A stretch of 64,000 nucleotides of DNA. Source: Fibrobacterales bacterium. Lineage in GTDB: Bacteria; Fibrobacterota; Fibrobacteria; Fibrobacterales; JAOPTW01. Below are positions 1 to 64,000 of this stretch, one piece after another. Below the pieces are notes generated by a model, which searched no databases, was not told where the DNA came from, and saw only the letters and a program-made list of their open reading frames with translations. Location of the stretch: contig JAOPTX010000047.1 of NCBI GenBank assembly GCA_051532055.1, positions 32,907 through 96,906 on the forward strand, read 5' to 3'. The position numbers were made by a program, and so were the translations under genes. How positions within the stretch are numbered: the first letter of the stretch is position 1; the number at the start of each line of letters is the position of its first letter.

Positions 1-237
1 TCGTCCAATTGCTTCTACTGCCTCGTGCTCATCAGGGCCATCAGCTTGAACGGTAAGGATGTCATTTTGTAATGCTTCGAGTTGCATTATATCTAATATG
101 CTTTTTGCATCTGCAGTAAAATCATTCTTAGTTATAATAATAGAACAGACATGATTCAGTGCTTCTTGCGCGAGGAGGGCTGATGGACGGGCGTGTAGCC
201 CCTTTGGGTTTTCCAAAGTAAAACTCGATTGATACAT
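1..237 (-). CDS. ptsH: HPr phosphocarrier protein (3' end runs off the window)
   Basis: Manual translation MYQSSFTLENPKGLHARPSALL...DAKSILDIMQL...ADGPDEHEAVEAIGR contains the GLHARP His15 and AKSI Ser46 motifs. G-rich RBS at 241-248 on the minus strand. Not in the ORF track. Confidence 0.93.
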   Translation of the reverse strand, partial: MYQSSFTLENPKGLHARPSALLAQEALNHVCSIIITKNDFTADAKSILDIMQLEALQNDILTVQADGPDEHEAVEAIGR

Positions 238-363
238 TGTCCCCCCTTAAGGAAAGTACACTTGAGTTGTATAGAGACTGTAATTGTAAGAAATTAACAG
301 CTGATATGCGAGTTCGTTTGAGAAGTTAGACTCTTGAACTCTCTCTTTTTAGATACTTGAGTC

Positions 364-3000
364 TTATAGATAGCTTTCTTTAAGCTCCGCAACAAATTGT
401 AATGCACCCATGGGAGTCATGTTGTTTAAGTCCGCTTTCGCAAGGTCATTAATGAGGAGTTTGTGATTTTCGGTCATTGGTTCTGGTTCAAAGAGATCTT
501 GTTGTGGTTTCTCTTCAATATCAAATGATGCATCAAGAGGTACAGTACGTTTTGATTCGAGGCGGAGGAGAATTTTTTTGGCTCTCAGAATGACATTCTT
601 AGGAACACCGGCCATACCAGCAACTTGAATACCGTAACTTGAATCACAGGGACCTTTCTTAATTTTTCTCAAAAAGAGAAGTGATCCTTGTTGTTCTTTA
701 ACCGAGATATGATAATTTTCAACCCGTTTCAGACTCTCTTCGAGGGAACTGAGTTCGTGGTAGTGTGTCGCAAAAAGGGTTTTACCAGCAATTGCTGGTT
801 CATTGTGGAGCGTCTCTACAATAGCCCATGCTAATGAAAGCCCGTCAAAGGTGCTGGTACCTCGACCAATTTCATCGAGGAGTATGAGTGACTTTGCTGT
901 AGCGTTATTGAGAATGTTAGCAGTTTCAATCATTTCTACCATAAATGTTGATTGACCTTTACTGAGTCGATCTGATGCGCCAACACGAGTAAATATTCTG
1001 TCACATATTCCTATTTCAGCCTTCTCGGCTGAAACGAACGAGCCAATTTGGGCAAGAAGTACAATGATCCCTGTTTGACGAAGGTAGGTAGATTTACCGG
1101 CCATATTGGGGCCGGTAATGAGCATAATTTGACGCCCTTTTGCATCCATGTCTACATCATTACGTATAAAAGTAATATCGGGGTTCATTTTGGTAATGAC
1201 AGGATGCCAGCCACCATGAATATCGAGGTCAGTGCCTTCTTTAATAGAGGGGCGCATGAAGTTTTGTTTACGGGCAGCAAGTGCAAGTGAGTACAGAGAA
1301 TCTACAGAAGCGATATCATCAGCAACAGATCGAAGTTCACTGCACCAACCATTTGCTTCGTTTCTGAGTTCGGTAAAAATTTGATATTCAAGTTGATTTA
1401 TCTGAGACTCAGCATTGAGAATTTTTGTCTCATATTCTTTCATCTCGGGAGTAATGAATCGTTCAGCATTTGCGAGTGTCTGCTTCCGAATGTAGGTATC
1501 TGGAATTTTATCAATATGCTGTTTGGTTGTTTCGAGGTAATACCCAAAAACTTTATTAAAGCCAACTTTAAGTGTTGGGATTTTTAGTCGTTCTTTTTCG
1601 CGTGCTTCTAGGCCGGCTAGCCATTCGCGCGCTTCACGAATTCCTTCATTGAGAGCATCAAGTTTTTCATTTGCACCTCGACAGATCATCTTACCTTCAC
1701 GAAGGGTGAGAGGGAGGTCGTCGTTGAGGAGATCGAGAATGTATTCTCCTTTATGCCCAAGCTCAGAAAGACTTTGCTGCAGATGAGCAAAAATAGGACT
1801 TTTAAGGTCGTTGAGTATTGAACCAATATTGTCGGCTTTTAGGAGTGAGCGACCGAGTGCCTGGAGGTCACGAGCATTAGCTCTTCCTGAACCAATGCGT
1901 CCAATAAGTCGTTCAATATCATTGATTTCTCGAAGTTCAAGTTTGAGGTCTTCTTGTAATATTTGACTCTCAAAAACTTCTTCTACCGCATCGAGTCGTT
2001 TATGAATAAGGTTTTTGTTTACGAGTGGGTGAGAGACCCAGTGTTTTAGTTTTCGACCACCCATTGCAGTAATAGTATTGTCCAGCACCGAGATGAGAGT
2101 ACTACTGGTGTCATCGTTGTTGAGTGGTTTTAATAGCTCAAGGTTGCGAATGGTGGGGCCATCGAGAACCATGTAATCTGCAAGGTGGTGTACTTCAATA
2201 CGGTCGAGGTGATCTAATGAAGTCTTTTTAAGGTCAAGGGCATAGAGGAGTACAGCGCCGGCAGCAATCACAACCGATGCTGTTTTTTCTATACCAAAGG
2301 ATTCGAGGGTTTCAACTTTAAATTGTTTACAGAGCTCTGTATTAGCCTCTTCTATGGTAAAATAGGAGTCGGGAAGAATAGAAACGAGTACTTTGTCATT
2401 CTCTTTAAGGTCATCTACAAAGGGAAATTGGAGTGCGGTCTCTTCATTGACTAGTACTTCTTTAGCGCCGATTCGAAAAAGCTCATTTTCTATATCTTTT
2501 GCAGTGCCTTCGGCAACAAAAAAAGTTCCGGTACTAATGTCGAGTGCAGCAAGTGAGCAGTTAACCGAAGGGTCTACACTCATGTAGATACCGACAAGGT
2601 AGTTACTTGACTTAGCATCGAGGGTTGACTCGTTGAGGTTGGTTCCTGCGGTTATTACTTCTATAACGTCGCGCTTTACAATACCGACGGCGTCTTTGGG
2701 GTCTTCCATTTGTTCACAAATGGCGACTTTATGGCCTGCTTGAATCATTTTAGGAATGTATCGTTCAGCAGCGTGATACGGAAAGCCACAGAGTGGTGTT
2801 GGCTCTTTATCTTTACTGTTTCTGCTGGTAAGAGTGATACCAAGAATTTTAGCTGCAAAGATGGCATCTTCATTAAACAGTTCGTAAAAGTCACCCATTC
2901 TATAAAAGAGAACACAGTCACTATAGTTTGCTTTAATATCTAAATACTGACGCATCATAGGCGTCAATTTTTTACTGGGTGCTTCCGCTGTTTTTGACAT
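364..3000 (-). CDS. mutS: DNA mismatch repair protein MutS
   Basis: TPMMRQY...FYRMGDFYELF mismatch-binding motif, Walker A GPNMAGKST, DEIGRGTSTFDG and ATHYHEL. Confidence 0.98.
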   Translation of the reverse strand: MSKTAEAPSKKLTPMMRQYLDIKANYSDCVLFYRMGDFYELFNEDAIFAAKILGITLTSRNSKDKEPTPLCGFPYHAAERYIPKMIQAGHKVAICEQMEDPKDAVGIVKRDVIEVITAGTNLNESTLDAKSSNYLVGIYMSVDPSVNCSLAALDISTGTFFVAEGTAKDIENELFRIGAKEVLVNEETALQFPFVDDLKENDKVLVSILPDSYFTIEEANTELCKQFKVETLESFGIEKTASVVIAAGAVLLYALDLKKTSLDHLDRIEVHHLADYMVLDGPTIRNLELLKPLNNDDTSSTLISVLDNTITAMGGRKLKHWVSHPLVNKNLIHKRLDAVEEVFESQILQEDLKLELREINDIERLIGRIGSGRANARDLQALGRSLLKADNIGSILNDLKSPIFAHLQQSLSELGHKGEYILDLLNDDLPLTLREGKMICRGANEKLDALNEGIREAREWLAGLEAREKERLKIPTLKVGFNKVFGYYLETTKQHIDKIPDTYIRKQTLANAERFITPEMKEYETKILNAESQINQLEYQIFTELRNEANGWCSELRSVADDIASVDSLYSLALAARKQNFMRPSIKEGTDLDIHGGWHPVITKMNPDITFIRNDVDMDAKGRQIMLITGPNMAGKSTYLRQTGIIVLLAQIGSFVSAEKAEIGICDRIFTRVGASDRLSKGQSTFMVEMIETANILNNATAKSLILLDEIGRGTSTFDGLSLAWAIVETLHNEPAIAGKTLFATHYHELSSLEESLKRVENYHISVKEQQGSLLFLRKIKKGPCDSSYGIQVAGMAGVPKNVILRAKKILLRLESKRTVPLDASFDIEEKPQQDLFEPEPMTENHKLLINDLAKADLNNMTPMGALQFVAELKESYL

Positions 3001-3725
3001 TATTTTTCCTGAGATCTGTTCAGAATAGAGAGCTGGTTAGGATCAGCCTCTGAGTTCTCTTCCTCATCAATAAAGGGGCGAGGTTTGGTATCCATTTGCG
3101 GTAAGAGGAGATCAGAATTGATAATCTCATCGAGTTCATGCAATTTGGGAAGGTCATCACTAATACTGTTAATGTTAAAGTATTTCAAAAACTCATCAGT
3201 CGTAACATATTGAAATGCGCCACCAATTGAGGTTGATCTACCGCTCATTACTACAAGTTTTTTCTCGAGCAGCATCTTAAGTGGTGCATCACATGACTGA
3301 ACGCCACGAACGGACTCAATCTCGGCTTTAGTGATAGGTTGTTTGTAGGCAATGATAGAGAGAGTTTCGAGAGCAGCTCGTGATATTTTTTTGTAACTAC
3401 TGGTTTCGTTGAAAAGTTTTTTTACCCAAGGAAAGTATTTTACTTTAGTTCTAAAACGAAATCCCTTTGCTTGCTCAATCATCTCAAAGGGGCTTTCAAT
3501 TGATGAGAGCTTTTCATTAATAAGAACCATGCATTCGCGGAGATATTTAGCATCAATAAATTCGCCAATGATCTCTCTAAATTTTTTAATAGGGATAGTA
3601 TCACTTGCGGCAAATACAAGCGCCTGAACTACATCAGCGACTTCTTCAATATCTTGGAGCTCAATATTGTGGGCAGGAGCATTTTGCTCTTCGGTCTCAT
3701 GATTAGTGTCAGTGCTTTGGTCCAT
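3000..3725 (-). CDS. scpB: SMC-Scp complex subunit ScpB
   Basis: SRAALETLSIIAYKQPITKAEIESVRGV and YVTTDEFLKYF...LP motifs. Stop codon overlaps the mutS start (TAATG). Confidence 0.95.
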   Translation of the reverse strand: MDQSTDTNHETEEQNAPAHNIELQDIEEVADVVQALVFAASDTIPIKKFREIIGEFIDAKYLRECMVLINEKLSSIESPFEMIEQAKGFRFRTKVKYFPWVKKLFNETSSYKKISRAALETLSIIAYKQPITKAEIESVRGVQSCDAPLKMLLEKKLVVMSGRSTSIGGAFQYVTTDEFLKYFNINSISDDLPKLHELDEIINSDLLLPQMDTKPRPFIDEEENSEADPNQLSILNRSQEK

Positions 3726-4012
3726 TAACTACCTGATTTTGTGTATCTTACAGCAATATGATTGAGAAGGGAAATATAGTTTATCGCTGAAAAAATAGGA
3801 GATTGAATCTTTTTTGCATGGGGGATCATGGTACAATATGGTTCCCGTAGCAATGGAGAAAGTAGAGTAGGCAAAAAGAGTGAACGTATGTGCACTAAAA
3901 GATTATAAGACTCTCTTTTTAAATAAAATCTGAAGAGTTTTACGTTATTTTTCACATGTACTCACTTCATAATAAATTATTATTTCTGTATGAGTAACAG
4001 TGATGGTTCTTT

Positions 4013-4540
4013 ATGAATAAAATAACAATAAGTATAGCATTTGTTTCATGGCTTTTTATGAGTTGTGCGCTTCAAAAAAGTGGCCCAGTTGTTAAAATAG
4101 GGTATGTTGACACACAAATGATTATTGAAAACTATAGTCAAGCTGAAAAAGTCCGAAGGGCTATGAAGCTCAACACTCAAAATGCTCAAAATGAGGTAGA
4201 TAAACTTCTTGGTTTGGCAAATCAAAAACTAGAAATCTATAAGAAAGAACTCGGAGGGGCGCAAAATACCAAAAACGAGAAACGGGTAACTGAACTTAAA
4301 GAGTTGATACAGATGACTGCAGCAACTTTTGAAAATCAGAAAACAATGCTCCAAGAAAAACTTTCAATTACGAATGAGAATATATCACAGGATGTTCTCA
4401 AAAGAATCAATGAATATATTGATGAATATGCTCAAAAACAGGGGTATACTGTTGTAATTGAGAAAAACGCTGGCATTCTCTATCATGATGTCACTATCAG
4501 TATCACCCAAGAAATATTACAAGGCTTAAACAGTAAGTAA
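4013..4540 (+). CDS. OmpH/Skp family periplasmic chaperone
   Basis: Signal peptide, KIGYVD motif, coiled-coil body, YAQKQGYTVVI...ITQEILQGLN C-terminus. Confidence 0.85.
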   Translation: MNKITISIAFVSWLFMSCALQKSGPVVKIGYVDTQMIIENYSQAEKVRRAMKLNTQNAQNEVDKLLGLANQKLEIYKKELGGAQNTKNEKRVTELKELIQMTAATFENQKTMLQEKLSITNENISQDVLKRINEYIDEYAQKQGYTVVIEKNAGILYHDVTISITQEILQGLNSK

Positions 4541-4668
4541 TCTCAATAGTTTCTGTATAGGATAAAAAGCGAAAAACTGTTACAACTCGGTACTGTCATC
4601 GTTAAATTCTGGATATACAGTACAAAATACGATATACTCTATTGATACTGTTAATTAGGTAATAGGTA

Positions 4669-6018
4669 ATGTCAGGGGTGACCGAAGAGGTTCAACAGGT
4701 CTTACATAATGCGAGTCGAACATGGGGGACTGAGTTTTTTAATGCTATTACCAAAAATCTTGGTGTCATTATAAAAGCAGACTACCTCTTTATTGGTAAA
4801 GTAAATTGTGACGCGAGTGGGGTTGATACCATTGGTCTGTGGGGTAAGGGGGCGCATCAACATGATTTTTATTATGACCTTGAAGGTACCCCTTGCAAAG
4901 ATGTATCTGATGACTCTATCTGTTGTTACCTTAATGATGTTACCAAATTGTACCCTAAAGACACACTTCTTATAGAAATGAATATTGAAGGGTATGTGGG
5001 GACTCCCCTGAAAAATTCTCGCGGTGAAGTATTTGCACTTCTTGTTGCTCTTTTTGAATCTCCCATTACAGAGCGAGAGCATATTCTTACACTATTTGAG
5101 CTCTTTGCTGGTAGAGTGTCTGCAGAGCTTGAACGAGAAGAGAGGGAACGTCAATTAAAAGAGTTAAATGATGTGCTTGAACATACTATAGAAGAAAGGA
5201 CTCATGAACTTTCTGAGAAAAATAATGCACTTGAAAAGGTGCTACATGAGGTAGAAGAAGCACGAGAGACTTTAATTGAAAATGAAAAACTTGCCACACT
5301 TGGGTCACTCGTTGCGGGGATAGCTCATGAAGTGAATACTCCTTTAGGCGTTGCATTGACCGCCTCGACAGGGCTTCATATAGAGTATGAAAGATTAAAA
5401 AGTTTATTTGATGACAGTATACTCAAAAAATCTGACATGCATCTATTTCTAGATAGTGCAGATCAGGCATTTGGTATTCTCGAGAGAAACCTTGAGAGAA
5501 GTGCTGAAATTATACGAAACTTTAAAAAGATATCTGCTGATCAAGGCTCCGGAGAAGAACGTACTATTAATTTAAAAGAGTATGTTGATGAAATTCTCCA
5601 AAGCTTAAAACCTGCCATTAAGAAAACTAATATTACTTTTAATAATAAGCTTCCTCAGGGTATTCTCTTAAACACATCTGTTGGAGCAATCTATCAAGTC
5701 TTCTCTAACTTGTGTATGAATGTAATCCACAATGGCTATAGTGAAAATCAAAAAGGCTGGGTATTTATTGAGGGGGCTATTGAAAATAGTGTTGTAGTAA
5801 TAACCGTTAGTAATGGTGGAGCTCCAATTTCAGAATCTCTTGTAGATACCTTATTTGATCCCTTCATAACCTCGCGTAGAGGACGTGGTGGCACAGGTCT
5901 TGGACTTCATATTGTAAAAAATGTTGTTAATTCAGTACTCAAAGGAAGTATAGAATTAACATGTTCTCAAACACCGGTAACTTTTACCATAACCATACCT
6001 GGAGTATTGGATGAGTGA
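4669..6018 (+). CDS. GAF-domain sensor histidine kinase
   Basis: GTPC..V...ICCY GAF-type N-terminus, H-box LVAGIAHEVNTPLG, FDPFITS and GGTGLGL. Confidence 0.9.
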   Translation: MSGVTEEVQQVLHNASRTWGTEFFNAITKNLGVIIKADYLFIGKVNCDASGVDTIGLWGKGAHQHDFYYDLEGTPCKDVSDDSICCYLNDVTKLYPKDTLLIEMNIEGYVGTPLKNSRGEVFALLVALFESPITEREHILTLFELFAGRVSAELEREERERQLKELNDVLEHTIEERTHELSEKNNALEKVLHEVEEARETLIENEKLATLGSLVAGIAHEVNTPLGVALTASTGLHIEYERLKSLFDDSILKKSDMHLFLDSADQAFGILERNLERSAEIIRNFKKISADQGSGEERTINLKEYVDEILQSLKPAIKKTNITFNNKLPQGILLNTSVGAIYQVFSNLCMNVIHNGYSENQKGWVFIEGAIENSVVVITVSNGGAPISESLVDTLFDPFITSRRGRGGTGLGLHIVKNVVNSVLKGSIELTCSQTPVTFTITIPGVLDE

Positions 6019-7537
6019 TTTGCTCATATTTGCAGAAGAGGAAGAGGCTCAACAAAGTGAATTAGGGCCTCCGTGGCGTATTCTGCTCGTTGATGATGAT
6101 AAGGAAGTACATGATGTCACCCGATTTGTTTTAAAGAGTAAAAAACTTTTTAATCGACCTATTGAAATTATTAGTGTCTATAGTTTTTTAGAGGCAAAAG
6201 ACCTTTTGATGCATGATGATGACTTTGCACTTGCTTATATTGATGTCGTGATGGAGACTGATGATGCCGGGTTACAATTAATTGAATTCATTAGAAATGA
6301 TCTTAAAAATAGTATGATGCGTTTGACTATTCGTACTGGGCAACCAGGAGTGGCACCAGAAGAGGATGTTATAACGCGCTTTGATATTAATGACTATAGA
6401 GAAAAAACTGATATGAATGCGAGACGTCTCTTTAGCTCAACCTATACTGCACTTCGTTCTTATAGAGAAATAATAGCTCTTAATGAAAACAGAAAAGGTC
6501 TTAAAAAAGTAATAGAGTCTTCGGGGACGATTCATGGCATCCAACGATTGGGTGAGTTTGGCTCGGGTGTATTAGATCAGCTTGCAAATATTCTCTTTAG
6601 TGATAATGGTCATGGGGTAAACTGTGGTGGTGTTGCTGTATTTAAAAGTGATAAGGGGTTTGACGTAATTGCGCGTACTGGTGAATATGGGAATACAGGA
6701 GAAAGTATTGTTGAACTGGGGAAGAGCGTTGTCGAAAGAATAACAACGGTCTATCAAAGTAGAACGACGATGATTGGTGATGATTATTATGCAGGGTATT
6801 TTACGGGGCATGGAGGCACAGAATATGTACTTTACATGCATGGGCAAACAATCGGGATTTCTTTTGATGATGAATTACTAGAACTCTTTTGTAATAATGT
6901 GAGTGTGGCTCGTGAAAATAATGAATTAAAAACTCACATGGATGTGACTCAAAAGGAGATTGTTTATCTGCTTGGTGAAGCAGTTGAAAGAAGATCAGAA
7001 GAAACAGGTAATCATGTTCGAAGGGTCGCTCACTATTCAAGACTTCTTGCAACTCTTCGTGGGCTATCATCTGAGCAGTGCGAAGAAATCTATATGGCTT
7101 CTCCACTCCATGACCTTGGTAAAATAGCTATTCCTGATGCAGTATTAAATAAACCAGGTAAGCTTGATGCTGAAGAATGGTTAGTGATGCAGAAGCATGC
7201 TGAGTATGGACACGAGATGTTAAGAGATAGTAATAATATAACCCTTAAAGCTGCAGCGGTTATAGCCTATCATCATCATGAAAAATGGAATGGAAAAGGG
7301 TACCCTCAACAATTATCGGGTGAAGAAATTCATATGTACGGCAGAATTACTGCTCTTGCAGATGTGTTTGATGCTTTGGGTTCCGATAGATGTTACAAAG
7401 ATGCCTGGCCGTTAGATGCTGTCCTTAAGCTGATACGGAATGAAAAGGGAGAGCATTTTGATCCAGATCTCGTTGATCTTTTTCTAGATAACATCGACGA
7501 CTTTATTGATATTCGTGACCGTTATTCAGATGTGTGA
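6011..7537 (+). CDS. Response regulator with DUF3369-like linker and HD-GYP c-di-GMP phosphodiesterase domain
   Basis: REC motifs LLVDDD, DVVME and RTGQPG; ETGNHVRRV, LHDLGKI and HHEKWNGKGYP. Overlaps the kinase stop. Confidence 0.92.
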   Translation: MSDLLIFAEEEEAQQSELGPPWRILLVDDDKEVHDVTRFVLKSKKLFNRPIEIISVYSFLEAKDLLMHDDDFALAYIDVVMETDDAGLQLIEFIRNDLKNSMMRLTIRTGQPGVAPEEDVITRFDINDYREKTDMNARRLFSSTYTALRSYREIIALNENRKGLKKVIESSGTIHGIQRLGEFGSGVLDQLANILFSDNGHGVNCGGVAVFKSDKGFDVIARTGEYGNTGESIVELGKSVVERITTVYQSRTTMIGDDYYAGYFTGHGGTEYVLYMHGQTIGISFDDELLELFCNNVSVARENNELKTHMDVTQKEIVYLLGEAVERRSEETGNHVRRVAHYSRLLATLRGLSSEQCEEIYMASPLHDLGKIAIPDAVLNKPGKLDAEEWLVMQKHAEYGHEMLRDSNNITLKAAAVIAYHHHEKWNGKGYPQQLSGEEIHMYGRITALADVFDALGSDRCYKDAWPLDAVLKLIRNEKGEHFDPDLVDLFLDNIDDFIDIRDRYSDV

Positions 7538-7572
7538 TATGAGAGACTCCCTCATGAAAAAGGTTTACAGAG

Positions 7573-8412
7573 ATGAATGAACAATCAATAGATATAGCTT
7601 TCCTTGACTTTTTAGCGGGTGATGAGAAAAATGTACCCCTCGAGCGAAGAGGGTTAAATGTCATTATCTTTGCTGCCGGTATACTTTGTACCGTATTGGT
7701 CCTTGAGGCAATTGTATTGCAATGGGAAGGGGTAACGCTAGGAATCACTTTATGGATGTCATTTATGCTTTGGACTCTCTACTATATTGCTCGAACTACC
7801 AAACAGAATAGCTGGTTGGCATGGGTTTATCTGGGAGTACATGCAAGTGGAATTCTTGTAGACTGGTTTTTAGTGGCGGGTAATGTTGGTATTGCACCTA
7901 TGGTATTCGTTGGTTTTGCTGTTTTGGTGCCTATCATCACAAAGCGGACTCAGTTATTAAAGGGGGTTATCTTGCTGGTGGCAGTATATACTTCACTTTT
8001 TTTGGGAACAATAGTTTTTGATGTTGTGGGGCATAAAGCAACAGATGTTATGCATGTACAAGAAACGCTTATTGAAATGGGAATGGTTGCCACATGTATG
8101 TTTGTAGTAACTTTTGTGGCAATTCAGTCCTATCGATCTGCTCATTTGCGTAGCTATACTCTTAACTATGACCTTGAATTGAAGAATTTACAGCTTCAAA
8201 AAGCAGTAGACGAAATTAAAACTCTGCAGGGAATAATTCCTATCTGTTCGTGTTGTAAAAAAATTAGATCTGAAGGTGGTGCTTGGGATCAAATTGAACA
8301 TTACATTTCTAAACATAGTGATGCTTCATTCTCCCATGGAGTCTGTCCTGATTGCTTAAAGAGTGAATATCCTCATATTCATGAACGCATGGAGAAGAAA
8401 GGAAAAGTATAA
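7573..8412 (+). CDS. Multi-pass membrane protein with C-terminal Cys-rich (zinc-ribbon-like) signalling tail
   Basis: Several hydrophobic segments; tail IIPICSCCKKIR...WDQIEHYISKHS..SFSHGVCPDC. Confidence 0.75.
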   Translation: MNEQSIDIAFLDFLAGDEKNVPLERRGLNVIIFAAGILCTVLVLEAIVLQWEGVTLGITLWMSFMLWTLYYIARTTKQNSWLAWVYLGVHASGILVDWFLVAGNVGIAPMVFVGFAVLVPIITKRTQLLKGVILLVAVYTSLFLGTIVFDVVGHKATDVMHVQETLIEMGMVATCMFVVTFVAIQSYRSAHLRSYTLNYDLELKNLQLQKAVDEIKTLQGIIPICSCCKKIRSEGGAWDQIEHYISKHSDASFSHGVCPDCLKSEYPHIHERMEKKGKV

Positions 8413-8413
8413 T

Positions 8414-10180
8414 TTATGTTTCTTTTCGCTTATACCATATAGAAATGGCTTCTTGTACTCTCGATTTTTGTATTGGTTTTGAAATATAGCTATTCATTCC
8501 TGCTGTGAGACATGCGTCACGGTCTTCTTTCATAGCATTGGCAGTCATGGCGACTATGGGAATCGATTGGTCAATTTCACCGTGAGTACCGGAACGAATA
8601 ACTCGTGTTGTTTCGAGACCTCCAAGAACCGGCATTTGCATATCCATAAATACCAATTCAAAGCTTCGTTGTTTGAGAATAGAGAGGGCGACTGCACCAT
8701 TTTCTGCCGGGGTTACTGTGTGCCCAAGTTTATTGAGAAGCTTTGTTATAACCCTTAAGTTCATGCTATTGTCCTCAACTACAAGTATGTCAATATTTGG
8801 AGTGTTAATATCACAAGTGGGGAGTTCTTCCTCAGGGGCAATGGCTTTATTTTCAGGTATGGTACAATGCATAGTGAACCAAAACGTTGAGCCGGAGCCT
8901 ACATCGCTATACAGACCTATGTCACCATCCATCAGTTTTGCAAGCTGTTTGGATATTGAGAGTCCAAGGCCGGTCCCCCCAAATTGCCTGGTTATGGAGT
9001 TGTCGGCTTGGCTAAAATTTTCGAAAAGATGTATTTGTTTATCTAAGGGGATACCGATGCCCGTATCTTCAACGGAAAACTTTATATAGATACTATTTGA
9101 AGTCTCTTCAATCATAGCGCATTGAAGCTTTACTGAACCCTTAGGGGTAAATTTAATAGCATTTCCAATTAAGTTTGTAAGGACCTGATGAATGCGAACC
9201 GGGTCCCCTGTAACAATCCGAGGAATGTCTTTTGAAATACCCTGAAGGTATTGGAGACCCTTTTCTTCACACCGCAAAATATTAATTATTGAGAGATTGC
9301 TGAGGAGTGAATGGAGGTCAAAATTTATCTGTTCAACATCGAGTTTGCCTGCTTCAATTTTTGAAAAATCCAATATGTCATTGATGATGGTGAGTAAGTT
9401 GTTTCCGCTGTCTCGGACGGCCTCGACTAGTTCGCGCTGTTCATCATCTAGGCTGGTATCGAGGAGTAATCGATTCATTCCAATAACACCATTCATAGGA
9501 GTGCGAATCTCATGACTCATGTTAGCGAGAAACTCGCCTTTGGCATTTTTTGCTGCGGTCGCTTGATGTTTTGCAATAGTGAGGGCGTTTATTGATTCAT
9601 CATATTGGTTATAAAACACTGATATGAGGCCAGTCATTAAAAATAATGCTCCTAAAATATTGCCTGCAAAGAATAATTTATAGGATATGGAATCAATGGT
9701 GAAAGGGAGGTTGTATAAGGTTGGGTACCCTAAACTCTCATAGAGCAAGACGAGTACTATCAAGAAACAAGTTATGGCAGTATAGAGTTGACTCTCTTTT
9801 CTGCTGAGTAGTGTATAGACACTCAGCACCATTACGGCACACCAAATCATAATGGGAGAAGTGATACCGCCTGATGTTAAAATTATAGGTAGGAGCGCTA
9901 TAGCTGTTGTAAAAGAGATGATTCTACCAGCGAGATTGAAGTTGTGAAAATAATGAATACTAAAGAGGCCAAGGAGCCCTGTTACAAACCCTAGAATTGA
10001 AGCTCCCATAGCGATGTAATTATTCCAAAAGAGATAGATAAATATAAAAGGAAACCAACCAGCAGCAATGCCAAGTTGAAATGTGTAAATCATGCGCTGT
10101 TGCTGGTATTCCACAGTATGTTTGGGAACCGTCGCATGGTTCTCTGAGAAAGAGAACATGTCTAACAATTGGTTTATCAT
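8414..10180 (-). CDS. Membrane-bound hybrid histidine kinase/response regulator
   Basis: TM region, [38 protein letters not shown]-terminal REC (DMQMP, MTANA, KP). Confidence 0.94.
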
Positions 10181-10324
10181 AGCCTACCTTCGGTTAATTG
10201 TACCGAAATTATGTGCGGTAAGCCATGTTTAAGAATGGAATATCGGGGTAATGACAGAAAACAGAGTCCTGTAATGGGTGTTCTAACTATTCACCTGTAT
10301 GTTGCTATTTATTCATATTTACAA

Positions 10325-11419
10325 TTATTGAATAATAAACAAGGATTTTCGGCTTCCTTGTAGCGTTATAATCAGACCTGTAGGAAGAAAGCGAGGTATG
10401 TCACCTGAGATAATACCATGAAACAGTTGGACTCCAGTCACTGAATAAATCGTAATTGGTTTGCTTAAAGCTATATGATTAATCCAGTGCCTTTGATCTG
10501 TTTCTGTAAAGGTGAGATTAATAGCTACAGGTGCTTCACTGGAGGAGGTTTCAATGATTGATGACTCTACAGTAGATGATTCCTCACTCGATGATTCTTC
10601 TTCATAAGGTTCATCATTCCCTTGTGGGGGTTCTTCAGTAGCTTGAGAACTTGATACATCAGCTGAATGTGATGAAGGAGTGGTTGAACTTATTGTCGCT
10701 TCTGAACTTGATTCATCACGCCAGCCAACTTTTTGCCAGCCTTCTTCTATGAGTGCATCGGTGATGCCGCAACCGCCGGCATTGGGGTCAGTACCTCCAT
10801 TAAGACGGGGGATATAGACTGGGTGTACTTCTCCGCTTTCGGTGATGTGTTCGATATTAGATTCTGAATCATCCCAAAAGATTACTCGCATACGATCTTC
10901 GGCATTATCGGGGTCCATACCATATGCCCGCATAATTTTGTCATTGACATCGGGCTTATATGAATTATGATCCATGTGATAGGCACAGGTTTCACAGTTC
11001 CAGTTTGCCTTGTCGTTGATTTTTGGATAGGACCACTCTTTTGATGCGTTGTCGTAATGATCTGATTGCAAAAATTCAGGAAAGTGGTTGTCATCAATGA
11101 GATGACTAATTTTGTCCTCATAACCCACTTCAAGAGCTGCATGGCTATTGATACCGATAAATGCTCCATTGTCAACACACCGTGCAATAGCTTCACGTGC
11201 TTTTACCCCTAGGCACTGATAGCGTGGGTCCCAATTGTAGACATTGTTGTCGCTCGAATAGTTAAAGCAATGGTACTCCTCTTTATCATCAGTAGCAGGG
11301 CATTTATGTGATGAAAGGGTAAGGTCATAATCAAAGATACAAAGAACCTGAGGGTTTTTGGCAAATGTCGATAGGGCAAGGAGGGTACTTATAATAAGTG
11401 TATTTTTGAGAAATGTCAT
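10325..11419 (-). CDS. Secreted HAD-like (DxDxT) protein with Ser/Glu-rich linker and T9SS-like C-terminal tail
   Basis: Signal peptide; CIFDYDLTL and IFWDDSESNI motifs; tail ITIYSVTGVQL..G...LPTGLII. Confidence 0.6.
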   Translation of the reverse strand: MTFLKNTLIISTLLALSTFAKNPQVLCIFDYDLTLSSHKCPATDDKEEYHCFNYSSDNNVYNWDPRYQCLGVKAREAIARCVDNGAFIGINSHAALEVGYEDKISHLIDDNHFPEFLQSDHYDNASKEWSYPKINDKANWNCETCAYHMDHNSYKPDVNDKIMRAYGMDPDNAEDRMRVIFWDDSESNIEHITESGEVHPVYIPRLNGGTDPNAGGCGITDALIEEGWQKVGWRDESSSEATISSTTPSSHSADVSSSQATEEPPQGNDEPYEEESSSEESSTVESSIIETSSSEAPVAINLTFTETDQRHWINHIALSKPITIYSVTGVQLFHGIISGDIPRFLPTGLIITLQGSRKSLFIIQ

Positions 11420-11541
11420 GATTTTCTTAGTGTAGTGTATGCATGAATTAATGTAGTAATTATCTAAATTTCTCTGATTAGATAGTTATTTATCGAGTTA
11501 TAAATGGTGGGTTACTGTTCTTAAAGTGGGGGTATATTCGA

Positions 11542-13602
11542 CTACCCATGCAACATAGTGTACGCACTTTTAATAGCTTCTTCACTTCCACTGAGCACCA
11601 GAACATCGCCAGATCGCAAAATAGTATCAGCAGTCGGTAAGGCGGATTCTTTACCTTTAGAGCTTATAGCCATAACCAATGCTCCAGTGAGTGCACGTAA
11701 ATTAAGCTCAGATAGGCTTTTATCAACAGCAAAACTCTCAGTTTTTAGTTCGACTGTTTCTGGGTGACCCATACCTGGTAGAAGTTTGTTTACGAGATCC
11801 ATAGAGGATTGATGGGTATCGGTATCTCTGCCTTTCAGGTTAATTTGATTTTGTAGGGCAGATGCTATAACTTGGGCTCCCGCCTTAACATGGCCATCTA
11901 GATTTCGAGCCCGTTTCCAAAAGGCAACACCGAAACCAAAAAGGGTAATAGCTATCACTGAAGAGACTGTTCCTGTTGGGGCGATAGGCTCAAGAAGAAT
12001 CACTATGGGGATACTGATTATAATAATTTGAATACTATGGAGAGAGGTGCTGAGTACTCTGCGTGGTGCTAGTCCTGAGTCAACGCCATTGTTTGGAGGT
12101 AATGGTAGTGTGGTAATGGCTATTTCTCGTGCGATTCTTGAGGTGAGCCCTATTATTCCGCCAAAGAGAGGAATAATGATAATCACAGCGCCAACGATAA
12201 AGATGGTACTGCTAATTTGCTCTGGAATGGCAAGTTTTTCACCTAATACATGGAATATAGCATCGCTTTTTAATGCGGCTATGGAGAGTATTACGAGAAA
12301 AAGAAAATCAACACCCAACCATTTTAACCAACGGAACAATTTGGTTCTGAGAGTACTGTTATCCTTTTTCTTATACACTTGTTCGAGCCAGGAGCCATAG
12401 AGTGATGCAAAGGTTTGAAGAGGGGAGGGGAGGTGATTGGAGATAAAAAGGGCAATTGAAGAACTATGGCGAACCAAGTAAGGGGTTGTCCAGGTTGTGA
12501 GTACCGCAACGCTGACTGCAATAGAAAAAAGAGCAGGTGATACCACTCCAAAAACGAGGCCAATACCGACTATTAAAAAGCTAAACTCTCCAATTTGAGA
12601 GAGGCTGAGCCCTGCTTCGAGCGCCAAGGTTAAGGGTCTTCCTGTGATAAAAGTACCGAGGGTAATAGTTACTGTTTGACCTATGATGACAAGAACAGTA
12701 ATGAGGAGTATGAGAGTTATGTTGTCAAAGGCGAGCATAGGATTGAGCTGCATGCCAATAGATACAAAGAAAATAGCGGTAAAGAGGTCACGAATGGGGG
12801 AAATTTGTCGTGCTATTTTATGGGATATTGCTCCCGACTCTGCAACGAGTGAGCCAGCAATAAATGCTCCGAGCGCCATAGAGTACCCAAAAGTTTTAGC
12901 GAGGAGCGCTATAGCAAAACAAAGGCCAATACTCGTGATGATATTCGTTTCGGGGTTTTTAAGAATACTCACAAATTGGGTAAGTCTTGGTATGAGGAGA
13001 ATACCGATGAATACCAATGCTGCCAAAAAGCCACCTAATCCTAAAAGCATTGAGGTAAAGCTATCTAATGTAAAGCCAGACCCTGATGCGACAGCGGTGA
13101 GTGCGGCCATGAGAATAATAGCGATAAGATCCTGTGCGACTAAAATGCCAATCACTAAATCTTTTAAGCTTTTCTCTTTCTTGCCACTTTGAAAGGTTCT
13201 CGTAACCACTGCACTTGAGCTCACGGCGAGCATGCCACCCAAAAAGACACTTTGAATTTCTGACCAGCCCAGAATGCGTCCTAAAGTGACACCGAGGAAT
13301 ATCATAAGAAATGCTTGGACTAGCGCAATAAGACCTGAAGACAATCCTACTCTTAAAAATTTGGTAATAGAGAATTCGAGGCCAATCCCAAAGAGTAACA
13401 GAACCACACCAATTTCGGATAAAAGATGTACCACCGCTTTATCAGCAACTAATGGCGTTGGAAGGTAAGGCCCAACCAAGACACCTGCAACGAGGTACCC
13501 CATTAACACTGGTTGTTTGAGCTTTTGGAAAAGTACGGTTACGAGTCCTGCTGCAACTAATACAATGGTAAACGCTTCTATGAATACATGTTGGTCAATC
13601 AT
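11542..13602 (-). CDS. CPA2 cation:proton antiporter with C-terminal RCK-C/TrkA-C domain
   Basis: LLFGIGLEFS, QDLIAI, ALGAFIAG, SQIGEFS; C-terminal ELNLRALTGALVMAI...LRSGDVL. Confidence 0.92.
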   Translation of the reverse strand: MIDQHVFIEAFTIVLVAAGLVTVLFQKLKQPVLMGYLVAGVLVGPYLPTPLVADKAVVHLLSEIGVVLLLFGIGLEFSITKFLRVGLSSGLIALVQAFLMIFLGVTLGRILGWSEIQSVFLGGMLAVSSSAVVTRTFQSGKKEKSLKDLVIGILVAQDLIAIILMAALTAVASGSGFTLDSFTSMLLGLGGFLAALVFIGILLIPRLTQFVSILKNPETNIITSIGLCFAIALLAKTFGYSMALGAFIAGSLVAESGAISHKIARQISPIRDLFTAIFFVSIGMQLNPMLAFDNITLILLITVLVIIGQTVTITLGTFITGRPLTLALEAGLSLSQIGEFSFLIVGIGLVFGVVSPALFSIAVSVAVLTTWTTPYLVRHSSSIALFISNHLPSPLQTFASLYGSWLEQVYKKKDNSTLRTKLFRWLKWLGVDFLFLVILSIAALKSDAIFHVLGEKLAIPEQISSTIFIVGAVIIIIPLFGGIIGLTSRIAREIAITTLPLPPNNGVDSGLAPRRVLSTSLHSIQIIIISIPIVILLEPIAPTGTVSSVIAITLFGFGVAFWKRARNLDGHVKAGAQVIASALQNQINLKGRDTDTHQSSMDLVNKLLPGMGHPETVELKTESFAVDKSLSELNLRALTGALVMAISSKGKESALPTADTILRSGDVLVLSGSEEAIKSAYTMLHG

Positions 13603-13769
13603 GGGGAGCCATTTTGGTGTCGGTACCCTAAAATTTAGGCATTTAGTTGTGGAATATGAAGAAAAAGGGATGAGGAAGAGGAAATATTCAATTATGGAAT
13701 GAAGCTGGAATGTTATTTGTGTTATACCTGCACTCCAGTATAAAGAGAGTTGCAGTGCAGGAGTTGTTT

Positions 13770-14663
13770 TTATTTAATATATGATATAAACCTCAGGCTG
13801 TTTTCCATCATCATAGGAATGATAAATTGGTTACGCTCTGGAATAAATTCAAAATCTGCTCCTACTGTATTGATTGAAAACAATGATGTGGTGTCACCTG
13901 TTGTAGAAACTTCATAGACGGTTCCCGAGAAATAGTCATTGGTATAAAATGCACCGTTTGATGCAGGTTCAAGTCCATCAAGATTACCAAAGGGTGTTTG
14001 AGTAACTACAGCTATTTCTTGAGTCGTAAGAGAAATTTTCTTTACGGTGCCTGGAATAGATGTCTCAAATCCATTGCCATTAAATGTTCCCCAAGATGCA
14101 CTATAAAGGAATGCGCCATCTATGTGCAGTCCATTAGGATGGTCGAGGAGAGGGTCTTGTAAAAAGAGTGTGAGAGAGTCGTGCTCAAGACGGTAGATTG
14201 CATTACCCATCATATCCGAGACATAGATTTGCCCTGATTGATCTATGGCGAGGTCATTGAGGAATAGAGCACCACTATTGGGGTATCGTGCTACTATGGT
14301 GCTCGTAGGTATATCTATTGCCACGAGAGTTGTAATGTCTGATACATAGAGGGTGTTCTGGTTTATGACCATCCCTTTAGGGGCGTTGAGTCCAGTCACC
14401 CATGCAGTGTCTATCATGGTGCCGTCTAAAGAGACTTTGGATATGAACCCTTTACCATCATGTTCGTTGGGTGCCCCTTGTACATTAGAGACATAGAGCA
14501 TGTTTCGTTCAGAATCATGAATGACTGATTCAGGAGTATCAAACCCAGTGAGAATAGTATCGATCCCTTTAGTGAGGGAAGGTTGAGTTGTTGTGCTGCA
14601 TCCTGAGATAAGGGCAGTAGTAAGAGTTGTTATGAGTGCGGCTGATCGTAAAAACGGTATCAT
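13770..14663 (-). CDS. SMP-30/gluconolactonase-like beta-propeller lipoprotein
   Basis: TPESV, YVSN, APKGM, FLNDLAID, PNGL and NLDGL repeats. Start moved to ATG 14663 (GGAGG RBS, lipobox ISGC). Confidence 0.8.
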   Translation of the reverse strand: MIPFLRSAALITTLTTALISGCSTTTQPSLTKGIDTILTGFDTPESVIHDSERNMLYVSNVQGAPNEHDGKGFISKVSLDGTMIDTAWVTGLNAPKGMVINQNTLYVSDITTLVAIDIPTSTIVARYPNSGALFLNDLAIDQSGQIYVSDMMGNAIYRLEHDSLTLFLQDPLLDHPNGLHIDGAFLYSASWGTFNGNGFETSIPGTVKKISLTTQEIAVVTQTPFGNLDGLEPASNGAFYTNDYFSGTVYEVSTTGDTTSLFSINTVGADFEFIPERNQFIIPMMMENSLRFISYIK

Positions 14664-14734
14664 GATGCCTCCAGTTAAGTATGTATCTGGAGTAAATGTA
14701 CTCGGTTGGCCCAATTGAATCTAACGCTGGTGGT

Positions 14735-15604
14735 TTAAAAAATACCGTTTTTAGCCATTTGTTTTGGAGTGATCCCAAATTCATCTTTAAAGCGGGCAAT
14801 AAAATTGGATAAATTGCGGTAGCCTACTGCGGTACAAATTTCACTGATGTTTTTTTCGGAATTGACAATCAAGGAACGTGCTTTATGGAGTCTTTTCATA
14901 CGGAGCCACTCTCCAGGCGGCTGATCATAGATCTCTTTGAACTCTAATTTGAAGCTCGTAAGACTCTTACCCGATAGTTTTGCATAGTCGGCTATTTGGA
15001 GATCTGAGTGGTAGTGCTTTTCCATAATATCACGAATGTTAAAACCTTTGTTCTCACGTGTGGTTAAGAGGAGTTTGACAAAGTCAGGGTTGGTGGTATC
15101 GCTACAGAGAGTGTGGAGAAGTTCCGTTATCTTAAAAGGGAGCACAGCACTTACATCCATATCTGGTTGGTTTAGATAGGGGAGTATTGAGTGGAGAAAC
15201 CCTTGGAGTGCGGGCGTCACGTTAATCTTAAAGCCAGAACGGGGTTCTTGTACATCCTTGACGTTTGTTTTATTCTTGAGCTGTTCAATAAAGTTGTTTA
15301 TAAAGTGAGGTTGGATAAAAAAGACGAGACTCGAAAAGTGCTGAGTGTTGTTGAGTACTTCAGCCATGCCATAGACCCCACGATTGAGAAAAAAGGCATC
15401 TCCGGCCTTTGCACGAATAGTCGTATCCTGAAGAGTAATAACCTTCTCTCCTTCTTGTATAATACAAAAGAGGTAGCATGAGAGACTAATATCAAAGGTT
15501 GCTTTGAATGGGGCGTCTGTTCTTCGGTACTGCACGACAGTACAACCCTCTAATTCGAGGGTGCCAAAAGATGGTGGGTTAAAATATTCAGGAAGTTTAA
15601 ACAT
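14735..15604 (-). CDS. AraC family transcriptional regulator
   Basis: C-terminal YAKLSGKSLTSFK...ISEICTAVGYRNLSNFIARFKDEFGITP. Confidence 0.93.
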   Translation of the reverse strand: MFKLPEYFNPPSFGTLELEGCTVVQYRRTDAPFKATFDISLSCYLFCIIQEGEKVITLQDTTIRAKAGDAFFLNRGVYGMAEVLNNTQHFSSLVFFIQPHFINNFIEQLKNKTNVKDVQEPRSGFKINVTPALQGFLHSILPYLNQPDMDVSAVLPFKITELLHTLCSDTTNPDFVKLLLTTRENKGFNIRDIMEKHYHSDLQIADYAKLSGKSLTSFKLEFKEIYDQPPGEWLRMKRLHKARSLIVNSEKNISEICTAVGYRNLSNFIARFKDEFGITPKQMAKNGIF

Positions 15605-15648
15605 TGACTACTTTTTAATATCGAAGATTGGTTAAAAAGTAGTCAATG
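15602..15648. promoter_or_regulatory. Perfect 17-bp inverted repeat including the araC start codon
   Basis: CATTGACTACTTTTTAA (15602-15618) and TTAAAAAGTAGTCAATG (15632-15648), 13-nt loop. Confidence 0.7.
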
Positions 15649-15692
15649 ATAGATTGATAGAGTAGTGATGAATTTTGTTAATTTAGTGCTTA

Positions 15693-16877
15693 TCAGATCT
15701 CAGGTACTACAAATGTGGACATAACTTTTTGTATCGTTTTATCAAAAATGTGTTTTACGTTAATATCATTATCGAGATAGTGCATACTCATTTTGAGGCC
15801 TAGAGCATTTTTTGTTCCCTCTTCAACACATGTATCATATTCTTCATCTTCTGTTACTCGTAAACAACTCTCTTCTTGAGATTCGCCAGAATAGGGCATT
15901 TCCAAGCATGTTTTAGAACAACCATAAACTGTTGTAGTTACCTGAATACCTTCTGGAACGATATCATAATACATTAGTGCAATAGAATCAGTAATTGGCA
16001 TTTTAATTTCCAGGGTATTACAATCTTTTTTCGACATAGAGGAGGATACATCTCCTTCAATTTCAGGGACTATCAGGTCCATATAGCACCCTTCTTCTAA
16101 AAGGTATTTTGCCATACATGCCCCCATGATTGGCCCTTCCATGCTTTCTTCACAAGTGCCATTGGAACCACCAAATGCTCCCGCTGCTTGGCCACCACAT
16201 CCATTTATGCTATAGTTCAAAGTTATTCCATCTACTCCATTATGGAATGACATGTCTACAGGGATAGTAAGTCCTTCCTTTACAGTTGTCTCCATGCGGA
16301 GACTATTACAGGTTACATTTGAAAAAGCCATTGATGGTGCAGCGGGCCCATTTTCTGTCATTTCACTGTCTAAGGGGACTTGTGCCATCATAGTGCCCAT
16401 GCAAATTGACCCGCTATAGTCAAAATGTGCAGAAGAATCAGAAATGGTAATTGTTGCTTTAAGGTCAGTTGCACTTTTCATCATAGCAATATTTTCATTA
16501 TTTTCACAATCGTCTATTTCTCGAGAAACAAATGAATAATCCGTATGCCACTTTCCTTGTAATGTTGTTGGCGCTGTATCTGAGTCAGGAGTATATTCCA
16601 TTTTATCGCAATCATCATCTTCCCATGTATAGAGGAGTCCATTAGCTATTTCATAATTTCGAGTTACTGAGTCTTTGAATATGACATCATCATCGTCACA
16701 ATCAATTTTTTCAACAATAAATGACTCATCATCAATTGCAATAATAGTTTCTGACTCTTCAATGCCATCCATTATTAGGCCTGAATTATCAGGTGAGGTA
16801 GTTTCGTCTGAATTAAATAGGTCACATGCTGTGACTGATAACAGAGTGAGTGCTAATAGGGTGAGATAGTATTTCAT
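15693..16877 (-). CDS. Cys-rich acidic hypothetical lipoprotein
   Basis: MKYYLTLLALTLLSVTAC lipobox (start ATG 16877); long ORF. Confidence 0.7.
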   Translation of the reverse strand: MKYYLTLLALTLLSVTACDLFNSDETTSPDNSGLIMDGIEESETIIAIDDESFIVEKIDCDDDDVIFKDSVTRNYEIANGLLYTWEDDDCDKMEYTPDSDTAPTTLQGKWHTDYSFVSREIDDCENNENIAMMKSATDLKATITISDSSAHFDYSGSICMGTMMAQVPLDSEMTENGPAAPSMAFSNVTCNSLRMETTVKEGLTIPVDMSFHNGVDGITLNYSINGCGGQAAGAFGGSNGTCEESMEGPIMGACMAKYLLEEGCYMDLIVPEIEGDVSSSMSKKDCNTLEIKMPITDSIALMYYDIVPEGIQVTTTVYGCSKTCLEMPYSGESQEESCLRVTEDEEYDTCVEEGTKNALGLKMSMHYLDNDINVKHIFDKTIQKVMSTFVVPEI

Positions 16878-17126
16878 TGGGTTCCTTAGTATAATATGTA
16901 GAAATTCAATTACCACAGGCTTTGTAGTATTGGAGTAATAAATTAGTTAGGGGTTAGATTGATAATTCGGTAAAAATAAAAAATTGAGCTACTAGAAGCA
17001 CGTAATTGGAGAATATAGTTGAGGAGTGAAAGGCTTGCACTCATGACCGGAGGATAAAATAGGGCGCTCGACAGGAACATTTTTTCCTTATTGGAGAAAA
17101 TTATTCTCTCATAAATAGTATTTGTC

Positions 17127-17153
17127 TAAAGTTGCCCCTTAAAAAGCCGATAT
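17127..17153 (+). promoter_or_regulatory. Putative sigma28 (FliA) promoter of flgB
   Basis: TAAA-N15-GCCGATAT (TAAAGTT...GCCGATAT), near consensus. Confidence 0.7.
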
Positions 17154-17178
17154 AGGCTGATTTCTAGTAATTTAAATT

Positions 17179-17194
17179 TGGCACAGTTATCGCT
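17179..17194 (+). promoter_or_regulatory. Putative sigma54 -24/-12 promoter of flgB
   Basis: TGGCAC-AGTTA-TCGCT. Confidence 0.65.
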
Positions 17195-17229
17195 TTTACA
17201 TAAAGAGTGTACTTCACTATGGTGTAAAA

Positions 17230-17643
17230 ATGGATTTACGGGGATACATGTTTCAGGGTACTAGAAGAACCCTGCTTTACAAAAGCCTTGATGCAAATGG
17301 AATGCGAAATCGAGCTATATCCCACAATATTGCTAATGCGAATACCGTGGGATATCAGCGAAAAGAGGTTCACTTTGAAGAACAAGTGAGAGCTGCCCTT
17401 CGGCTAAAAGTTGATGGTGAAACAACGAATGAAGAACATTTTGAAATTGGCAAAGATGCAGCGGTTAAGAAGTTGAAAGCTTTTGCTTTAGAGGCAAATG
17501 ACGCGACACTTCCTGGTGAAATCAACAACGTTGATATTGATCTAGAAATGTCAAAGCTCGCAGAAAACCAAATACAATATAATTACAATATTAAGTTTTC
17601 TGGATTTGAAAAATTTCTTGGTGCTATTAAAGGGCGCATGTAA
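17230..17643 (+). CDS. flgB: Flagellar basal-body rod protein FlgB
   Basis: SLDANGMRNRAISHNIANANTVGYQRKEVHF and NNVDIDLEMSKLAENQIQY. Confidence 0.93.
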   Translation: MDLRGYMFQGTRRTLLYKSLDANGMRNRAISHNIANANTVGYQRKEVHFEEQVRAALRLKVDGETTNEEHFEIGKDAAVKKLKAFALEANDATLPGEINNVDIDLEMSKLAENQIQYNYNIKFSGFEKFLGAIKGRM

Positions 17644-17916
17644 TCGAGTAGGCTTGACGGAGTAATTCTATCTACTCCTGTGATACTGCTATAAGTATCT
17701 AAACACAGATATCTTCACATTGGAGGTATCTTGTTTAACGACGATAATCAAAAAAATTCTAATACTGTTTAAACACCTTCTTAAACGAAAATATAGATGC
17801 CAACTGTTTAATGCCTATTGGTTCACTGCTCACTTAGCTAGAATTATTTGCACAATAATGAGAGTGTAATGTTACTACGCGACTACATGTGAGAATGTGC
17901 TTAGTGGGCAATAATT

Positions 17917-19761
17917 ATGGGGACAGATATGGATACAATGACAGTAAATCCAGAAAATGAAGGGTTACAGCAGGGAACAGACCTTAACTTTCAGTTAGAA
18001 ATGCCAGGGATTCCAATCTATTCAGAAAATGATGCAGTACTCAATCATATGCATGGTGTGTATGTTGAAGTGGGCCTGGATTTAAAGTTTAGGGCGGTGA
18101 ATGAATATGCTCGGAAGCGATTGGGGTATACACACGAAGAAATGATAGGGCAGATGAGCTGCCTGAAAGTGTTTCCACAATATCAAGTTGAACGATTAGT
18201 ACAGGTGACAACGAAGGTTATGTGTAATGATTATGGCAATGAACTGGAATGGGAAATTCTAGGGCGCAATGGTTCTATCATGCATATTCGGGCAACGGGG
18301 TATCCACTCAAAGATGATGCGGGTAACATTATTGGGATAAAAGTTTTTGGGAGGGAAGTTACCGGTTGGAAAGACCTAGAGGCGAAATTATTAGCGAGTG
18401 AAAACCGGTTTCGAGCACTTTTTTCTCAATCTCCTATGGGGACAGTGTTGTTTTATGCAAATGGGTTAATAGCCAAGTCTAATGCTGCCTTTAAAAGCCT
18501 GTATGCAGAAGTTGAGAGGCCCAGTGATGCTCCGCCTACAGTACAGAGCTTTATCTCGTTAAGTTCAGTTCTGATTACTCAATTAAAAAAGGATGAACAC
18601 ACCGTTGCATTGGGTTCTGTGGTTGTAAAAGATGGCATGGACTATCATACACAATGGCGTATATCAAGGATGGATGATTCAGAGGTTGAGAGTGCTACTT
18701 CCATGTATATTGCCTATGTTGAAAAAAGGGTACTCAGCAAGCCGATTATCAGAGACATTGAGCAACAATCTGATACTTGTATACCGTCTCAAGGTTCTCA
18801 AAACAAAAAATTGATTAACAAGGATATGTACTTAGATAACTTCATTTTTAATAGTCCTGAAATGGGTAAAATTTTGGCAAAAATTCCGAGTATGGCTCAA
18901 TCAGGTGCGCCACTATTGATTCGGGGCGAGAGTGGGACGGGCAAAGAGATAATTGCCCATTTGATACAAGAGAGTAAAAATGAGAAAGGCTCTCCATTTA
19001 TCTCTCTTAATTGTGGCAGTATTCCTGACAGTCTCATAGAATCAGAACTGTTTGGGTACCGAGCTGGTGCTTTTACTGATGCTAAGAAAAATAAGAAGGG
19101 CAAAGTTGAGCTTGCACAGGGAGGTATACTCTTTCTTGATGAAATTGGAGATATGCCGCTGAATATGCAGGTAAAATTATTGAGACTCCTTGAACAAAAA
19201 CGGTTTTATCCTTTAGGGAGTGAAACTGAGGTACAGGTAGATATTAGAATAATTGCAGCAACCCACCAGCCACTCGAAGACCTAGTCGCACAAAAAATAT
19301 TCCGACAAGACCTCTACTATCGACTGAATGTTATAACGGTTAATTTACCGCCTTTGCGAGAGCGAAAAGAAGATATTCCAGCTCTCTGTTCAGTCTTTTT
19401 AGAAAAGGCAAATATACGGTCTCAAAAAAGTATTTCAGGTTTTAGTGGAGAGTTGCTGCACTTTTTTAAAGAGTACTCTTTTCCTGGAAATATTCGTGAG
19501 CTCGAAAACATTGTCGATCATATGGTTATTTTCTGTTCTGAAATTGTATTGAAAATTGATCATTTACCTGATGAATTGTTAAGGAAAGCGAAAGTGTGGG
19601 TTGCGCCAGTAGAAGATGCTGGGAGTGAAGATAATTCTGAAATAGAAGTGACCTCTATTTCAGAGGCCATGCACATTGCCGGTGGTAATAAAACCAAAGC
19701 GGCAAAGTTACTGGGTATGCATCGGTCAACTCTCATTCGCAAGTTGAAGAAAGAGGGGTGA
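17917..19761 (+). CDS. PAS-domain sigma54-dependent enhancer-binding activator
   Basis: PAS/PAC, GESGTGKE, ESELFG, GAFTDA, LFLDEIG, FRQDLYYRL and a Fis-type HTH. Confidence 0.95.
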   Translation: MGTDMDTMTVNPENEGLQQGTDLNFQLEMPGIPIYSENDAVLNHMHGVYVEVGLDLKFRAVNEYARKRLGYTHEEMIGQMSCLKVFPQYQVERLVQVTTKVMCNDYGNELEWEILGRNGSIMHIRATGYPLKDDAGNIIGIKVFGREVTGWKDLEAKLLASENRFRALFSQSPMGTVLFYANGLIAKSNAAFKSLYAEVERPSDAPPTVQSFISLSSVLITQLKKDEHTVALGSVVVKDGMDYHTQWRISRMDDSEVESATSMYIAYVEKRVLSKPIIRDIEQQSDTCIPSQGSQNKKLINKDMYLDNFIFNSPEMGKILAKIPSMAQSGAPLLIRGESGTGKEIIAHLIQESKNEKGSPFISLNCGSIPDSLIESELFGYRAGAFTDAKKNKKGKVELAQGGILFLDEIGDMPLNMQVKLLRLLEQKRFYPLGSETEVQVDIRIIAATHQPLEDLVAQKIFRQDLYYRLNVITVNLPPLRERKEDIPALCSVFLEKANIRSQKSISGFSGELLHFFKEYSFPGNIRELENIVDHMVIFCSEIVLKIDHLPDELLRKAKVWVAPVEDAGSEDNSEIEVTSISEAMHIAGGNKTKAAKLLGMHRSTLIRKLKKEG

Positions 19762-19796
19762 GCCGATACATGGTGTTTAATTGATAAAAGTTATTA

Positions 19797-20522
19797 TTAT
19801 TCTGGGGAGCCACAAATCGCTGATGAAATTTGATTTTTCCATGTAGGAGAAAATATGTTTTTCATAAGATAAAGTGAAAGGTTAATGATCATTTCTCTTT
19901 CACCTTTATTAAGATTAGCCCTGAATGATTTGCCTGCATAAAATGGGTGTTCAAAAAACTTAAATGAAGAAGTATTGGAATTAGTACTTGCTTCTAATAG
20001 CATACTGGATGTTTTATTATCCCATCCAAACATATCCATAAGTTTAAAATCTTTCCAGTTATCAGTAGTGTACTCAACTCTATCTCCACGTAATTTATCG
20101 TACTCGAAAAAAATCATACTGCAATCTTCTTCAGTTGTCGCCACTTGTTCTGTTGAACCTACTTTGGCTAAGGCAGAAGGCTTGCGTGAAGGTAGGTTCA
20201 TATCTAAATCAGCTTCTTTTTCATTTTCATATATAGTGAAATGTTTATTATCCTCAAAATCTATAAGGGTAACTGAATTAGGAAATGCCATAATTTCTGC
20301 AATTTTGGTATTGTCATCACCAGGAAGTAATTCTTCACTGGTATCAGTAATTCTATAGCGGGCCGTTAACTCTTCACCTTTATAGGTGTAAGTAACCGTT
20401 TCAATAGTGGATGCAGCAATTGAATCCACTGTAGGCGTTGCGCTCATAGGTTGAGGTGTATCGGTGCAGCTCATCATGCAGAGTACTGAAGAGAGCGAAA
20501 TAATTGATAGTAATTTTTTCAT
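19797..20522 (-). CDS. Lipoprotein with beta/gamma-crystallin-like C-terminal domain
   Basis: Lipobox MMSC; repeated FFE...G...W.N..SS motifs (WDNKTSS, WKNQISS). Confidence 0.65.
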   Translation of the reverse strand: MKKLLSIISLSSVLCMMSCTDTPQPMSATPTVDSIAASTIETVTYTYKGEELTARYRITDTSEELLPGDDNTKIAEIMAFPNSVTLIDFEDNKHFTIYENEKEADLDMNLPSRKPSALAKVGSTEQVATTEEDCSMIFFEYDKLRGDRVEYTTDNWKDFKLMDMFGWDNKTSSMLLEASTNSNTSSFKFFEHPFYAGKSFRANLNKGEREMIINLSLYLMKNIFSPTWKNQISSAICGSPE

Positions 20523-20557
20523 ACTGTTCCTTTTTTTAGTTTGTGTTTTACTTATGC

Positions 20558-21355
20558 TTATAGAGCGTTAGTATGAGCAAATGTAATGGATGAGGTTCGG
20601 TTGTTCCAGTTTTTAATCCAGGCAGGCTTTGGATATTCACGGCCACGTATCGTTACGGTGCCGACACCATACTCTTTTAAATCAGTGATAATGAATGGGC
20701 AACCGGGGCCCATTTTCAAATACAATGCTTCCCCCCCTAAATCTGGAAGTGCCGCCATAGGGTTTTCCCACAGTATCACAGCGCCTATTGCATTTTCTGG
20801 TGGGTTGTAGGCAAATAGACTTGAGATTCTATTGTCCCAAAAGGTGCCTTGAAGTTTCACATAGTCTACATAAGCGTGTCCATGCCGCATTACGTGGTCA
20901 TAATTGAATTCAGTAGAGGCGCCTAACAAGAATTTATCAGAAAATACTTTTACGTTAAGGCCATTTGTTGCGGCAACGTCACCGGTACTTTTCGCAAGAA
21001 GCGATGTAGAATTTATGGTGATATTCATCTCTTTATTCGCAATTTTAGAATTTCGATAGAGCTCAATTAGAGTGTCATGAGGTTGATCTATTACCTTAAC
21101 TAGGGTTGGGATATCGAGTATATCAAATATTTCCTCATTATTTTGACTATCTACAATCGTTATTGTGTCGTTAGAGGTAGTATAGCTCACAGTATATGCA
21201 TTACCTTCAAAGAGATAGGTGACGACCTTGGCTGCTACAGAGGTCTGTGTATCAGCAGGTAATTCCTGTGCTGAAAAAGTTTGAGGGCTGTTGTCACAGG
21301 CGACAAAGGTGGATAACACTGCTGCTGTAACAAGTGTCGATAGTATGATGTTCAT
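20558..21355 (-). CDS. Lipoprotein with beta/gamma-crystallin-like domain (paralog of 19797-20522)
   Basis: Lipobox FVAC; WDNRISS and WNNRTSS; shares the VTY.(Y/F).G N-domain and LAK linker with its neighbour. Confidence 0.62.
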   Translation of the reverse strand: MNIILSTLVTAAVLSTFVACDNSPQTFSAQELPADTQTSVAAKVVTYLFEGNAYTVSYTTSNDTITIVDSQNNEEIFDILDIPTLVKVIDQPHDTLIELYRNSKIANKEMNITINSTSLLAKSTGDVAATNGLNVKVFSDKFLLGASTEFNYDHVMRHGHAYVDYVKLQGTFWDNRISSLFAYNPPENAIGAVILWENPMAALPDLGGEALYLKMGPGCPFIITDLKEYGVGTVTIRGREYPKPAWIKNWNNRTSSITFAHTNAL

Positions 21356-21415
21356 AATGATCCTTTATTTGGGGTGGTTTTTAACGTCTTGATGAATAAG
21401 ATTCAATGCTGATAG

Positions 21416-21431
21416 AGCAATAGGTATGCCA
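21416..21431 (-). promoter_or_regulatory. sigma54 promoter for the crystallin-like lipoprotein pair
   Basis: Minus strand reads TGGCAT-ACCTA-TTGCT. Confidence 0.8.
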
Positions 21432-21472
21432 TAATTGAAATTGAATTGTATTGAATCGAATGAAGTAAAAAG

Positions 21473-21572
21473 TGTCGCAGATGTATGTCAAAAGAATTAA
21501 TGTGCGACACAATGAAAAAGAGTACGACGGTTTTAAGGTGTTGTGCGACAGTCGCGTTGCGACGGTGCGACA
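21473..21572. promoter_or_regulatory. Cluster of TGCGACA/TGTCGCA motifs (candidate enhancer/UAS)
   Basis: TGTCGCA at 21473; TGCGACA at 21503, 21544 and 21566; TGCGACG at 21558. Confidence 0.65.
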
Positions 21573-21666
21573 GTTGTGATGAATTCATTATACGGATGGT
21601 ATTTTTAAAGGGGACTATTTAAGCAAATGAGCGCCATTATCCCATTCAAGTGGTAATCCGGATAGT

Positions 21667-21682
21667 TGGCACATGTTTTGCA
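21667..21682 (+). promoter_or_regulatory. sigma54 promoter for the alpha/beta hydrolase
   Basis: TGGCAC-ATGTT-TTGCA, consensus match. Confidence 0.82.
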
Positions 21683-21725
21683 TAGGTTGTAGTACACGAT
21701 AAATTTTAACATACATAGGTATATA

Positions 21726-22634
21726 ATGAAATTGAGTAAGATGATAATAACAGGATTAGTGGTAGGGTCTTGTTTATACACAAATGGCATGAGTCAGGAG
21801 ACAGGAAAAAATGTTGTGCAAACAACAACATTGGGAACGTTAACATTGAAGGAAGGGTTACCAATAGTAAAAGAAATTAAGTGGTGGACAGACCCGGCGC
21901 TCAGTAAAAGTCATACCTTGATCATTTCTTCGGGTGGAGCAGAGTATACAACCTATCTCGCTAAAAATAGGCTGACTCAAAAATTAGATTTTAAAAATGA
22001 TTTGCTCAATTTCACCTATTACGTTTTAACTAATCTAAGGTATCTCTTTACTGACTTTGCTGATGATGTACGATTCTTTGCCAGCAGGGTTCATCGAGAA
22101 AATCTGCAAGAATCAGTTTTTGCTGTTTCTACACGACCAACATTTGATCTTGCTAACGGAATGGCCGATAGTGATATATTTCCTTTTAATGAAGACTTTT
22201 TTTATCCGAGTGTTAATACCCTTGCAAGTAGAATTAAGTATGCTGCTGGCAAAATGCCCGCTGACAGAAAAATTATCCTTGTGGGTAAAAGTATGGGAGG
22301 TTGCCAGTTGATGAAGGCGGCTAATAAACTCGAGGGAATTCTAAAAATTGACCAACTCATACTCGTTGATGCCTCATGCACCTTGGATAAGCATGCGTCT
22401 GAATACAAAAATATCACATCAAATGTAAAAGAAGCTTTTTCGTTTTATCAGACAACAAGGTTTCAGCGTCAAAGTGGCTATCCTATATTACAAAATGGCC
22501 ATCAGTTAAGAGAAAATGTTGATGTGTCAAAAGGTTTTTGTCCTAACGTTAGTCATGCAGAGATAGATACGTGTGAACCACTTCTCCATATTATGTCATA
22601 TCTTTCAATGAGAATCATTCATGATGCTCCTTAG
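21726..22634 (+). CDS. Secreted alpha/beta-fold hydrolase
   Basis: Signal peptide; IILVGKSMGG nucleophile elbow, LILVDA, SHAEID His. Confidence 0.75.
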   Translation: MKLSKMIITGLVVGSCLYTNGMSQETGKNVVQTTTLGTLTLKEGLPIVKEIKWWTDPALSKSHTLIISSGGAEYTTYLAKNRLTQKLDFKNDLLNFTYYVLTNLRYLFTDFADDVRFFASRVHRENLQESVFAVSTRPTFDLANGMADSDIFPFNEDFFYPSVNTLASRIKYAAGKMPADRKIILVGKSMGGCQLMKAANKLEGILKIDQLILVDASCTLDKHASEYKNITSNVKEAFSFYQTTRFQRQSGYPILQNGHQLRENVDVSKGFCPNVSHAEIDTCEPLLHIMSYLSMRIIHDAP

Positions 22635-22789
22635 TGGGAGTTTGATTAAATACTATTGATCGATCTGTAATATATATGCGAGTTCATTGTAGATGAGTCA
22701 ACACGCTGAGCTCGCATTTTTGTTTAGAATTATGTCGATGACTCATAATTCTCTGTAATAACAGTGATTTCCTGGTACTTTTCAAAAAT

Positions 22790-22872
22790 TGGTATACGAA
22801 GTGGTTATTTTTGCCACTTTTGGTCTACGAAACAAAAACGAATACATGCAACATGTGATGCCTGTCACATAC
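22790..22872 (+). repeat. Duplicated promoter module, copy 1 (two TGGTMTACGAA repeats plus CRP-like box at 22854-22869)
   Basis: Aligns with 25605-25687. Confidence 0.8.
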
Positions 22873-23083
22873 GTAATCTTTAAAATGAATTAAATGATCC
22901 ACCCAATAAGTTTACCATTTCTGTGAACATTCCTTGGTAAATATGCCGGTCAAATATTATGGTTAGTTCATATACAACTTGGCCTATTTTTTCTACTATT
23001 ACTCCAAAATGGACACGGCTGAACTGCAGACGTACATATTTCCTACAAAATGTGACTGTATCAGTATATAGAGGGTATTTAAA

Positions 23084-25489
23084 ATGAAAAATTTTGCTTC
23101 CTTTACGGGGGTTCTTTCCGTATTACTATTTCTCATGGTTTTTTCTGGATGTATCGGTTCGAATGACTCGGACACTGTTTCTAGAGAATATACCATAAAA
23201 GTTTCAAGTGATTTTCCAATAGACAGTATTGTACTTGATTATACCATTGATGATGCTGGGTATCACGCATCCTATACTGGATCAGATTTTGTACAAATTA
23301 AAACAGATACAAGTTATGAGGTGTCGCATACAATTATATTGAGTGCTCCCACAGAGCAGTCAGTTGTCTCAATGGAGTATACCAGTTATTCTCAGGGGTT
23401 TCCAATAATTGGTACCACTCGATCATTTGTGCTCTCCGCAACCACTATTCCACCGGTAGCGAGAACTAAATATCCCTTTGTTGAAATTCTACAATTACAA
23501 GAAATAAGTAAATCTGAACTGACTAAGACGGCACTTCTCGACTCTCTTGTGTTGGCTACAGCTGCCAATGCATCAGACTCTGTTGCTCTAGTCATTGTTA
23601 CTTCTTATATACAAATGGACGGTGTGGTAACTGAGGCTGTTGTAACACAGCTTTATGATTTATTAGACGCATCGTATGATGAGAGTATCGCAATGGAAAA
23701 ATTAAAGCTCAGAGTTCCTGAGGGGATCGATGTGGAAGAAATTCTTGCTGAAGTTACTTTGTCATCATCTGTTCTTTCTTCGAGTCAAGCTACGGGTGAT
23801 CCCGTTGTTTCATCGAGCGAAGATGAACCGAATGTATCATCTGAAGTGACCCATACTTCAGTGAGCTCCTCTGTGCCAGAATCGAGTAGTTCAGTTGTAT
23901 CATCGAGTTCTGTAATTTCTAGTAGTAGTGTAATTATTTCAAGTTCTAGTCAGGTGTATTCTTCTGAAGTGATTATGCATACCCTTACCATTGTCTCAGA
24001 AGATGACAGTAAACTCACTGTTTCTATTGGATCGTTTCAAGTTGCAGAGGTCGTGAATGTGGACGTTGATGTTACTGTAGTGGGGGTGGGAGGTAATACC
24101 TTTGACGCTTGGGATATCTCAAGTAATTGTGCAATTAACCAGCACGACCCATTAATCGTGAGTTGTACCGGTGATGGGACGGTTACTGCTCTCTATACTA
24201 GAATCCCCATTACCAGTGTCAATATTCAGGGACAAGCTATTCGATCACTGACGACCATTGGCGAGACGACACAGCTTGTTGCAGATTTAAAACCAAGTGA
24301 GGCAACCAATACAGCGGTCACATGGAGTTCTGATAATTCAAAAGTAGTTTCAGTAACTGCTAATGGTTTGGTAACTGCTACTGGAGTTGGCAAGGCGATT
24401 GTTACCCTGACGAGTAATGACGGTGGACTCGCTTATAGTGTGGTCTTTCATGTGTTGTCATATGAAGTTGAATTTAAAAATAGTGATACGAGAGTGTTTT
24501 CAGCAGCAGCGCTCAGCAATGGAACGTATGTTGTTGCATATAGTAAAGGAAGTACAGGAAATGAGTATGGGGTATTTGATCTCTATTCTGCAGAAGGAAT
24601 TAAAATAGGGAGTACCCACGAGTTTTTAAAAGATAAACCATATGATATAAAAGCCGTGGAGATGTCGGACAGTCACTTTGCTATTATTTATGCGGCAGTA
24701 ATCCCTGGTGGCTATGCATCGACCCAAAATGCATTTAAGATTTTTGATCTCAGTGGGGGTGAGGTTAAATCCCAAACAATCATAGGCAATTCTTCTTACA
24801 GATTATCTGTAGTACCATTAAATGATGGTGGTTTTGCAATGAGTCACTACTTTAAGTACTCTTTTACATTGATTTTGTATGACGCAGATGGTAATAGAAT
24901 ATCACATAGCACGCCTTACATATCTGGTAATGATTCTTTTTATGATTTTGATGTCCTAAAAAATGGAAATATTTTTATTTCATATTATGACCTACAGACT
25001 TCTAATGGGTATGCAAGTATTAACATCTTAAATTATAGTACTGGGACTGAATTACTCAATACACGAATGATCCCTGTGGGTCTTGTTGGTGCAAAAGTAA
25101 CAACACTGGAAAGCGGTAATGTTCTTGTTGTATATCAACCAACTGGAGTTGATAAACTTACAATGATGGTGTATGATCAAGATGGGACAGAAGTTAAAAC
25201 GGGTGAAACAATCTTTTATACTGTTAATACAAAAAATATTGAAGTAACTGCACTGAGTGGTGAATATTACGCAGTCTCGTTCATAGACTCAGATGATCAT
25301 AAAGCACACTGGGCAGTGATAAATGGTGATACACCCTATGGTAGACCGAAACCATTTGGAGTCTTTGCTGAAGAATCAACAACACGTACCTCTATGGCGA
25401 GCCTCACCAATGATAATGTCGTAATTGTGCATGATACACCAGATAAAAGTATCATGAAGATCTATAATACATCTTATTATCTCCCTTAA
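23084..25489 (+). CDS. Large lipoprotein with Ser-rich linker, Big_2 Ig-like domain and C-terminal propeller-like repeats
   Basis: Lipobox FSGC; PSEATNTAVTWSSDNSKVVSV..NGLVTA; repeated (A/T)L..G...V.Y units. Confidence 0.75.
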   Translation: MKNFASFTGVLSVLLFLMVFSGCIGSNDSDTVSREYTIKVSSDFPIDSIVLDYTIDDAGYHASYTGSDFVQIKTDTSYEVSHTIILSAPTEQSVVSMEYTSYSQGFPIIGTTRSFVLSATTIPPVARTKYPFVEILQLQEISKSELTKTALLDSLVLATAANASDSVALVIVTSYIQMDGVVTEAVVTQLYDLLDASYDESIAMEKLKLRVPEGIDVEEILAEVTLSSSVLSSSQATGDPVVSSSEDEPNVSSEVTHTSVSSSVPESSSSVVSSSSVISSSSVIISSSSQVYSSEVIMHTLTIVSEDDSKLTVSIGSFQVAEVVNVDVDVTVVGVGGNTFDAWDISSNCAINQHDPLIVSCTGDGTVTALYTRIPITSVNIQGQAIRSLTTIGETTQLVADLKPSEATNTAVTWSSDNSKVVSVTANGLVTATGVGKAIVTLTSNDGGLAYSVVFHVLSYEVEFKNSDTRVFSAAALSNGTYVVAYSKGSTGNEYGVFDLYSAEGIKIGSTHEFLKDKPYDIKAVEMSDSHFAIIYAAVIPGGYASTQNAFKIFDLSGGEVKSQTIIGNSSYRLSVVPLNDGGFAMSHYFKYSFTLILYDADGNRISHSTPYISGNDSFYDFDVLKNGNIFISYYDLQTSNGYASINILNYSTGTELLNTRMIPVGLVGAKVTTLESGNVLVVYQPTGVDKLTMMVYDQDGTEVKTGETIFYTVNTKNIEVTALSGEYYAVSFIDSDDHKAHWAVINGDTPYGRPKPFGVFAEESTTRTSMASLTNDNVVIVHDTPDKSIMKIYNTSYYLP

Positions 25490-25531
25490 AGAGGCAATGA
25501 ACAGTTTCATCATTTAATTATTAATTATTAT

Positions 25532-25563
25532 AAAAAGCCGAATCGTTACTGATTCGGCTTTTT
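25532..25563 (+). terminator. Rho-independent terminator (possibly bidirectional)
   Basis: AAAAAGCCGAATC-gttact-GATTCGGCTTTTT. Confidence 0.85.
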
Positions 25564-25604
25564 ATATGCCCTGTATGCTGTATAACTTATTTACTGGTCA
25601 AATG

Positions 25605-25687
25605 TGGTATACGAAACCCTGTATATTGCCCATTTTGGTCTACGAAAGAAAATTAATTTCATGCAACATGTGATGCTTGTCACATAC
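25605..25687 (+). repeat. Duplicated promoter module, copy 2 (CRP-like box at 25669-25684)
   Basis: TGGTATACGAA-N20-TGGTCTACGAA...CATGCAACATGTGATGCTTGTCACATAC. Confidence 0.8.
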
Positions 25688-25845
25688 AGGATTTTGATAT
25701 TGAACTATACTGCGCTCCGAAAATCAGTATTGGGGATGGTAGACAACAAAGTTGGATGATTATTGTTGAGTAACAGTTTTCTACTACTCATAGCTCCTAG
25801 ATAACTCATTCCTTTTCTATTTTCTTGTTTTTAATGAGGTATAGT

Positions 25846-26472
25846 ATGCGTCAATTTATTTCTGCTGTTTTTATTCTATCAACTATTTTCTTAACTCATT
25901 GCGCTCAGTGTGAATCTGATCCTGTGGAACAGTGTAGTCTAGAGAATAGAACTACAAATGTTGATTCATTATCATATCAGGGCGGATCTATTGTATTCAA
26001 AAAACAAATAGGGCATAAGGGGCAACGGGATCTTTTTGATACTACTGTCACTATTCAGCTAGACGGTGCATTACCAATGTGGAACCCTAATGCGGCCTCT
26101 CTCATTTTTGAAGAATGTCAGAATCGCACAGCAGAGGACGTATACTCAGATAAAATTGTGTTTGGGCTCGTACTTAATAATGGTGCGGAGTTAACATTTA
26201 TTCCGACAGAAGTTATTGATGAAACCCAAAAGTATAGCGTAGAATATTATCATGCTATAAATGATTCGACTATTGTATTTGGTAACATTGAAGAGAGTGG
26301 TACTTTAAACAGAGAAGTGCTGAGTCATACAACGAAGGGACCCGGTAGTTACACTGCCATTGCTCATGATTCTTTTGAGGGTTCGAAATTCAACTATGTG
26401 GTTACTCATACCTATAGCTATGCTATTTCTGCTATTGAAGGATGTGGTGACGGCTTTTTGCGGACGCACTAG
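25846..26472 (+). CDS. Hypothetical lipoprotein/secreted protein
   Basis: ATG 25846 after GAGGT RBS; signal peptide ending LTHC. Confidence 0.65.
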   Translation: MRQFISAVFILSTIFLTHCAQCESDPVEQCSLENRTTNVDSLSYQGGSIVFKKQIGHKGQRDLFDTTVTIQLDGALPMWNPNAASLIFEECQNRTAEDVYSDKIVFGLVLNNGAELTFIPTEVIDETQKYSVEYYHAINDSTIVFGNIEESGTLNREVLSHTTKGPGSYTAIAHDSFEGSKFNYVVTHTYSYAISAIEGCGDGFLRTH

Positions 26473-26496
26473 TAGGAGGTTGTGTAGTCACGCTGT

Positions 26497-27594
26497 TTAT
26501 TGCATAAACATAGTGCCAAAGACATCAGCATTTTGCCAGCCCTCATCATTATTGATACCATGGCTCTCTTTGCTACCAATAAAGTGCTCACGCTCCCCAT
26601 TGTCATCATTGTCACCATAGGCCATTGAGAAGCCAATGGTATGACCTTGTGTGATTGTGGCTGATGTATTGATATCTACATCTTCATTAAAGGTATCATC
26701 ATACATATGGATTGCAATTTCCCAGAGATATCGGTTGCCGTATTGGGTGCGCATTACTTTGAGGTTGTTGTCGAAGAAATGCGTTGACTGATCAGTTTTT
26801 TTATCGATGCCGTGATACTCTGTTGATACATGGTAGGCAAATGCTTGATGGTTAAAGGTGTGATCGCCACCCGATGCATCAAAATCTATAAATACTTCAA
26901 CATAATCTCCCTGCCAATAGTTCTCAATACCATCATCAAGAGTGCCGTGAAGAATATTATCAGTAACGTCTACCAACAGGTAGAGATAGTCTTGGTCCCA
27001 ACTTACTTTAAACCGTCCATGGTAATCTGATGAATCGAGCGTGGCTGAACCCATCCAAATATAATTCATGTCATACCATTGGGATTGTTGCCATATCGTT
27101 TCATCGCCACATCCATCAATAGTTAAAGGAGTATCAGTGTGAGCCGCTGTAAAGTCACCGTTTTTTCTTTTTTCAACACTTGTGATATCGAGTGATGGAT
27201 CACAATTGAAGGTTACTGAACTTTCTGAACTTTCAATAATCTCTGCGTTCGATGATTTTTCTGATGAACTCGAAGGCGTTGACTCGGTATGTATGCTGCT
27301 CTCAGATGATGAAGCATAGGATGAGGGTGTACTTGATTCTGTTGATGACATTGAGGAGGAGGGTATGGTATGGTCCTGCTCAATAGATGACATAGAGGAG
27401 CTACTCTCATTTGTAGGCTTAATGGCACTACTGGATACATAAGAGGGTGAGGAGTAATTTTTTATAGCCGAACTTGATGATTCTGATGCATGTATCTCAG
27501 ATGAATCAGCATCTGCTTTGAGTGATTCTGCGGAACATCCCAAGTGCAGTGAGAGAAAAGCTGTACATAAAAGGAGGGTGAGTGGTACATACAT
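26497..27594 (-). CDS. Lipoprotein with Ser-rich linker and CBM9-like sugar-binding domain
   Basis: TIDG..DE..W, FKVSWDQDYLYLLVDVTD, GDYVEVFID, IGFSMAYGDND. Confidence 0.8.
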   Translation of the reverse strand: MYVPLTLLLCTAFLSLHLGCSAESLKADADSSEIHASESSSSAIKNYSSPSYVSSSAIKPTNESSSSMSSIEQDHTIPSSSMSSTESSTPSSYASSSESSIHTESTPSSSSEKSSNAEIIESSESSVTFNCDPSLDITSVEKRKNGDFTAAHTDTPLTIDGCGDETIWQQSQWYDMNYIWMGSATLDSSDYHGRFKVSWDQDYLYLLVDVTDNILHGTLDDGIENYWQGDYVEVFIDFDASGGDHTFNHQAFAYHVSTEYHGIDKKTDQSTHFFDNNLKVMRTQYGNRYLWEIAIHMYDDTFNEDVDINTSATITQGHTIGFSMAYGDNDDNGEREHFIGSKESHGINNDEGWQNADVFGTMFMQ

Positions 27595-27800
27595 TCTTGA
27601 TTCCAGAGTTAGAGATGGGAGTGCCTAGGCACTGTGCTATAGTTTATATTTAATCAACCGTATCCGCAATAACTATATCGTAAACGGATATTCATAGTTG
27701 AATACTGGTGTTTTCATCCAATTTTTTAATGGTACCCTCTCCCTAATACCTTCGAAAAACTGGTATATTAGTATCTTTGCTCTAATCAAAGGACGCGCTT

Positions 27801-28082
27801 ATGAAATACCTAACAATACTCCTTCTCACAATTGTTTGCCCGATAGTGGCGTTCCAGATCGAGCAAGAGTATAACAGTGAAAGTTACATCATTACCATTT
27901 TGTGTACCTTAGCTGGAATTATGGCATTAGTAGTGTATACTTTGATTCGAAAAGTTTCCGACAAGAGAATATCAAAAATTAATCCAGTAGATGTCGGTAT
28001 CGATGAAAGTATTGAGTTAGCGATTGATGTGGCTATAGATAGCGCTGGTGATGTTCTTAATTCTGTAGATGTTGATCTGTAG
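27801..28082 (+). CDS. Small membrane protein
   Basis: AGGA RBS, two hydrophobic segments, acidic tail. Confidence 0.5.
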   Translation: MKYLTILLLTIVCPIVAFQIEQEYNSESYIITILCTLAGIMALVVYTLIRKVSDKRISKINPVDVGIDESIELAIDVAIDSAGDVLNSVDVDL

Positions 28083-28317
28083 AAATATTCGATCAATTTT
28101 TTGTCCCCACAAATGATTCGTTTACCTCATACAGAAAGAACTCCAGTGTTTAATTAATACATAATACGTACCTGGCCTTGTACGCATTCTGTTCACAAAT
28201 GTAAAAAAGAATCAGCATAGTGTTTGGGTGTAGTTAAAGAAATATTTCTAGACTATATTAGTCGCAATTATAATCAAATGGCATGGGTTAATCATATCTA
28301 GAAACAGCACTTATCCG

Positions 28318-28525
28318 CTGGGATCGTTTGTGAAAACTTCTGTAGTCTTTGTAATAGAGACTATAGGAAATGTGTCCCCGCACACAGACGAGCCCAGTAG
28401 GTTATGTGAAATATATGAATATCCCAATGTCTACTTATCACTATAATTGTTTGAGTAATGGTAGACACCAACAGGTACGGGTTGCATTCTGAGTGCCCTT
28501 GGAGTGCAGCCTAGTCTGTTAGGGA
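28318..28525 (+). ncRNA. Candidate structured 5' leader RNA
   Basis: Three consecutive long stems containing several G-U pairs upstream of ATG 28562. Confidence 0.45.
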
Positions 28526-28561
28526 AGAAATGAACAGCACACAACAACACAGGAAGATCAT

Positions 28562-30391
28562 ATGAAATTAATGCTATTAATAGTCGTACTTGCACTATTC
28601 TCTCAGGCCTCATTTGCTCAAGTTATTCAGGCGGATGATGTGGTTAAAGGGAAGTTTAAAGTATGGCATCCCGTAAACATTAAATTTGAGGGTCCATGGA
28701 CCTCCGAAACCGCTACACCAAACCCATTCACTCAGTATCGTCTTGACGTGTTTTTCACAAGCCCGAGTGGTAAAGAGTTTAGAGTACCTGGCTTCTATGC
28801 TGCTGATGGAAAATCTGGTAAAACAGGTGCGTCATCGGGTAATATATGGAGAGTAAAGTTCCCACCTAATGAACCAGGAGAGTGGTCATATTATACTTCC
28901 TTTGTAAAGGGTAACTTTATTGCCGCAAAAATGAAAGGGGGAACAACAGCAGGATATTTTGATGGTCATACCGGTTCATTTACTATTAATCCTTCTGATG
29001 TGCCTGTTACAGACAAAAATTTACGGGGTAAAGGCAAACTGGAGTATGTAGGCGAACACTACTTACAATTTCAGGGTACGGGTAAAAGTTTTATGAAAGG
29101 GGGGGCTAATAGTCCTGAAGTGTTTCTTGAGTATGCAGGGTTTGATAATACTCCTTCGGCTCGTACCTACCCAAGTCATATATCGGATTGGAATGCTGGA
29201 GACCCAACCTGGAGAAATGGTAAAGGAAAAGGGATAATTGGTGTCGTAAATTATCTTTCTACTACTGGAGTAAATGGAATGTATTTTTTAACCAACAATC
29301 ATGAAGGTGATGGTGGTAAGGCATGGCCATGGATTAATACGAAACAACCCTATCGCTATGATTGTTCTAAACTTCAACAATGGGATTTTGTCTTTAGGCA
29401 CTTTGATACTAAAGGTATGATGCTTCATTTTGTAACTACAGAAACAGAAAATGAGTCTCTCTTTGAAAACATCGAAGGTTCAGCACCTGACGGCTTTTCG
29501 GCTTTACGCAAAATTTATTACCGTGAACTTGTCGCACGGTTTGGATATCACTTAGCGATTACCTGGAATGTCGGGGAAGAAAATGGATGGAATGAGGGGA
29601 GTGGTCATCACAGAGCTAACACACAAAAACAGCGGTTATTGTTTGCCAAACGTCTTAAAAAATTGACTTACTATAAAGACCATATTGTAGTGCATAATGG
29701 ACCATCATGGAACGATGATATTTTTTATGGGTTACTCGGTACACAATGGTATAGTGGACCATCGTTTCAATGGGGCTATAACGATAACATTCACTCTAAA
29801 ATTAATTTTTGGAGATACCAATCTGTACAAAGCGGTAAAAAATGGGTCGTGAGTATGGATGAAGCATGGGTTGGTCCAGAAACCTATAGCCTTGATCATT
29901 GGCGTAAGGAGATTGTATGGGGGACGATAATGGCTGGTGGTGCAGGAACAGAGTTCTATGTTGGTGCAGGAAAAGATATTGTTATCCAAAATTTAAAACC
30001 CTACCATGATTATTACCGTTATTCTGGCATTGCAGTAAAATTTATGCAAAAGTATATCCCTATGAAAACACTCTATCCGAATGATGGCTATATCGGTAAT
30101 GGTTGGACACTTAAAAATAACGCTAATGTGCTGCTATACCTCCGTAATGGTGGGACCCGTGACATTGATCTTCCAAAGGGTACTTATACCGTTCGGTGGT
30201 TTGATCCTCGTCATGGTGGAATATTGCAAGTAGGAACCAAGAACACTATTACCGGAGGTGCCTCGAAAAACATTGGCTATGCTCCAAGTTATCATGCAAA
30301 AGATTGGGTGGTGTGGATCCAGAAAATTGTCCCTATTGCAGCAGGGTTCGATGGTGTAGAAGAACAACAAGCATTGATTAACCCACTTTAG
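28562..30391 (+). CDS. Secreted DUF5060/apiosidase-like glycoside hydrolase with C-terminal collagen-binding-like domain
   Basis: NPFTQYRLDVFF.SPSG..F.VPGFYAADG, YYRELVARFG, WNVGEEN, YTVRWFDPRHGG, DWVV. Confidence 0.82.
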   Translation: MKLMLLIVVLALFSQASFAQVIQADDVVKGKFKVWHPVNIKFEGPWTSETATPNPFTQYRLDVFFTSPSGKEFRVPGFYAADGKSGKTGASSGNIWRVKFPPNEPGEWSYYTSFVKGNFIAAKMKGGTTAGYFDGHTGSFTINPSDVPVTDKNLRGKGKLEYVGEHYLQFQGTGKSFMKGGANSPEVFLEYAGFDNTPSARTYPSHISDWNAGDPTWRNGKGKGIIGVVNYLSTTGVNGMYFLTNNHEGDGGKAWPWINTKQPYRYDCSKLQQWDFVFRHFDTKGMMLHFVTTETENESLFENIEGSAPDGFSALRKIYYRELVARFGYHLAITWNVGEENGWNEGSGHHRANTQKQRLLFAKRLKKLTYYKDHIVVHNGPSWNDDIFYGLLGTQWYSGPSFQWGYNDNIHSKINFWRYQSVQSGKKWVVSMDEAWVGPETYSLDHWRKEIVWGTIMAGGAGTEFYVGAGKDIVIQNLKPYHDYYRYSGIAVKFMQKYIPMKTLYPNDGYIGNGWTLKNNANVLLYLRNGGTRDIDLPKGTYTVRWFDPRHGGILQVGTKNTITGGASKNIGYAPSYHAKDWVVWIQKIVPIAAGFDGVEEQQALINPL

Positions 30392-30486
30392 TGAAAGCAG
30401 AGAAAAAATAAACTCGAAAAATGGGAATTATAGAGCGCAATGAATAGTGTTTTGATTTATAGATTCATAGTGAGATTGAGGGAAAT

Positions 30487-31857
30487 ATGAAATTACAGCA
30501 TTATATATATGCCCTCTTGTTACTGACCGTTTTTTCTTGTGAGAGATTGCCGCCGTCAGGAACTGAGCCAGACCTGACAAATACAGGTGGGGTGAGTGAT
30601 GTGTTACTGGTGTCGAGCAATGCAATACATGGAGACAGTAATGCCATACTTATGCTCTCTTCTCAAATGACAATGAGTTCAAGTCACTCGACCGTTTCAA
30701 GTGACCTGAACCCGATTGCCACACCGGTCTCCAGTGCACCCATGGCAGATTCCAATGTGCAACAATCCAGTGTGCAACAATCCAGTGAAGTCGCTTTGTC
30801 TCATGCATATCCTGGGGTTTCATCCGAAATTTCATCCCTCTCTTCAAGTCATTCTGTTAGGTGGAGCGTGTCAAGCACCGTGCTTTCATCATCTCGTACC
30901 CTCACATATTCATCTTCTCGTACACCAGTTACTGAGCTCTCTAGTGAACGGTCATCGAGTTCTTTTGTATCATCATCAGTCAGTAGTTCTTCCTCAATAC
31001 TAGAGTCATCAAGTTTAGAGTTATCGAGTATGGTTCACGTATCGTCGAGTAGTGAGCGTTCTAATCAGTATGTCATATCTGCTAAAAAAGATTTCATTTG
31101 GCATGCGAGCAAGCAGTATCAGTCTGTCTATTATCACCCTATTCAACCGGGCGAATATCCACTTTTTATTTGGATGCCCAATACGAATGCTCCTATCAAC
31201 GATACTTATGTATTACAGATACTCCGCGCAATGAGTAAAAAAGGGTTTGTAGCGGTCGCTCTTGATTATGGACAGGTTGATGATTTTGATCAGGATATAA
31301 CCAAATTATATGCAAAGGCTTCCTCTGTGTTTTCTAAAACCGATTCCCATAGTGCCATTGCAGTGATCGACGATTCAATTCCATCAGTTGATGTATCGCG
31401 GGGTATTGTTGTTGCTGGGTGGGGGCAGGGGGCCTCTGTTTCGGTTGTTGCTCGGGATTATAACCCTCAGGTTCGAGCTGTATTAGCATTTGGTGCAGGT
31501 ATCGGTCAGTACAATTGGCTCGAACCGGCACTCGGTATGGCCAATACTATGATAGATAAGAGTCGACTCCGGTCTATTATTGGAGCTCAAGATCAGTTCA
31601 ATGGTGCTTTGCCTACACATGTTCGCATGCATCAAGAAGTATTAACGGGCTATGGTGATGCGACTCACAATAAATATAATTTTATTCAACCAGATGGGAG
31701 TGGATGGTATATGGTGTATGCCAGTCTTTTGACAACTGGCTCTCCAGATCATGCCTTTTTTAGAAATCAGGATACACTCGAAGAAAACTTTAAGACAGGA
31801 ATGGCATCGTGGTGCCTGCATCCGAGTCTTAATTGGCTTACATTGTTTGTAGATTAG
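30487..31857 (+). CDS. Lipoprotein with long Ser-rich linker and alpha/beta-hydrolase-like domain (nucleophile Ser replaced by Gly)
   Basis: Lipobox VFSC; YPLFIWMP, KGFVAVALDY, GIVVAGWGQGAS, DHAFF. Confidence 0.7.
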   Translation: MKLQHYIYALLLLTVFSCERLPPSGTEPDLTNTGGVSDVLLVSSNAIHGDSNAILMLSSQMTMSSSHSTVSSDLNPIATPVSSAPMADSNVQQSSVQQSSEVALSHAYPGVSSEISSLSSSHSVRWSVSSTVLSSSRTLTYSSSRTPVTELSSERSSSSFVSSSVSSSSSILESSSLELSSMVHVSSSSERSNQYVISAKKDFIWHASKQYQSVYYHPIQPGEYPLFIWMPNTNAPINDTYVLQILRAMSKKGFVAVALDYGQVDDFDQDITKLYAKASSVFSKTDSHSAIAVIDDSIPSVDVSRGIVVAGWGQGASVSVVARDYNPQVRAVLAFGAGIGQYNWLEPALGMANTMIDKSRLRSIIGAQDQFNGALPTHVRMHQEVLTGYGDATHNKYNFIQPDGSGWYMVYASLLTTGSPDHAFFRNQDTLEENFKTGMASWCLHPSLNWLTLFVD

Positions 31858-32468
31858 TGTGATTTATTATAAAAAAGATATCAATGTTAATGCGCCTCTT
31901 GAAGCAATCAATGATGCGCGTGAAGAAGCAGAATATATGAAGGCACGGGCTGCGACTCGATCTGCCTAATATATTTCATCTGCAATGTTAACTATTTCTT
32001 ATAGAGCTTTGAGGTTCGTGTTGATCACTCGTTGAACTCTTTTTCTTCTGCTTTCGTTACCGGTTTGGGTTGTATCAATAGAAAGAGCAGCACGGCACCT
32101 TACTGAGGATGGAGATGTTGTCGGTGAATCTATTACCTGTGGTCTCACTCACCAGCTTAGACGGGTAAAGTCTTGTGTGGATGAGTTTTTGGAGCATCAT
32201 TTCTTGGAGAGGTTTCGGTATGGGGAGGTTGAGGGGGACTAGTACTTTTGGGCTATTTGAATGTGGGGAGATATTTTTATTTTGTTGGGTGCTTCTCTGG
32301 GGCTTATGCAGTACTTGTGTTTTTGCCAGAGAAGTATGTAATGCCAACTTATTTAGTTGTGGCTAATTCTAAAGGGCGGGAAACAATTGTTTTTTGAATT
32401 TTTGAAAACGCCACGTCCTGTGGCGTTGATTTCTATATTGACAATAAATATTCTATAGTGAGTGCTTC

Positions 32469-34103
32469 ATGAATAGAGAGAAGCTTAAAGTATTATTGGC
32501 TAAATTTCTGGATAAGAACTCTAGTGAAAAAGTACTTCTTATAAAAGGTGACTGGGGAGTAGGGAAGTCATTCTTCATTGAAGACTTTCTTGAGGAGTGG
32601 GGGAATGACCCAAAGAATGAAGAAATAAACAATATTGGAATAACTTCTTTATTTGGTGTTTCAGAGTTCAAGCAATGTCTTGGTCGAATTCATTTTCCCA
32701 TAGATTCCAAGAATAGGCTATTCAAAAAAGGATTCTTGTTTTTATCAAATAATGTTAAAAAGTTTTTACCATCTAGTATTCCTACTGGTCTAGGGGTTAA
32801 TTTTGATATTGGTAATGTCTTGGAAACTCTATTGGGTGTTATGCTTAAAAATGGTGTTTTAGTAATCGACGATATTGAGAGGAAAAATAAAGATCTACCG
32901 CTTAGTGGGGTTTTAGGGGCAGCAACATTTTTGGCGGAGAAGAAGTTGCGGAAAATTATAATAGTATTTTCTGAAAAGGACTTAAACGATGACGATAAGG
33001 AAGCAATTCAAGATTTAAGAGAGAAGGTTGTCGATTTAGAATATAAGTTTTCTCCTTCTTCTAACGAGAATGCACAATTGTTTCTAAAGAACCCTAAAAA
33101 AATTGATTTCATAGAACAAATGGAGATTACAAATCTTCGAATTATAAAAAAAATAGAATATGCATGGAAGAATCTAATAACTGGATTTTCATTTGGAAGT
33201 AATGAAATAAGATCCGAATTAATTACAAAAGTAGGAGTGTTGAGCTTAATTCATTTGTCAGATAAAATTCCCTTTAAGGTAGAAGATGTTCTAAATCAAT
33301 ATGAATGGATTTCTGAACGAAAAGATCAGAAAATTATTAAATACAGAAGGATGTTGTCAGATTTAGAATACTATTTTGATGAACGTGATATTCCGATTAT
33401 TAATTTTCTTGCAAATGGAAGCTTTGTTAAAGATAAGTGGCAGGCTTCAATAAACTCTTACTTTACTGATATACAAAGTGAGGAGTTTAAAACTGAGTAC
33501 AGGCAGCTGTGGAAAAATTTCAACGGGAATTTTAAAGTTGATTATGAGACTCTGATTGAAAAGTTTGTAGGGTTTCTTGATGTTAATGCAGAAAAGTTAT
33601 ATCCGAATCAAATAGAAGACATATATAGGCTGTTTGATAATCTTGAATATGATTATACTGCTAGAAAGTGGTTAGAAACTTCCATACAAAATAATTTGGA
33701 GATGCTATCAGACGCTAATGTCAAAAAATATTTATCACAAATTAATGATTCTGAAGTTACAAAGTTACTTGAAGAACGATTAGAAAGAGAAAGTTTAAAA
33801 AGTGACTTTGTAAGTAGTATTAACAGGATAATTGATAATGATCAATGGTATGGTGAAGACTCAATCATCATGCAAAACTCAACGGTAGAAGATTTCAAGG
33901 GTTGGATTTTAAATTCGGAAGATATTAATCTATTGCAAAAATTGAGAAAAGCGAAAGGATATTTGAATGCTCAAAATCATAATTTTGGTAATGCATACAA
34001 TCAATTAATTTCTGCTGCGGAAGAAATTTCTCAAATAGGTAGTACTGAATTCGATAGAAAATTGAATGCAGAGCGTATGAAAACATTTGTTTTAGATGAC
34101 TAG
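32469..34103 (+). CDS. KAP-family P-loop NTPase
   Basis: Walker A IKGDWGVGKS, SLFGV, Walker B VLVIDDIER, REKVVD, NLRIIKK. Confidence 0.85.
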   Translation: MNREKLKVLLAKFLDKNSSEKVLLIKGDWGVGKSFFIEDFLEEWGNDPKNEEINNIGITSLFGVSEFKQCLGRIHFPIDSKNRLFKKGFLFLSNNVKKFLPSSIPTGLGVNFDIGNVLETLLGVMLKNGVLVIDDIERKNKDLPLSGVLGAATFLAEKKLRKIIIVFSEKDLNDDDKEAIQDLREKVVDLEYKFSPSSNENAQLFLKNPKKIDFIEQMEITNLRIIKKIEYAWKNLITGFSFGSNEIRSELITKVGVLSLIHLSDKIPFKVEDVLNQYEWISERKDQKIIKYRRMLSDLEYYFDERDIPIINFLANGSFVKDKWQASINSYFTDIQSEEFKTEYRQLWKNFNGNFKVDYETLIEKFVGFLDVNAEKLYPNQIEDIYRLFDNLEYDYTARKWLETSIQNNLEMLSDANVKKYLSQINDSEVTKLLEERLERESLKSDFVSSINRIIDNDQWYGEDSIIMQNSTVEDFKGWILNSEDINLLQKLRKAKGYLNAQNHNFGNAYNQLISAAEEISQIGSTEFDRKLNAERMKTFVLDD

Positions 34104-34192
34104 TATTTGTTCATGGCTCCCTCATCCCTGAGTGCGCCATGATTTCAAAAATTCAAAAAACCTTTGGCCTATGCTGTAGCCCTTTAGAACTA

Positions 34193-34340
34193 GCCACAAC
34201 ACTCATAGCAGTCAATAATTTGATCATAAGCTAGCTGCATTCAGTCGGTCGCTAAAGCTCCTCGTCTTCATGCAACCCAAGCAAAGCTTGGGAGCTCGCT
34301 AATGATCAAATAACTGCCTACTCTGAGGAACGTTGGGGTT
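34193..34340 (+). repeat. attC-like recombination hairpin 1
   Basis: GCCACAAC...GTTGGGGT ends; inner pairs CTCA/TGAG, TAGCAGT/ACTGCCTA (one bulge), TTTGATCAT/ATGATCAAA, TGCAT/ATGCA. Confidence 0.7.
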
Positions 34341-34439
34341 AATTACAAAGGGCTGGAAAGGTTATTGATTAAAATTTCAGAGCACATCTAGTAACCAATT
34401 TCTATATCTATGTAATATCTTTTCGATTGGTAGCATTTT

Positions 34440-35877
34440 ATGTTTAAAGCATTAGAGCCTTATTATGAAGAATTCCAAGAAAAGCTTCTGAGCGCAATTG
34501 CTCAAGGTTTTAGAGAAATAGAAAAGAATGATCCTAATTCATTGTATTGTAGTAATCATTTTAATTGGCCTTCACTTACTTTTCATAGGAATGGATTACC
34601 TTGGTTATCTAAAAGTTTAAATGGGGATAAGAAGGATTACTCTACTTTTTTCTCTAAATGGGATTCTCTAAAAACTATTGATTATGAAATTCCCAAGTTT
34701 AAAGATTTTATTGATTTTGTTAAGAAATAAATTGATGCCACAAGAGTGGCAGGTAGTTGGGGACAAAGAAGACTTATTCGAAACTACAGGTATACAAAGT
34801 ATTATTACCATGCATATAGACCGTTTCATACATGTTTATGGTGAATTTGAATATTCTGAAGATAAATGTAAAGATATTATCTCAAATTTCATGGAGTTCG
34901 TTTTTGGTGAAAAACTAATAATGGATATTAAAATCCCTATTCTGTTTCTTAATTTTGATTTTGAGTCATATGAATTGACAGAAGGAATTAAAATTCAAAA
35001 ACTTTCTGAAGGTGAGCATTTAGCCAGGTTTGAAGTAAAAAACTATAATTTAAGTGTACATGATTCTGTACTTCAATCTGCCACCCACGCATTGGTACTA
35101 GAACACTATGCAATGTCTAATAATGCAGTATTGTGGGATTTTAAAGAATTAAAGAATAAGGATATTTACCCTAAAGAAATTATAGAACAATTTTTTTCTG
35201 CCTTAAGGATTTGTACAAATTACAAGACTGGCTATGCACAAATATTAGCTGTAGCAGATCATTGGCATGCATTGTGTAAAGCTGATTTACCATATATTGA
35301 TGGTGTTAGTACTAGATCATATTCCAGCGAATTAGAAGATTATTATTGGAATATGCCAGAAGTGCCTATAATATCTTCAGCTACACTTAATGATATCCAA
35401 AATCTATTTATCAAACTTAAAGAAATTTCATCTAATTCAGTTCAATTAGCTACCAAAAGATTAAATAGGTGCTTAACACGTGACAATGAAGAAGATGCAG
35501 TCATTGATGCTACAATAGCCCTTGAAGCATTGCTAGTTGATGAAACAAGTGAAATGACTCACAAGCTAGCGATGAGAGGTGCTGCATTGTCACAACTGTC
35601 GCCTGAAATCACAAAATCTCCAGATAAAGTTTTTAAAGACATAAAAAGCATTTATACATTAAGATCAACTATCGTGCATGGAAGTACTATAACTGATAAA
35701 AAAAGACTTTTACAAGTTAGTGAGAATAAAAAGATACCCGTATTAGATCAGGCTATAGAGTATTTAAGGATATTTCTAAAAATATTAATCTTAAACCCCC
35801 ATTATTTGAAACCAATAGAAATTGACAATGCATTACTAAAAGGTGAAATAGGTGAGGGAGAGGCTCTATACCTATAA
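34440..35877 (+). pseudogene. ApeA-like HEPN-domain protein split into two overlapping frames (34440-34730 and 34678/34735-35877)
   Basis: ALEALL..E..E..HKLA.R and RxxxxH motif LRSTIVHG; frame break at AAGAAATAAA (about 34722-34731). Confidence 0.6.
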
Positions 35878-36130
35878 TAGAGAACGTTGTGGACAATAGG
35901 TGAGGAGTCTGGTGAGTACAACTACAGTATAATTCAAAATTTCAATGAACCAAAATACGTCCTGTTTTTGGTTTTATTTCAAAAGTCGTAAAAAGTGATG
36001 TCCAGACCATTTTCTATACTCGTAAAATTTCTTGTCCTTGTTTAGAAAAATGTGGAGAATAACCACAGGTATTGCGGGTTGCTGAAAAAAAATAATTAAC
36101 TTTATTAAGAAAATTTCTATGGAATAAATA

Positions 36131-36925
36131 ATGATTAAGATGATTTTTCTAGTAAGCTTTTTAGTTTTGTTTTTTACCGGATGCGATAATACTTCTACAA
36201 ATAGTGATAATTCAACTTTAAGTAACCTTGAAGAATCAAGTGACTGGATTCAATACTATAAGAAAAATGACCCTTGTGTGGCAATTACCGGTGGTACGTT
36301 TATAATGGGTGATACTCATCAAAGAGAAGAGCCTTCTAATGAAAATATACCTCATGAGGTGACGGTCAGTGATTTCTGTATAGATTCTGTTGAAGTTACT
36401 AGAATTATGTACGAACGGGTTACGGGAGGTACTGCCGAATTTCAAGACTGTGAAGAAAATAACTGCCCCATTGTAAACGTTCTTAAAAATCAGTCCGAAG
36501 GGTTTTGTTCACTACTAGGGAAACGTCTTCCTACAGAAGCAGAATGGGAATACGCCTACAGAGCCGGGACTACTACACTTTTTTTCTGGGGTGATGACCC
36601 GTTTGATGATGCAATAGCCGAAGAATATGCATACTTTGAAGCAATGTCGTACAAGATGTTTGAAGTTGCCCAAAAAAAACCAAACCCATGGGGACTCTAT
36701 GACATGGGAGGAAATGCTGAAGAGATTGTTAGTGACTGGTATGCAAGAGACTATTATGAAAATAGTCCCTCGATAGACCCTGCTGGACCTGAAGAAACTA
36801 CTCCATATATAATACTGCGCGGCGGGGATTTTATATCGGGTCTTGAAGAACTGCAATCAGCTACCAGAGAATATTCTAGCGTTGAACACAAAACTAGTGC
36901 TACTGGCTTCAGGTGTGCTCAATAA
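36131..36925 (+). CDS. FGE-sulfatase/SUMF1 domain lipoprotein
   Basis: Lipobox FTGC; GGTFIMG, PHEV, RLPTEAEWEYA, KPNPWGLYDMGGNA, RGG, GFRC. Confidence 0.92.
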   Translation: MIKMIFLVSFLVLFFTGCDNTSTNSDNSTLSNLEESSDWIQYYKKNDPCVAITGGTFIMGDTHQREEPSNENIPHEVTVSDFCIDSVEVTRIMYERVTGGTAEFQDCEENNCPIVNVLKNQSEGFCSLLGKRLPTEAEWEYAYRAGTTTLFFWGDDPFDDAIAEEYAYFEAMSYKMFEVAQKKPNPWGLYDMGGNAEEIVSDWYARDYYENSPSIDPAGPEETTPYIILRGGDFISGLEELQSATREYSSVEHKTSATGFRCAQ

Positions 36926-37081
36926 TTGTTAAACTATTTGAAATAGTTATGAGTTTAAGGGTTATAAGTTGTTTAACCTTTATTCATTGAGGCATTTCCA
37001 TTGAAGTGTTTCTTTTTGCACATATTCATTATGGGTGATTTTCATTTTTTTGAAACAGTAACTAAAACTCCTCACCTACTC

Positions 37082-37162
37082 GCTACAACAGCCGAAGCAC
37101 GCAAGCTTTTTTTCTATGCACTGAAGTGCAAAAAGCCTGCGTAGGTTCGCCAAGCGTTGTGC
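37082..37162 (+). repeat. attC-like recombination hairpin 2
   Basis: GCTACAAC...GTTGTGC ends; CGAAGCACGCAAGCTTTT/AAAAGCCTGCGTAGGTTCG and TGCAC/GTGCA stems. Confidence 0.68.
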
Positions 37163-37305
37163 GATGTAGCTGGGGGTATCTGCGATACAGTACCCCTACA
37201 CGATGGAACAGTGCTCCTACAGATAATTTCTTATGACAGGAAACCTAGTGAAGGTTGTCATTTGCTTAAAATGCAGAAGTTGTACCGTGGGATATTGATA
37301 CTGTT

Positions 37306-38955
37306 TTACAATCCAATCGACTGCTTAACCTCATCCACCACCGCATCCTGATCACTGAGCAGCCCTTCAAGGTCTGCTACAGCCTTTTTCCAACTTGAAA
37401 GTGTTTGAGGGCTTGCAGGATAACCAGCTTCTAAAACTTTTTCCTGCTGCATTTCTTCAACAACGGGTTCGATCATCTCTTTCCATTTGTTTAATATCAT
37501 TGCTCTTTTACTTTGTACTCTATCATACAATTCCTCAAATACTGTAGCGTATTGGTCGGGATAACAGAACCAATATTTCTCATACGGAGTTGAGGGAGTA
37601 AAAGAACACCCCGGATACCCTTTGACCGACCAGGCATCATCGAGTTCGGGCCAATAACTTTGTCCAAGATGCTGATAGTATTCATCAACCATGTCATGAT
37701 CCCATGGAATCATAAGAACTTTTTGGCTTTCAGGTAACACTACTGAATATGAATTATGCCCATTGGTCTGTGTGTTAACCCAGGTACCCATAAAAGGGGT
37801 GTCGTAGCTCAGAACTGCTTGGGCAGTAGCCACATGCCTGAGCAGTATATTTAAATCACCCCATGTATCTATGAATGATTTATACTCTTCTTTGTTTTGG
37901 ACGGTATTAAGAGCTGTTTCAAAATTTTGAACAACACTATGATCATCCTCCACTTCATTCGTTTTTAATAAATCAGAAAAGGTATTTGATTTGCTCAGTG
38001 GCCAGTAGTGTTTGTAAATATTACCACCATCATCATTAAAGTGATAGCGGGTAAATCTTCCATCAATTTGTTCAACCAATAAAAAGAGCCCTTCGAGCTT
38101 TCCGTTAATAAGGAGTCTAACATGAGTCGTTCGAGAAGCGGGAACACCCATTTCTCGGTATGCCCAATACGCAAAACGTTCACCCATATATGATGGGCCA
38201 TGATTCATTGAATGAAACTGCAGCTTTTTTAATCCATAATAGAGGCGATCAGGATATTGATCGGTATTAAATTTTACTTTCATAGATAACTTACACTGCT
38301 TTGGAGCATCAGCATCATCTTCCTTTGCACAGGGCCACCAGGAGCCCTCCGAGCCTTTGTATCGTATGAAAACATTTTTTGTGGTGTCTTCCTGGAATAC
38401 AATAGATCCAGGTACATATTCTTCTGCTATCGGGTTGGCATCTATACGATCCAGGTCATTAGGTTTTATTAACAGATTAAAGGTGTAGAGTGAATCTGGG
38501 TGAAATATATATCGGGATGAATCGCGCCAATCAGCAGTGGAAAGCAGTGTTGCGCCACTGAGCTCTTCACGATTCTTGTTTTCTTCTCGTATAATAGGCA
38601 GGTCTGTTATAGGGGGACTCGATTCAGAGCTACTAAGATGTACATCTGTTGCAGAAGAGTGCATGATATTGTGCGATATCGTTTCATGTGAACGACTCAT
38701 TTGTTCCAATGAAGAAGTATTCTCTTGGATTTTGCTCGACTGAAGTTCACTACTTGAATAGGGAGTACCCTGGGAGATTGCTTCTTCCAATGAGGAATCA
38801 AAAGAACTCAATTCAAGTGAATCTTTTAAAGAAGTTTCAGAATTTGGTGTCTCTTCATTCTCAATAGTTACTGGCAAATCATTATGGGTGTTTTGGCTAC
38901 AGTTTAAGAGAAAGAATACCATTAAGAGTGGTGCTGCAATACAGAATTTTTTCAT
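37306..38955 (-). CDS. CotH-family kinase lipoprotein with Ser-rich linker
   Basis: IRYKGS, KLSMKVKF, GLKKLQFH, GVPASRT, GLFLLVEQID, IPWDHD; start ATG 38955, lipobox LLNC. Confidence 0.85.
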   Translation of the reverse strand: MKKFCIAAPLLMVFFLLNCSQNTHNDLPVTIENEETPNSETSLKDSLELSSFDSSLEEAISQGTPYSSSELQSSKIQENTSSLEQMSRSHETISHNIMHSSATDVHLSSSESSPPITDLPIIREENKNREELSGATLLSTADWRDSSRYIFHPDSLYTFNLLIKPNDLDRIDANPIAEEYVPGSIVFQEDTTKNVFIRYKGSEGSWWPCAKEDDADAPKQCKLSMKVKFNTDQYPDRLYYGLKKLQFHSMNHGPSYMGERFAYWAYREMGVPASRTTHVRLLINGKLEGLFLLVEQIDGRFTRYHFNDDGGNIYKHYWPLSKSNTFSDLLKTNEVEDDHSVVQNFETALNTVQNKEEYKSFIDTWGDLNILLRHVATAQAVLSYDTPFMGTWVNTQTNGHNSYSVVLPESQKVLMIPWDHDMVDEYYQHLGQSYWPELDDAWSVKGYPGCSFTPSTPYEKYWFCYPDQYATVFEELYDRVQSKRAMILNKWKEMIEPVVEEMQQEKVLEAGYPASPQTLSSWKKAVADLEGLLSDQDAVVDEVKQSIGL

Positions 38956-39148
38956 ATGTCGTATTTGTTCTTTAAATACATCCTGATTAAGGTATGAATT
39001 CAAATGAAGCTTAATTGAGTAGTGTGCTGTGTCTAAAAGTATATTTCACTTTTAACTGATGTTGGTAATTCTATTATGTTGCTTCAATTTTACGCTTGGG
39101 AACACTCGGCGAACAGGGGGCTTGAATGAACTTGTGAGAATAGATAAT

Positions 39149-40600
39149 TTAATCCTTTGGCCCAACCCAAACTCCATTTACACAGGACCACTCTTCATAA
39201 ACCTCACCCTCGGTGCATGATTTATCTTCATCATTTTTACTATCATCTTTTTTGTCCCCTTCATTCCCATCTCCACAAAGTAAATCCATAGGTTTGTCTT
39301 TTTCAGGGAGTTCAGCTAAAGACTGATTGACGGCTTCTCTTCTTGCATTGACATATGTTCTCATGTCTTTAATAGCTGATGCGAATGGTGATACACTACT
39401 CTCTTTTTTACCAAATGCATTATCTATTTCTGGTTCATCTTTTATACTGTCTTCAAGGAGGTTTTCCATTCGGTCTATCTCGGCAATGATTTCTGATTCG
39501 TTCCATACCTCAGTTAAAAGTTTTTGCAGTTCCTCTACAAAGCGTTCACGTGTTGTAGTGTTTGAATAGAGCCTAAAGGGGATGATGCCATTCATAAATG
39601 CAAGTAATCCTTCATCAGAAAATTTACCGGTACTTATCATTGTTTTGTCGGCACCCCAGGGGATAAAAAATAGTTTCTCAGAAGTTGGGTCGATATAGAA
39701 ATAATAGTTGTTTACATCCGATGACATTCCGTCCGTATGATTGGTGAGCACCTCCATGCCCCAAAAGGTTAAAAATGCATCTATATCTACTAACCGGTCC
39801 AACGCTGCAACAAGTGAATCATCAGATGTTGCTAAAACATCAATCATCGCCTCAATAGCACTCATATCAGGAGCTTTCTTTTTGGTCTTCTGTTCAAATG
39901 TCCCGGTCCACCCATCTCGGAAATCACTCTGGGTACCTTCAAACAGGAGACCGTCATTGTCGGAAAAATGTTGAGCGAGAAATCGTTTTTTAATACTTTC
40001 AATATTAGAGTAGAGTCCCAGGTAGGTACCGTTCACAGTGACCTGTGCAAAGTTACACCGTGGTGCAGGTACGCCCGCTTTATTAAATAAGCTATAGGTT
40101 ATACACTGCGCGAGGTGAGATTCATCTGAGAGATTATTGTTAAGGGTGAGTCGATCAAGTCCATTTAACTCCTGGTCATCAATATATTCATCGAGCTTAA
40201 CCTTTAAGCTCGGTTTTTGTGCATTCACCGAACCGACAAAACCTTTTTTGCGTATTCCTACATTTTGAATAACAACACCATTTACTGATATTTCGCCAGA
40301 ACGGTATTCGTATGGGTCGTCCCATGGAGTATTGAGGCAGTCCTCTTGGGCAAATTGTGACCAGACATCGCGCTCCTGGTTTCGCACAAAGTCCCAGTCG
40401 CTAGAGTCGAGTGTAATTTCAACCTGAATGACTGTATTTGAATCAAAGAGCAGGTCACTACTCCCGTTTCCGATTTCAAACGAAAGTTCATTTTCATTCT
40501 CGGCCGAGTCATTCGTTTCACTGACTTCGCTGCAACCGAAAAAGAGGCTGCATATTAATAAAAATAAGGACCAAGTACTTACATTGAATACTCTGTTCAC
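39149..40600 (-). CDS. CotH-family kinase lipoprotein
   Basis: VGIRKKG, KPSLKVKLD, LTLNN, GVPAPRC, GLYSNIE, NNYY, FIPWGAD; lipobox FFGC. Confidence 0.88.
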   Translation of the reverse strand: MNRVFNVSTWSLFLLICSLFFGCSEVSETNDSAENENELSFEIGNGSSDLLFDSNTVIQVEITLDSSDWDFVRNQERDVWSQFAQEDCLNTPWDDPYEYRSGEISVNGVVIQNVGIRKKGFVGSVNAQKPSLKVKLDEYIDDQELNGLDRLTLNNNLSDESHLAQCITYSLFNKAGVPAPRCNFAQVTVNGTYLGLYSNIESIKKRFLAQHFSDNDGLLFEGTQSDFRDGWTGTFEQKTKKKAPDMSAIEAMIDVLATSDDSLVAALDRLVDIDAFLTFWGMEVLTNHTDGMSSDVNNYYFYIDPTSEKLFFIPWGADKTMISTGKFSDEGLLAFMNGIIPFRLYSNTTTRERFVEELQKLLTEVWNESEIIAEIDRMENLLEDSIKDEPEIDNAFGKKESSVSPFASAIKDMRTYVNARREAVNQSLAELPEKDKPMDLLCGDGNEGDKKDDSKNDEDKSCTEGEVYEEWSCVNGVWVGPKD

Positions 40601-40687
40601 GGAATCTCCATCAGTTTTACTAGTAACTTAAAGGTACTTAAACTTCAAAAGATACCGACGAATTTCAGGGTAGTTAACGCATCATGA

Positions 40688-41063
40688 TTGACTCGTCGTT
40701 CTCGGGTATTAACGAGCCGGATACCATATCAACTATCCTTTGAGCATAATTAACTAGTGGACCTCTATCTTTCACAAACTTTTGGCCATGATTCACTATC
40801 CGATTATGGATATTAGCTCGTGGATGCCCATATTCCACTAACTTTTGCGCCTGATTCACTGGTCGCTCGTGGATATTAGCTAGTGGACGCCTACATTTCC
40901 CTAACTTTTGGCCATGATTCACTATCCGATCGAGGATATTAGCTAGTAGACGCCCATCTTTCACTAACTTTTGATCACAATTCACTAGTGGACCGCGACT
41001 TTAGCTCGTGGATACTCACTTGTCACAAGTTTTTTAGACTCATGTGTAAGTGGACCTCCATAG
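40688..41063. repeat. Degenerate 21-nt tandem repeat array with 63-nt higher-order period
   Basis: About 17 units, e.g. TTCACTATCCGATTATGGATA / TTAGCTCGTGGATGCCCATAT / TCCACTAACTTTTGCGCCTGA. Confidence 0.85.
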
Positions 41064-41409
41064 TATTAAGATATTTTGCGAAATCGACTCATTGTTTAGG
41101 GGTTCCCATAAGATATTTCGTAGTGAGGGGACTCTGTTACCCAAAGTCACTCTACAGTCAAAAAAAAAATGAACAGTGACCCTCAATGTATAGGTGCCTT
41201 TTAAATGACATAGGGGCTAAAGCAACTCTTGCTTCTAAAATACATCAAGTTATGAAAAGATAAAAATTAAAAATTTAAAAGTTTTATTGTATGAGTGGTT
41301 ACATGGGTCAGGCAATTGTCGTTTAATGGGTACTAACTATCTGGTATTTGAATTCGGCTCAGTTGAATAGCAGACTAATGTTTATGAGCCAACACTAAGG
41401 AATACAATT

Positions 41410-42246
41410 ATGGCAGACCATAATAAAAATCAAAAAAAAGCAACAGTAACCTCATCACTTAAAATGGGGGAATATGAAAAAATTTATAATGAAGACATTG
41501 AGTTGATTCGTGCTGTTACCAGAGACAAATATTATGCTCCTCTTTTCTCTATTGATATCTATTTAGAAGAGGCTGAAGGATACCTAGCGGTAATTAATAG
41601 AAGAATGGAGCAACTGAAAGCTGAAGGGTTTAAAGATAAGCACCTCGATACATTTTATCGTAGAATTGCCTCAGCAAGAACTGCTCAGGCAAATATGGCA
41701 ACCCATCATACTACTGAGGAGGATGGGCTTTCGTGGGACGTATTGTTTCCCGAAGCTGAAAAATTGCGCAAGCGCCTACTCAAACGCATTAAACTTGTTT
41801 GTAAAGGCAACCCGCAAAAAGCGATGATTGTTAAAAATATTTCAAGCGGTAATAGAATCAGTGATACCATTCAAGATCTCTTTGAATTAGCAAAACTTGG
41901 TGAAACAGTAATGGACGGTTTACTTGAGTATAATGTACATGCGGATGAGTTGTACAGAGCAAAAGAACTCGTATCAATTCTCGGACGGTTGCATAAAGAA
42001 AATACGCTGAATAAAGGAGTGCATTCAGATTCTCGGATGATTCGCGACAAGGCCCTGACCCTTCTTAATGATTCTAATGTCATCATTAAAGAATATGCTG
42101 ACCTTGCTTTTGGCGATGATAAAAAGATTATGGATGAATTTCGTAGTGCTCATTCTCGTCAAAAAAATAAAAGTAACGGAGTACCAAAAACAGTTAAACC
42201 TACCAGTGATAATTCAATAGATGAGGAGGAATCAGAAGCTGTGTAG
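41410..42246 (+). CDS. Uncharacterised all-helical cytoplasmic protein
   Basis: AAGGA RBS, 278-aa ORF, amphipathic helices, acidic tail. Confidence 0.75.
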   Translation: MADHNKNQKKATVTSSLKMGEYEKIYNEDIELIRAVTRDKYYAPLFSIDIYLEEAEGYLAVINRRMEQLKAEGFKDKHLDTFYRRIASARTAQANMATHHTTEEDGLSWDVLFPEAEKLRKRLLKRIKLVCKGNPQKAMIVKNISSGNRISDTIQDLFELAKLGETVMDGLLEYNVHADELYRAKELVSILGRLHKENTLNKGVHSDSRMIRDKALTLLNDSNVIIKEYADLAFGDDKKIMDEFRSAHSRQKNKSNGVPKTVKPTSDNSIDEEESEAV

Positions 42247-42373
42247 TGTAATACTGATATATGATTAATCCACCCTTAAAATAGCAAGGGATCACGTATA
42301 ATAATGACCCCTCATATTTGAGCGATAGTATCGCTTGAGGGTGGATACTATCGACATGCAGGAAATCCCCCTT

Positions 42374-42390
42374 ATGTCAACAAATGTCAC
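42374..42390 (+). repeat. 17-bp direct repeat, copy 1 (ATGTCAACAAATGTCAC)
   Basis: Identical to 45437-45453. Confidence 0.75.
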
Positions 42391-42538
42391 TTAAATTCAA
42401 TTTAGGTCCAAGTTGATTGGAAATGATGCATTTTTGGCTAAAATAACCAGATTGCCATATGGAATTGATATTACTTATGGTGTGTTGCAGTAGTTTACTA
42501 TTTTTCCTATCTTTGGTATAGAATTCAAGGGGTGAACT

Positions 42539-45064
42539 ATGCAGCTTAAAATACTCATTTTTCTGTTAACACTATTATCGGTGACATTAACCTCATGTAT
42601 TGGAGACACTGGATCTAATACGGATCTATCAAAAGATCAAAATTCAAATATTAATATGGATGAGATTGAAAATGTTACTCTTGAGCTTACTATTCTTCTT
42701 GGATCTATTGAAATTGATAGTATCTATGTTGAATATCTATTAGACTCAACTACTATAAATAATGAAGAAGTATCATTGTCAAGGCCGATGAATGGTGAAG
42801 TCAATATTGAGTTACAGATAGAAAAATTCATTGCAACAACATTAAGTTATCGATGCTATAGAAGTGGGCAATTAATAGGTTCAATGGATGAAAATCTGTT
42901 TTTATCAAGTGATACTACTATTAAAACAACAATGGATCTATTTCCTATTTCCTTTTTTGCTGGTCGTGATACTGTAATGATGATAGGTAATAGAATTAAA
43001 TTTGTTCCTCAATTAGATGATGAATCGCATCAAGTTGTTTATCGTTATGATCATTTTGGCACAGGTAACTTCACAGAAGAAAGTCAATCCTTTTACAATA
43101 AGGAAGGTGTGTTTATTGCTGTAGTTAGTGTGTTTGATGGCTACCATACAGTAAAAGATAGTGTGACAATAACTGTCGAAAAGCCTGTTTTTAGTGGAAT
43201 TAATAGTAGTTCATCTTATCAGGCACCAGATATTGTACCTGTTTCCTCGAACTCTAGGATAATTGAGAACAATGATGAATCTTCTATGGATCATTTTTCT
43301 AGTTCTTCTCTAATGGAGTTAGATGATTCTATATCTATTGCTCTGTCTGCTATTTCTAGCGGGGGTGTTATAAGGTTTGCAATAGGTAATACTTTGAATC
43401 GGAACGTTATAATAGGTCAGGATGTAAATGTGAAAGCGACTCCTGACTCTGGATATGTATTCAAAGGTTGGAGTGGGGGTGAATTTATTGATCTAGTTTC
43501 AGAAGAGAATACCGTCACTTGTGATGCTGACTGTGTAATAACAGGGCAGTTTGTACGCGTATTCTCATTGTCGTACAATGCAAAGGATACTGAGGTTGGA
43601 TACCCTCAAGATAAATATGGAATTGAACATCAATCATCTGTGCGACTTGGGGGTGATGTAACTCAATTGAAAAAAAGTGGGTATTCATTTGATAAATGGA
43701 TAGACCAAGATGGTAATGAATATGAAATTGGCGATGAACTTCTTATGCCTGAAAAGGATTTGGTAATTACAGCTGTTTGGTCTGAAAATCCAACCTATGG
43801 AATAATATATTCTGCCCCTAGTATTACGTCCGGGAGTGTTCCAATTGATAATGCTCTTTATGAAGAAAAAGAACTATTTGCCGTTCTTGATAAGGGAACG
43901 ATGGCAAAAAGAGGATATGTTTTTTCTCATTGGTTGGAAAGTGTAACTTACACTGTTGGAAAACCATATGAAATGCCTGCTGGTGGAATTACGCTGACGG
44001 CTAATTGGGTTTCTAGGACAAATACAGTAACATTTAGCAAAAATGATGGTGGATCTGTTGCCGTAAAAATAGAGTATAAAGCAACAGGGTCAATTTTACC
44101 TCCAACAGGCATTACAACACCAACTAGAACTAGTTATCTGTTTTCTGGTAATTGGTGTGTCGATGAGTCATGCAGGAAAATGTGGGACTTTAACAATGAT
44201 ACAGTCAATTCTGATACAGTACTTTATGCTCATTGGGTTCAAAAAACTGTTACGAATATTACACTGAATAAAAGTATTGTACATCATATGACGGTTAATG
44301 GTAATGAAGAACAACTAGATGCATCACTGGAACCACTGGACCTATTAAATAGAAACGTACTATGGCGTTCGTCAAATACAAAAGTTGTTACAGTTGATGC
44401 AAGTGGGAAAGTAAGTGCTGTTGGTATTGGCTTTGCAAGTATATCTGTTATAGCTGATGATAATAACTCATATATAGCTGAATGTGATTTTACTGTCGAT
44501 TCACTATTAGATGAAAGGGACAATCAGGTGTATGGCGCAGTAGCGATTGGTACTCAAATTTGGATGTCTGAAAATCTTAATTTTGCATCCAGTAGAAGTG
44601 TATGTCACGGTGGTCAAGTTGAAAATTGTGATAAGTACGGACGATTATATACTTGGTCAAGCGCTATGAATATTAGCCAATTATGGGATAATTCAAATTA
44701 TACTAGTATACTCGATGATTTTCAGGGTTCCTGCCCAGTCGGCTGGCATATTCCTACTGATGATGAATGGAAAACAATGATAGATTTTGCTAAGCAAAAT
44801 GCTCCAGCAGGTGAATCACTCTTAGAAGTTTTGAAATCAACTACTGGTTGGACAAAATCGACGCCGGGTACTGATAGATTTGGTTTTTCAGTATTGCCGG
44901 CCGGAAATGATCACTGTATTGTAGATTATCGATGCGCTGATTTCTGGAGTTCTACCCAATCAGGAAGTGTGTACGCTAAAGAAAGGGATTTCACTCGTGA
45001 TATTGAGCGAGCAGAGGGGTATATTAAAACAGCACAATATTCTATGAGGTGTGTGCAAAACTAG
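42539..45064 (+). CDS. Lipoprotein with InlB B-repeats, Big_2 and C-terminal FISUMP (Fib_succ_major) domain
   Basis: Lipobox LTSC; KSGYSFDKW...ITAVW repeats; DERDNQVY..V.IGTQIWMSENLN, YGRLYTW, CPVGWHIPT, FGFSVLPAG, SMRCV. Confidence 0.9.
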   Translation: MQLKILIFLLTLLSVTLTSCIGDTGSNTDLSKDQNSNINMDEIENVTLELTILLGSIEIDSIYVEYLLDSTTINNEEVSLSRPMNGEVNIELQIEKFIATTLSYRCYRSGQLIGSMDENLFLSSDTTIKTTMDLFPISFFAGRDTVMMIGNRIKFVPQLDDESHQVVYRYDHFGTGNFTEESQSFYNKEGVFIAVVSVFDGYHTVKDSVTITVEKPVFSGINSSSSYQAPDIVPVSSNSRIIENNDESSMDHFSSSSLMELDDSISIALSAISSGGVIRFAIGNTLNRNVIIGQDVNVKATPDSGYVFKGWSGGEFIDLVSEENTVTCDADCVITGQFVRVFSLSYNAKDTEVGYPQDKYGIEHQSSVRLGGDVTQLKKSGYSFDKWIDQDGNEYEIGDELLMPEKDLVITAVWSENPTYGIIYSAPSITSGSVPIDNALYEEKELFAVLDKGTMAKRGYVFSHWLESVTYTVGKPYEMPAGGITLTANWVSRTNTVTFSKNDGGSVAVKIEYKATGSILPPTGITTPTRTSYLFSGNWCVDESCRKMWDFNNDTVNSDTVLYAHWVQKTVTNITLNKSIVHHMTVNGNEEQLDASLEPLDLLNRNVLWRSSNTKVVTVDASGKVSAVGIGFASISVIADDNNSYIAECDFTVDSLLDERDNQVYGAVAIGTQIWMSENLNFASSRSVCHGGQVENCDKYGRLYTWSSAMNISQLWDNSNYTSILDDFQGSCPVGWHIPTDDEWKTMIDFAKQNAPAGESLLEVLKSTTGWTKSTPGTDRFGFSVLPAGNDHCIVDYRCADFWSSTQSGSVYAKERDFTRDIERAEGYIKTAQYSMRCVQN

Positions 45065-45206
45065 AATTAGGGTATCAACAAACATTAATTCGAGGATCAA
45101 TTTTACCCCGTGCGAAGCACACCCCACATTACAACAGCGACCTTGCAAAACACGATTATCCTATGACCTATTAATTGCCCCAAACGTAATTATAAGGTTA
45201 AAACGC

Positions 45207-45427
45207 AACCAGGTGCATGATGATATTTTATACTCAGTCATTGAGAAACCAATACTTTCATAAGAGGTACAGCGCAGTATCACCTGGTTCAGGTGTACAA
45301 AGCATTTGTAATGAAGCTCTCGGCAGAGTGCCTTTTGTCCAGCCTTTGGGGTACCCAAAAGATCTGGTCGCGTTCGGGCCGATGCCCGAGAGCTATCTAA
45401 ATTGAAAGAAAAGAAAAAGCAACGCGA
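45207..45427. other. Palindromic intergenic element (REP/MITE-like or structured RNA)
   Basis: AACCAGGTG/CACCTGGTT, AGCTCTCGGCA/TGCCCGAGAGCT, TTTGGG/CCCAAA, TCGCGTT/AACGCGA. Confidence 0.4.
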
Positions 45428-45436
45428 AGCCCGCTC

Positions 45437-45453
45437 ATGTCAACAAATGTCAC
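45437..45453 (+). repeat. 17-bp direct repeat, copy 2
   Basis: Identical to 42374-42390. Confidence 0.75.
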
Positions 45454-45756
45454 CGCAAAAACAATCCCCCAATAACAACCCTTCGCAAAACAGCTCCCCT
45501 AGATATAGTTTATAAGGTAGAAACACTAAAAAAACCAACACTCACAACAAAAACACCTATTAAGATCCAAAAACCGCATTTATAAATATGAAATAGGCAT
45601 AAAATGCATCAAAAGTAACCCATAGGCACTCTGATTCTATATACATTTAATACACTGTATATCGTACAGAGCACCAACGTTGGGACACTACAAGTGAGTT
45701 GGGTATTAGAATAGACGAGGGACGCTATTCTATTTAAATAGATTACGAGGGGATTC

Positions 45757-48273
45757 ATGCACTATAGAATCAAGCACACTCTAAAAAGCATTTTAGTACC
45801 ATTCATTATCAGTTTACCTGTAGCGACCTTTGCTGGTCCGTCATCTCCGGATATTACCAAAGTACCTATACCAATCATGGATGAGCACCCAGGTTGGATT
45901 GATATGTACTATCGGACTTTTGAGCTCTCATTCAAAAATGTATTACAAAAGCAACCCGGTACCATTTTCATCGATTACTTCATGGATGAAGGTTTTAATG
46001 CTAATATCTTTCAATGGGATACCAGCTTCATGATGATGTTTGGTCGGTACTCAAATGGTGAACTTCCGTCTATTGTTACCCTCGAAAACTTCTATATGAA
46101 TCAATATGCAGATGGCTGGATTTCACGAGAGCTTAAAGAAGATGGCACCGAGTCCTATTGGCCGAAAGATGGCACTGAAACAAATCCAGCTCTAAAGCGT
46201 AGAGAGAATTGCTCTATAAACCCGCCACTCTTTTCATGGGCCGAGTGGTCTGATTATCAGATTAGTGGTGATAAAACTCGTTTTACTAAACCAATGACAG
46301 GTCCACATGTTACCGATAAAACAATATTTGATGTGTTGGCAGACTACTTCTATTGGATTAAAGATAATAGACGTCATGATAGCGGACTGTATTGGTCTAC
46401 CTCTTATGCTAATGGAATGGACAATAACCCAAGATTATTTCTCACTGGGGTCACGCATGGTTCAGGTTTAGAAGGGGAGGCTATAGTAAATGGCGTTTGT
46501 GATCACCTTGATGCGAGCTGGATAGATATCACCGCTCAACAAGCGCTTAATGCTTTTTACGTTGCAAAAATTGCGGGTGAGATCGGAAATACCGAACGCC
46601 AAGCAGAATTTGAAAAAGAACACGCTGAACTCGCTCAACTTATTAATGATAAGATGTGGGATAGTAATGATAACTTTTATTATGATATAGATAGGGAAGG
46701 GGAGTTCGACCCCGTTCGTACCCCAGCATCTTTTTGGACAATGATTGCGCGTGTATCAAACGAAGACCAGACTCAAAAAATGGTGGATCATATTGTTGAT
46801 CCAGAAGAATTTTGGACACTCCACCATATTCCTACAGTATCAAAAAGTTCACGAGGGTATGAATCAGATGGGGGTTATTGGAATGGCGCAGTATGGGCTC
46901 CAACCCTCTATGAAACAGTGAAAGGACTCGAGGTACAGGGTCATAAAGATCTTGCGAAGAAGGTGTCAGTTAATCACATTCAAAATCTCTATTGGGTGTA
47001 CGTAGATTCAAACTCATTATTCGAAAACTATCACCAAGAGAGCGCCCATTCTGGCTTTAAATCTAAAAAAGACTTTGTCGGCTGGACCGGTGTCGGCCCA
47101 ATAGCCTGCCTCATCGAAAACGTCATGGGCTTTCACGCCTTTGGTCCGAGCGACTCACTTGATTGGGACTTAACTCTTGCAGAACACCACGGCCTCGAGA
47201 ACTTTAAGTTTGGTGATAACACTGTTACCATCACTGCCGAAGACCGATTAAACAGCGACGCAGGAGCAGTGGTAACGGTAACTACTGATAGCCCCTTTAA
47301 ACTCCATGTCACTTTAGCAGGGACCGAATATATCCATGAACTCCCTGCAGGTGAAACTGAGTTGATGATTGGTAAACCCAATGCCCAATTAACTGCTATT
47401 CCTATTATCCACAAAGCAACAAGATCATATGGGTTTGGCGCTTCAGGTGATGAGACTGCTCGCTATCAAACCTTCAAAGCAGGGAAGGGGACTATCCTTG
47501 CAGGTGTTGATGTTAAAATACGTCGATTAAATGGATGGAATCAAAGTGATGTGACGGTTGATCTGTATGCTACCTCTGGTGGTAAGCCAACAGGGAACGC
47601 ATTAGTTGAGGGGACAATTGGACAAGCAGAAGTGGATAACTTCTTTGTGATTATGCATGCGGGTATGGAGTATGATGGGTTGGTTGAAGGAACCGAGTAT
47701 GCTATTGTACTGGGTCAGAAAACTCCAAAAGCTGATAACTATGAGTGGGTCAACGGTGAAGATGTTGACTCTGGACTTTCTTTTGGTAAAGGCGATGGCG
47801 CCGGGAGCTGGACCGATGAGTCTGCACTCGGTGATGCGTGGATGAAGGTATATGCAATTGATACTTCTATAGAGCAGTATAGTTTTGCGACAGAAGAGTC
47901 TTCGTCAGAATCTTCTGCAGATGAAAGTAGTGCGGATGTTTTGAGTAGTACGGAGGTGAGTTCAGGAGAAAGTAGTGCGCTATCATCAAGTTCTGATGGT
48001 ATTGACGATTCATCTTCTGAAGATGTCGAATCTTCTTCGAGTACCACACCACTTTTTAATAGCGGAAGTGTTTCTCAGAAATTTTCAGCAGTGCAGGCAG
48101 TTAATAACCTTGGCACGGGCGCGCTTCAGTTTCAGGTTCCCTCAAGTGTAACGACTCTAAAAGTATTTACGATCCATGGTGCATTGCTATTACAAAAAAG
48201 TGTTACGGCTCAAAGTCACATCGCACTTACAGAAGAGCTTCCTCAAGGAACGTTAATCGTTTCCTTTCAATAG
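45757..48273 (+). CDS. Secreted (alpha/alpha)6 glycoside hydrolase (GH63/MGH1/trehalase-like) with accessory domain, Ser-rich linker and T9SS-like tail
   Basis: IFQWDT, NPPLFSWAEW, NGMDNNPR, YWNGAVWAP, FENY, DFVGWTG; tail LKVFTIHGALL...LPQG. Confidence 0.82.
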   Translation: MHYRIKHTLKSILVPFIISLPVATFAGPSSPDITKVPIPIMDEHPGWIDMYYRTFELSFKNVLQKQPGTIFIDYFMDEGFNANIFQWDTSFMMMFGRYSNGELPSIVTLENFYMNQYADGWISRELKEDGTESYWPKDGTETNPALKRRENCSINPPLFSWAEWSDYQISGDKTRFTKPMTGPHVTDKTIFDVLADYFYWIKDNRRHDSGLYWSTSYANGMDNNPRLFLTGVTHGSGLEGEAIVNGVCDHLDASWIDITAQQALNAFYVAKIAGEIGNTERQAEFEKEHAELAQLINDKMWDSNDNFYYDIDREGEFDPVRTPASFWTMIARVSNEDQTQKMVDHIVDPEEFWTLHHIPTVSKSSRGYESDGGYWNGAVWAPTLYETVKGLEVQGHKDLAKKVSVNHIQNLYWVYVDSNSLFENYHQESAHSGFKSKKDFVGWTGVGPIACLIENVMGFHAFGPSDSLDWDLTLAEHHGLENFKFGDNTVTITAEDRLNSDAGAVVTVTTDSPFKLHVTLAGTEYIHELPAGETELMIGKPNAQLTAIPIIHKATRSYGFGASGDETARYQTFKAGKGTILAGVDVKIRRLNGWNQSDVTVDLYATSGGKPTGNALVEGTIGQAEVDNFFVIMHAGMEYDGLVEGTEYAIVLGQKTPKADNYEWVNGEDVDSGLSFGKGDGAGSWTDESALGDAWMKVYAIDTSIEQYSFATEESSSESSADESSADVLSSTEVSSGESSALSSSSDGIDDSSSEDVESSSSTTPLFNSGSVSQKFSAVQAVNNLGTGALQFQVPSSVTTLKVFTIHGALLLQKSVTAQSHIALTEELPQGTLIVSFQ

Positions 48274-48364
48274 GAATCGATCTGGCTCAATGGGTTCAGC
48301 TCTTACACTCATAGACTAATCTTACTATCTTTGGTAACGATGAGTCTATGAATGAGAGCACACT

Positions 48365-49516
48365 ATGAACCCTTTTATTTACGAAAACCCTACTAAAATT
48401 ATATTTGGTCAAGACCGTTTTGATATGCTTCCCCATGAGATTGCGCCCTATGGATCGCGTGTATTGCTCTTGTTTGGTGGTGGTTCTATTAAGCAGAATG
48501 GACTCTATGATACTATCAGTACATTACTGAGCAAAGCGGGATGTACCGTTGTTGAACATGGTGGGGTTCAGGGAAATGCCCGACTCTTTCATGCGGAGGC
48601 AGGAGTGCAATTGGTTCGTGAACATAAGCTCGACCTTATTCTTGCAGTAGGCGGTGGATCAGTAATCGACGAAGCAAAATCAATCTCTGCAGGGGTACAG
48701 TATACGGGCCCACTCTGGGATCTCTATTCGGGCAAAGGAACGGTAGGCACCACTATCCCCGTCATTGCCATACAAACACTCCCTGCGACTGCTTCAGAGA
48801 TGAATGGCATTACCGTCTTGACTCATGACACAACCCTCGCAAAGCGCCCCTTAGTGACCCAAGGGGTGCTCAATCCTAAGGTATCATTTCTCGACCCAAG
48901 CACCACCTTTTCACTTTCTTCAAAACAGACCGCTTATGCCGCAGCCGATATTATCTCTCATTGCACCGAAGGCTATTTTACAACAACGGCGGCAGCACTC
49001 AGACCTCTTGATGGAATAATTGAAGGGCTGGTACATTCAGTTATCTCTTCCGTAGCAGATATTCAAAAAAATCCCAATGACTATGATGCACGAGCAGCAA
49101 TGATGTGGAGTGCAACTATGGGATGGAACGGAATTACACAAGTAGGTATTCCTGGAATGTCTTTACCCTGTCACGCCCTCGAAATGCCTCTGAGTGGTAT
49201 TCACGATATTGCTCATGGTGCAGGACTCTCAATGGTGACACCTCATTGGATGCGAATTTTCGGCACGCTCTATAGTAATCGAATCATACAATTTGGCGAA
49301 CGGATTCTTGGATTGATGAATCCGACTATCAATCAGGTCGCCGATGGTCTTGATGCACTCTACAGCACTATTGGTGCGCCACTACATCGGAGTGATGTTG
49401 GGGTGTCAGAGATAGATATTGATGCGTGTAGTAGTGATGCCATTGCGTCATTGGCGTCACGAGGTGTTGTAGGATATGAGAAGGATAAGGTTATAGCCCT
49501 TTATAAAGAGCTATAA
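48365..49516 (+). CDS. Iron-containing alcohol dehydrogenase (YqhD/Bdh-like)
   Basis: NPTKIIFG, GGGSIKQNG, AVGGGSVID, TLPATASEMN, D..SH, HALE..LS, HGAGL. Confidence 0.93.
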   Translation: MNPFIYENPTKIIFGQDRFDMLPHEIAPYGSRVLLLFGGGSIKQNGLYDTISTLLSKAGCTVVEHGGVQGNARLFHAEAGVQLVREHKLDLILAVGGGSVIDEAKSISAGVQYTGPLWDLYSGKGTVGTTIPVIAIQTLPATASEMNGITVLTHDTTLAKRPLVTQGVLNPKVSFLDPSTTFSLSSKQTAYAAADIISHCTEGYFTTTAAALRPLDGIIEGLVHSVISSVADIQKNPNDYDARAAMMWSATMGWNGITQVGIPGMSLPCHALEMPLSGIHDIAHGAGLSMVTPHWMRIFGTLYSNRIIQFGERILGLMNPTINQVADGLDALYSTIGAPLHRSDVGVSEIDIDACSSDAIASLASRGVVGYEKDKVIALYKEL

Positions 49517-51556
49517 TTTATTTAGCACCGAGTTCATTGTGGTATTTGCAATATTGTGAGTCATAATTTCTCGATAATGAGACCCAATGGACCCAATAGT
49601 ATAGTTATTACACTGTGAGGTGAGTTTCATACCTAGCTGTATAAGCCATTCAGCTTCATGCGTCTTTCCTACTTCGGTGCACTTACTGGAAAATACTTCA
49701 AATTGTTCATGGAGCATTGTTGACTCACACTCGTGTAATTGTTGGTTAAGAAGTATGATGTCTTGAATAAGGTCCTCTGAAGGGGGCTGAATGGGATCAT
49801 GAACTGAGGAATTGATCTCTTCAGTTAAAGACTGCTCTGTACTGGATGCACATTTACTGTGTTGTTGATTGATATGAGGGGTGGGGAGGTTAGGCAGGGT
49901 TACGGTGAAAGTAGAGCCTTCATTGATAGAAGACTGTAAGGAAAGGGTTCCTCCCATTAACGAAACCAGTTTTTTGGTAATGGCAAGTCCGAGCCCAGTA
50001 CCTTCTATCTCGTTTAATTCACTGGATTCAGTTCTAGTAAATACATCAAAAACCGAATCCTTATCATTGTCTTCAATACCACATCCAGTATCTGCAATGA
50101 CAATGGTGAGGGTTGTGGTTGATGCACTACAAGAATGAGTCGTCACAGTAACACTTACGAAACCTTGATTGGTAAATTTTATAGCATTGGTAATGAGGTT
50201 TATGAGTATTTGACGGAGGCGAAGTTCATCTATCTTTATAATGTCGGGATGTACTGTTGTTGATGTAATTGAAAAATCAATATTTTTCGATTGAATAGTG
50301 TGAAAGAGCATGACCTCAAGGTCGTCAAAAAAGTGTGTAAGACTACATGGTATAGGGGTAATAGCGAGTTTTCCAATCTCAATTTTTGAAATATCAAGGA
50401 TATCATCTATGAGTGAGGTAAGAGCACTACTACCCAGTCGTATATTGTTGATATAACCCATGATCTTTGGATCTGGAGCATGTTTTGCTATAAGATCGGT
50501 AAAACCGACAATAGAGTTTATGGGAGTACGAACCTCATGACTCATGTTTGCCAGAAAAAGACTTTTTGAATGATTGGCTGCAAAAGCTTCTGCTGTTTTG
50601 ACTTCAAGTTCTTTGGTGCGTTCTACAACTTTCTGCTCAAGTCCTTCTTTTAACGTATGGAGTTCGGAGTTAATCATAACCATTTCGGAGATGTCAGTAA
50701 AAATAGAAGCAAAAAGACCCTCTTTGGGAGAGTATGCCCATACATCAAAATATTTGTTGAGCTCCCTACTAAAATTTGAAAAACTTAAGGTCGTGTTGGT
50801 GAGGGTTATATGACCAAAGGTGTCAATCCAATATTGTTCGGTATTTGGGAGGACTTCTGTGATCCTTTTACCAATAATATCAGATCCTTTAAGTCCCGTT
50901 ATCTTTTCAAAGGCGGGGTTTACATCAACAAATCGATAATCGGTAGGCTGGCCTTCATCGTCATAGATCATTTCATGTATTGCAAAGCCCGATTGAAGAT
51001 TCGAATAGAGTTCTTCATAATCAAGGAGGTAAGTTTCAGCTTTATTCTCAATATCTCGTTGGGTGGTAATATCTTCAATACAGACAAGCTCTAGTTCCTC
51101 GGACTTGTTTGGTAAAATATGGGTCGTTATTTTAAGTTGACGCTCTTGAACACTGTGAGTGGTCGTAATCCAGAGGGTGGTCTCTTGTTGCTTTTGAGAT
51201 ATTCTATTTTCGAAAGTCTGCTCAACAATTTTTCGAGTAGCGCAGTCTCGACATTGAGGTGCAAATCCACAACCCAATTGGCTACTGGTTGCATAGACGC
51301 ACTTGAATGCTTCACCACCTCTCAAACCAATGAGGTTTCCTTCAGGGGTGCCGGTAAATTGAGCAAAGGTTCTATTCGCTCTTACAATCCTACGATCCCG
51401 GTTGACGATAATACTCATGGTGGGGGATGCCGTAAAGAGTACGTCAAATTGAGATTGTCGCTGGTTATTCTCAATGTTTTTTTTGCGGTACGACCATACC
51501 ATAAAGAGGAGCCCTGCAGTTGTAGTTAAGATTACGGGAAGAATGAAAATTATCAT
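49511..51556 (-). CDS. PAS-domain sensor histidine kinase
   Basis: Two PAS domains (the first Cys-rich), [28 protein letters not shown]; start likely ATG 51556. Confidence 0.9.
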   Translation of the reverse strand: MIIFILPVILTTTAGLLFMVWSYRKKNIENNQRQSQFDVLFTASPTMSIIVNRDRRIVRANRTFAQFTGTPEGNLIGLRGGEAFKCVYATSSQLGCGFAPQCRDCATRKIVEQTFENRISQKQQETTLWITTTHSVQERQLKITTHILPNKSEELELVCIEDITTQRDIENKAETYLLDYEELYSNLQSGFAIHEMIYDDEGQPTDYRFVDVNPAFEKITGLKGSDIIGKRITEVLPNTEQYWIDTFGHITLTNTTLSFSNFSRELNKYFDVWAYSPKEGLFASIFTDISEMVMINSELHTLKEGLEQKVVERTKELEVKTAEAFAANHSKSLFLANMSHEVRTPINSIVGFTDLIAKHAPDPKIMGYINNIRLGSSALTSLIDDILDISKIEIGKLAITPIPCSLTHFFDDLEVMLFHTIQSKNIDFSITSTTVHPDIIKIDELRLRQILINLITNAIKFTNQGFVSVTVTTHSCSASTTTLTIVIADTGCGIEDNDKDSVFDVFTRTESSELNEIEGTGLGLAITKKLVSLMGGTLSLQSSINEGSTFTVTLPNLPTPHINQQHSKCASSTEQSLTEEINSSVHDPIQPPSEDLIQDIILLNQQLHECESTMLHEQFEVFSSKCTEVGKTHEAEWLIQLGMKLTSQCNNYTIGSIGSHYREIMTHNIANTTMNSVLNKL

Positions 51557-51661
51557 AGAGTACCTGCAGGTGTGTTCTTTGAAATATACGTATAAAGAGA
51601 GAGTGTATAGAGTTTGAATTGGGGTAAGCATATTTTTATACTCTATACACTCTGCATTGGT

Positions 51662-52171
51662 TTAATTCATGGCACTCAGAGCATCGAGCTCACTCGGTGA
51701 CAATATTTTATTAATATCCAGAAGCATTATGACCCGTTCCTGTAATTTGGCAACACCCATTATAAAATCAGTGTCAACACCAGTTCCAAAACTGGGGGTA
51801 TCCTGAATCTGATTTTCTTCGATAAATACAACCTCAGAGACTTCATCAATTAACGTTCCCATGGTGATATCTTGATCACCCACCCTGAGCTGTACCACGA
51901 CAATACAGGTAACATCCGTATCCTCTGTGGTGTTGAGTTGGAACTTTTTCCGCATCTCAACAATAGGGATAATCTTACCCCGTAAGTTTATAACCCCCCG
52001 CACATAGCTGGGGGTTTTAGGTACGGGAGTAATAGGTTGCATCTGAATGATGCGTTGCACCATTAGGATGGGGACACCATACTCTTCGTCGCCTAACTTA
52101 AAAGTAAGGTATTTATCTGAAAGGCTTTGGTTGACCTTTTTTTCAGTTTCTAAAATCATTTCTCCATTCAT
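51662..52171 (-). CDS. cheW: Chemotaxis adaptor CheW
   Basis: YLTFKLGDEEYGV, ITPVPKTP.YVRGVINLRGKIIP. Confidence 0.95.
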   Translation of the reverse strand: MNGEMILETEKKVNQSLSDKYLTFKLGDEEYGVPILMVQRIIQMQPITPVPKTPSYVRGVINLRGKIIPIVEMRKKFQLNTTEDTDVTCIVVVQLRVGDQDITMGTLIDEVSEVVFIEENQIQDTPSFGTGVDTDFIMGVAKLQERVIMLLDINKILSPSELDALSAMN

Positions 52172-52179
52172 ATCTGCTC

Positions 52180-54162
52180 CTAAAATGCTTTCAGCATTTC
52201 GTCTTGTTCATCAAAAGGAATCACCTGTTCGACCTCAACCATTTTTTTTGATTTAGGGATTGGAGGGTGATTACTCTGAACTTGGTGTGGAATTGCTGCA
52301 ATCGGTGCTGTTCTATATGCATTTTGTGGAGCACGTTGCATTTGATTACTGGAGCCTTCAACGATGAGTGTTAAATTTTCTACAATGGTGTTAAGTACTG
52401 CTGCCTGTGCTGAGAGTTCTTCACTCGCAGAGGCAGACTCTTCAGCGGTGGCCGCATTAGTCTGTACTACCTTTTCCATTGATGATACCGCAACATTCAC
52501 TTGGGTGATTCCTTGTGACTGCTCTTCACTCGCTGCAGAGACTTCTGATACCAACTGTACAACCTTTGCTACAGAATCATTAATACTGTTGAGGAGTTGT
52601 TGTACCTCTTCTGAAGATTGTACACCATTTTCAGCATTTTTTTGGCTCTGTTCAATCAGGTTTGAAGTGTCATTGGCCGCTTCGGCAGAGCGCTGTGCAA
52701 GGTTACGCACTTCTTCTGCAACAACCGCAAACCCTTTACCGGCTTCACCAGCGCGTGCTGCTTCTACTGCGGCATTGAGAGCAAGGAGGTTTGTTTGGAA
52801 GGCGATTTCATTGATGTTTTTAACAATTTTTGCAGTTTCATCACTCGATGTTTTAATTTCATTTACTGCCTCAGACATTTTTTCCATTGCGTTAATGCCA
52901 TTCACCGTTACGGTACCTGTTTCGTTTGCAAGGTTTTTGGCTTCAGTGGCATTGTTAGCATTTTGTTTGGTCATCGAAGATATCTCTTCTAAGGTGCTCG
53001 ATATCTCTTCGGTACTCGACGCTTGTTCAGAAGTACCTTCTGCCATGGATTGTGATGAACTCGATACTTGACCTGCAGCCGATGATACTTGTTCTGATCC
53101 TTGAGTAAGTTCATTGATAATTTGATTAATAGGGCCGGTGATTCCTTTGGTGATAAAGATCGCAAGCAGGATACCAATGATGAGTGCAATTCCAATTCCA
53201 ATGAGCATGAGAGTCGACGCATTGGATAGGCTCTCATCAGTCCCTTTGGCTATAGCGTCTGTTTGGCTAAGGCCAGCATCGGCTGTTGTTTTTGTTGCAT
53301 CAATAAGTTCTTTAGCGGCAGCTTCTCTTAAAGCACCTAGTTCTTGAAGCTTTTTCCAGGCGATTAAAAAGTGACCCATAGCCTCTTTGTACTCCATCGC
53401 AGCTTCTTCTGTTTCATTAATTTTCTCTATATCACTTTTTAATTTAGTATAACGGCGAAGTTCGCTGAACAAGGTGTTCATCTTGTCAAAATTTGGAAGT
53501 GCTTTTTCTATGACGGCAGGGTCTCTCTCTGCTTGAGAACGCCAGGCGGAGAGGCGCGTTGCATTGCCAACATCAATTATGTCATTAACGAGAGTAATTT
53601 TGGTTATGCGGTCTTGTAATATTTGATTTGCACTGTTTTGATTAATCTCATTTTTAACTCGGCTTGTTTGAGCTGCGAGAAATGCATTACAGTTGGTCAT
53701 ATACTGTTTTGCAGCCTTGTCAAGTTGTCCACGTTCCTCATTGAGCAGTGCAATAGTCTCTTGTGTTGTATGGAGGTGTTTGGTATAGGCTGTTTTGGCT
53801 TTGTCTGCTCTTTCAACTTGTCCTTTAAGTTTAACCAAATATTTTGCTTCACCAGCAAGCTTATGCGCTATTTTCAGGTCTGCATCAAGAGATGCGAGCT
53901 CTTTTTGTGCATTCTTAAAAAACGTATCTTCTTCGGTAAAGCCATATCCGCGCGCTTCATACATCACTCGGTTTACTGCACCGCGCATTGATGTGGCGAC
54001 CTTTACCTCTGGTACATATTCGTAGGCAAGTTTTTCAGCTTCGTATCCTACATTAGTCATGTTAAATACAGCGACACCACCAAGTATCATTATGATAAGT
54101 ATGAGGGCGGCAAATCCACCAGCTATACGGGTTCCCAGTTTATATTTATTAAGCATATTCAC
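52180..54162 (-). CDS. Methyl-accepting chemotaxis protein
   Basis: Two TM segments; [37 protein letters not shown]. Confidence 0.96.
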
Positions 54163-54242
54163 TCCTTTATTGTAATTAAAGAAGATGATATGATACCTTT
54201 TATACTTTTACAACAGTATAAAATAGGTGCTAAATGGGTATG

Positions 54243-54803
54243 TTAGCTACCTATTTTAATGGTATTGAGCGTTGAACGGAGTTCTTGAGCGATTCCATTC
54301 AGCTTCAGCTCCATAATGGGGTCATTCAGTTGGGGAGAATAGGATTCTATAGCAGAAAGAGTGTTATTGATACTCAAATGAAGGTTTATGAAAGGAGAAG
54401 GCGTAGACTGAGTTGGAGAGATAGTTTGAGAGTACTTAAGGTGTACTTCTATTCTTTTTAGAATCTCTTCGGAATAAAATGGTTTACTGATGTAATCTGA
54501 TGCACCCGCATTAAAAGCCTTAATTTTATCTTCTACACTAAAAAGGGCGGAGTTAAAGAGTATCGGTATATGCGAGAGATGTGGGTTCTTTTTGATTGTC
54601 TGGCATATTTGGTAGCCATCTGTCTGCGGAAGCATGATATCAAGAAGAATCAGGTCAGGCTGGATTACCTTTAAAATAGAGTAGGTCTGTTGGGCATTAG
54701 TAGCGATGGACAACTGGTAGCCTTCTTCACTTAAAAGATCGCCAAGATACTTCAAGTTTTGTTGATTATCTTCTACAATTAAAATACAGGGCTTACTATT
54801 CAT
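54243..54803 (-). CDS. Response regulator (REC plus short tail)
   Basis: ILIVED, DLILLDIMLP, DGY, GASDYISKPF. Confidence 0.9.
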   Translation of the reverse strand: MNSKPCILIVEDNQQNLKYLGDLLSEEGYQLSIATNAQQTYSILKVIQPDLILLDIMLPQTDGYQICQTIKKNPHLSHIPILFNSALFSVEDKIKAFNAGASDYISKPFYSEEILKRIEVHLKYSQTISPTQSTPSPFINLHLSINNTLSAIESYSPQLNDPIMELKLNGIAQELRSTLNTIKIGS

Positions 54804-54946
54804 CTCTACCTCTTTCTCTCTTTAATGTAAATACTTATTGTACAGAGAGTGGTCAATAAAAAAAAGTAATGGCGGAGGCTAAAAATCACTCTCACTGTAA
54901 ATGGCCGAAGTTATTATTATAGTACCATCATAATATTGGAAAAAGT

Positions 54947-55672
54947 ATGCTATCTGCTCTCTATTTAGAACAGTGCCCTGTCGCTGTAGCAAAGCTCTGT
55001 AACGGATCTGTTATAGAGAGTAATGACCTCTACAAAGAGTATTGTGATATAAATGAGCGTGAAGGGGGGACGGCACTTGAGCCGTATCTTATCGCTGTGA
55101 GCCAATCAAAAAGAACTGTCCGCACGCAGTCTCATCGGTTTATGATAGCACCCAATCTTCATGTTTCACTTACTTTTTTAAAATCATCTGAGTCTGAATA
55201 CTACATCATATTTCAAGATGTGTCGGAACAAAACATTCTTGAGGGTGAATTACAGAATCTTGAAGGGGCCATTTCTGAACTTACACAGCACTATGACAAA
55301 GACAAAAAACAGATTCGTGAAAAAATCATAAGCTCAGTCTCTCTTATGATTGTTCCCTATATACATAAACTGAAGGAGCATATTGCCGATGAGGGTGGAA
55401 AGACACTGGTTGATGTGTTAGAACATTCAGTGAGTTCACTCTTTGATGGTTTTACGGTCAATACCGTTAAGTATTTATCGCAACTCAGCACCAAAGAGAT
55501 GCAGATTTGTTCGCTCCTAAAATTGGGGCAGAGCAATAAAGATATGGCATTAGAGCTACAAACGAGTGTGAAGACTGTAGAAACTCATCGTAAAAATATA
55601 CGAAAGAAATTAAATATTAATAACCGATCGGTTAACCTTACGTCCTATTTACAGTCACTCAATGTTGACTAA
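54947..55672 (+). CDS. LuxR-family HTH regulator
   Basis: LSTKEMQIC.LLKLGQSNKDMA..L..SVKTVETHRKNIRKKL. Confidence 0.9.
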   Translation: MLSALYLEQCPVAVAKLCNGSVIESNDLYKEYCDINEREGGTALEPYLIAVSQSKRTVRTQSHRFMIAPNLHVSLTFLKSSESEYYIIFQDVSEQNILEGELQNLEGAISELTQHYDKDKKQIREKIISSVSLMIVPYIHKLKEHIADEGGKTLVDVLEHSVSSLFDGFTVNTVKYLSQLSTKEMQICSLLKLGQSNKDMALELQTSVKTVETHRKNIRKKLNINNRSVNLTSYLQSLNVD

Positions 55673-55772
55673 TAGTTGGTGATGGGGTGCTGTATGAGTT
55701 GAGGTGAATGTTAACTATGACTTTACCTTTGTGCCTTAAAAACTGTTGAATTTCTATAAAATATGCCTAAAG

Positions 55773-55788
55773 TGTGAGGGATGTCACA
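55773..55788. promoter_or_regulatory. CRP-like box
   Basis: TGTGA-GGGATG-TCACA. Confidence 0.65.
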
Positions 55789-55874
55789 GACAATTACAAC
55801 TGGTTTAACTAGGATTCTATTACTTTTAATAGATCTAGAATGTGCTTACATATTTTAACAACTAAGGTAAAGAG

Positions 55875-56774
55875 ATGAAACGAAATATACTGGGGCTGTG
55901 TGGGGGAGTATTCCTCTTATTAGCACTTGGATGTGCGAGCAGAGAACTGACCTCTGAAAGAGATAAAGAGCGCATAGCATATGCTACTCAGATTCATAGA
56001 TTTCATGCTCATATTAGTCGTGGTGAGATAGACTCTGTAGATCAGTATCTTAATACTGAGGTGGTAGTTAACTCTCTCAATAGGATGGGGCAGAGCGCAT
56101 TGTATGTAGCCTGTCAAGATTCTGATGCGCAACTCTTTGATAAACTCATGAAAGCTCCTCTTGATGTTAATGTTGAAAATAGTACAACGACAAAGGGGGG
56201 GCGTCCTGATAGTATGAACGGAAGTTCATTGGGTGAATGTCTACTCAACAATCATTTTACTCGAGCGACACAAATCATTAATCATGGTGGAAAGGTCGAT
56301 TCGTTATCTCCTATACAGCATCGCCCTTTAATTCAAGTACTGCTAAAAGGTGATACGGCTGCTGCGGCATACCTCTTAGATTTAGGGGCGCACATTAATA
56401 AGCTTCCTAATCGCATAGATAAACACTTTGCTCTTACAGTTGGGCTACAAACTCATAATCCTACGGTGATATCATTTCTTTTTAATCGTGGGGCGAACCT
56501 CGCATTAGCTTATCCGCACCGACCTGAAATATCAGCATTGATCGATGCACTGGGTGCTCATATGCACAGTTCTGTGTATGAGGTTGTCGTTTCTATTCTT
56601 AAAGAACTCCCGAGTGAGGGAGCTCGAAAGGTGGCAATCTCAACGGCCATTCGAAAAATTATTTCACTTGCGGATTGGGGTGAGAGAGAGAAGATTGAAC
56701 AGAAAAAAGCAACGATTAAGAAGCTCAATGAGCTTCTTAAAAATGGAATCGTTATTTCGCAGTTACAGTATTAA
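55875..56774 (+). CDS. Ankyrin-repeat lipoprotein
   Basis: Lipobox ALGC; GQSALYVAC, YLLDLGAHIN, FLFNRGAN. Confidence 0.75.
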   Translation: MKRNILGLCGGVFLLLALGCASRELTSERDKERIAYATQIHRFHAHISRGEIDSVDQYLNTEVVVNSLNRMGQSALYVACQDSDAQLFDKLMKAPLDVNVENSTTTKGGRPDSMNGSSLGECLLNNHFTRATQIINHGGKVDSLSPIQHRPLIQVLLKGDTAAAAYLLDLGAHINKLPNRIDKHFALTVGLQTHNPTVISFLFNRGANLALAYPHRPEISALIDALGAHMHSSVYEVVVSILKELPSEGARKVAISTAIRKIISLADWGEREKIEQKKATIKKLNELLKNGIVISQLQY

Positions 56775-57556
56775 GGTTTAGTTTTTATAAATTCGCGAAT
56801 AAGTTGCCCGGAAAGGGTGTGTGGAGGTGGAATGAAGTCTGGTACAGTCTCTCGAGTGTACCATTCTGCTTCGACAATTTCTTCACCATCAATAGTAATT
56901 GCTCCAGAATCCCACTCAGCCGTATAGGCTATCATAATAGCATTGGTCAGGCCAAAAGGTTGTGAGCCAAAGTACTGCATGTTTTTAACCGTAAGTCCGG
57001 TCTCTTCCATTATTTCTCGTTCAGCACATGCTTCAAGGGTTTCCCCCTGGTTTAAGTAACCTGCAACACTCGAATACCCATCATAGGGCGTGTACGGTCC
57101 CGTTTTTACCAGCAAGATTGTGTCACCTTTAATAACACGGACTACCACAGCTGGATGGGCAGCAGGAAAGGTGAGGTGTTCACATCCTGTACATTTCTTG
57201 GCTCGTTCAGTGCCAAAGGTCTCCATTGGGCTGCCGCACTTTGAGCAAAAACGATGGCTTTGATCCCAATGTACGAGTTGATAGGCGTACGCAGCGACAA
57301 TAAATTGTTCAGGATTCTCTTCTATAAGCTCATAGAGGGGAACCTCAGTATAAATATCTGGAAGGTCGGTGTTAGCAGGGATGCTGCTCACATAGCAGAG
57401 GGTGTTGTCAGTGCGCTCAAAGGGGATGAGTGGGGTATGATTGATAAAGTCTGTGAGATGATCACTCGGGAGAGAGAGGGAGTCTTGGGAATTCTTCAGG
57501 GTGATAAGAGTGTGTTCTTTAAAAAGATAGTTGGGTGTTGTCATGGGTGTTGTCAA
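56771..57556 (-). CDS. nudC: NAD-capped RNA hydrolase/NADH pyrophosphatase NudC
   Basis: HRFCSKCG..CTGC zinc site, Nudix box AGY.NQGETLE.CAEREIMEETGL, YFGSQP. Confidence 0.88.
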   Translation of the reverse strand: MTTPMTTPNYLFKEHTLITLKNSQDSLSLPSDHLTDFINHTPLIPFERTDNTLCYVSSIPANTDLPDIYTEVPLYELIEENPEQFIVAAYAYQLVHWDQSHRFCSKCGSPMETFGTERAKKCTGCEHLTFPAAHPAVVVRVIKGDTILLVKTGPYTPYDGYSSVAGYLNQGETLEACAEREIMEETGLTVKNMQYFGSQPFGLTNAIMIAYTAEWDSGAITIDGEEIVEAEWYTRETVPDFIPPPHTLSGQLIREFIKTKP

Positions 57557-57650
57557 TGGGGAAATGTGTAGTGGTAAATATACAATGTCGGCCGGTTGAT
57601 GAGTTGTAAAAGATACGGTGTGAAAAGTGGGGCCTAAAAAATAGAATAAT

Positions 57651-57675
57651 AAAAAAGGCCTCCTAGTGGAGGCCT
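57651..57675 (-). terminator. Rho-independent terminator of 57699-58703
   Basis: Minus strand AGGCCTCC-act-AGGAGGCCT followed by a U-tract. Confidence 0.8.
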
Positions 57676-57698
57676 AATAACGTTTACACTAGAGAGTA

Positions 57699-58703
57699 TT
57701 AATCTTCACCTGGTGCAGAATCATTTGACCCTTCAAGAGAGTGAGGAGGCGATGCAACGTAGAATGTTTGAGTTGCATTGATGTTGAATGAAACCGTTCC
57801 GTAAGTGACACCGGTTTTAGATGCGGTAAAATCATACATTCCTGGTGTGAGGTTATTAAAAAGTACCCCACCATCAACAGAGGTTGAAGTATATGTTGGA
57901 TCAGGAAGTACTGCTTCGTTAAAGTAGATAGGACCTTGAAGAGGGCTTACTTGTGCGGGTACCATAGAAACGAGTGCTCCTGGATCTCCGTGAGGGAGGC
58001 GCATGTCAAATAAACTTGACCATGATTTTCCGACAGTCGAAACCATGATATTTTGAATAGGATAATCTTGACCTATCAGTGCAGCAATTTGCCCTTCAAG
58101 TTGACTCTTAGCGTAATACATGTAGAGTTCATCCGGAAGCTGCATTCCTATATCGAGGATATCTTCTGAACCGATAGTAAAGATGTTTGATTGTCCTTGT
58201 GCTTTTGACCAACGCTCTGGAAGTCCACCAGGGAAGACCATGCCTTCAACTTCGGCAGGGTAAAAATCTTTTTCGTAGCTAAAAGAGAATTGAAGATCTC
58301 TGTTGGTGCGTTTAAGGATGTAAAGTTCCCACTGACCGTTCTCATCAGTCGTAATATTGAGGTACTTAGTAAAAGGATACTCTGCAATCCATACTTTTGC
58401 ATTGGCTACAATTGCGGTATAGTCGAGATATGCAGGAGGTTGTTGAGTGATATCATACCCAAAATGACGTACTTCACCTTTGAGGTGTACGATTTCAAAA
58501 TAGCGTCCACGTTTTGCAGCGACCGTAGAATTCATGTCTACGAGTGTTTCATTTTCAAGGTCAATAACCTGAACGGCTTCAGAAGATTCTACCGTTTCAT
58601 AGGTTCCACTGGTTGGTTCATCATTATGACTGACGAGCTCGGTACAGCCAATCATTAATGGAAGAATGAGGAGTGATGATAAAAGGGTGAACTGTTTTTT
58701 CAT
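57699..58703 (-). CDS. Hypothetical lipoprotein with carboxypeptidase-regulatory-like beta-sandwich segments
   Basis: Lipobox MIGC; TTDENGQW and DGGVLFNNLTPGMY...ASK. Confidence 0.7.
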   Translation of the reverse strand: MKKQFTLLSSLLILPLMIGCTELVSHNDEPTSGTYETVESSEAVQVIDLENETLVDMNSTVAAKRGRYFEIVHLKGEVRHFGYDITQQPPAYLDYTAIVANAKVWIAEYPFTKYLNITTDENGQWELYILKRTNRDLQFSFSYEKDFYPAEVEGMVFPGGLPERWSKAQGQSNIFTIGSEDILDIGMQLPDELYMYYAKSQLEGQIAALIGQDYPIQNIMVSTVGKSWSSLFDMRLPHGDPGALVSMVPAQVSPLQGPIYFNEAVLPDPTYTSTSVDGGVLFNNLTPGMYDFTASKTGVTYGTVSFNINATQTFYVASPPHSLEGSNDSAPGED

Positions 58704-58779
58704 TATAGATCCTTTGAGTTTTTTGGGTTTCGCAAAGGTATCTATTTTGTGGAGATCCGTATAGATGATAATGTCAAAG

Positions 58780-58795
58780 TGTGACGGATATCACA
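58780..58795. promoter_or_regulatory. CRP-like box in a divergent promoter region
   Basis: TGTGA-CGGATA-TCACA. Confidence 0.65.
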
Positions 58796-59003
58796 CCGAT
58801 ATTTATTTTGTGTTTTATTGTTTTTCGGTACCATTTTGGGATTGGGGAGTTCCCCATTCCTTGATAACTAACTATAACTCATTTAAATAGTATAATGCCT
58901 CAAATGACTCAAAAAGCAGTCTTATGTTAACTAAAAGGTTAACGGTTCTTTGGTGATGCTGCTGATAATGATTTGAAGTAGGAATAGTCCTAGGTATATT
59001 TAT

Positions 59004-59825
59004 ATGATGATTTCACTCTTTGATTACAACGATTACCGTGAATACCTGCGAGATTTTTATTCTGATAAAAAGAGTAAAAATGGATATATCTCCTATCGGA
59101 TGATGGGGAGTAGTCTTGATGTTTCTGGTCCATATCTTATAAAATTATTTAAGTTACAGGGGCATTTAAAAGATGAAGCTGCTCCTAAAGTAGTCGCTCT
59201 GTGTAAACTTACCGGTAAAGAAGCTGACTATATGGAGGCACTCTTTCATTTTAGTAAAGCAAAGAAAGAAGTTGAAATAGAGCGTTGGTATGAAGCTATG
59301 CAGATGATTCGGGGTGTTGATGCTTTGACTCTGAAAACGGGACAATACGAATTTTACTCAAAATGGTATTACTCAGCCTTGTGGGCTTTGTTACGCATTA
59401 AAGGTATGGGTTCACTTAAAAAGATTGGCTCCCTGTTTACTCCTACAATTTCTGAAAAAGAAGTAAAAGAGTCACTCTCTCTGTTACAGACTTTAAACCT
59501 CATCACAAGCACTGATGGTGAATGGGAGACAACGGCTGAACATTTGGTTACGGGTGATCTTAAAAAGGGGATTATTAAAAAGTATCATGAGGGTATGATC
59601 GATCTAGGCAAAGAGTCGCTCCAGCGTTTCTCGGGAGAAAATCGAACAGTACGCGGCATTACCCTCGCAATTGATGATGAGTGTTATCGGGATATCCAAG
59701 AAATTCTTGATGATACCTTTAAAAAAATTAGAGCACGGGTCAATGATGTTGACGTTCCAAACCGTGTAGTTCAGGCAAACATTCAAATGTTTCCCCTAAC
59801 ACAGGATGTTACTCATCATGATTAA
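59004..59825 (+). CDS. TIGR02147/DUF4423 family protein (putative DNA-binding regulator)
   Basis: SLFDYNDYREYLRDFY..KK..N..SYR, YSKWYYSA, C-terminal VVQANIQMFPLT. Confidence 0.85.
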   Translation: MMISLFDYNDYREYLRDFYSDKKSKNGYISYRMMGSSLDVSGPYLIKLFKLQGHLKDEAAPKVVALCKLTGKEADYMEALFHFSKAKKEVEIERWYEAMQMIRGVDALTLKTGQYEFYSKWYYSALWALLRIKGMGSLKKIGSLFTPTISEKEVKESLSLLQTLNLITSTDGEWETTAEHLVTGDLKKGIIKKYHEGMIDLGKESLQRFSGENRTVRGITLAIDDECYRDIQEILDDTFKKIRARVNDVDVPNRVVQANIQMFPLTQDVTHHD

Positions 59826-61194
59826 GGTTTTATCAACGTTACTTTTGTTCCTCCTCCTCCTCCTCCTTATGGGTTGTTCACTCGATGAATCTATTTCAGA
59901 GGGTGGTTCTACCGAAGTGGGAAACCCAGAATTAGCTGAAGAGTATATACAGGGAACAGTAGTGACTGATTCAGGGATGCCGGCAGTTTCAAAAGTAAGT
60001 ATCGTTTCGGAACACTATTCTGTGTTAGACACTCAACAGGTGCCGTACTATACAACTACATTATTGACAGGAACCTTCTCTGTACCAAAAAGTCTCGGGC
60101 TCTCTCAGGGCCTCTATACCGTTCAGGCTGTCGATACTATAAGCGGCAAACTGTTTATTGTACAAGGACTGGCTCTTTCTGACAGTACAGTTGTTACGGT
60201 TAATGGTATACTTGCAAGTCCAGGAACTATTACTCTTAAGGGTGAATTGGTTAGACGGGGATTACTTTATATTCCCGGCACAACCTATGGTGTATTGATA
60301 GATTCAGCAACCCAGAAAGGGGTGAGTCTGAGTGTTGCCCAAGGAGAGTATAGGGACATACGATGGTATGATGCCGCTCTTGATACAGATACAATAGTCT
60401 TACGGTCTCTTGTGATTGAAGGAGGCAAAGACTATGGATTAGACTTATCTGAATTTAGAATATTGAAGGATACCTTAGATACACTTGATCCTGATAGTCT
60501 AGAGATACCCGACCCTGATACGATTAATGATACTCTTTCCAAAAAAGACAGCACTACCCATGTATTAGTGATCATAGAGGAGGCGGAGATAGATACGTCA
60601 CTCGATCAACCCTTTTTAGATATCCTTGACTCACTTAACATTCAGGTTACCACTATTGGAAGTGATGCGGTGCCATCAGATTCTCTCCTTACTAAAATGG
60701 ATGCAATTATTGCCCTCCCTACAGCACTATCAACGGTACTCGGTACTCGGTATACTGCCATCGAAAAACCAATACTTGTTATGGAACCGTGGCTCCAACC
60801 TTTAATGAGCATGACCGATGATAGACTTGATGTTGATTATAGTACTGGTTTGTCAATGAGTGAAGAGCGCATAGTTCGAGTGAAAGAACCTATTCAAGAG
60901 GAGCTCCTCTCCGGTTCTGTATCTGAGGTGACATTGTTCTCTCAAAATCAAACGATGAGTTTTGGTATACCTGCATCAAGTGCAACAGTAGTACTTCTCC
61001 ATGAGGGTAGTACTGAAAAAGCACTCTACTATTATTACGGTAAAGGAGATGCTATGCACGGCAGTGATGCTCCTGAATTGAGGATGGCACTTTTGTTGAA
61101 TGAAACGAAGGTTCCTTTTTTAACGATTGATGGGTATACCCTTTTTAAAAACGCAGTTTCTTTTTTAGTTACACACAACAGTGAGGCACAATGA
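59818..61194 (+). CDS. Hypothetical lipoprotein (GGSTEVGN motif)
   Basis: ATG 59818 overlapping the upstream stop; lipobox LMGC followed by GGSTEVGNP. Confidence 0.72.
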   Translation: MIKVLSTLLLFLLLLLLMGCSLDESISEGGSTEVGNPELAEEYIQGTVVTDSGMPAVSKVSIVSEHYSVLDTQQVPYYTTTLLTGTFSVPKSLGLSQGLYTVQAVDTISGKLFIVQGLALSDSTVVTVNGILASPGTITLKGELVRRGLLYIPGTTYGVLIDSATQKGVSLSVAQGEYRDIRWYDAALDTDTIVLRSLVIEGGKDYGLDLSEFRILKDTLDTLDPDSLEIPDPDTINDTLSKKDSTTHVLVIIEEAEIDTSLDQPFLDILDSLNIQVTTIGSDAVPSDSLLTKMDAIIALPTALSTVLGTRYTAIEKPILVMEPWLQPLMSMTDDRLDVDYSTGLSMSEERIVRVKEPIQEELLSGSVSEVTLFSQNQTMSFGIPASSATVVLLHEGSTEKALYYYYGKGDAMHGSDAPELRMALLLNETKVPFLTIDGYTLFKNAVSFLVTHNSEAQ

Positions 61195-63971
61195 ATATAC
61201 TAGGTGATAGAATCCGAGGGTTAATCAGTATTCTTTTTATGGTGACAATGAGTGCGCACTTGTCATGGGCAGGGGTGGTCTCACCAAGCCCAATGCAGTG
61301 GCATAAAACAACCGTGACTTTTCAAGGACCGAGCGTTTCAGAGTCAGGTACTGTGAATCCCTTTCGTGACTATCGTCTTGATGTAACGTTTACGGGACCT
61401 TCTCAACAAGAGTATGTGGTTCCCGGTTTTTATGCTGCTGATGGTGATGCGGGGAAGAGTGGTGCACAATCTGGTGCAGTTTGGCAGGTACGTTTTACAC
61501 CAGACGAACCCGGTGAGTGGACCTATGGGGTAACTTTTTTAAAGGGCTCGGATGTTGCTCTAGGAAAGGCAGGTACCTCTGGCAAATTTTTTGATAATGA
61601 GACCGGTACTTTTTCTGTCGCTATTACTGATAAAAAAAGTGGTGGTGTTGACTTTAGGGGCAAAGGAAAGCTGGTGTATACGGGTGATCATCATCTCACG
61701 TTTGCTGGGAGTAATGCCCCTTTTATGAAGGCGGGAGCCAATAGCCCTGAGGTGTTTTTGGAATTTAAGGACTTTGATAATACCTCAAGTACTCGAGAAT
61801 ATGCCGGGCATGTCAAGGATTGGAATACGGGAGACCCTACTTGGGGTAACGGTAAGGGCAAAGGAATCATTGGGGCCGTTAATTATCTCTCTTCACTCGG
61901 GGTTAATGCACTCTATTTTTTGACGATGAATCATGAAGGTGATGGGGGAAATGCATGGCCGTGGATTGGGACCAATAAACTCGATCGCTACGACTGCTCT
62001 AAGTTAGCACAGTGGGATATGGTGTTTGAGCATATGGACCGCATGGGTCTTATGATACATTTTGTACTCACCGAAACTGAGAATGAAGCATTCTTTGAAA
62101 TAGAAGAGAGTGGCGATCGGTCAGGATTTGCAGACCTCCGTAAGCTCTACTATCGAGAAATGGTGGCTCGCTTTGGCTATCACTTGGCTATTACGTGGAA
62201 CGTGGGTGAAGAAAACGGTTGGGATGAAGGGAGTGGCTACCACCAAGCGAATAGTGATTCTCAAAGAAAACAGTTTTCAACCTACCTGAGAGGTCTTACC
62301 TATTACAATGATCATATTGTGGTACATAATGGACCCTCAACTGATGATCATATATTGCCACCACTCTATGGACACAGTGCCTTTACTGGGCCGTCACTCC
62401 AATGGAATTATGATGCGGATATCCATGCTGAGACCCTTAAGCTGCGCAACGGCTCCATAGCAGCAGGGCATCCATGGGTGGTCAGTATCGATGAACCATG
62501 GACGAGTCCAGTCAAAAACGACCTGACGACATGGAGAAAGGGAATTGTTTGGGGCAACATCATGGCAGGTGGTGCGGGGGCAGAGCTCTACATAGGTGGT
62601 GGCGTTGATATTACTGAACAAAATTATCGTAATTACGAAGAGTACTATACTATTGCCTCTATTGCCGCACAGTTTATGATGGATCATGTTGGCTTTGATG
62701 GTATGAAACCTGGTGATTCGTTTATTAACAATGGTTGGGCCCTAAAGAATAAGGGGCAGGAATACCTACTCTATTTACCTAATGGTGGCTCTCCTTCGGT
62801 AACACTACCTGTAGGTACTTATACGATACGGTGGTTTAATCCACGGACCGGAGGGGCTTTACAAAAGGGTTCGAAAACTCAAATAGCGGGGGGGAGTGCA
62901 CAGTCCATTGGTACTGCACCTGCAACAACTGGCCAAGATTGGGTGGTGCGTATTAGATTGAAGGCGACCCCTGAAATGAGTTCTTCTGAGTCAACTGAAT
63001 CTTCCGAAACAGGACTCGTTTCGAATGGTGCCTATAAGGAAGAAGGAGGGCTCGTAGTGATCGAGGCAGAGTCTGCTGAACTCACAGGTAAGTGGCAACA
63101 AGGTTCTACGTTAAAAGGGTATACGGGAGAGGGGTATATTGTGTATCGCACCGATGCAACGAACTTTGATCCCAGCCTAGAAAGTGCGAGTATTACATAT
63201 CACTTTTATATTAGTACCCCTGGAGAGTATCGTATAAAAATCAGAAACTATATTCCTAATGATGATATGACCGAAATGAACGATATGTTTTTGAAGGTTG
63301 ATGGTAACACGAGCTGGAAGTCATTCTCACATACTACTTGGGATTGGAACTGGGAGTTCATGCATGATGATGGCGATGAGAACTTTTTTGAACCCGATTA
63401 CTCTTTTACTGAGGGAGAACATCAGCTGACGATTATCGGACGTTCAGATGGTTTTGCTCTGGATAGAATTCAAATATATCAGACTGATAGCTATACGCCC
63501 CAAGAGGACCTACCGGTGTCATTACGAGTAGATGCAGAAGAAACGAATGTGAGCAGTAGTGATACTAATGAAAATGGTGTGTCATCGAGCAGTGTTGACA
63601 CTACAGAAAATACTATGTCATCAAGTAGTGTTGAAACTGATCCTACTGTGTCATCGAGTATTATTGAGAATTTTGTAAGTTCATCAGATACATTTGATGA
63701 AAATGGTGGAGAGAGCACGGCCGATATACAAGAGATAACCGCATCGTCCATAACTGATTGGCTCTCAGGAAGAACTTATTTAACCAATAGTATAGCGACG
63801 TTGAGAATTGTGGATGTTACAGGGAAAGTACAGGGTGGGAGTGCCACTACAGAAAATGTACTTTCTGAATCTGCCTCAAGGCGATTAGCCTCACTCTCTC
63901 CAGGTATCTACTTTATACAGGTAACCACCCATAAAGGGGCTGTTGTGTTGCTGCCTTACTCTCACCATTAA
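61191..63971 (+). CDS. Secreted DUF5060/apiosidase-like hydrolase with CBM-like domain, Ser-rich linker and T9SS-like tail
   Basis: Paralog of 28562-30391; extra VVIEAE..GYTGEGY domain; tail LRIVDVTGK...LSPGIYFIQV. Confidence 0.82.
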   Translation: MNILGDRIRGLISILFMVTMSAHLSWAGVVSPSPMQWHKTTVTFQGPSVSESGTVNPFRDYRLDVTFTGPSQQEYVVPGFYAADGDAGKSGAQSGAVWQVRFTPDEPGEWTYGVTFLKGSDVALGKAGTSGKFFDNETGTFSVAITDKKSGGVDFRGKGKLVYTGDHHLTFAGSNAPFMKAGANSPEVFLEFKDFDNTSSTREYAGHVKDWNTGDPTWGNGKGKGIIGAVNYLSSLGVNALYFLTMNHEGDGGNAWPWIGTNKLDRYDCSKLAQWDMVFEHMDRMGLMIHFVLTETENEAFFEIEESGDRSGFADLRKLYYREMVARFGYHLAITWNVGEENGWDEGSGYHQANSDSQRKQFSTYLRGLTYYNDHIVVHNGPSTDDHILPPLYGHSAFTGPSLQWNYDADIHAETLKLRNGSIAAGHPWVVSIDEPWTSPVKNDLTTWRKGIVWGNIMAGGAGAELYIGGGVDITEQNYRNYEEYYTIASIAAQFMMDHVGFDGMKPGDSFINNGWALKNKGQEYLLYLPNGGSPSVTLPVGTYTIRWFNPRTGGALQKGSKTQIAGGSAQSIGTAPATTGQDWVVRIRLKATPEMSSSESTESSETGLVSNGAYKEEGGLVVIEAESAELTGKWQQGSTLKGYTGEGYIVYRTDATNFDPSLESASITYHFYISTPGEYRIKIRNYIPNDDMTEMNDMFLKVDGNTSWKSFSHTTWDWNWEFMHDDGDENFFEPDYSFTEGEHQLTIIGRSDGFALDRIQIYQTDSYTPQEDLPVSLRVDAEETNVSSSDTNENGVSSSSVDTTENTMSSSSVETDPTVSSSIIENFVSSSDTFDENGGESTADIQEITASSITDWLSGRTYLTNSIATLRIVDVTGKVQGGSATTENVLSESASRRLASLSPGIYFIQVTTHKGAVVLLPYSHH

Positions 63972-64000
63972 GTACCCATTTGTAGGACTTGATTTAGATT

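Follow-up and report, generated by a model that had tools for sequence, protein, structure and literature searches.

Complementarity between the two ends of a gene cassette is a known property of ordinary integrons, where it extends over 9-11 nt according to the accessible text of PMC2727003. A skew towards G-T pairs on the bottom strand has been reported for attC sites (PMC5027507), and integron integrases are defined by the IntI insertion (PMC9024848, PMC8138268, bioRxiv 2022.02.06.479319). The origin of folded attC sites and of the I2 domain has been posed as a chicken-and-egg problem (PMC4792948). Loss of a fold upon integration is known from CTX phage, which once integrated cannot refold and is not excised (PMC5357621).

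A preliminary description of a stretch of 64,000 nucleotides from a Fibrobacterales bacterium (the window) drew attention to a cassette whose ends match over a length far above the about 7 nt of pairing that it took to be canonical, a figure for which the published 9-11 nt must be substituted. It had suggested a non-canonical class of cassettes, and this is borne out: the matching arms are the cassettes' own ends rather than the ends of an IS or MITE or a dispersed repeat. Within the recombination site that belongs to the cassette itself they would make up the outer half, and the integron-like system may be served by a Xer-like tyrosine recombinase.

The array in the window and the ends of cassette 1

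The array is headed by an attI-like site (32290..32355, plus strand) made up of a small hairpin (z -3.5) and, 7 nt ahead of the crossover GTT, an L-like box TGC-NN-AC; the ORF list of the window contains no recombinase upstream of it or beside it. Cassette 1 starts at the next base. Its left arm 1 (32356-32377, plus strand), in which the first 12 nt have the layout G-TT-N6-AAT, is paired at 21 of 22 positions with the right arm 1 (34179-34200, minus strand), which includes the R'' AAC and has G instead of A at position 11. The left arm 2 (32389-32407, plus strand) is paired at 19/19 positions with 34143-34161 on the minus strand, so that 40 of 41 positions are paired over both arms. The inverted repeat of ~55 bp first proposed therefore stands as to its places and both identities but not as one continuous run of 55 bp, the two arms being separated by unpaired spacers of 11 nt on the left and 17 nt on the right and covering 52 and 58 nt respectively. 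Within the arms lie a start-side hairpin (32407..32427) with the bottom-strand loop GGA, whose top strand is also terminator-like, the cargo gene (32469..34103, plus strand) and an end-side hairpin (34112..34141) with the bottom-strand loop GGGA. The unit had been drawn as ending at 34200 (32356..34200); it continues through its own attC-like site of the long form (34194..34338, minus strand) to the crossover G at 34332. The bottom strand of this site folds with -32.7 kcal/mol (z -7.0, with none of 200 shuffles as good), the fold shows bulges and wobbles, and related copies of the site are present on 7 other contigs. Long-form sites have a common inner core of 75 nt (34227-34302 in the window), with copies on seven other contigs, which looks like a module put into the variable loop of the attC.

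The match between the arms of cassette 1 goes beyond chance. When up to 2 mismatches are allowed arm 1 occurs only at these two places in the 5.17-Mb genome, and the same is true of exact copies of arm 2, which is found at 7 places with 2 mismatches because it is A/T-rich. A single contig from sequencing run X1, which may be the source sample, covers 32006-34225 at a depth of 436 with no differences and both arms therefore lie on one assembled piece. Comparison of the flanks of cassette 1 revealed no shared target-site duplication. No circle or excision joint was found in the contigs of two sequencing runs, where absence from contigs proves nothing, and one contig joint from 37173 to 34239, at a depth of 25, has no clear interpretation.

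The cargo of cassette 1 is predicted to be a 544-aa KAP-family P-loop NTPase and is a candidate anti-phage protein, with matches to PF07693 (KAP; E 3.8e-5) and to the PADLOC candidate PDC-S49 (E 2.2e-17). Besides the protein itself 6 homologs were obtained, with identities of 22-44%. A metagenome scan with the single protein as query gave no homologs and one with an alignment as query gave 9 loci, none of which (0/9) had matching ends in a scan for them. With the arm-1 class of cassette 1 occurring on other cargos as well, the idea that the end repeat is the trace of an inverted-repeat-flanked KAP unit finds no support.

Cassette 2 (34332..35848, plus strand) begins with the same arm-1 class as cassette 1. 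Only the last 37 nt of an IS110-family element, a right-end remnant (35849..35885, plus strand), are left at its ORF, and cassette 2 has thus lost its end and attC. The contig support for the joint at which the remnant is fused to the ORF is borderline, extending 29 letters past it. The cargo (34440-35877) consists of overlapping ORFs of 96 aa and 399 aa, possibly a frameshift, for which domain-profile and defence-profile searches gave no family match. Elsewhere the IS110-family element sits inside these attC sites; it is present in many copies and inserts just before the crossover GTT, where it breaks the assembly (whole on contig C122 of the source genome, and at the ends of C33, C45, C75, C89, C136 and C141). 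Cassette 3 (35886..37089, plus strand) encodes a lipoprotein with an FGE-sulfatase domain, has matching ends of its own over 23 nt (83% complementary) and is followed by a short-form attC-like site (37083..37162, minus strand) with the crossover G at 37156. In a scan for a promoter comparable to the Pc of integrons, which precedes the first cassette, promoter-like sites were no more frequent than by chance (6 against 9.2).

Two features beyond the last attC deserve mention. An inverted cassette-end motif with G at position 11 (37156-37190) lies just below a minus-strand CotH gene and has no cognate start in the window, the contig or the genome; it may have been left behind by a top-strand insertion. 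A degenerate 63-bp tandem repeat of about four copies (40732-41023) lies between the CotH genes and the ORF that follows.

End pairing across the cassette family

The attC family was collected by motif and HMM scans from the source genome (G000) and a congener (G001). Cassette starts were set from the att sites and not from complementarity, each start was paired with the next end, and the resulting set was edited by hand, with five starts and one end added and three calls removed. Of the 44 start-to-end segments in the two genomes, 26 matched their own end at 15 or more of the 20 positions 5-24 and 35 did so at 12 or more, whereas only 2.6% of 1,892 non-cognate pairs reached 15. None of 100,000 permutations reached the observed sum of own-end matches. 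The result is retained when one member is taken per start class (15/27 own pairs against 3/702 non-cognate pairs) and in the source genome alone (22/37 segments). The paired length had a median of 22 nt and a range of 12-32 nt. A survey of other attC-like sites, which the preliminary description had called for, has thus revealed the extended complementarity in most members of the family, and the long pairing is not peculiar to cassette 1. Nine segments scored below 12; three of these are 6-19 kb long and others begin after a last attC. Some of the nine are probably not single cassettes, while three look like true cassettes with little pairing beyond the box. A control is provided by the attC family that adjoins the canonical IntI on contig C108, in which five cassettes were paired for 7, 9, 9, 10 and 11 nt and none reached 15, although with n=5 the control is small.

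The segments fall into 27 start classes with up to 6 members each. The class of cassette 1 is shared by cassettes with other genes, and the ORFs of its members differ in length and N-terminal sequence, as judged by reading rather than alignment. Two near-identical cassettes of 292 bp in the source genome (C89:8030-8321 and C100:10107-10398) have matching ends and the end-side hairpin and are too short for the usual cargo; they are possible empty shells.

Within arm 1 only GTTG and positions 11-12 are conserved across the family. Positions 5-8 use all four bases and yet were matched in 27-34 of 34 pairs, and in three cassettes of cassette 1's class positions 5, 14 and 15 change at both ends together. 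At position 11 all 34 distinct pairs combine an A in the start with a G in the end, with the caveat that three hand-added starts came from a scan demanding the position-11 motif; ends found from the attC side alone, 31 of 35, all have G there. On the bottom strand this combination can pair as a G-T wobble; on the top strand it is a mismatch. The other mismatches in positions 5-20 comprise 26 that are G-T on the bottom strand, 3 that are G-T on the top strand and 23 that are neither. The skew of 26:3, which follows that reported for attC sites, has a binomial probability of 1.5e-5, a value that ignores relatedness, and related cassettes inflate the counts. Arm 1 shares its layout G-TT-N6-AAT with the XerD arm of E. 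coli dif given in PMC3325230. The family cassettes end, as in classical integrons, with a hairpin attC that lies between AAC and GTT, but with positions 5-8 free and the pairing at its median of 22 nt the R-box consensus RYYYAAC / GTTRRRY does not hold for them.

Arm 2 is less common. An exact inner match of at least 12 nt was found in only 10/44 own pairs, compared with 27 of the 1,892 non-cognate ones, and arm 2 is therefore dispensable. In the long form it is accompanied by two hairpins with a bottom-strand GGA loop, antisense to the cargo. The start-side hairpin was found in 14/35 cassettes compared with a mean of 2.6 and a maximum of 7 in shuffles; the bulged end-side hairpin, in 4/35 by a strict test, was no more frequent than chance. 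Both hairpins were present in 12/35 and neither in 19/35, counts for motifs that were defined after the data had been seen. In a model of the circular form of cassette 1, arm 2 terminates right at the two hairpins. The bottom strand of this reconstructed circle folds with -89.7 kcal/mol, compared with -56.9 kcal/mol in the array and -76.3 kcal/mol for the top strand, in agreement with the earlier proposal that the arms extend the attC stem in the circular form; they do so in that form only. For 25 of 26 cassettes the circle has a better fold than the array, a consequence of the complementarity rather than independent evidence.

Recombinases and the likely role of the arms

The attI-like layout of hairpin, L-like box TGC-NN-AC and GTT was found at 6 sites in the source genome, plus one doubtful site, with 9 nt between the arm dinucleotides and the L-like box 7 nt from GTT, a spacing that is wider than expected for a dif-type site, in which two 11-bp arms flank a centre of 6-8 bp. 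Such sites are dispersed, each at the head of a short array (C3, C46, C47, C72 and two on C115 in the source genome; several on C11, C23 and C24 in the congener). Most arrays of the family in the source genome have no recombinase beside them. On C46, however, a gene for a 364-aa tyrosine recombinase is divergent from an attI-like site and a cassette that falls into the same class as cassette 1, and a recombinase faces an attI-like site and cassette in the same arrangement in the congener; there is one recombinase of this type per genome. It passes the XerA-type profile NF040815 (230 bits, cut-off 220) and fails the IntI profile TIGR02249 (184, cut-off 265), its nearest solved structure is archaeal XerA, and it lacks the IntI insertion that is present in the C108 IntI and in a protein encoded on C44. 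The XerC-like and XerD-like genes of the genome are separate from it. The distribution of the C46 recombinase is patchy, with matches in 2 of 40 relatives at E 1e-30, one of them weak (33%). Among the 36 recombinase-homolog loci inspected, many of which end at contig edges, cassettes with ends that match at 18-19 of 21 positions adjoin the homolog in L012, L013 and L016. L009 is also clearly long-paired, is the same cassette as L051 and was counted once; the remaining rows, with scores of 16-17, were regarded as noise or short boxes. In several Flavobacterium loci the box motif recurs in attC-like sites, but the pairing is shorter. From its position the C46 recombinase is inferred to be the enzyme of these cassettes. 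The C108 IntI, or the recombinase on C44, might also act on these sites. The latter (L002:1189-2394) has 401 aa, an IntI-like insertion and a score under the IntI cut-off; Gln replaces the second catalytic His of the others, a homolog is present in the congener, and the family scans found no attC on its contig.

As far as the sequences and their computed folds can tell, the ends co-vary, good pairing is confined to the bottom strand and the long stem requires a circle in which start and end meet. The reading preferred here, with a probability of roughly 0.6, is that the first 12 nt of arm 1 are a Xer-type binding arm and that its remainder clamps the single-stranded circle after excision and so shifts the balance towards integration. 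The binding arm would comprise 11 bp with the fixed G-T wobble, nt 13-22 would clamp the folded strand, and in long-form cassettes such as cassette 1 arm 2 and the two GGA-loop hairpins would add to the clamp. In the array an attC faces the start of its neighbour and usually few bases would pair, whereas 22-41 would pair in the circle, and as a substrate the free circle would thus be much better folded than its attC when placed in the array. Since the neighbour's start is unmatched in the array, insertion at attI-like sites would be favoured over excision, for which integrated CTX phage (PMC5357621) is a precedent.

Other explanations differ in how much of this they can accommodate. It is unlikely, taken as a sufficient account, that the matching ends are a scar of cassette genesis, in which one end was copied from the other or genes were loaded into ready-made shells via a DNA or RNA intermediate with pairing ends, the pairing doing little later. 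Such an origin agrees with the reuse of end classes with differing cargos and with the occurrence of arm 2 and both GGA hairpins as a package. The genome also has CsrA, and the GGA loops recall CsrA-binding RNA sites. For cassette genesis there was as yet no model in 2016 (PMC4792948). Plain copying, however, would erase the fixed A/G at position 11, the 26:3 wobble skew is not predicted, the GGA loops lie antisense to the cargo and a search of 31800-37400 at E 1 yielded nothing in Rfam. Such a scar or shell can coexist with the role of binding arm and clamp preferred above and both may hold. Less likely still is that these are ordinary cassettes moved by the canonical IntI, with the long match a habit of the lineage beyond 9-11 nt and the XerA-like gene a bystander. 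A canonical IntI is present in both genomes, the crossover GTT/AAC, the order of gene then attC and the bottom-strand skew are integron-like, and most arrays of the family in the source genome lack an adjacent recombinase; against this, the IntI has an attC family of its own, which is different and short-paired, and in both genomes and at three other loci an attI-like site and long-paired cassettes lie opposite the XerA-like gene.

Two further readings dispense with folding or with recombination sites altogether. Were the ends just duplex binding boxes of double-stranded Xer-type modules, as in dif modules, the XerD-like box layout and a recombinase nearest to XerA, without the domain that reads folded attC sites, would be explained; private sequence that co-varies to 22 nt and a strand-biased wobble are unneeded for duplex binding, the attC hairpin is strong, and this reading is very unlikely. 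An origin of the arms as ends of an IS or MITE, as a dispersed repeat or through faulty assembly is scarcely credible, although two inverted ends lie around one gene and IS110 elements are common in these arrays. In most cassettes the GTT and AAC of the att sites mark the exact beginning of the arms, the unit has no transposase and one clean contig covers both arms. Own-end pairing at att sites across the family, the uniqueness of arm 1 within 2 mismatches and the absence of a target duplication refute an identity with IS or MITE ends or with a dispersed repeat, the alternative raised in the preliminary description.

Comparison with known systems

The system works like an integron but fails two of the defining tests, the IntI insertion and the R-box consensus. 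It is a tentative suggestion that it represents a second class of integron-like platform, with a Xer-like recombinase without the I2 domain and with cassettes that are reusable self-closing shells, the private stem, the optional second arm and two protein-binding hairpins giving directionality without the reading of extrahelical bases. If this is true the class would bridge Xer-hijacking elements and integrons as a living intermediate, and reuse of the shells would be a route to new cassettes. Folded-site cassette arrays beside an insertion-less enzyme make the origin of attC and I2, as well as cassette genesis, testable, and as both systems occur side by side in one genome their enzymes and sites can be crossed directly. 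Profile tools would score such arrays, which carry candidate defence genes such as that for the putative KAP NTPase of cassette 1, as integrase-less clusters.

Classical integrons, both class 1 and the sedentary ones of Vibrio, share with this system tandem cassettes of gene plus attC, the GTT/AAC crossover, hairpin attC sites with a bottom-strand G-T skew, a divergent recombinase before the first site and complementarity between a cassette's own ends. They differ in pairing over 9-11 nt (PMC2727003, accessible text) rather than a median of 22 nt (12-32) with a fixed wobble, and it is only here that an optional second arm with hairpins, several dispersed attI-like sites per genome and a linked recombinase without the IntI insertion are seen. 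In classical integrons an extrahelical G in L'' selects the bottom strand, whose fold at the attC of cassette 1 contains bulges and wobbles. Their bottom-strand-specific recombination with replicative resolution has a hint of a counterpart here in the wobble skew. Xer/dif systems and IMEX are alike in the XerA-like enzyme and the TT-N6-AAT layout of the XerD arm, and the attP of CTX phage in acting as a folded single strand, a substrate that integration abolishes (PMC5357621). This system differs from Xer/dif and IMEX in having its own accessory recombinase beside an array instead of host XerCD at dif, many cassettes with private ends and another distance from L to R. The three-cassette array of the window resembles CALINs in having no recombinase beside it, but has kept an attI-like first site, and the candidate enzyme elsewhere in the genome would escape IntI-domain profiles. 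MITEs and IS elements with terminal inverted repeats likewise have inverted ends around a cargo; here there is no target duplication and no transposase, and each cassette class has ends of its own, which are anchored at att sites.

The accessible literature searched, a scope that leaves out subscription papers and older accounts of Vibrio cassette ends, contains no description of cassette-end pairing over 20 nt. Nor are arrays with an insertion-less recombinase described in the accessible parts of that literature, which included PMC8876359, PMC1382264, PMC8352920, PMC8618304, PMC4792948, PMC3607928, PMC8946536 and PMC5027507. The present case contributes a further lineage, a canonical control within the same genome, the layout of the Xer arm and a subclass with arm 2 and hairpins.

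Follow-up and report, generated by a model that had tools for sequence, protein, structure and literature searches.

The repeat array and its neighbouring genes

The locus lies in a 64-kb window (the whole stretch of DNA that was analysed) on a 96,906-base contig, with CotH and Fib_succ_major genes in the flanks. A CotH gene and a gene for a 278-aa protein point away from each other on the minus and plus strands, respectively, and a tandem array of short repeats occupies the region between them, an arrangement that had already been described from the sequence alone and that our annotation bears out. The features of the locus are as follows.

39149..40600, minus strand: CotH gene (Pfam CotH, E 4.5e-47)
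40674..40985, minus strand: ORF of 103 aa opened by the repeat, with a translation periodic at 21 aa; judged not to be a gene
40688..41043, no strand assigned: tandem array, judged non-coding, of ~17 units of 20-21 nt with a higher-order 63-nt repeat
40749..40987, no strand assigned: well-kept core of the array (TRF, 63 nt x 3.8 copies with 78% matches; autocorrelation)
41044..41409, plus strand: spacer of 366 nt between array and gene, A+T-rich at ~41240-41290
41410..42246, plus strand: gene of the presumed array partner, an all-helical, PQLLE-like superfamily protein of 278 aa (homologue search, profile, model)

All 17 of the units proposed by the sequence-only reading were found where it had placed them, the outer ones (40688-40749 and 41001-41043) being degenerate. 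TRF scored the core at 287 and called a period of 126 nt as well, and the autocorrelation over 40688-41060 reached 0.558 at a lag of 63 nt, 0.522 at 126 nt and 0.347 at 21 nt. Five hundred shuffles gave a mean of 0.258 (sd 0.022-0.024) and a top value, at any lag in any shuffle, of 0.379, so that the 63-nt period is very strong and the 21-nt sub-period weaker (z ~4). Each 63 nt holds three unit types: types B and C share the core TTCACTA, and the type-A unit (TTAGCTAGTGGA) carries this core inverted (10 nt, 90% complementary). Within the 64-kb window the periodic signal was limited to sliding windows starting at 40699, 40762 and 40825, and no second copy of the array was found in its own genome (self match E 6e-204; five other matches, all at E >= 0.94). 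This genome has 13 TRF clusters with a period that is a multiple of 21 nt, five of them inside ORFs of at least 200 aa. The edges of the array are 88 nt from the CotH start codon and 366 nt from the 278-aa gene.

An alignment of seven spacers revealed a block common to the closest paralogues at ~41296-41362 (GTTACA..CGTyTAATG.GT..TAA...CTG...GGCTCA), presumably the promoter or leader of the 278-aa gene. Promoter-like sites in the window (8, against 6.7±2.4 expected) and terminator-like sites (1, against 1.2±1.1 expected) were not above chance, and a simple scan detected no terminator-like site between 41043 and 41410. A marine metatranscriptome (0.09 of sampled words) contained a 219-nt contig 100% identical to positions 41698-41916, inside the gene; this dataset consists of assembled contigs, which cannot show absence, and has no bearing on transcription of the array. 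Two more pieces from the same dataset (33 nt with 3 mismatches and 50 nt with 5) were probably derived from paralogues, and none of the pieces fell on the array.

Coding status of the array

We judge the array to be non-coding. Two 20-nt units, which had been taken to break any single reading frame, do occur at 40709 and 40981, but the core is spanned by the 103-aa minus-strand ORF, so that the absence of an open frame holds for the whole array only. This ORF, which lies upstream of CotH, raises the alternative that the array encodes a small heptad-repeat protein, in keeping with the single frame open across the core and with the 21-residue periodicity of its translation. Yet a search among 5.8 billion proteins returned eight candidate homologues, none at E <= 0.01, and no Pfam family matched the ORF. 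The differences between repeats were not concentrated at third codon positions (7, 13 and 9 variable columns on codon positions 1, 2 and 3, respectively), and the units at 41001 and 41022 extend past the ORF start. The equivalent arrays of relatives, moreover, have periods of 20, 22, 41, 43 and 83 nt, and those at three loci (L008, L011 and L013) have no spanning ORF. A conserved, translated heptad-repeat gene is almost certainly the wrong explanation of the array.

The helical protein and its superfamily

The gene at 41410 had been described as an orphan ORF, which was wrong: its product belongs to a superfamily, and 249 cluster representatives of its own family were found at E <= 1e-3. Copies of the family occur at 7 places in the own genome and at 15 in the sister genome, as paralogues that are 26-47% identical, and members are present in 42 of the 296 genomes of the phylum. 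The superfamily comprises this family together with the NCBIfam PQLLE family, both consisting of all-helical proteins of ~220-310 aa. The PQLLE model (NF052641) scored the window protein at 29.9 bits (E 4.1e-7), below its cut-off of 80 bits; 60 of 80 members of the window protein's family matched this model weakly (best E 2.6e-11), and no protein of the own genome matched it above the cut-off. By these profile scores, the window protein represents a sister family of PQLLE and is not itself a member.

Structure prediction and Foldseek, the route that the sequence-only reading had suggested, gave a confident model (pLDDT 91.5), a helical bundle with no strands and no recognised DNA-binding fold, but no match at E <= 1e-3 in PDB or BFVD. 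The highest-scoring VIA match (Z 9.0) was a generic four-helix bundle and fell under the tool's own bar for helical proteins, and the homodimer prediction scored 0.00, which is evidence neither way. The median pI of the family is 5.7, with 50 of 80 members below 6.5 and the window protein at 6.7. No Pfam family matched the window protein or its family, the PDB held no sequence match to the family, PADLOC matched none of 20 members, and PHROGs returned three families, each in one of 80 members. Fused or longer forms of the protein were not found, which is weak evidence by the tool's own account, and reciprocal HMM searches identified none of the ORFs adjoining arrays as a hidden second member of either family.

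Arrays beside homologous genes

Related loci were searched with a 20-row sub-alignment of the 80-row family alignment, and an array was counted where a periodicity of 20-22 nt, or of 41-44, 63 or 84 nt, lay beside the gene. The expectation that flanks of homologues would show 21-nt periodicity was borne out: an array accompanied the gene at 86 of 151 loci, and 65 had none at the TRF threshold used, counts that overstate their statistical weight because related loci are not independent. Array position differed between groups. In the genus of the window the array was upstream in 10 of 20 loci and downstream in one; loci of the phylum had an array in 14 of 28 cases (3 upstream, 11 downstream); and in other phyla it lay at most 600 nt downstream of the gene in 42 of 80. 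At these 80 loci array density was 0.93 per kb over the 600 nt that follow the gene, as compared with 0.015 and 0.05 in the far flanks, 0.128 upstream and 0 inside the gene. True PQLLE loci carried a 21/42-nt array 50-650 nt upstream in 14 of 23 cases, and in most members outside the genus and true PQLLE the array starts ~125 nt past the stop codon. Superfamily members with an array within ~1 kb were found in at least six named phylum-level groups.

The period of these arrays is constant and their sequence differs from locus to locus, to the point that the units of paralogues are unrelated. A period of 20-22 nt was called in 76 of 185 TRF rows and one of 40-44 nt in 32. Aligning 237 units from 51 loci gave the consensus AAATCCCGCAGGAAGGGTAAAAAT, with spacing alternating between 20 and 21 nt and an in-phase A-tract (A in 194, 191, 170 and 153 of the 237 units at four consecutive positions). 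The common core of the other phyla had no match on the window array, on either strand, and none on the eight genus arrays scanned except for two weak antisense matches in L013. Matches to this common core inside the gene are caused by the codons of a conserved QEAE motif; the bias towards CAG at this motif (60/68 vs 385/697) is weak because related loci are not independent.

Array and gene are also copied together. Two paralogous loci of the sister genome (L009 and L011) are 92% identical over 1.9 kb, a duplicated unit that runs from ~40 nt before the array to just past the gene's terminator and includes array, spacer and gene. Orthologous arrays vary less within one array (96% and 89% matches) than from species to species (31 of 42 consensus positions). 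Apart from the family gene, the gene neighbourhood of arrays changes between loci. Together, the array and the 278-aa gene make up a conserved module of two parts, in line with the undescribed repeat-plus-protein module that had been proposed, and the two parts probably work as a pair.

An array that functions independently of its neighbouring protein seems improbable to us. It could be phased curved DNA, a set of host-factor sites tuning a nearby promoter (e.g., that of CotH), or a satellite that persists by chance beside the family, and arrays of the same kind do occur without a family gene, at three places in the own genome (C39:18619-18878, C30:40652-40777 and C37:89117-89312) and behind a histidine-kinase gene in a KSB1 MAG. 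The window array is closer to the CotH start (88 nt) than to the family gene (366 nt), the protein, which is acidic, lacks any known nucleic-acid-binding fold, and 20-21-nt repeats are described from many bacterial groups with no partner named in the body of the survey (PMC8161180). These observations have to be set against a 20- to 60-fold enrichment beside the family gene over the flanks, a pairing that recurs in two sister families and several phyla, the duplication of array and gene as one unit, and the variability of the other neighbours. The gene-less C39 array, furthermore, is homologous to a gene-bearing array of the sister genome (34 of 42 consensus positions) and so looks like a remnant.

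In another alternative, the helical-protein gene would be carried by a small element that moves or recombines, and the array would be that element's end or recognition structure, acted on by an enzyme encoded elsewhere, such as an IS200-type Y1 transposase. IS200-like Y1 genes were present in 5 of 48 scanned loci (L061, L081, L089, L158 and L162), other transposases also occur nearby, many family genes lie less than 1 kb from a contig end, and, besides the 1.9-kb unit duplicated within one genome, an array with its right flank was found duplicated without the gene. We consider such an element very improbable: 43 of the 48 loci had no Y1 gene, inspection by eye showed neither terminal inverted repeats nor target duplications at the ends of the 1.9-kb unit, and the paralogues are old, as judged by their 26-47% identity. 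The family was, in addition, not found in 72,556 plasmid records (tblastn with one family member), in 50,697 phage records or in IMG/VR.

A candidate DNA platform and the RNA alternative

Tentatively, we take the array to be a platform of helically phased DNA that would serve the neighbouring protein. The array would act as double-stranded DNA, in which each unit presents a single short conserved core every two helical turns, often followed by an in-phase A-tract. This two-turn spacing would put all cores on one face of the helix. The protein encoded by the neighbouring gene, alone or as part of a complex, could then assemble cooperatively on this multivalent platform and would be specific for its own array. 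Most likely, the assembly would control the gene's own expression or a neighbouring promoter, here that of CotH, whose start codon is 88 nt from the edge of the array; a local nucleoprotein structure is a possible alternative outcome.

Several findings stand against a DNA platform. The proteins are mostly acidic and are modelled as a helical bundle that lacks a recognised DNA-binding fold, arrays without a gene exist and 65 of the 151 loci have no array, and the window array does not carry the common core. Dyad symmetry, considered as a mark of double-stranded DNA sites, was rejected, since perfect palindromes (>=6 bp) in the units were no commoner than in shuffles (32 arrays vs 33.1±4.1). The core also keeps its orientation towards the gene, which a role as RNA would explain too: in the 500 nt after the gene we counted 150 sense and 41 antisense hits, 32 of the latter in the first 200 nt and only ~2 per bin elsewhere, and in one MAG the polarity was kept for upstream arrays too. 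In some loci, such as L102, an anti-repeat and the first repeat together make up the stem of the gene's terminator.

These last observations point to the alternative of a repeat RNA, unstructured and often purine-rich, which would be transcribed with the gene or by read-through and whose units would be bound, sequestered or cut by the helical protein. It would take the form of a ribonucleoprotein, an autoregulatory decoy, or a toxin with an RNA antitoxin on type III logic. We consider it unlikely. In its favour, in addition to the polarity, which is common to downstream and upstream arrays, pairing is possible between the first repeat and an anti-repeat close past the stop codon. The order of array and then gene, seen in the genus and at PQLLE loci, and the higher-order units of 42 and 63 nt resemble type III toxin-antitoxin loci. 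Family genes are multi-copy, with a patchy distribution, and restriction-modification, Abi, DUF3800 and transposase genes are frequent neighbours; broken family genes as well as arrays left without a gene also occur. Conserved Ser, Tyr, Arg and acidic residues are candidates for a catalytic site, and related 52-nt repeats of Bacillus coagulans are reported, in the text of PMC8625621, to be transcribed.

Transcription signals and folding argue against a repeat RNA. In 23 of 42 loci the stop codon and the array are separated by a hairpin with a T run that resembles a terminator; past the array, only 8 of 39 loci have one. The Bacteroidota -7 promoter motif was not enriched before arrays (0.51 vs 0.52 per kb). 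The 237 units showed no covarying column pair; the window array did not fold significantly (z -2.19 on the plus strand, -1.16 on the minus strand); and Rfam matched neither the window nor the arrays of 12 further loci. No terminator-like site separates array and gene in the window, and the Pfam, PADLOC and fold searches revealed no relation to ToxN, AbiQ or CptN-type toxins. A unit of 20-22 nt maintained across very different sequences and proteins is, moreover, explained more simply by DNA geometry.

Comparison with known repeat-plus-protein systems

The window array shares several traits with the iterons of theta plasmids that encode Rep proteins (pSC101, P1, F, R6K and RK2). In both, direct repeats are phased at about two helical turns (~17-22 bp) beside the gene for a protein of similar size (~250-350 aa for Rep, with 3-26 repeat copies), the repeat sequence is particular to each protein and may be accompanied by an inverted copy, and in the window an A+T-rich stretch separates array and gene. 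Unlike Rep, the window protein has no Pfam Rep match, and its predicted, all-helical structure contains no winged-helix fold; unlike iteron plasmids, the module is chromosomal, a genome can have as many as 15 copies, and the family was not found on plasmids. The literature that we searched on iteron-like and 21-bp repeats held nothing on a pairing of arrays with a helical protein.

Type III toxin-antitoxin systems (ToxIN, CptIN and TenpIN) consist of 34-45-nt units that fold into pseudoknots and of toxins that share a ToxN-type fold. Akin to these, the module combines a tandem direct-repeat array with one protein gene, has the array upstream in the genus (10 of 20 loci), and is orthogonal, patchy and found near defence and mobile genes. 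It differs in its basic unit of 20-22 nt, in showing no detectable fold and in having no terminator between array and gene in the window. The protein is predicted to be an unrelated helical bundle, a comparison in which the missing fold match does not exclude a ToxN, AbiQ or CptN fold.

Centromere-like arrays, represented by ParR-parC of plasmid R1 and SopB-sopC of F (43-bp repeats), likewise place phased direct repeats beside the gene for a coating protein, with which the repeats build a nucleoprotein structure; for the window protein such a role is putative. In contrast to these systems, the neighbourhoods examined contained no partner ATPase or actin-like gene, the protein has neither a ribbon-helix-helix nor a ParB fold, and the module is not plasmid-borne.

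Two other classes were rejected. A guide array of the CRISPR or TIGR type does not fit units that repeat whole at 78-96% identity with no unique spacers, nor a protein for which no Cas or Nop family or fold was found. A CsrA sponge of the CsrB/RsmZ type, considered for the GGA-core arrays of relatives, was discarded as Pfam CsrA was absent from four of the five genomes with GGAAGG-type arrays. The own genome does have CsrA, yet the window array has no GGAAGG-type core.

Closest to the module are the PQLLE family on the side of the protein and the constant-size repeats on the side of the array. NF052641 PQLLE proteins are all-helical, of similar size and present in many copies per genome, with upstream 21/42-nt arrays as in the window, whereas most members of the window protein's sister family carry the array after the gene. 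Judged by titles and abstracts, the literature returned 'PQLLE' as an incidental peptide string and 'DUF6261' in unrelated contexts.

A study published in J Bacteriol in 2020 reportedly dealt with the same class of constant-size bacterial tandem repeats. As set out in the body of the article by Subirana and Messeguer (Int J Mol Sci 2021, PMC8161180), these repeats combine a constant size (20-21 nt, also 40-41 and 52 nt) with a variable sequence and were left unexplained; their length equals two turns of DNA, and a protein polymerising on the DNA, or small RNAs, were proposed. The window array matches that description in being non-coding, as judged above, tandem and of ~20-21 nt, with 41-44-nt forms among its relatives comparable to the 40-41-nt forms reported there, and in having a locus- or species-specific sequence with a short motif in each unit (in the window, TTCACTA or its inverted copy). 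It departs from it in two respects: the arrays studied here lie beside, and are co-inherited with, genes of one helical superfamily, whereas the text of that survey names no partner gene, and the own genome has only a handful of such arrays, whereas the genomes surveyed there have many. The literature searched yielded no link of such arrays to a protein.

A helical superfamily that travels with arrays across phyla provides a named candidate for the protein proposed to polymerise on such repeats. In its widest form, which we consider somewhat unlikely, PQLLE-like proteins would be the missing partners of the constant-size 20-21-nt repeats, forming orthogonal nucleoprotein or ribonucleoprotein modules of a kind not yet described, in which a new fold is joined to a helically phased repeat. 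Such modules would spread horizontally as self-contained two-part systems, perhaps with an addictive, defensive or insulating role, and would be as widespread as toxin-antitoxin families. Having a concrete candidate superfamily makes the question directly testable in cultured carriers, which include Sunxiuqinia elliptica, Prolixibacter bellariivorans, Marinifilum breve, Labilibacter marinus and Aquimarina megaterium. Should specific recognition between protein and nucleic acid exist in many orthogonal variants, the modules would offer a new set of programmable protein-site pairs.

A tandem array next to the gene of a helical protein

The array of the window lies among the following features:

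39149..40600, minus strand: CotH gene (Pfam CotH, E 4.5e-47), divergent from the 278-aa ORF
40674..40985, minus strand: 103-aa ORF spanning the conserved array core, judged spurious
between the CotH gene and the 278-aa ORF: tandem array, detected by TRF and by autocorrelation
41410..42246, plus strand: 278-aa ORF, on the other flank of the array

The core of the array (40749-40987) has a period of 63 nt, with 3.8 copies and 78% matches by TRF. Across the region 40688-41060, autocorrelation reached 0.558 for a lag of 63 nt and 0.347 for one of 21 nt, as compared with a mean of 0.258±0.02 in 500 shuffles and a maximum of 0.379 in any shuffle at any lag. The array seen in the sequence-only reading is confirmed, and all 17 unit starts listed there were correct; degeneracy is found in the outer units, and 20 nt is the length of two of the 17. 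A single core is common to the three unit types, with TTCACTA opening types B and C and an inverted copy present in type A (TTAGCTAGTGGA). A distance of 88 nt separates the edge of the array from the second CotH gene's start codon. The array has no second copy in its own genome and matches no Rfam family.

A coding repeat was considered, given the 103-aa ORF that spans the array core on the minus strand. This ORF has no Pfam family and no homologue that we could find among 5.8 billion proteins, an alignment of the four 63-nt copies has 29 variable columns, spread over codon positions 1/2/3 as 7/13/9, the repeat extends past the start of the ORF, and the equivalent arrays of relatives have frame-breaking periods (20, 22, 41, 43 and 83 nt). 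We therefore judged it spurious. No ORF spans the array at three related loci (L008, L011 and L013), and it is very improbable that the array is a coding repeat.

Elsewhere in this neighborhood, two tandem CotH-family genes occupy 37306-40600 on the minus strand (565 aa and 483 aa; Pfam CotH E 4.4e-25 and 4.5e-47), both encoding proteins with lipoprotein-like N-termini. On the plus strand, 42539-45064 encodes a protein of 841 aa whose N-terminus is of lipoprotein type; it contains Listeria-Bacteroides repeats, InlB B-repeat-like and Big_2 domains, and a Fibrobacter succinogenes major paralogous domain at its C-terminus. Just past the stop codon of the 278-aa ORF, an inverted repeat was seen by eye (ATCCACCCT / AGGGTGGAT, ~60 nt apart, 42270-42347); it includes a GTGGAT motif that is also found in the C units of the array.

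The helical protein belongs to a widespread family

The 278-aa ORF had been called an orphan, but relatives exist in its own genome (matches at 7 places), in the sister genome, the only other one of the genus (15 places), and among cluster representatives, where 249 of 1.84 billion matched at E <= 1e-3 and were mostly 230-310 aa long. No family match occurred in 59 further genomes of the order. Within the phylum the family is present in 42/296 genomes, and in none of the 151 genomes of the phylum's largest family; searches of plasmid, phage and IMG/VR collections did not find it. Alignment of 80 members (A1) revealed near-invariant residues E54, W109, R212, L219, F234 and S246. Pfam offered no fitting family, and PDB sequences, PADLOC and PHROGs yielded nothing for the protein. 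The NCBIfam model NF052641 ("PQLLE family protein") was matched weakly by 60/80 members, the window protein scoring 29.9 bits as against a cut-off of 80.

The AlphaFold model of the window protein is confident and all-helical (pLDDT 91.5, pTM 0.75), and one of its helices is 57 residues long. Foldseek searches with this model retrieved nothing from the PDB or BFVD at E <= 1e-3, and the top VIA score, to a generic four-helix bundle (Z 9.0), falls short of the threshold that the tool itself sets for helical proteins. Members are mostly acidic (median pI 5.7), with conserved arginines and acidic residues kept.

At homologue loci L060-L138, the codons of a conserved QEAE motif, ~60-100 nt into the family gene, read CAGGAAGC, like the array core. 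Glutamine at this site is encoded by CAG in 60/68 loci, as compared with 385/697 elsewhere in the same genes, a bias that could reflect chance or a nucleotide-level constraint.

Arrays recur beside homologous genes

Running TRF on the DNA flanking homologues showed that, within the genus, an array lies at most 1 kb upstream of the family gene in 10/20 loci, downstream in 1 and is absent from 9. The upstream arrays have periods of 21, 42, 43, 63 or 84 nt, and their unit sequences are unrelated between paralogues. In 28 loci from family-bearing genomes of the phylum, arrays were found upstream in 3 and downstream in 11. For other phyla, a 20-member sub-alignment identified 174 relatives in public genomes, 80 loci of which were kept; their records name Bacteroidota (several orders), Calditrichaceae, KSB1, Aminicenantes and Delta-/Gammaproteobacteria MAGs, in which binning may be imperfect. 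In 42 of these 80 the array centre falls within 600 nt past the gene. Array density is 0.93/kb in the 600 nt 3' of the gene, 0.128/kb in the 600 nt 5' of it and zero within it, while the far flanks have densities of 0.015/kb and 0.05/kb; periods of 20-22 nt account for 76/185 TRF rows and 40-44 nt for 32/185. True PQLLE genes, matched in 8 of 201 sampled Bacteroidota-phylum genomes (6 above cut-off), have 21/42-nt arrays 50-650 nt upstream in 14/23 loci, the same layout as in the window.

In total, 86/151 loci carry an array, these loci being the best-scoring of each search and the related ones not independent. The flanks of homologues thus do show the 21-nt periodicity; this was the check proposed in the sequence-only reading, and its outcome supports the main inference made there, that the array is coupled to the adjoining ORF. 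The counts are probably underestimates, because numerous genes of the family sit no more than a few hundred bases from where a contig stops, as though short-read assemblies broke at the repeats.

Some loci depart from the usual form. Behind the family genes of L028 and L105 there is instead a large array (L028:2289-3744 and L105:3268-5209) of ~225-227-nt period (6-9 copies, 95-96% matches) with a 12-nt sub-repeat inside, and at L076:3364-3669 and ~1070-1400 of L167 and L168, a direct-repeat block is followed by an inverted-core block with the 21-nt register kept.

The common array form is oriented and lies mostly beyond the terminator

Within the 80 loci from other phyla, one consensus, AAATCCCGCAGGAAGGGTAAAAAT, fits 237 units from 51 loci. 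The units are spaced alternately by 20 and 21 nt and contain an invariant GG then A, with an A-tract in phase; covariation analysis found no covarying column pair among the 237 units. This common core has no match in the window array on either strand. Gene and array are a median of 125 nt apart, and arrays have a median length of 132 nt. In 23/42 loci the stop codon and the array are separated by a hairpin that, with its T run, resembles a terminator; such a hairpin lies past the array in only 8/39. Upstream of the arrays, the Bacteroidota -7 promoter motif showed no enrichment. In the 500 nt past the gene the core is found on the sense strand of the gene, with 150 sense vs 41 antisense matches; of the latter, 32 occur within the first 200 nt and pair there with the first repeat as a hairpin. 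In one Aminicenantes MAG the arrays precede the gene in sense orientation, and their core is GGTGGAAATGG.

Co-inheritance of array and gene

Two sister-genome paralogues (L009 and L011) share a stretch of 1.9 kb at 92% identity, which runs from ~40 nt 5' of the array to just past the gene's terminator and forms a unit of duplication holding both array and gene. Between the two species, orthologous arrays are internally uniform (96% and 89%), while their consensus units agree at 31/42 positions; this greater uniformity within an array than between species points to homogenisation within arrays. Decayed copies also occur, the gene being truncated beside its array at L010 and broken by a stop codon at L016. 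Arrays left without a gene are a further sign of decay, and the window's own genome contains such non-coding arrays, of 41-42-nt period, on three contigs:

C39:18619-18878
C30:40652-40777
C37:89117-89312

The C39 array is homologous to a sister-genome array that precedes a family gene (34/42 consensus positions). In a KSB1 MAG, a gene-less duplicate of an array, its right flank included, lies behind a kinase gene. That the array of the window is a cis element unrelated to the protein is rather unlikely. The C30 array directly follows a LuxR-type gene and by eye resembles the array behind L019.

Neighbor genes are variable, often encoding restriction-modification, Abi, DUF3800, transposase or IS200-type Y1 proteins. 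IS200-type Y1 transposase genes adjoin the family gene in 5/48 neighbor-scanned loci (L061, L081, L089, L158 and L162). At L158 and L162 the Y1 gene is directly behind the family gene. That the array is a mobile-element structure is quite improbable. Downstream of the family genes of L009 and L010, on the opposite strand, lies a gene with 144-nt (48-aa) coding repeats, RCC1-like by eye.

Possible mode of action and relation to known repeats

The comparisons show that array and gene are coupled. Across unrelated units and proteins (down to ~25% identity), the sole constant is the unit's length of two turns of the helix, in many cases accompanied by an A-tract kept in phase. Because this unit is constant, arrays lie mostly outside the gene's terminator and neither RNA fold nor covariation is detectable (z -2.19 and -1.16 for folding of the window array), we tentatively favor a role at the DNA level, by a mechanism that we infer. 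Since only the neighboring protein changes together with the array, it would be the natural candidate binder. Against the DNA reading stand the acidic protein, which has no known DNA-binding fold, the fixed polarity of the core and an anti-repeat that overlaps the terminator; given these points, a module acting at the RNA level is less probable than the DNA role but ranks next to it. The cis-element, mobile-element and coding explanations are all less likely than either of these roles.

Our literature search found no paper on the pairing of such an array with a helical protein. The array itself belongs to a class already described in print yet unexplained, the "enigmatic group" of bacterial tandem repeats of Subirana & Messeguer (PMC8161180), described, in the part of that paper available to us, as having constant size, variable sequence and a short motif in every unit. 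Their sizes are 20-21 nt, with some repeats of 40-41 nt and a further class of 52 nt; the repeat length was equated with two turns of DNA, and a protein polymerising on the DNA or small RNAs were proposed. The same authors report transcription of the 52-nt repeats in Bacillus coagulans (PMC8625621). The window array agrees with these repeats in unit length, non-coding nature and variable sequence with a kept motif. It differs in lying beside a presumed partner gene, that of the helical protein, whereas none is named in the available parts of these papers. The link between this repeat class and a helical-protein superfamily appears to be new, and makes the function of the repeats testable.
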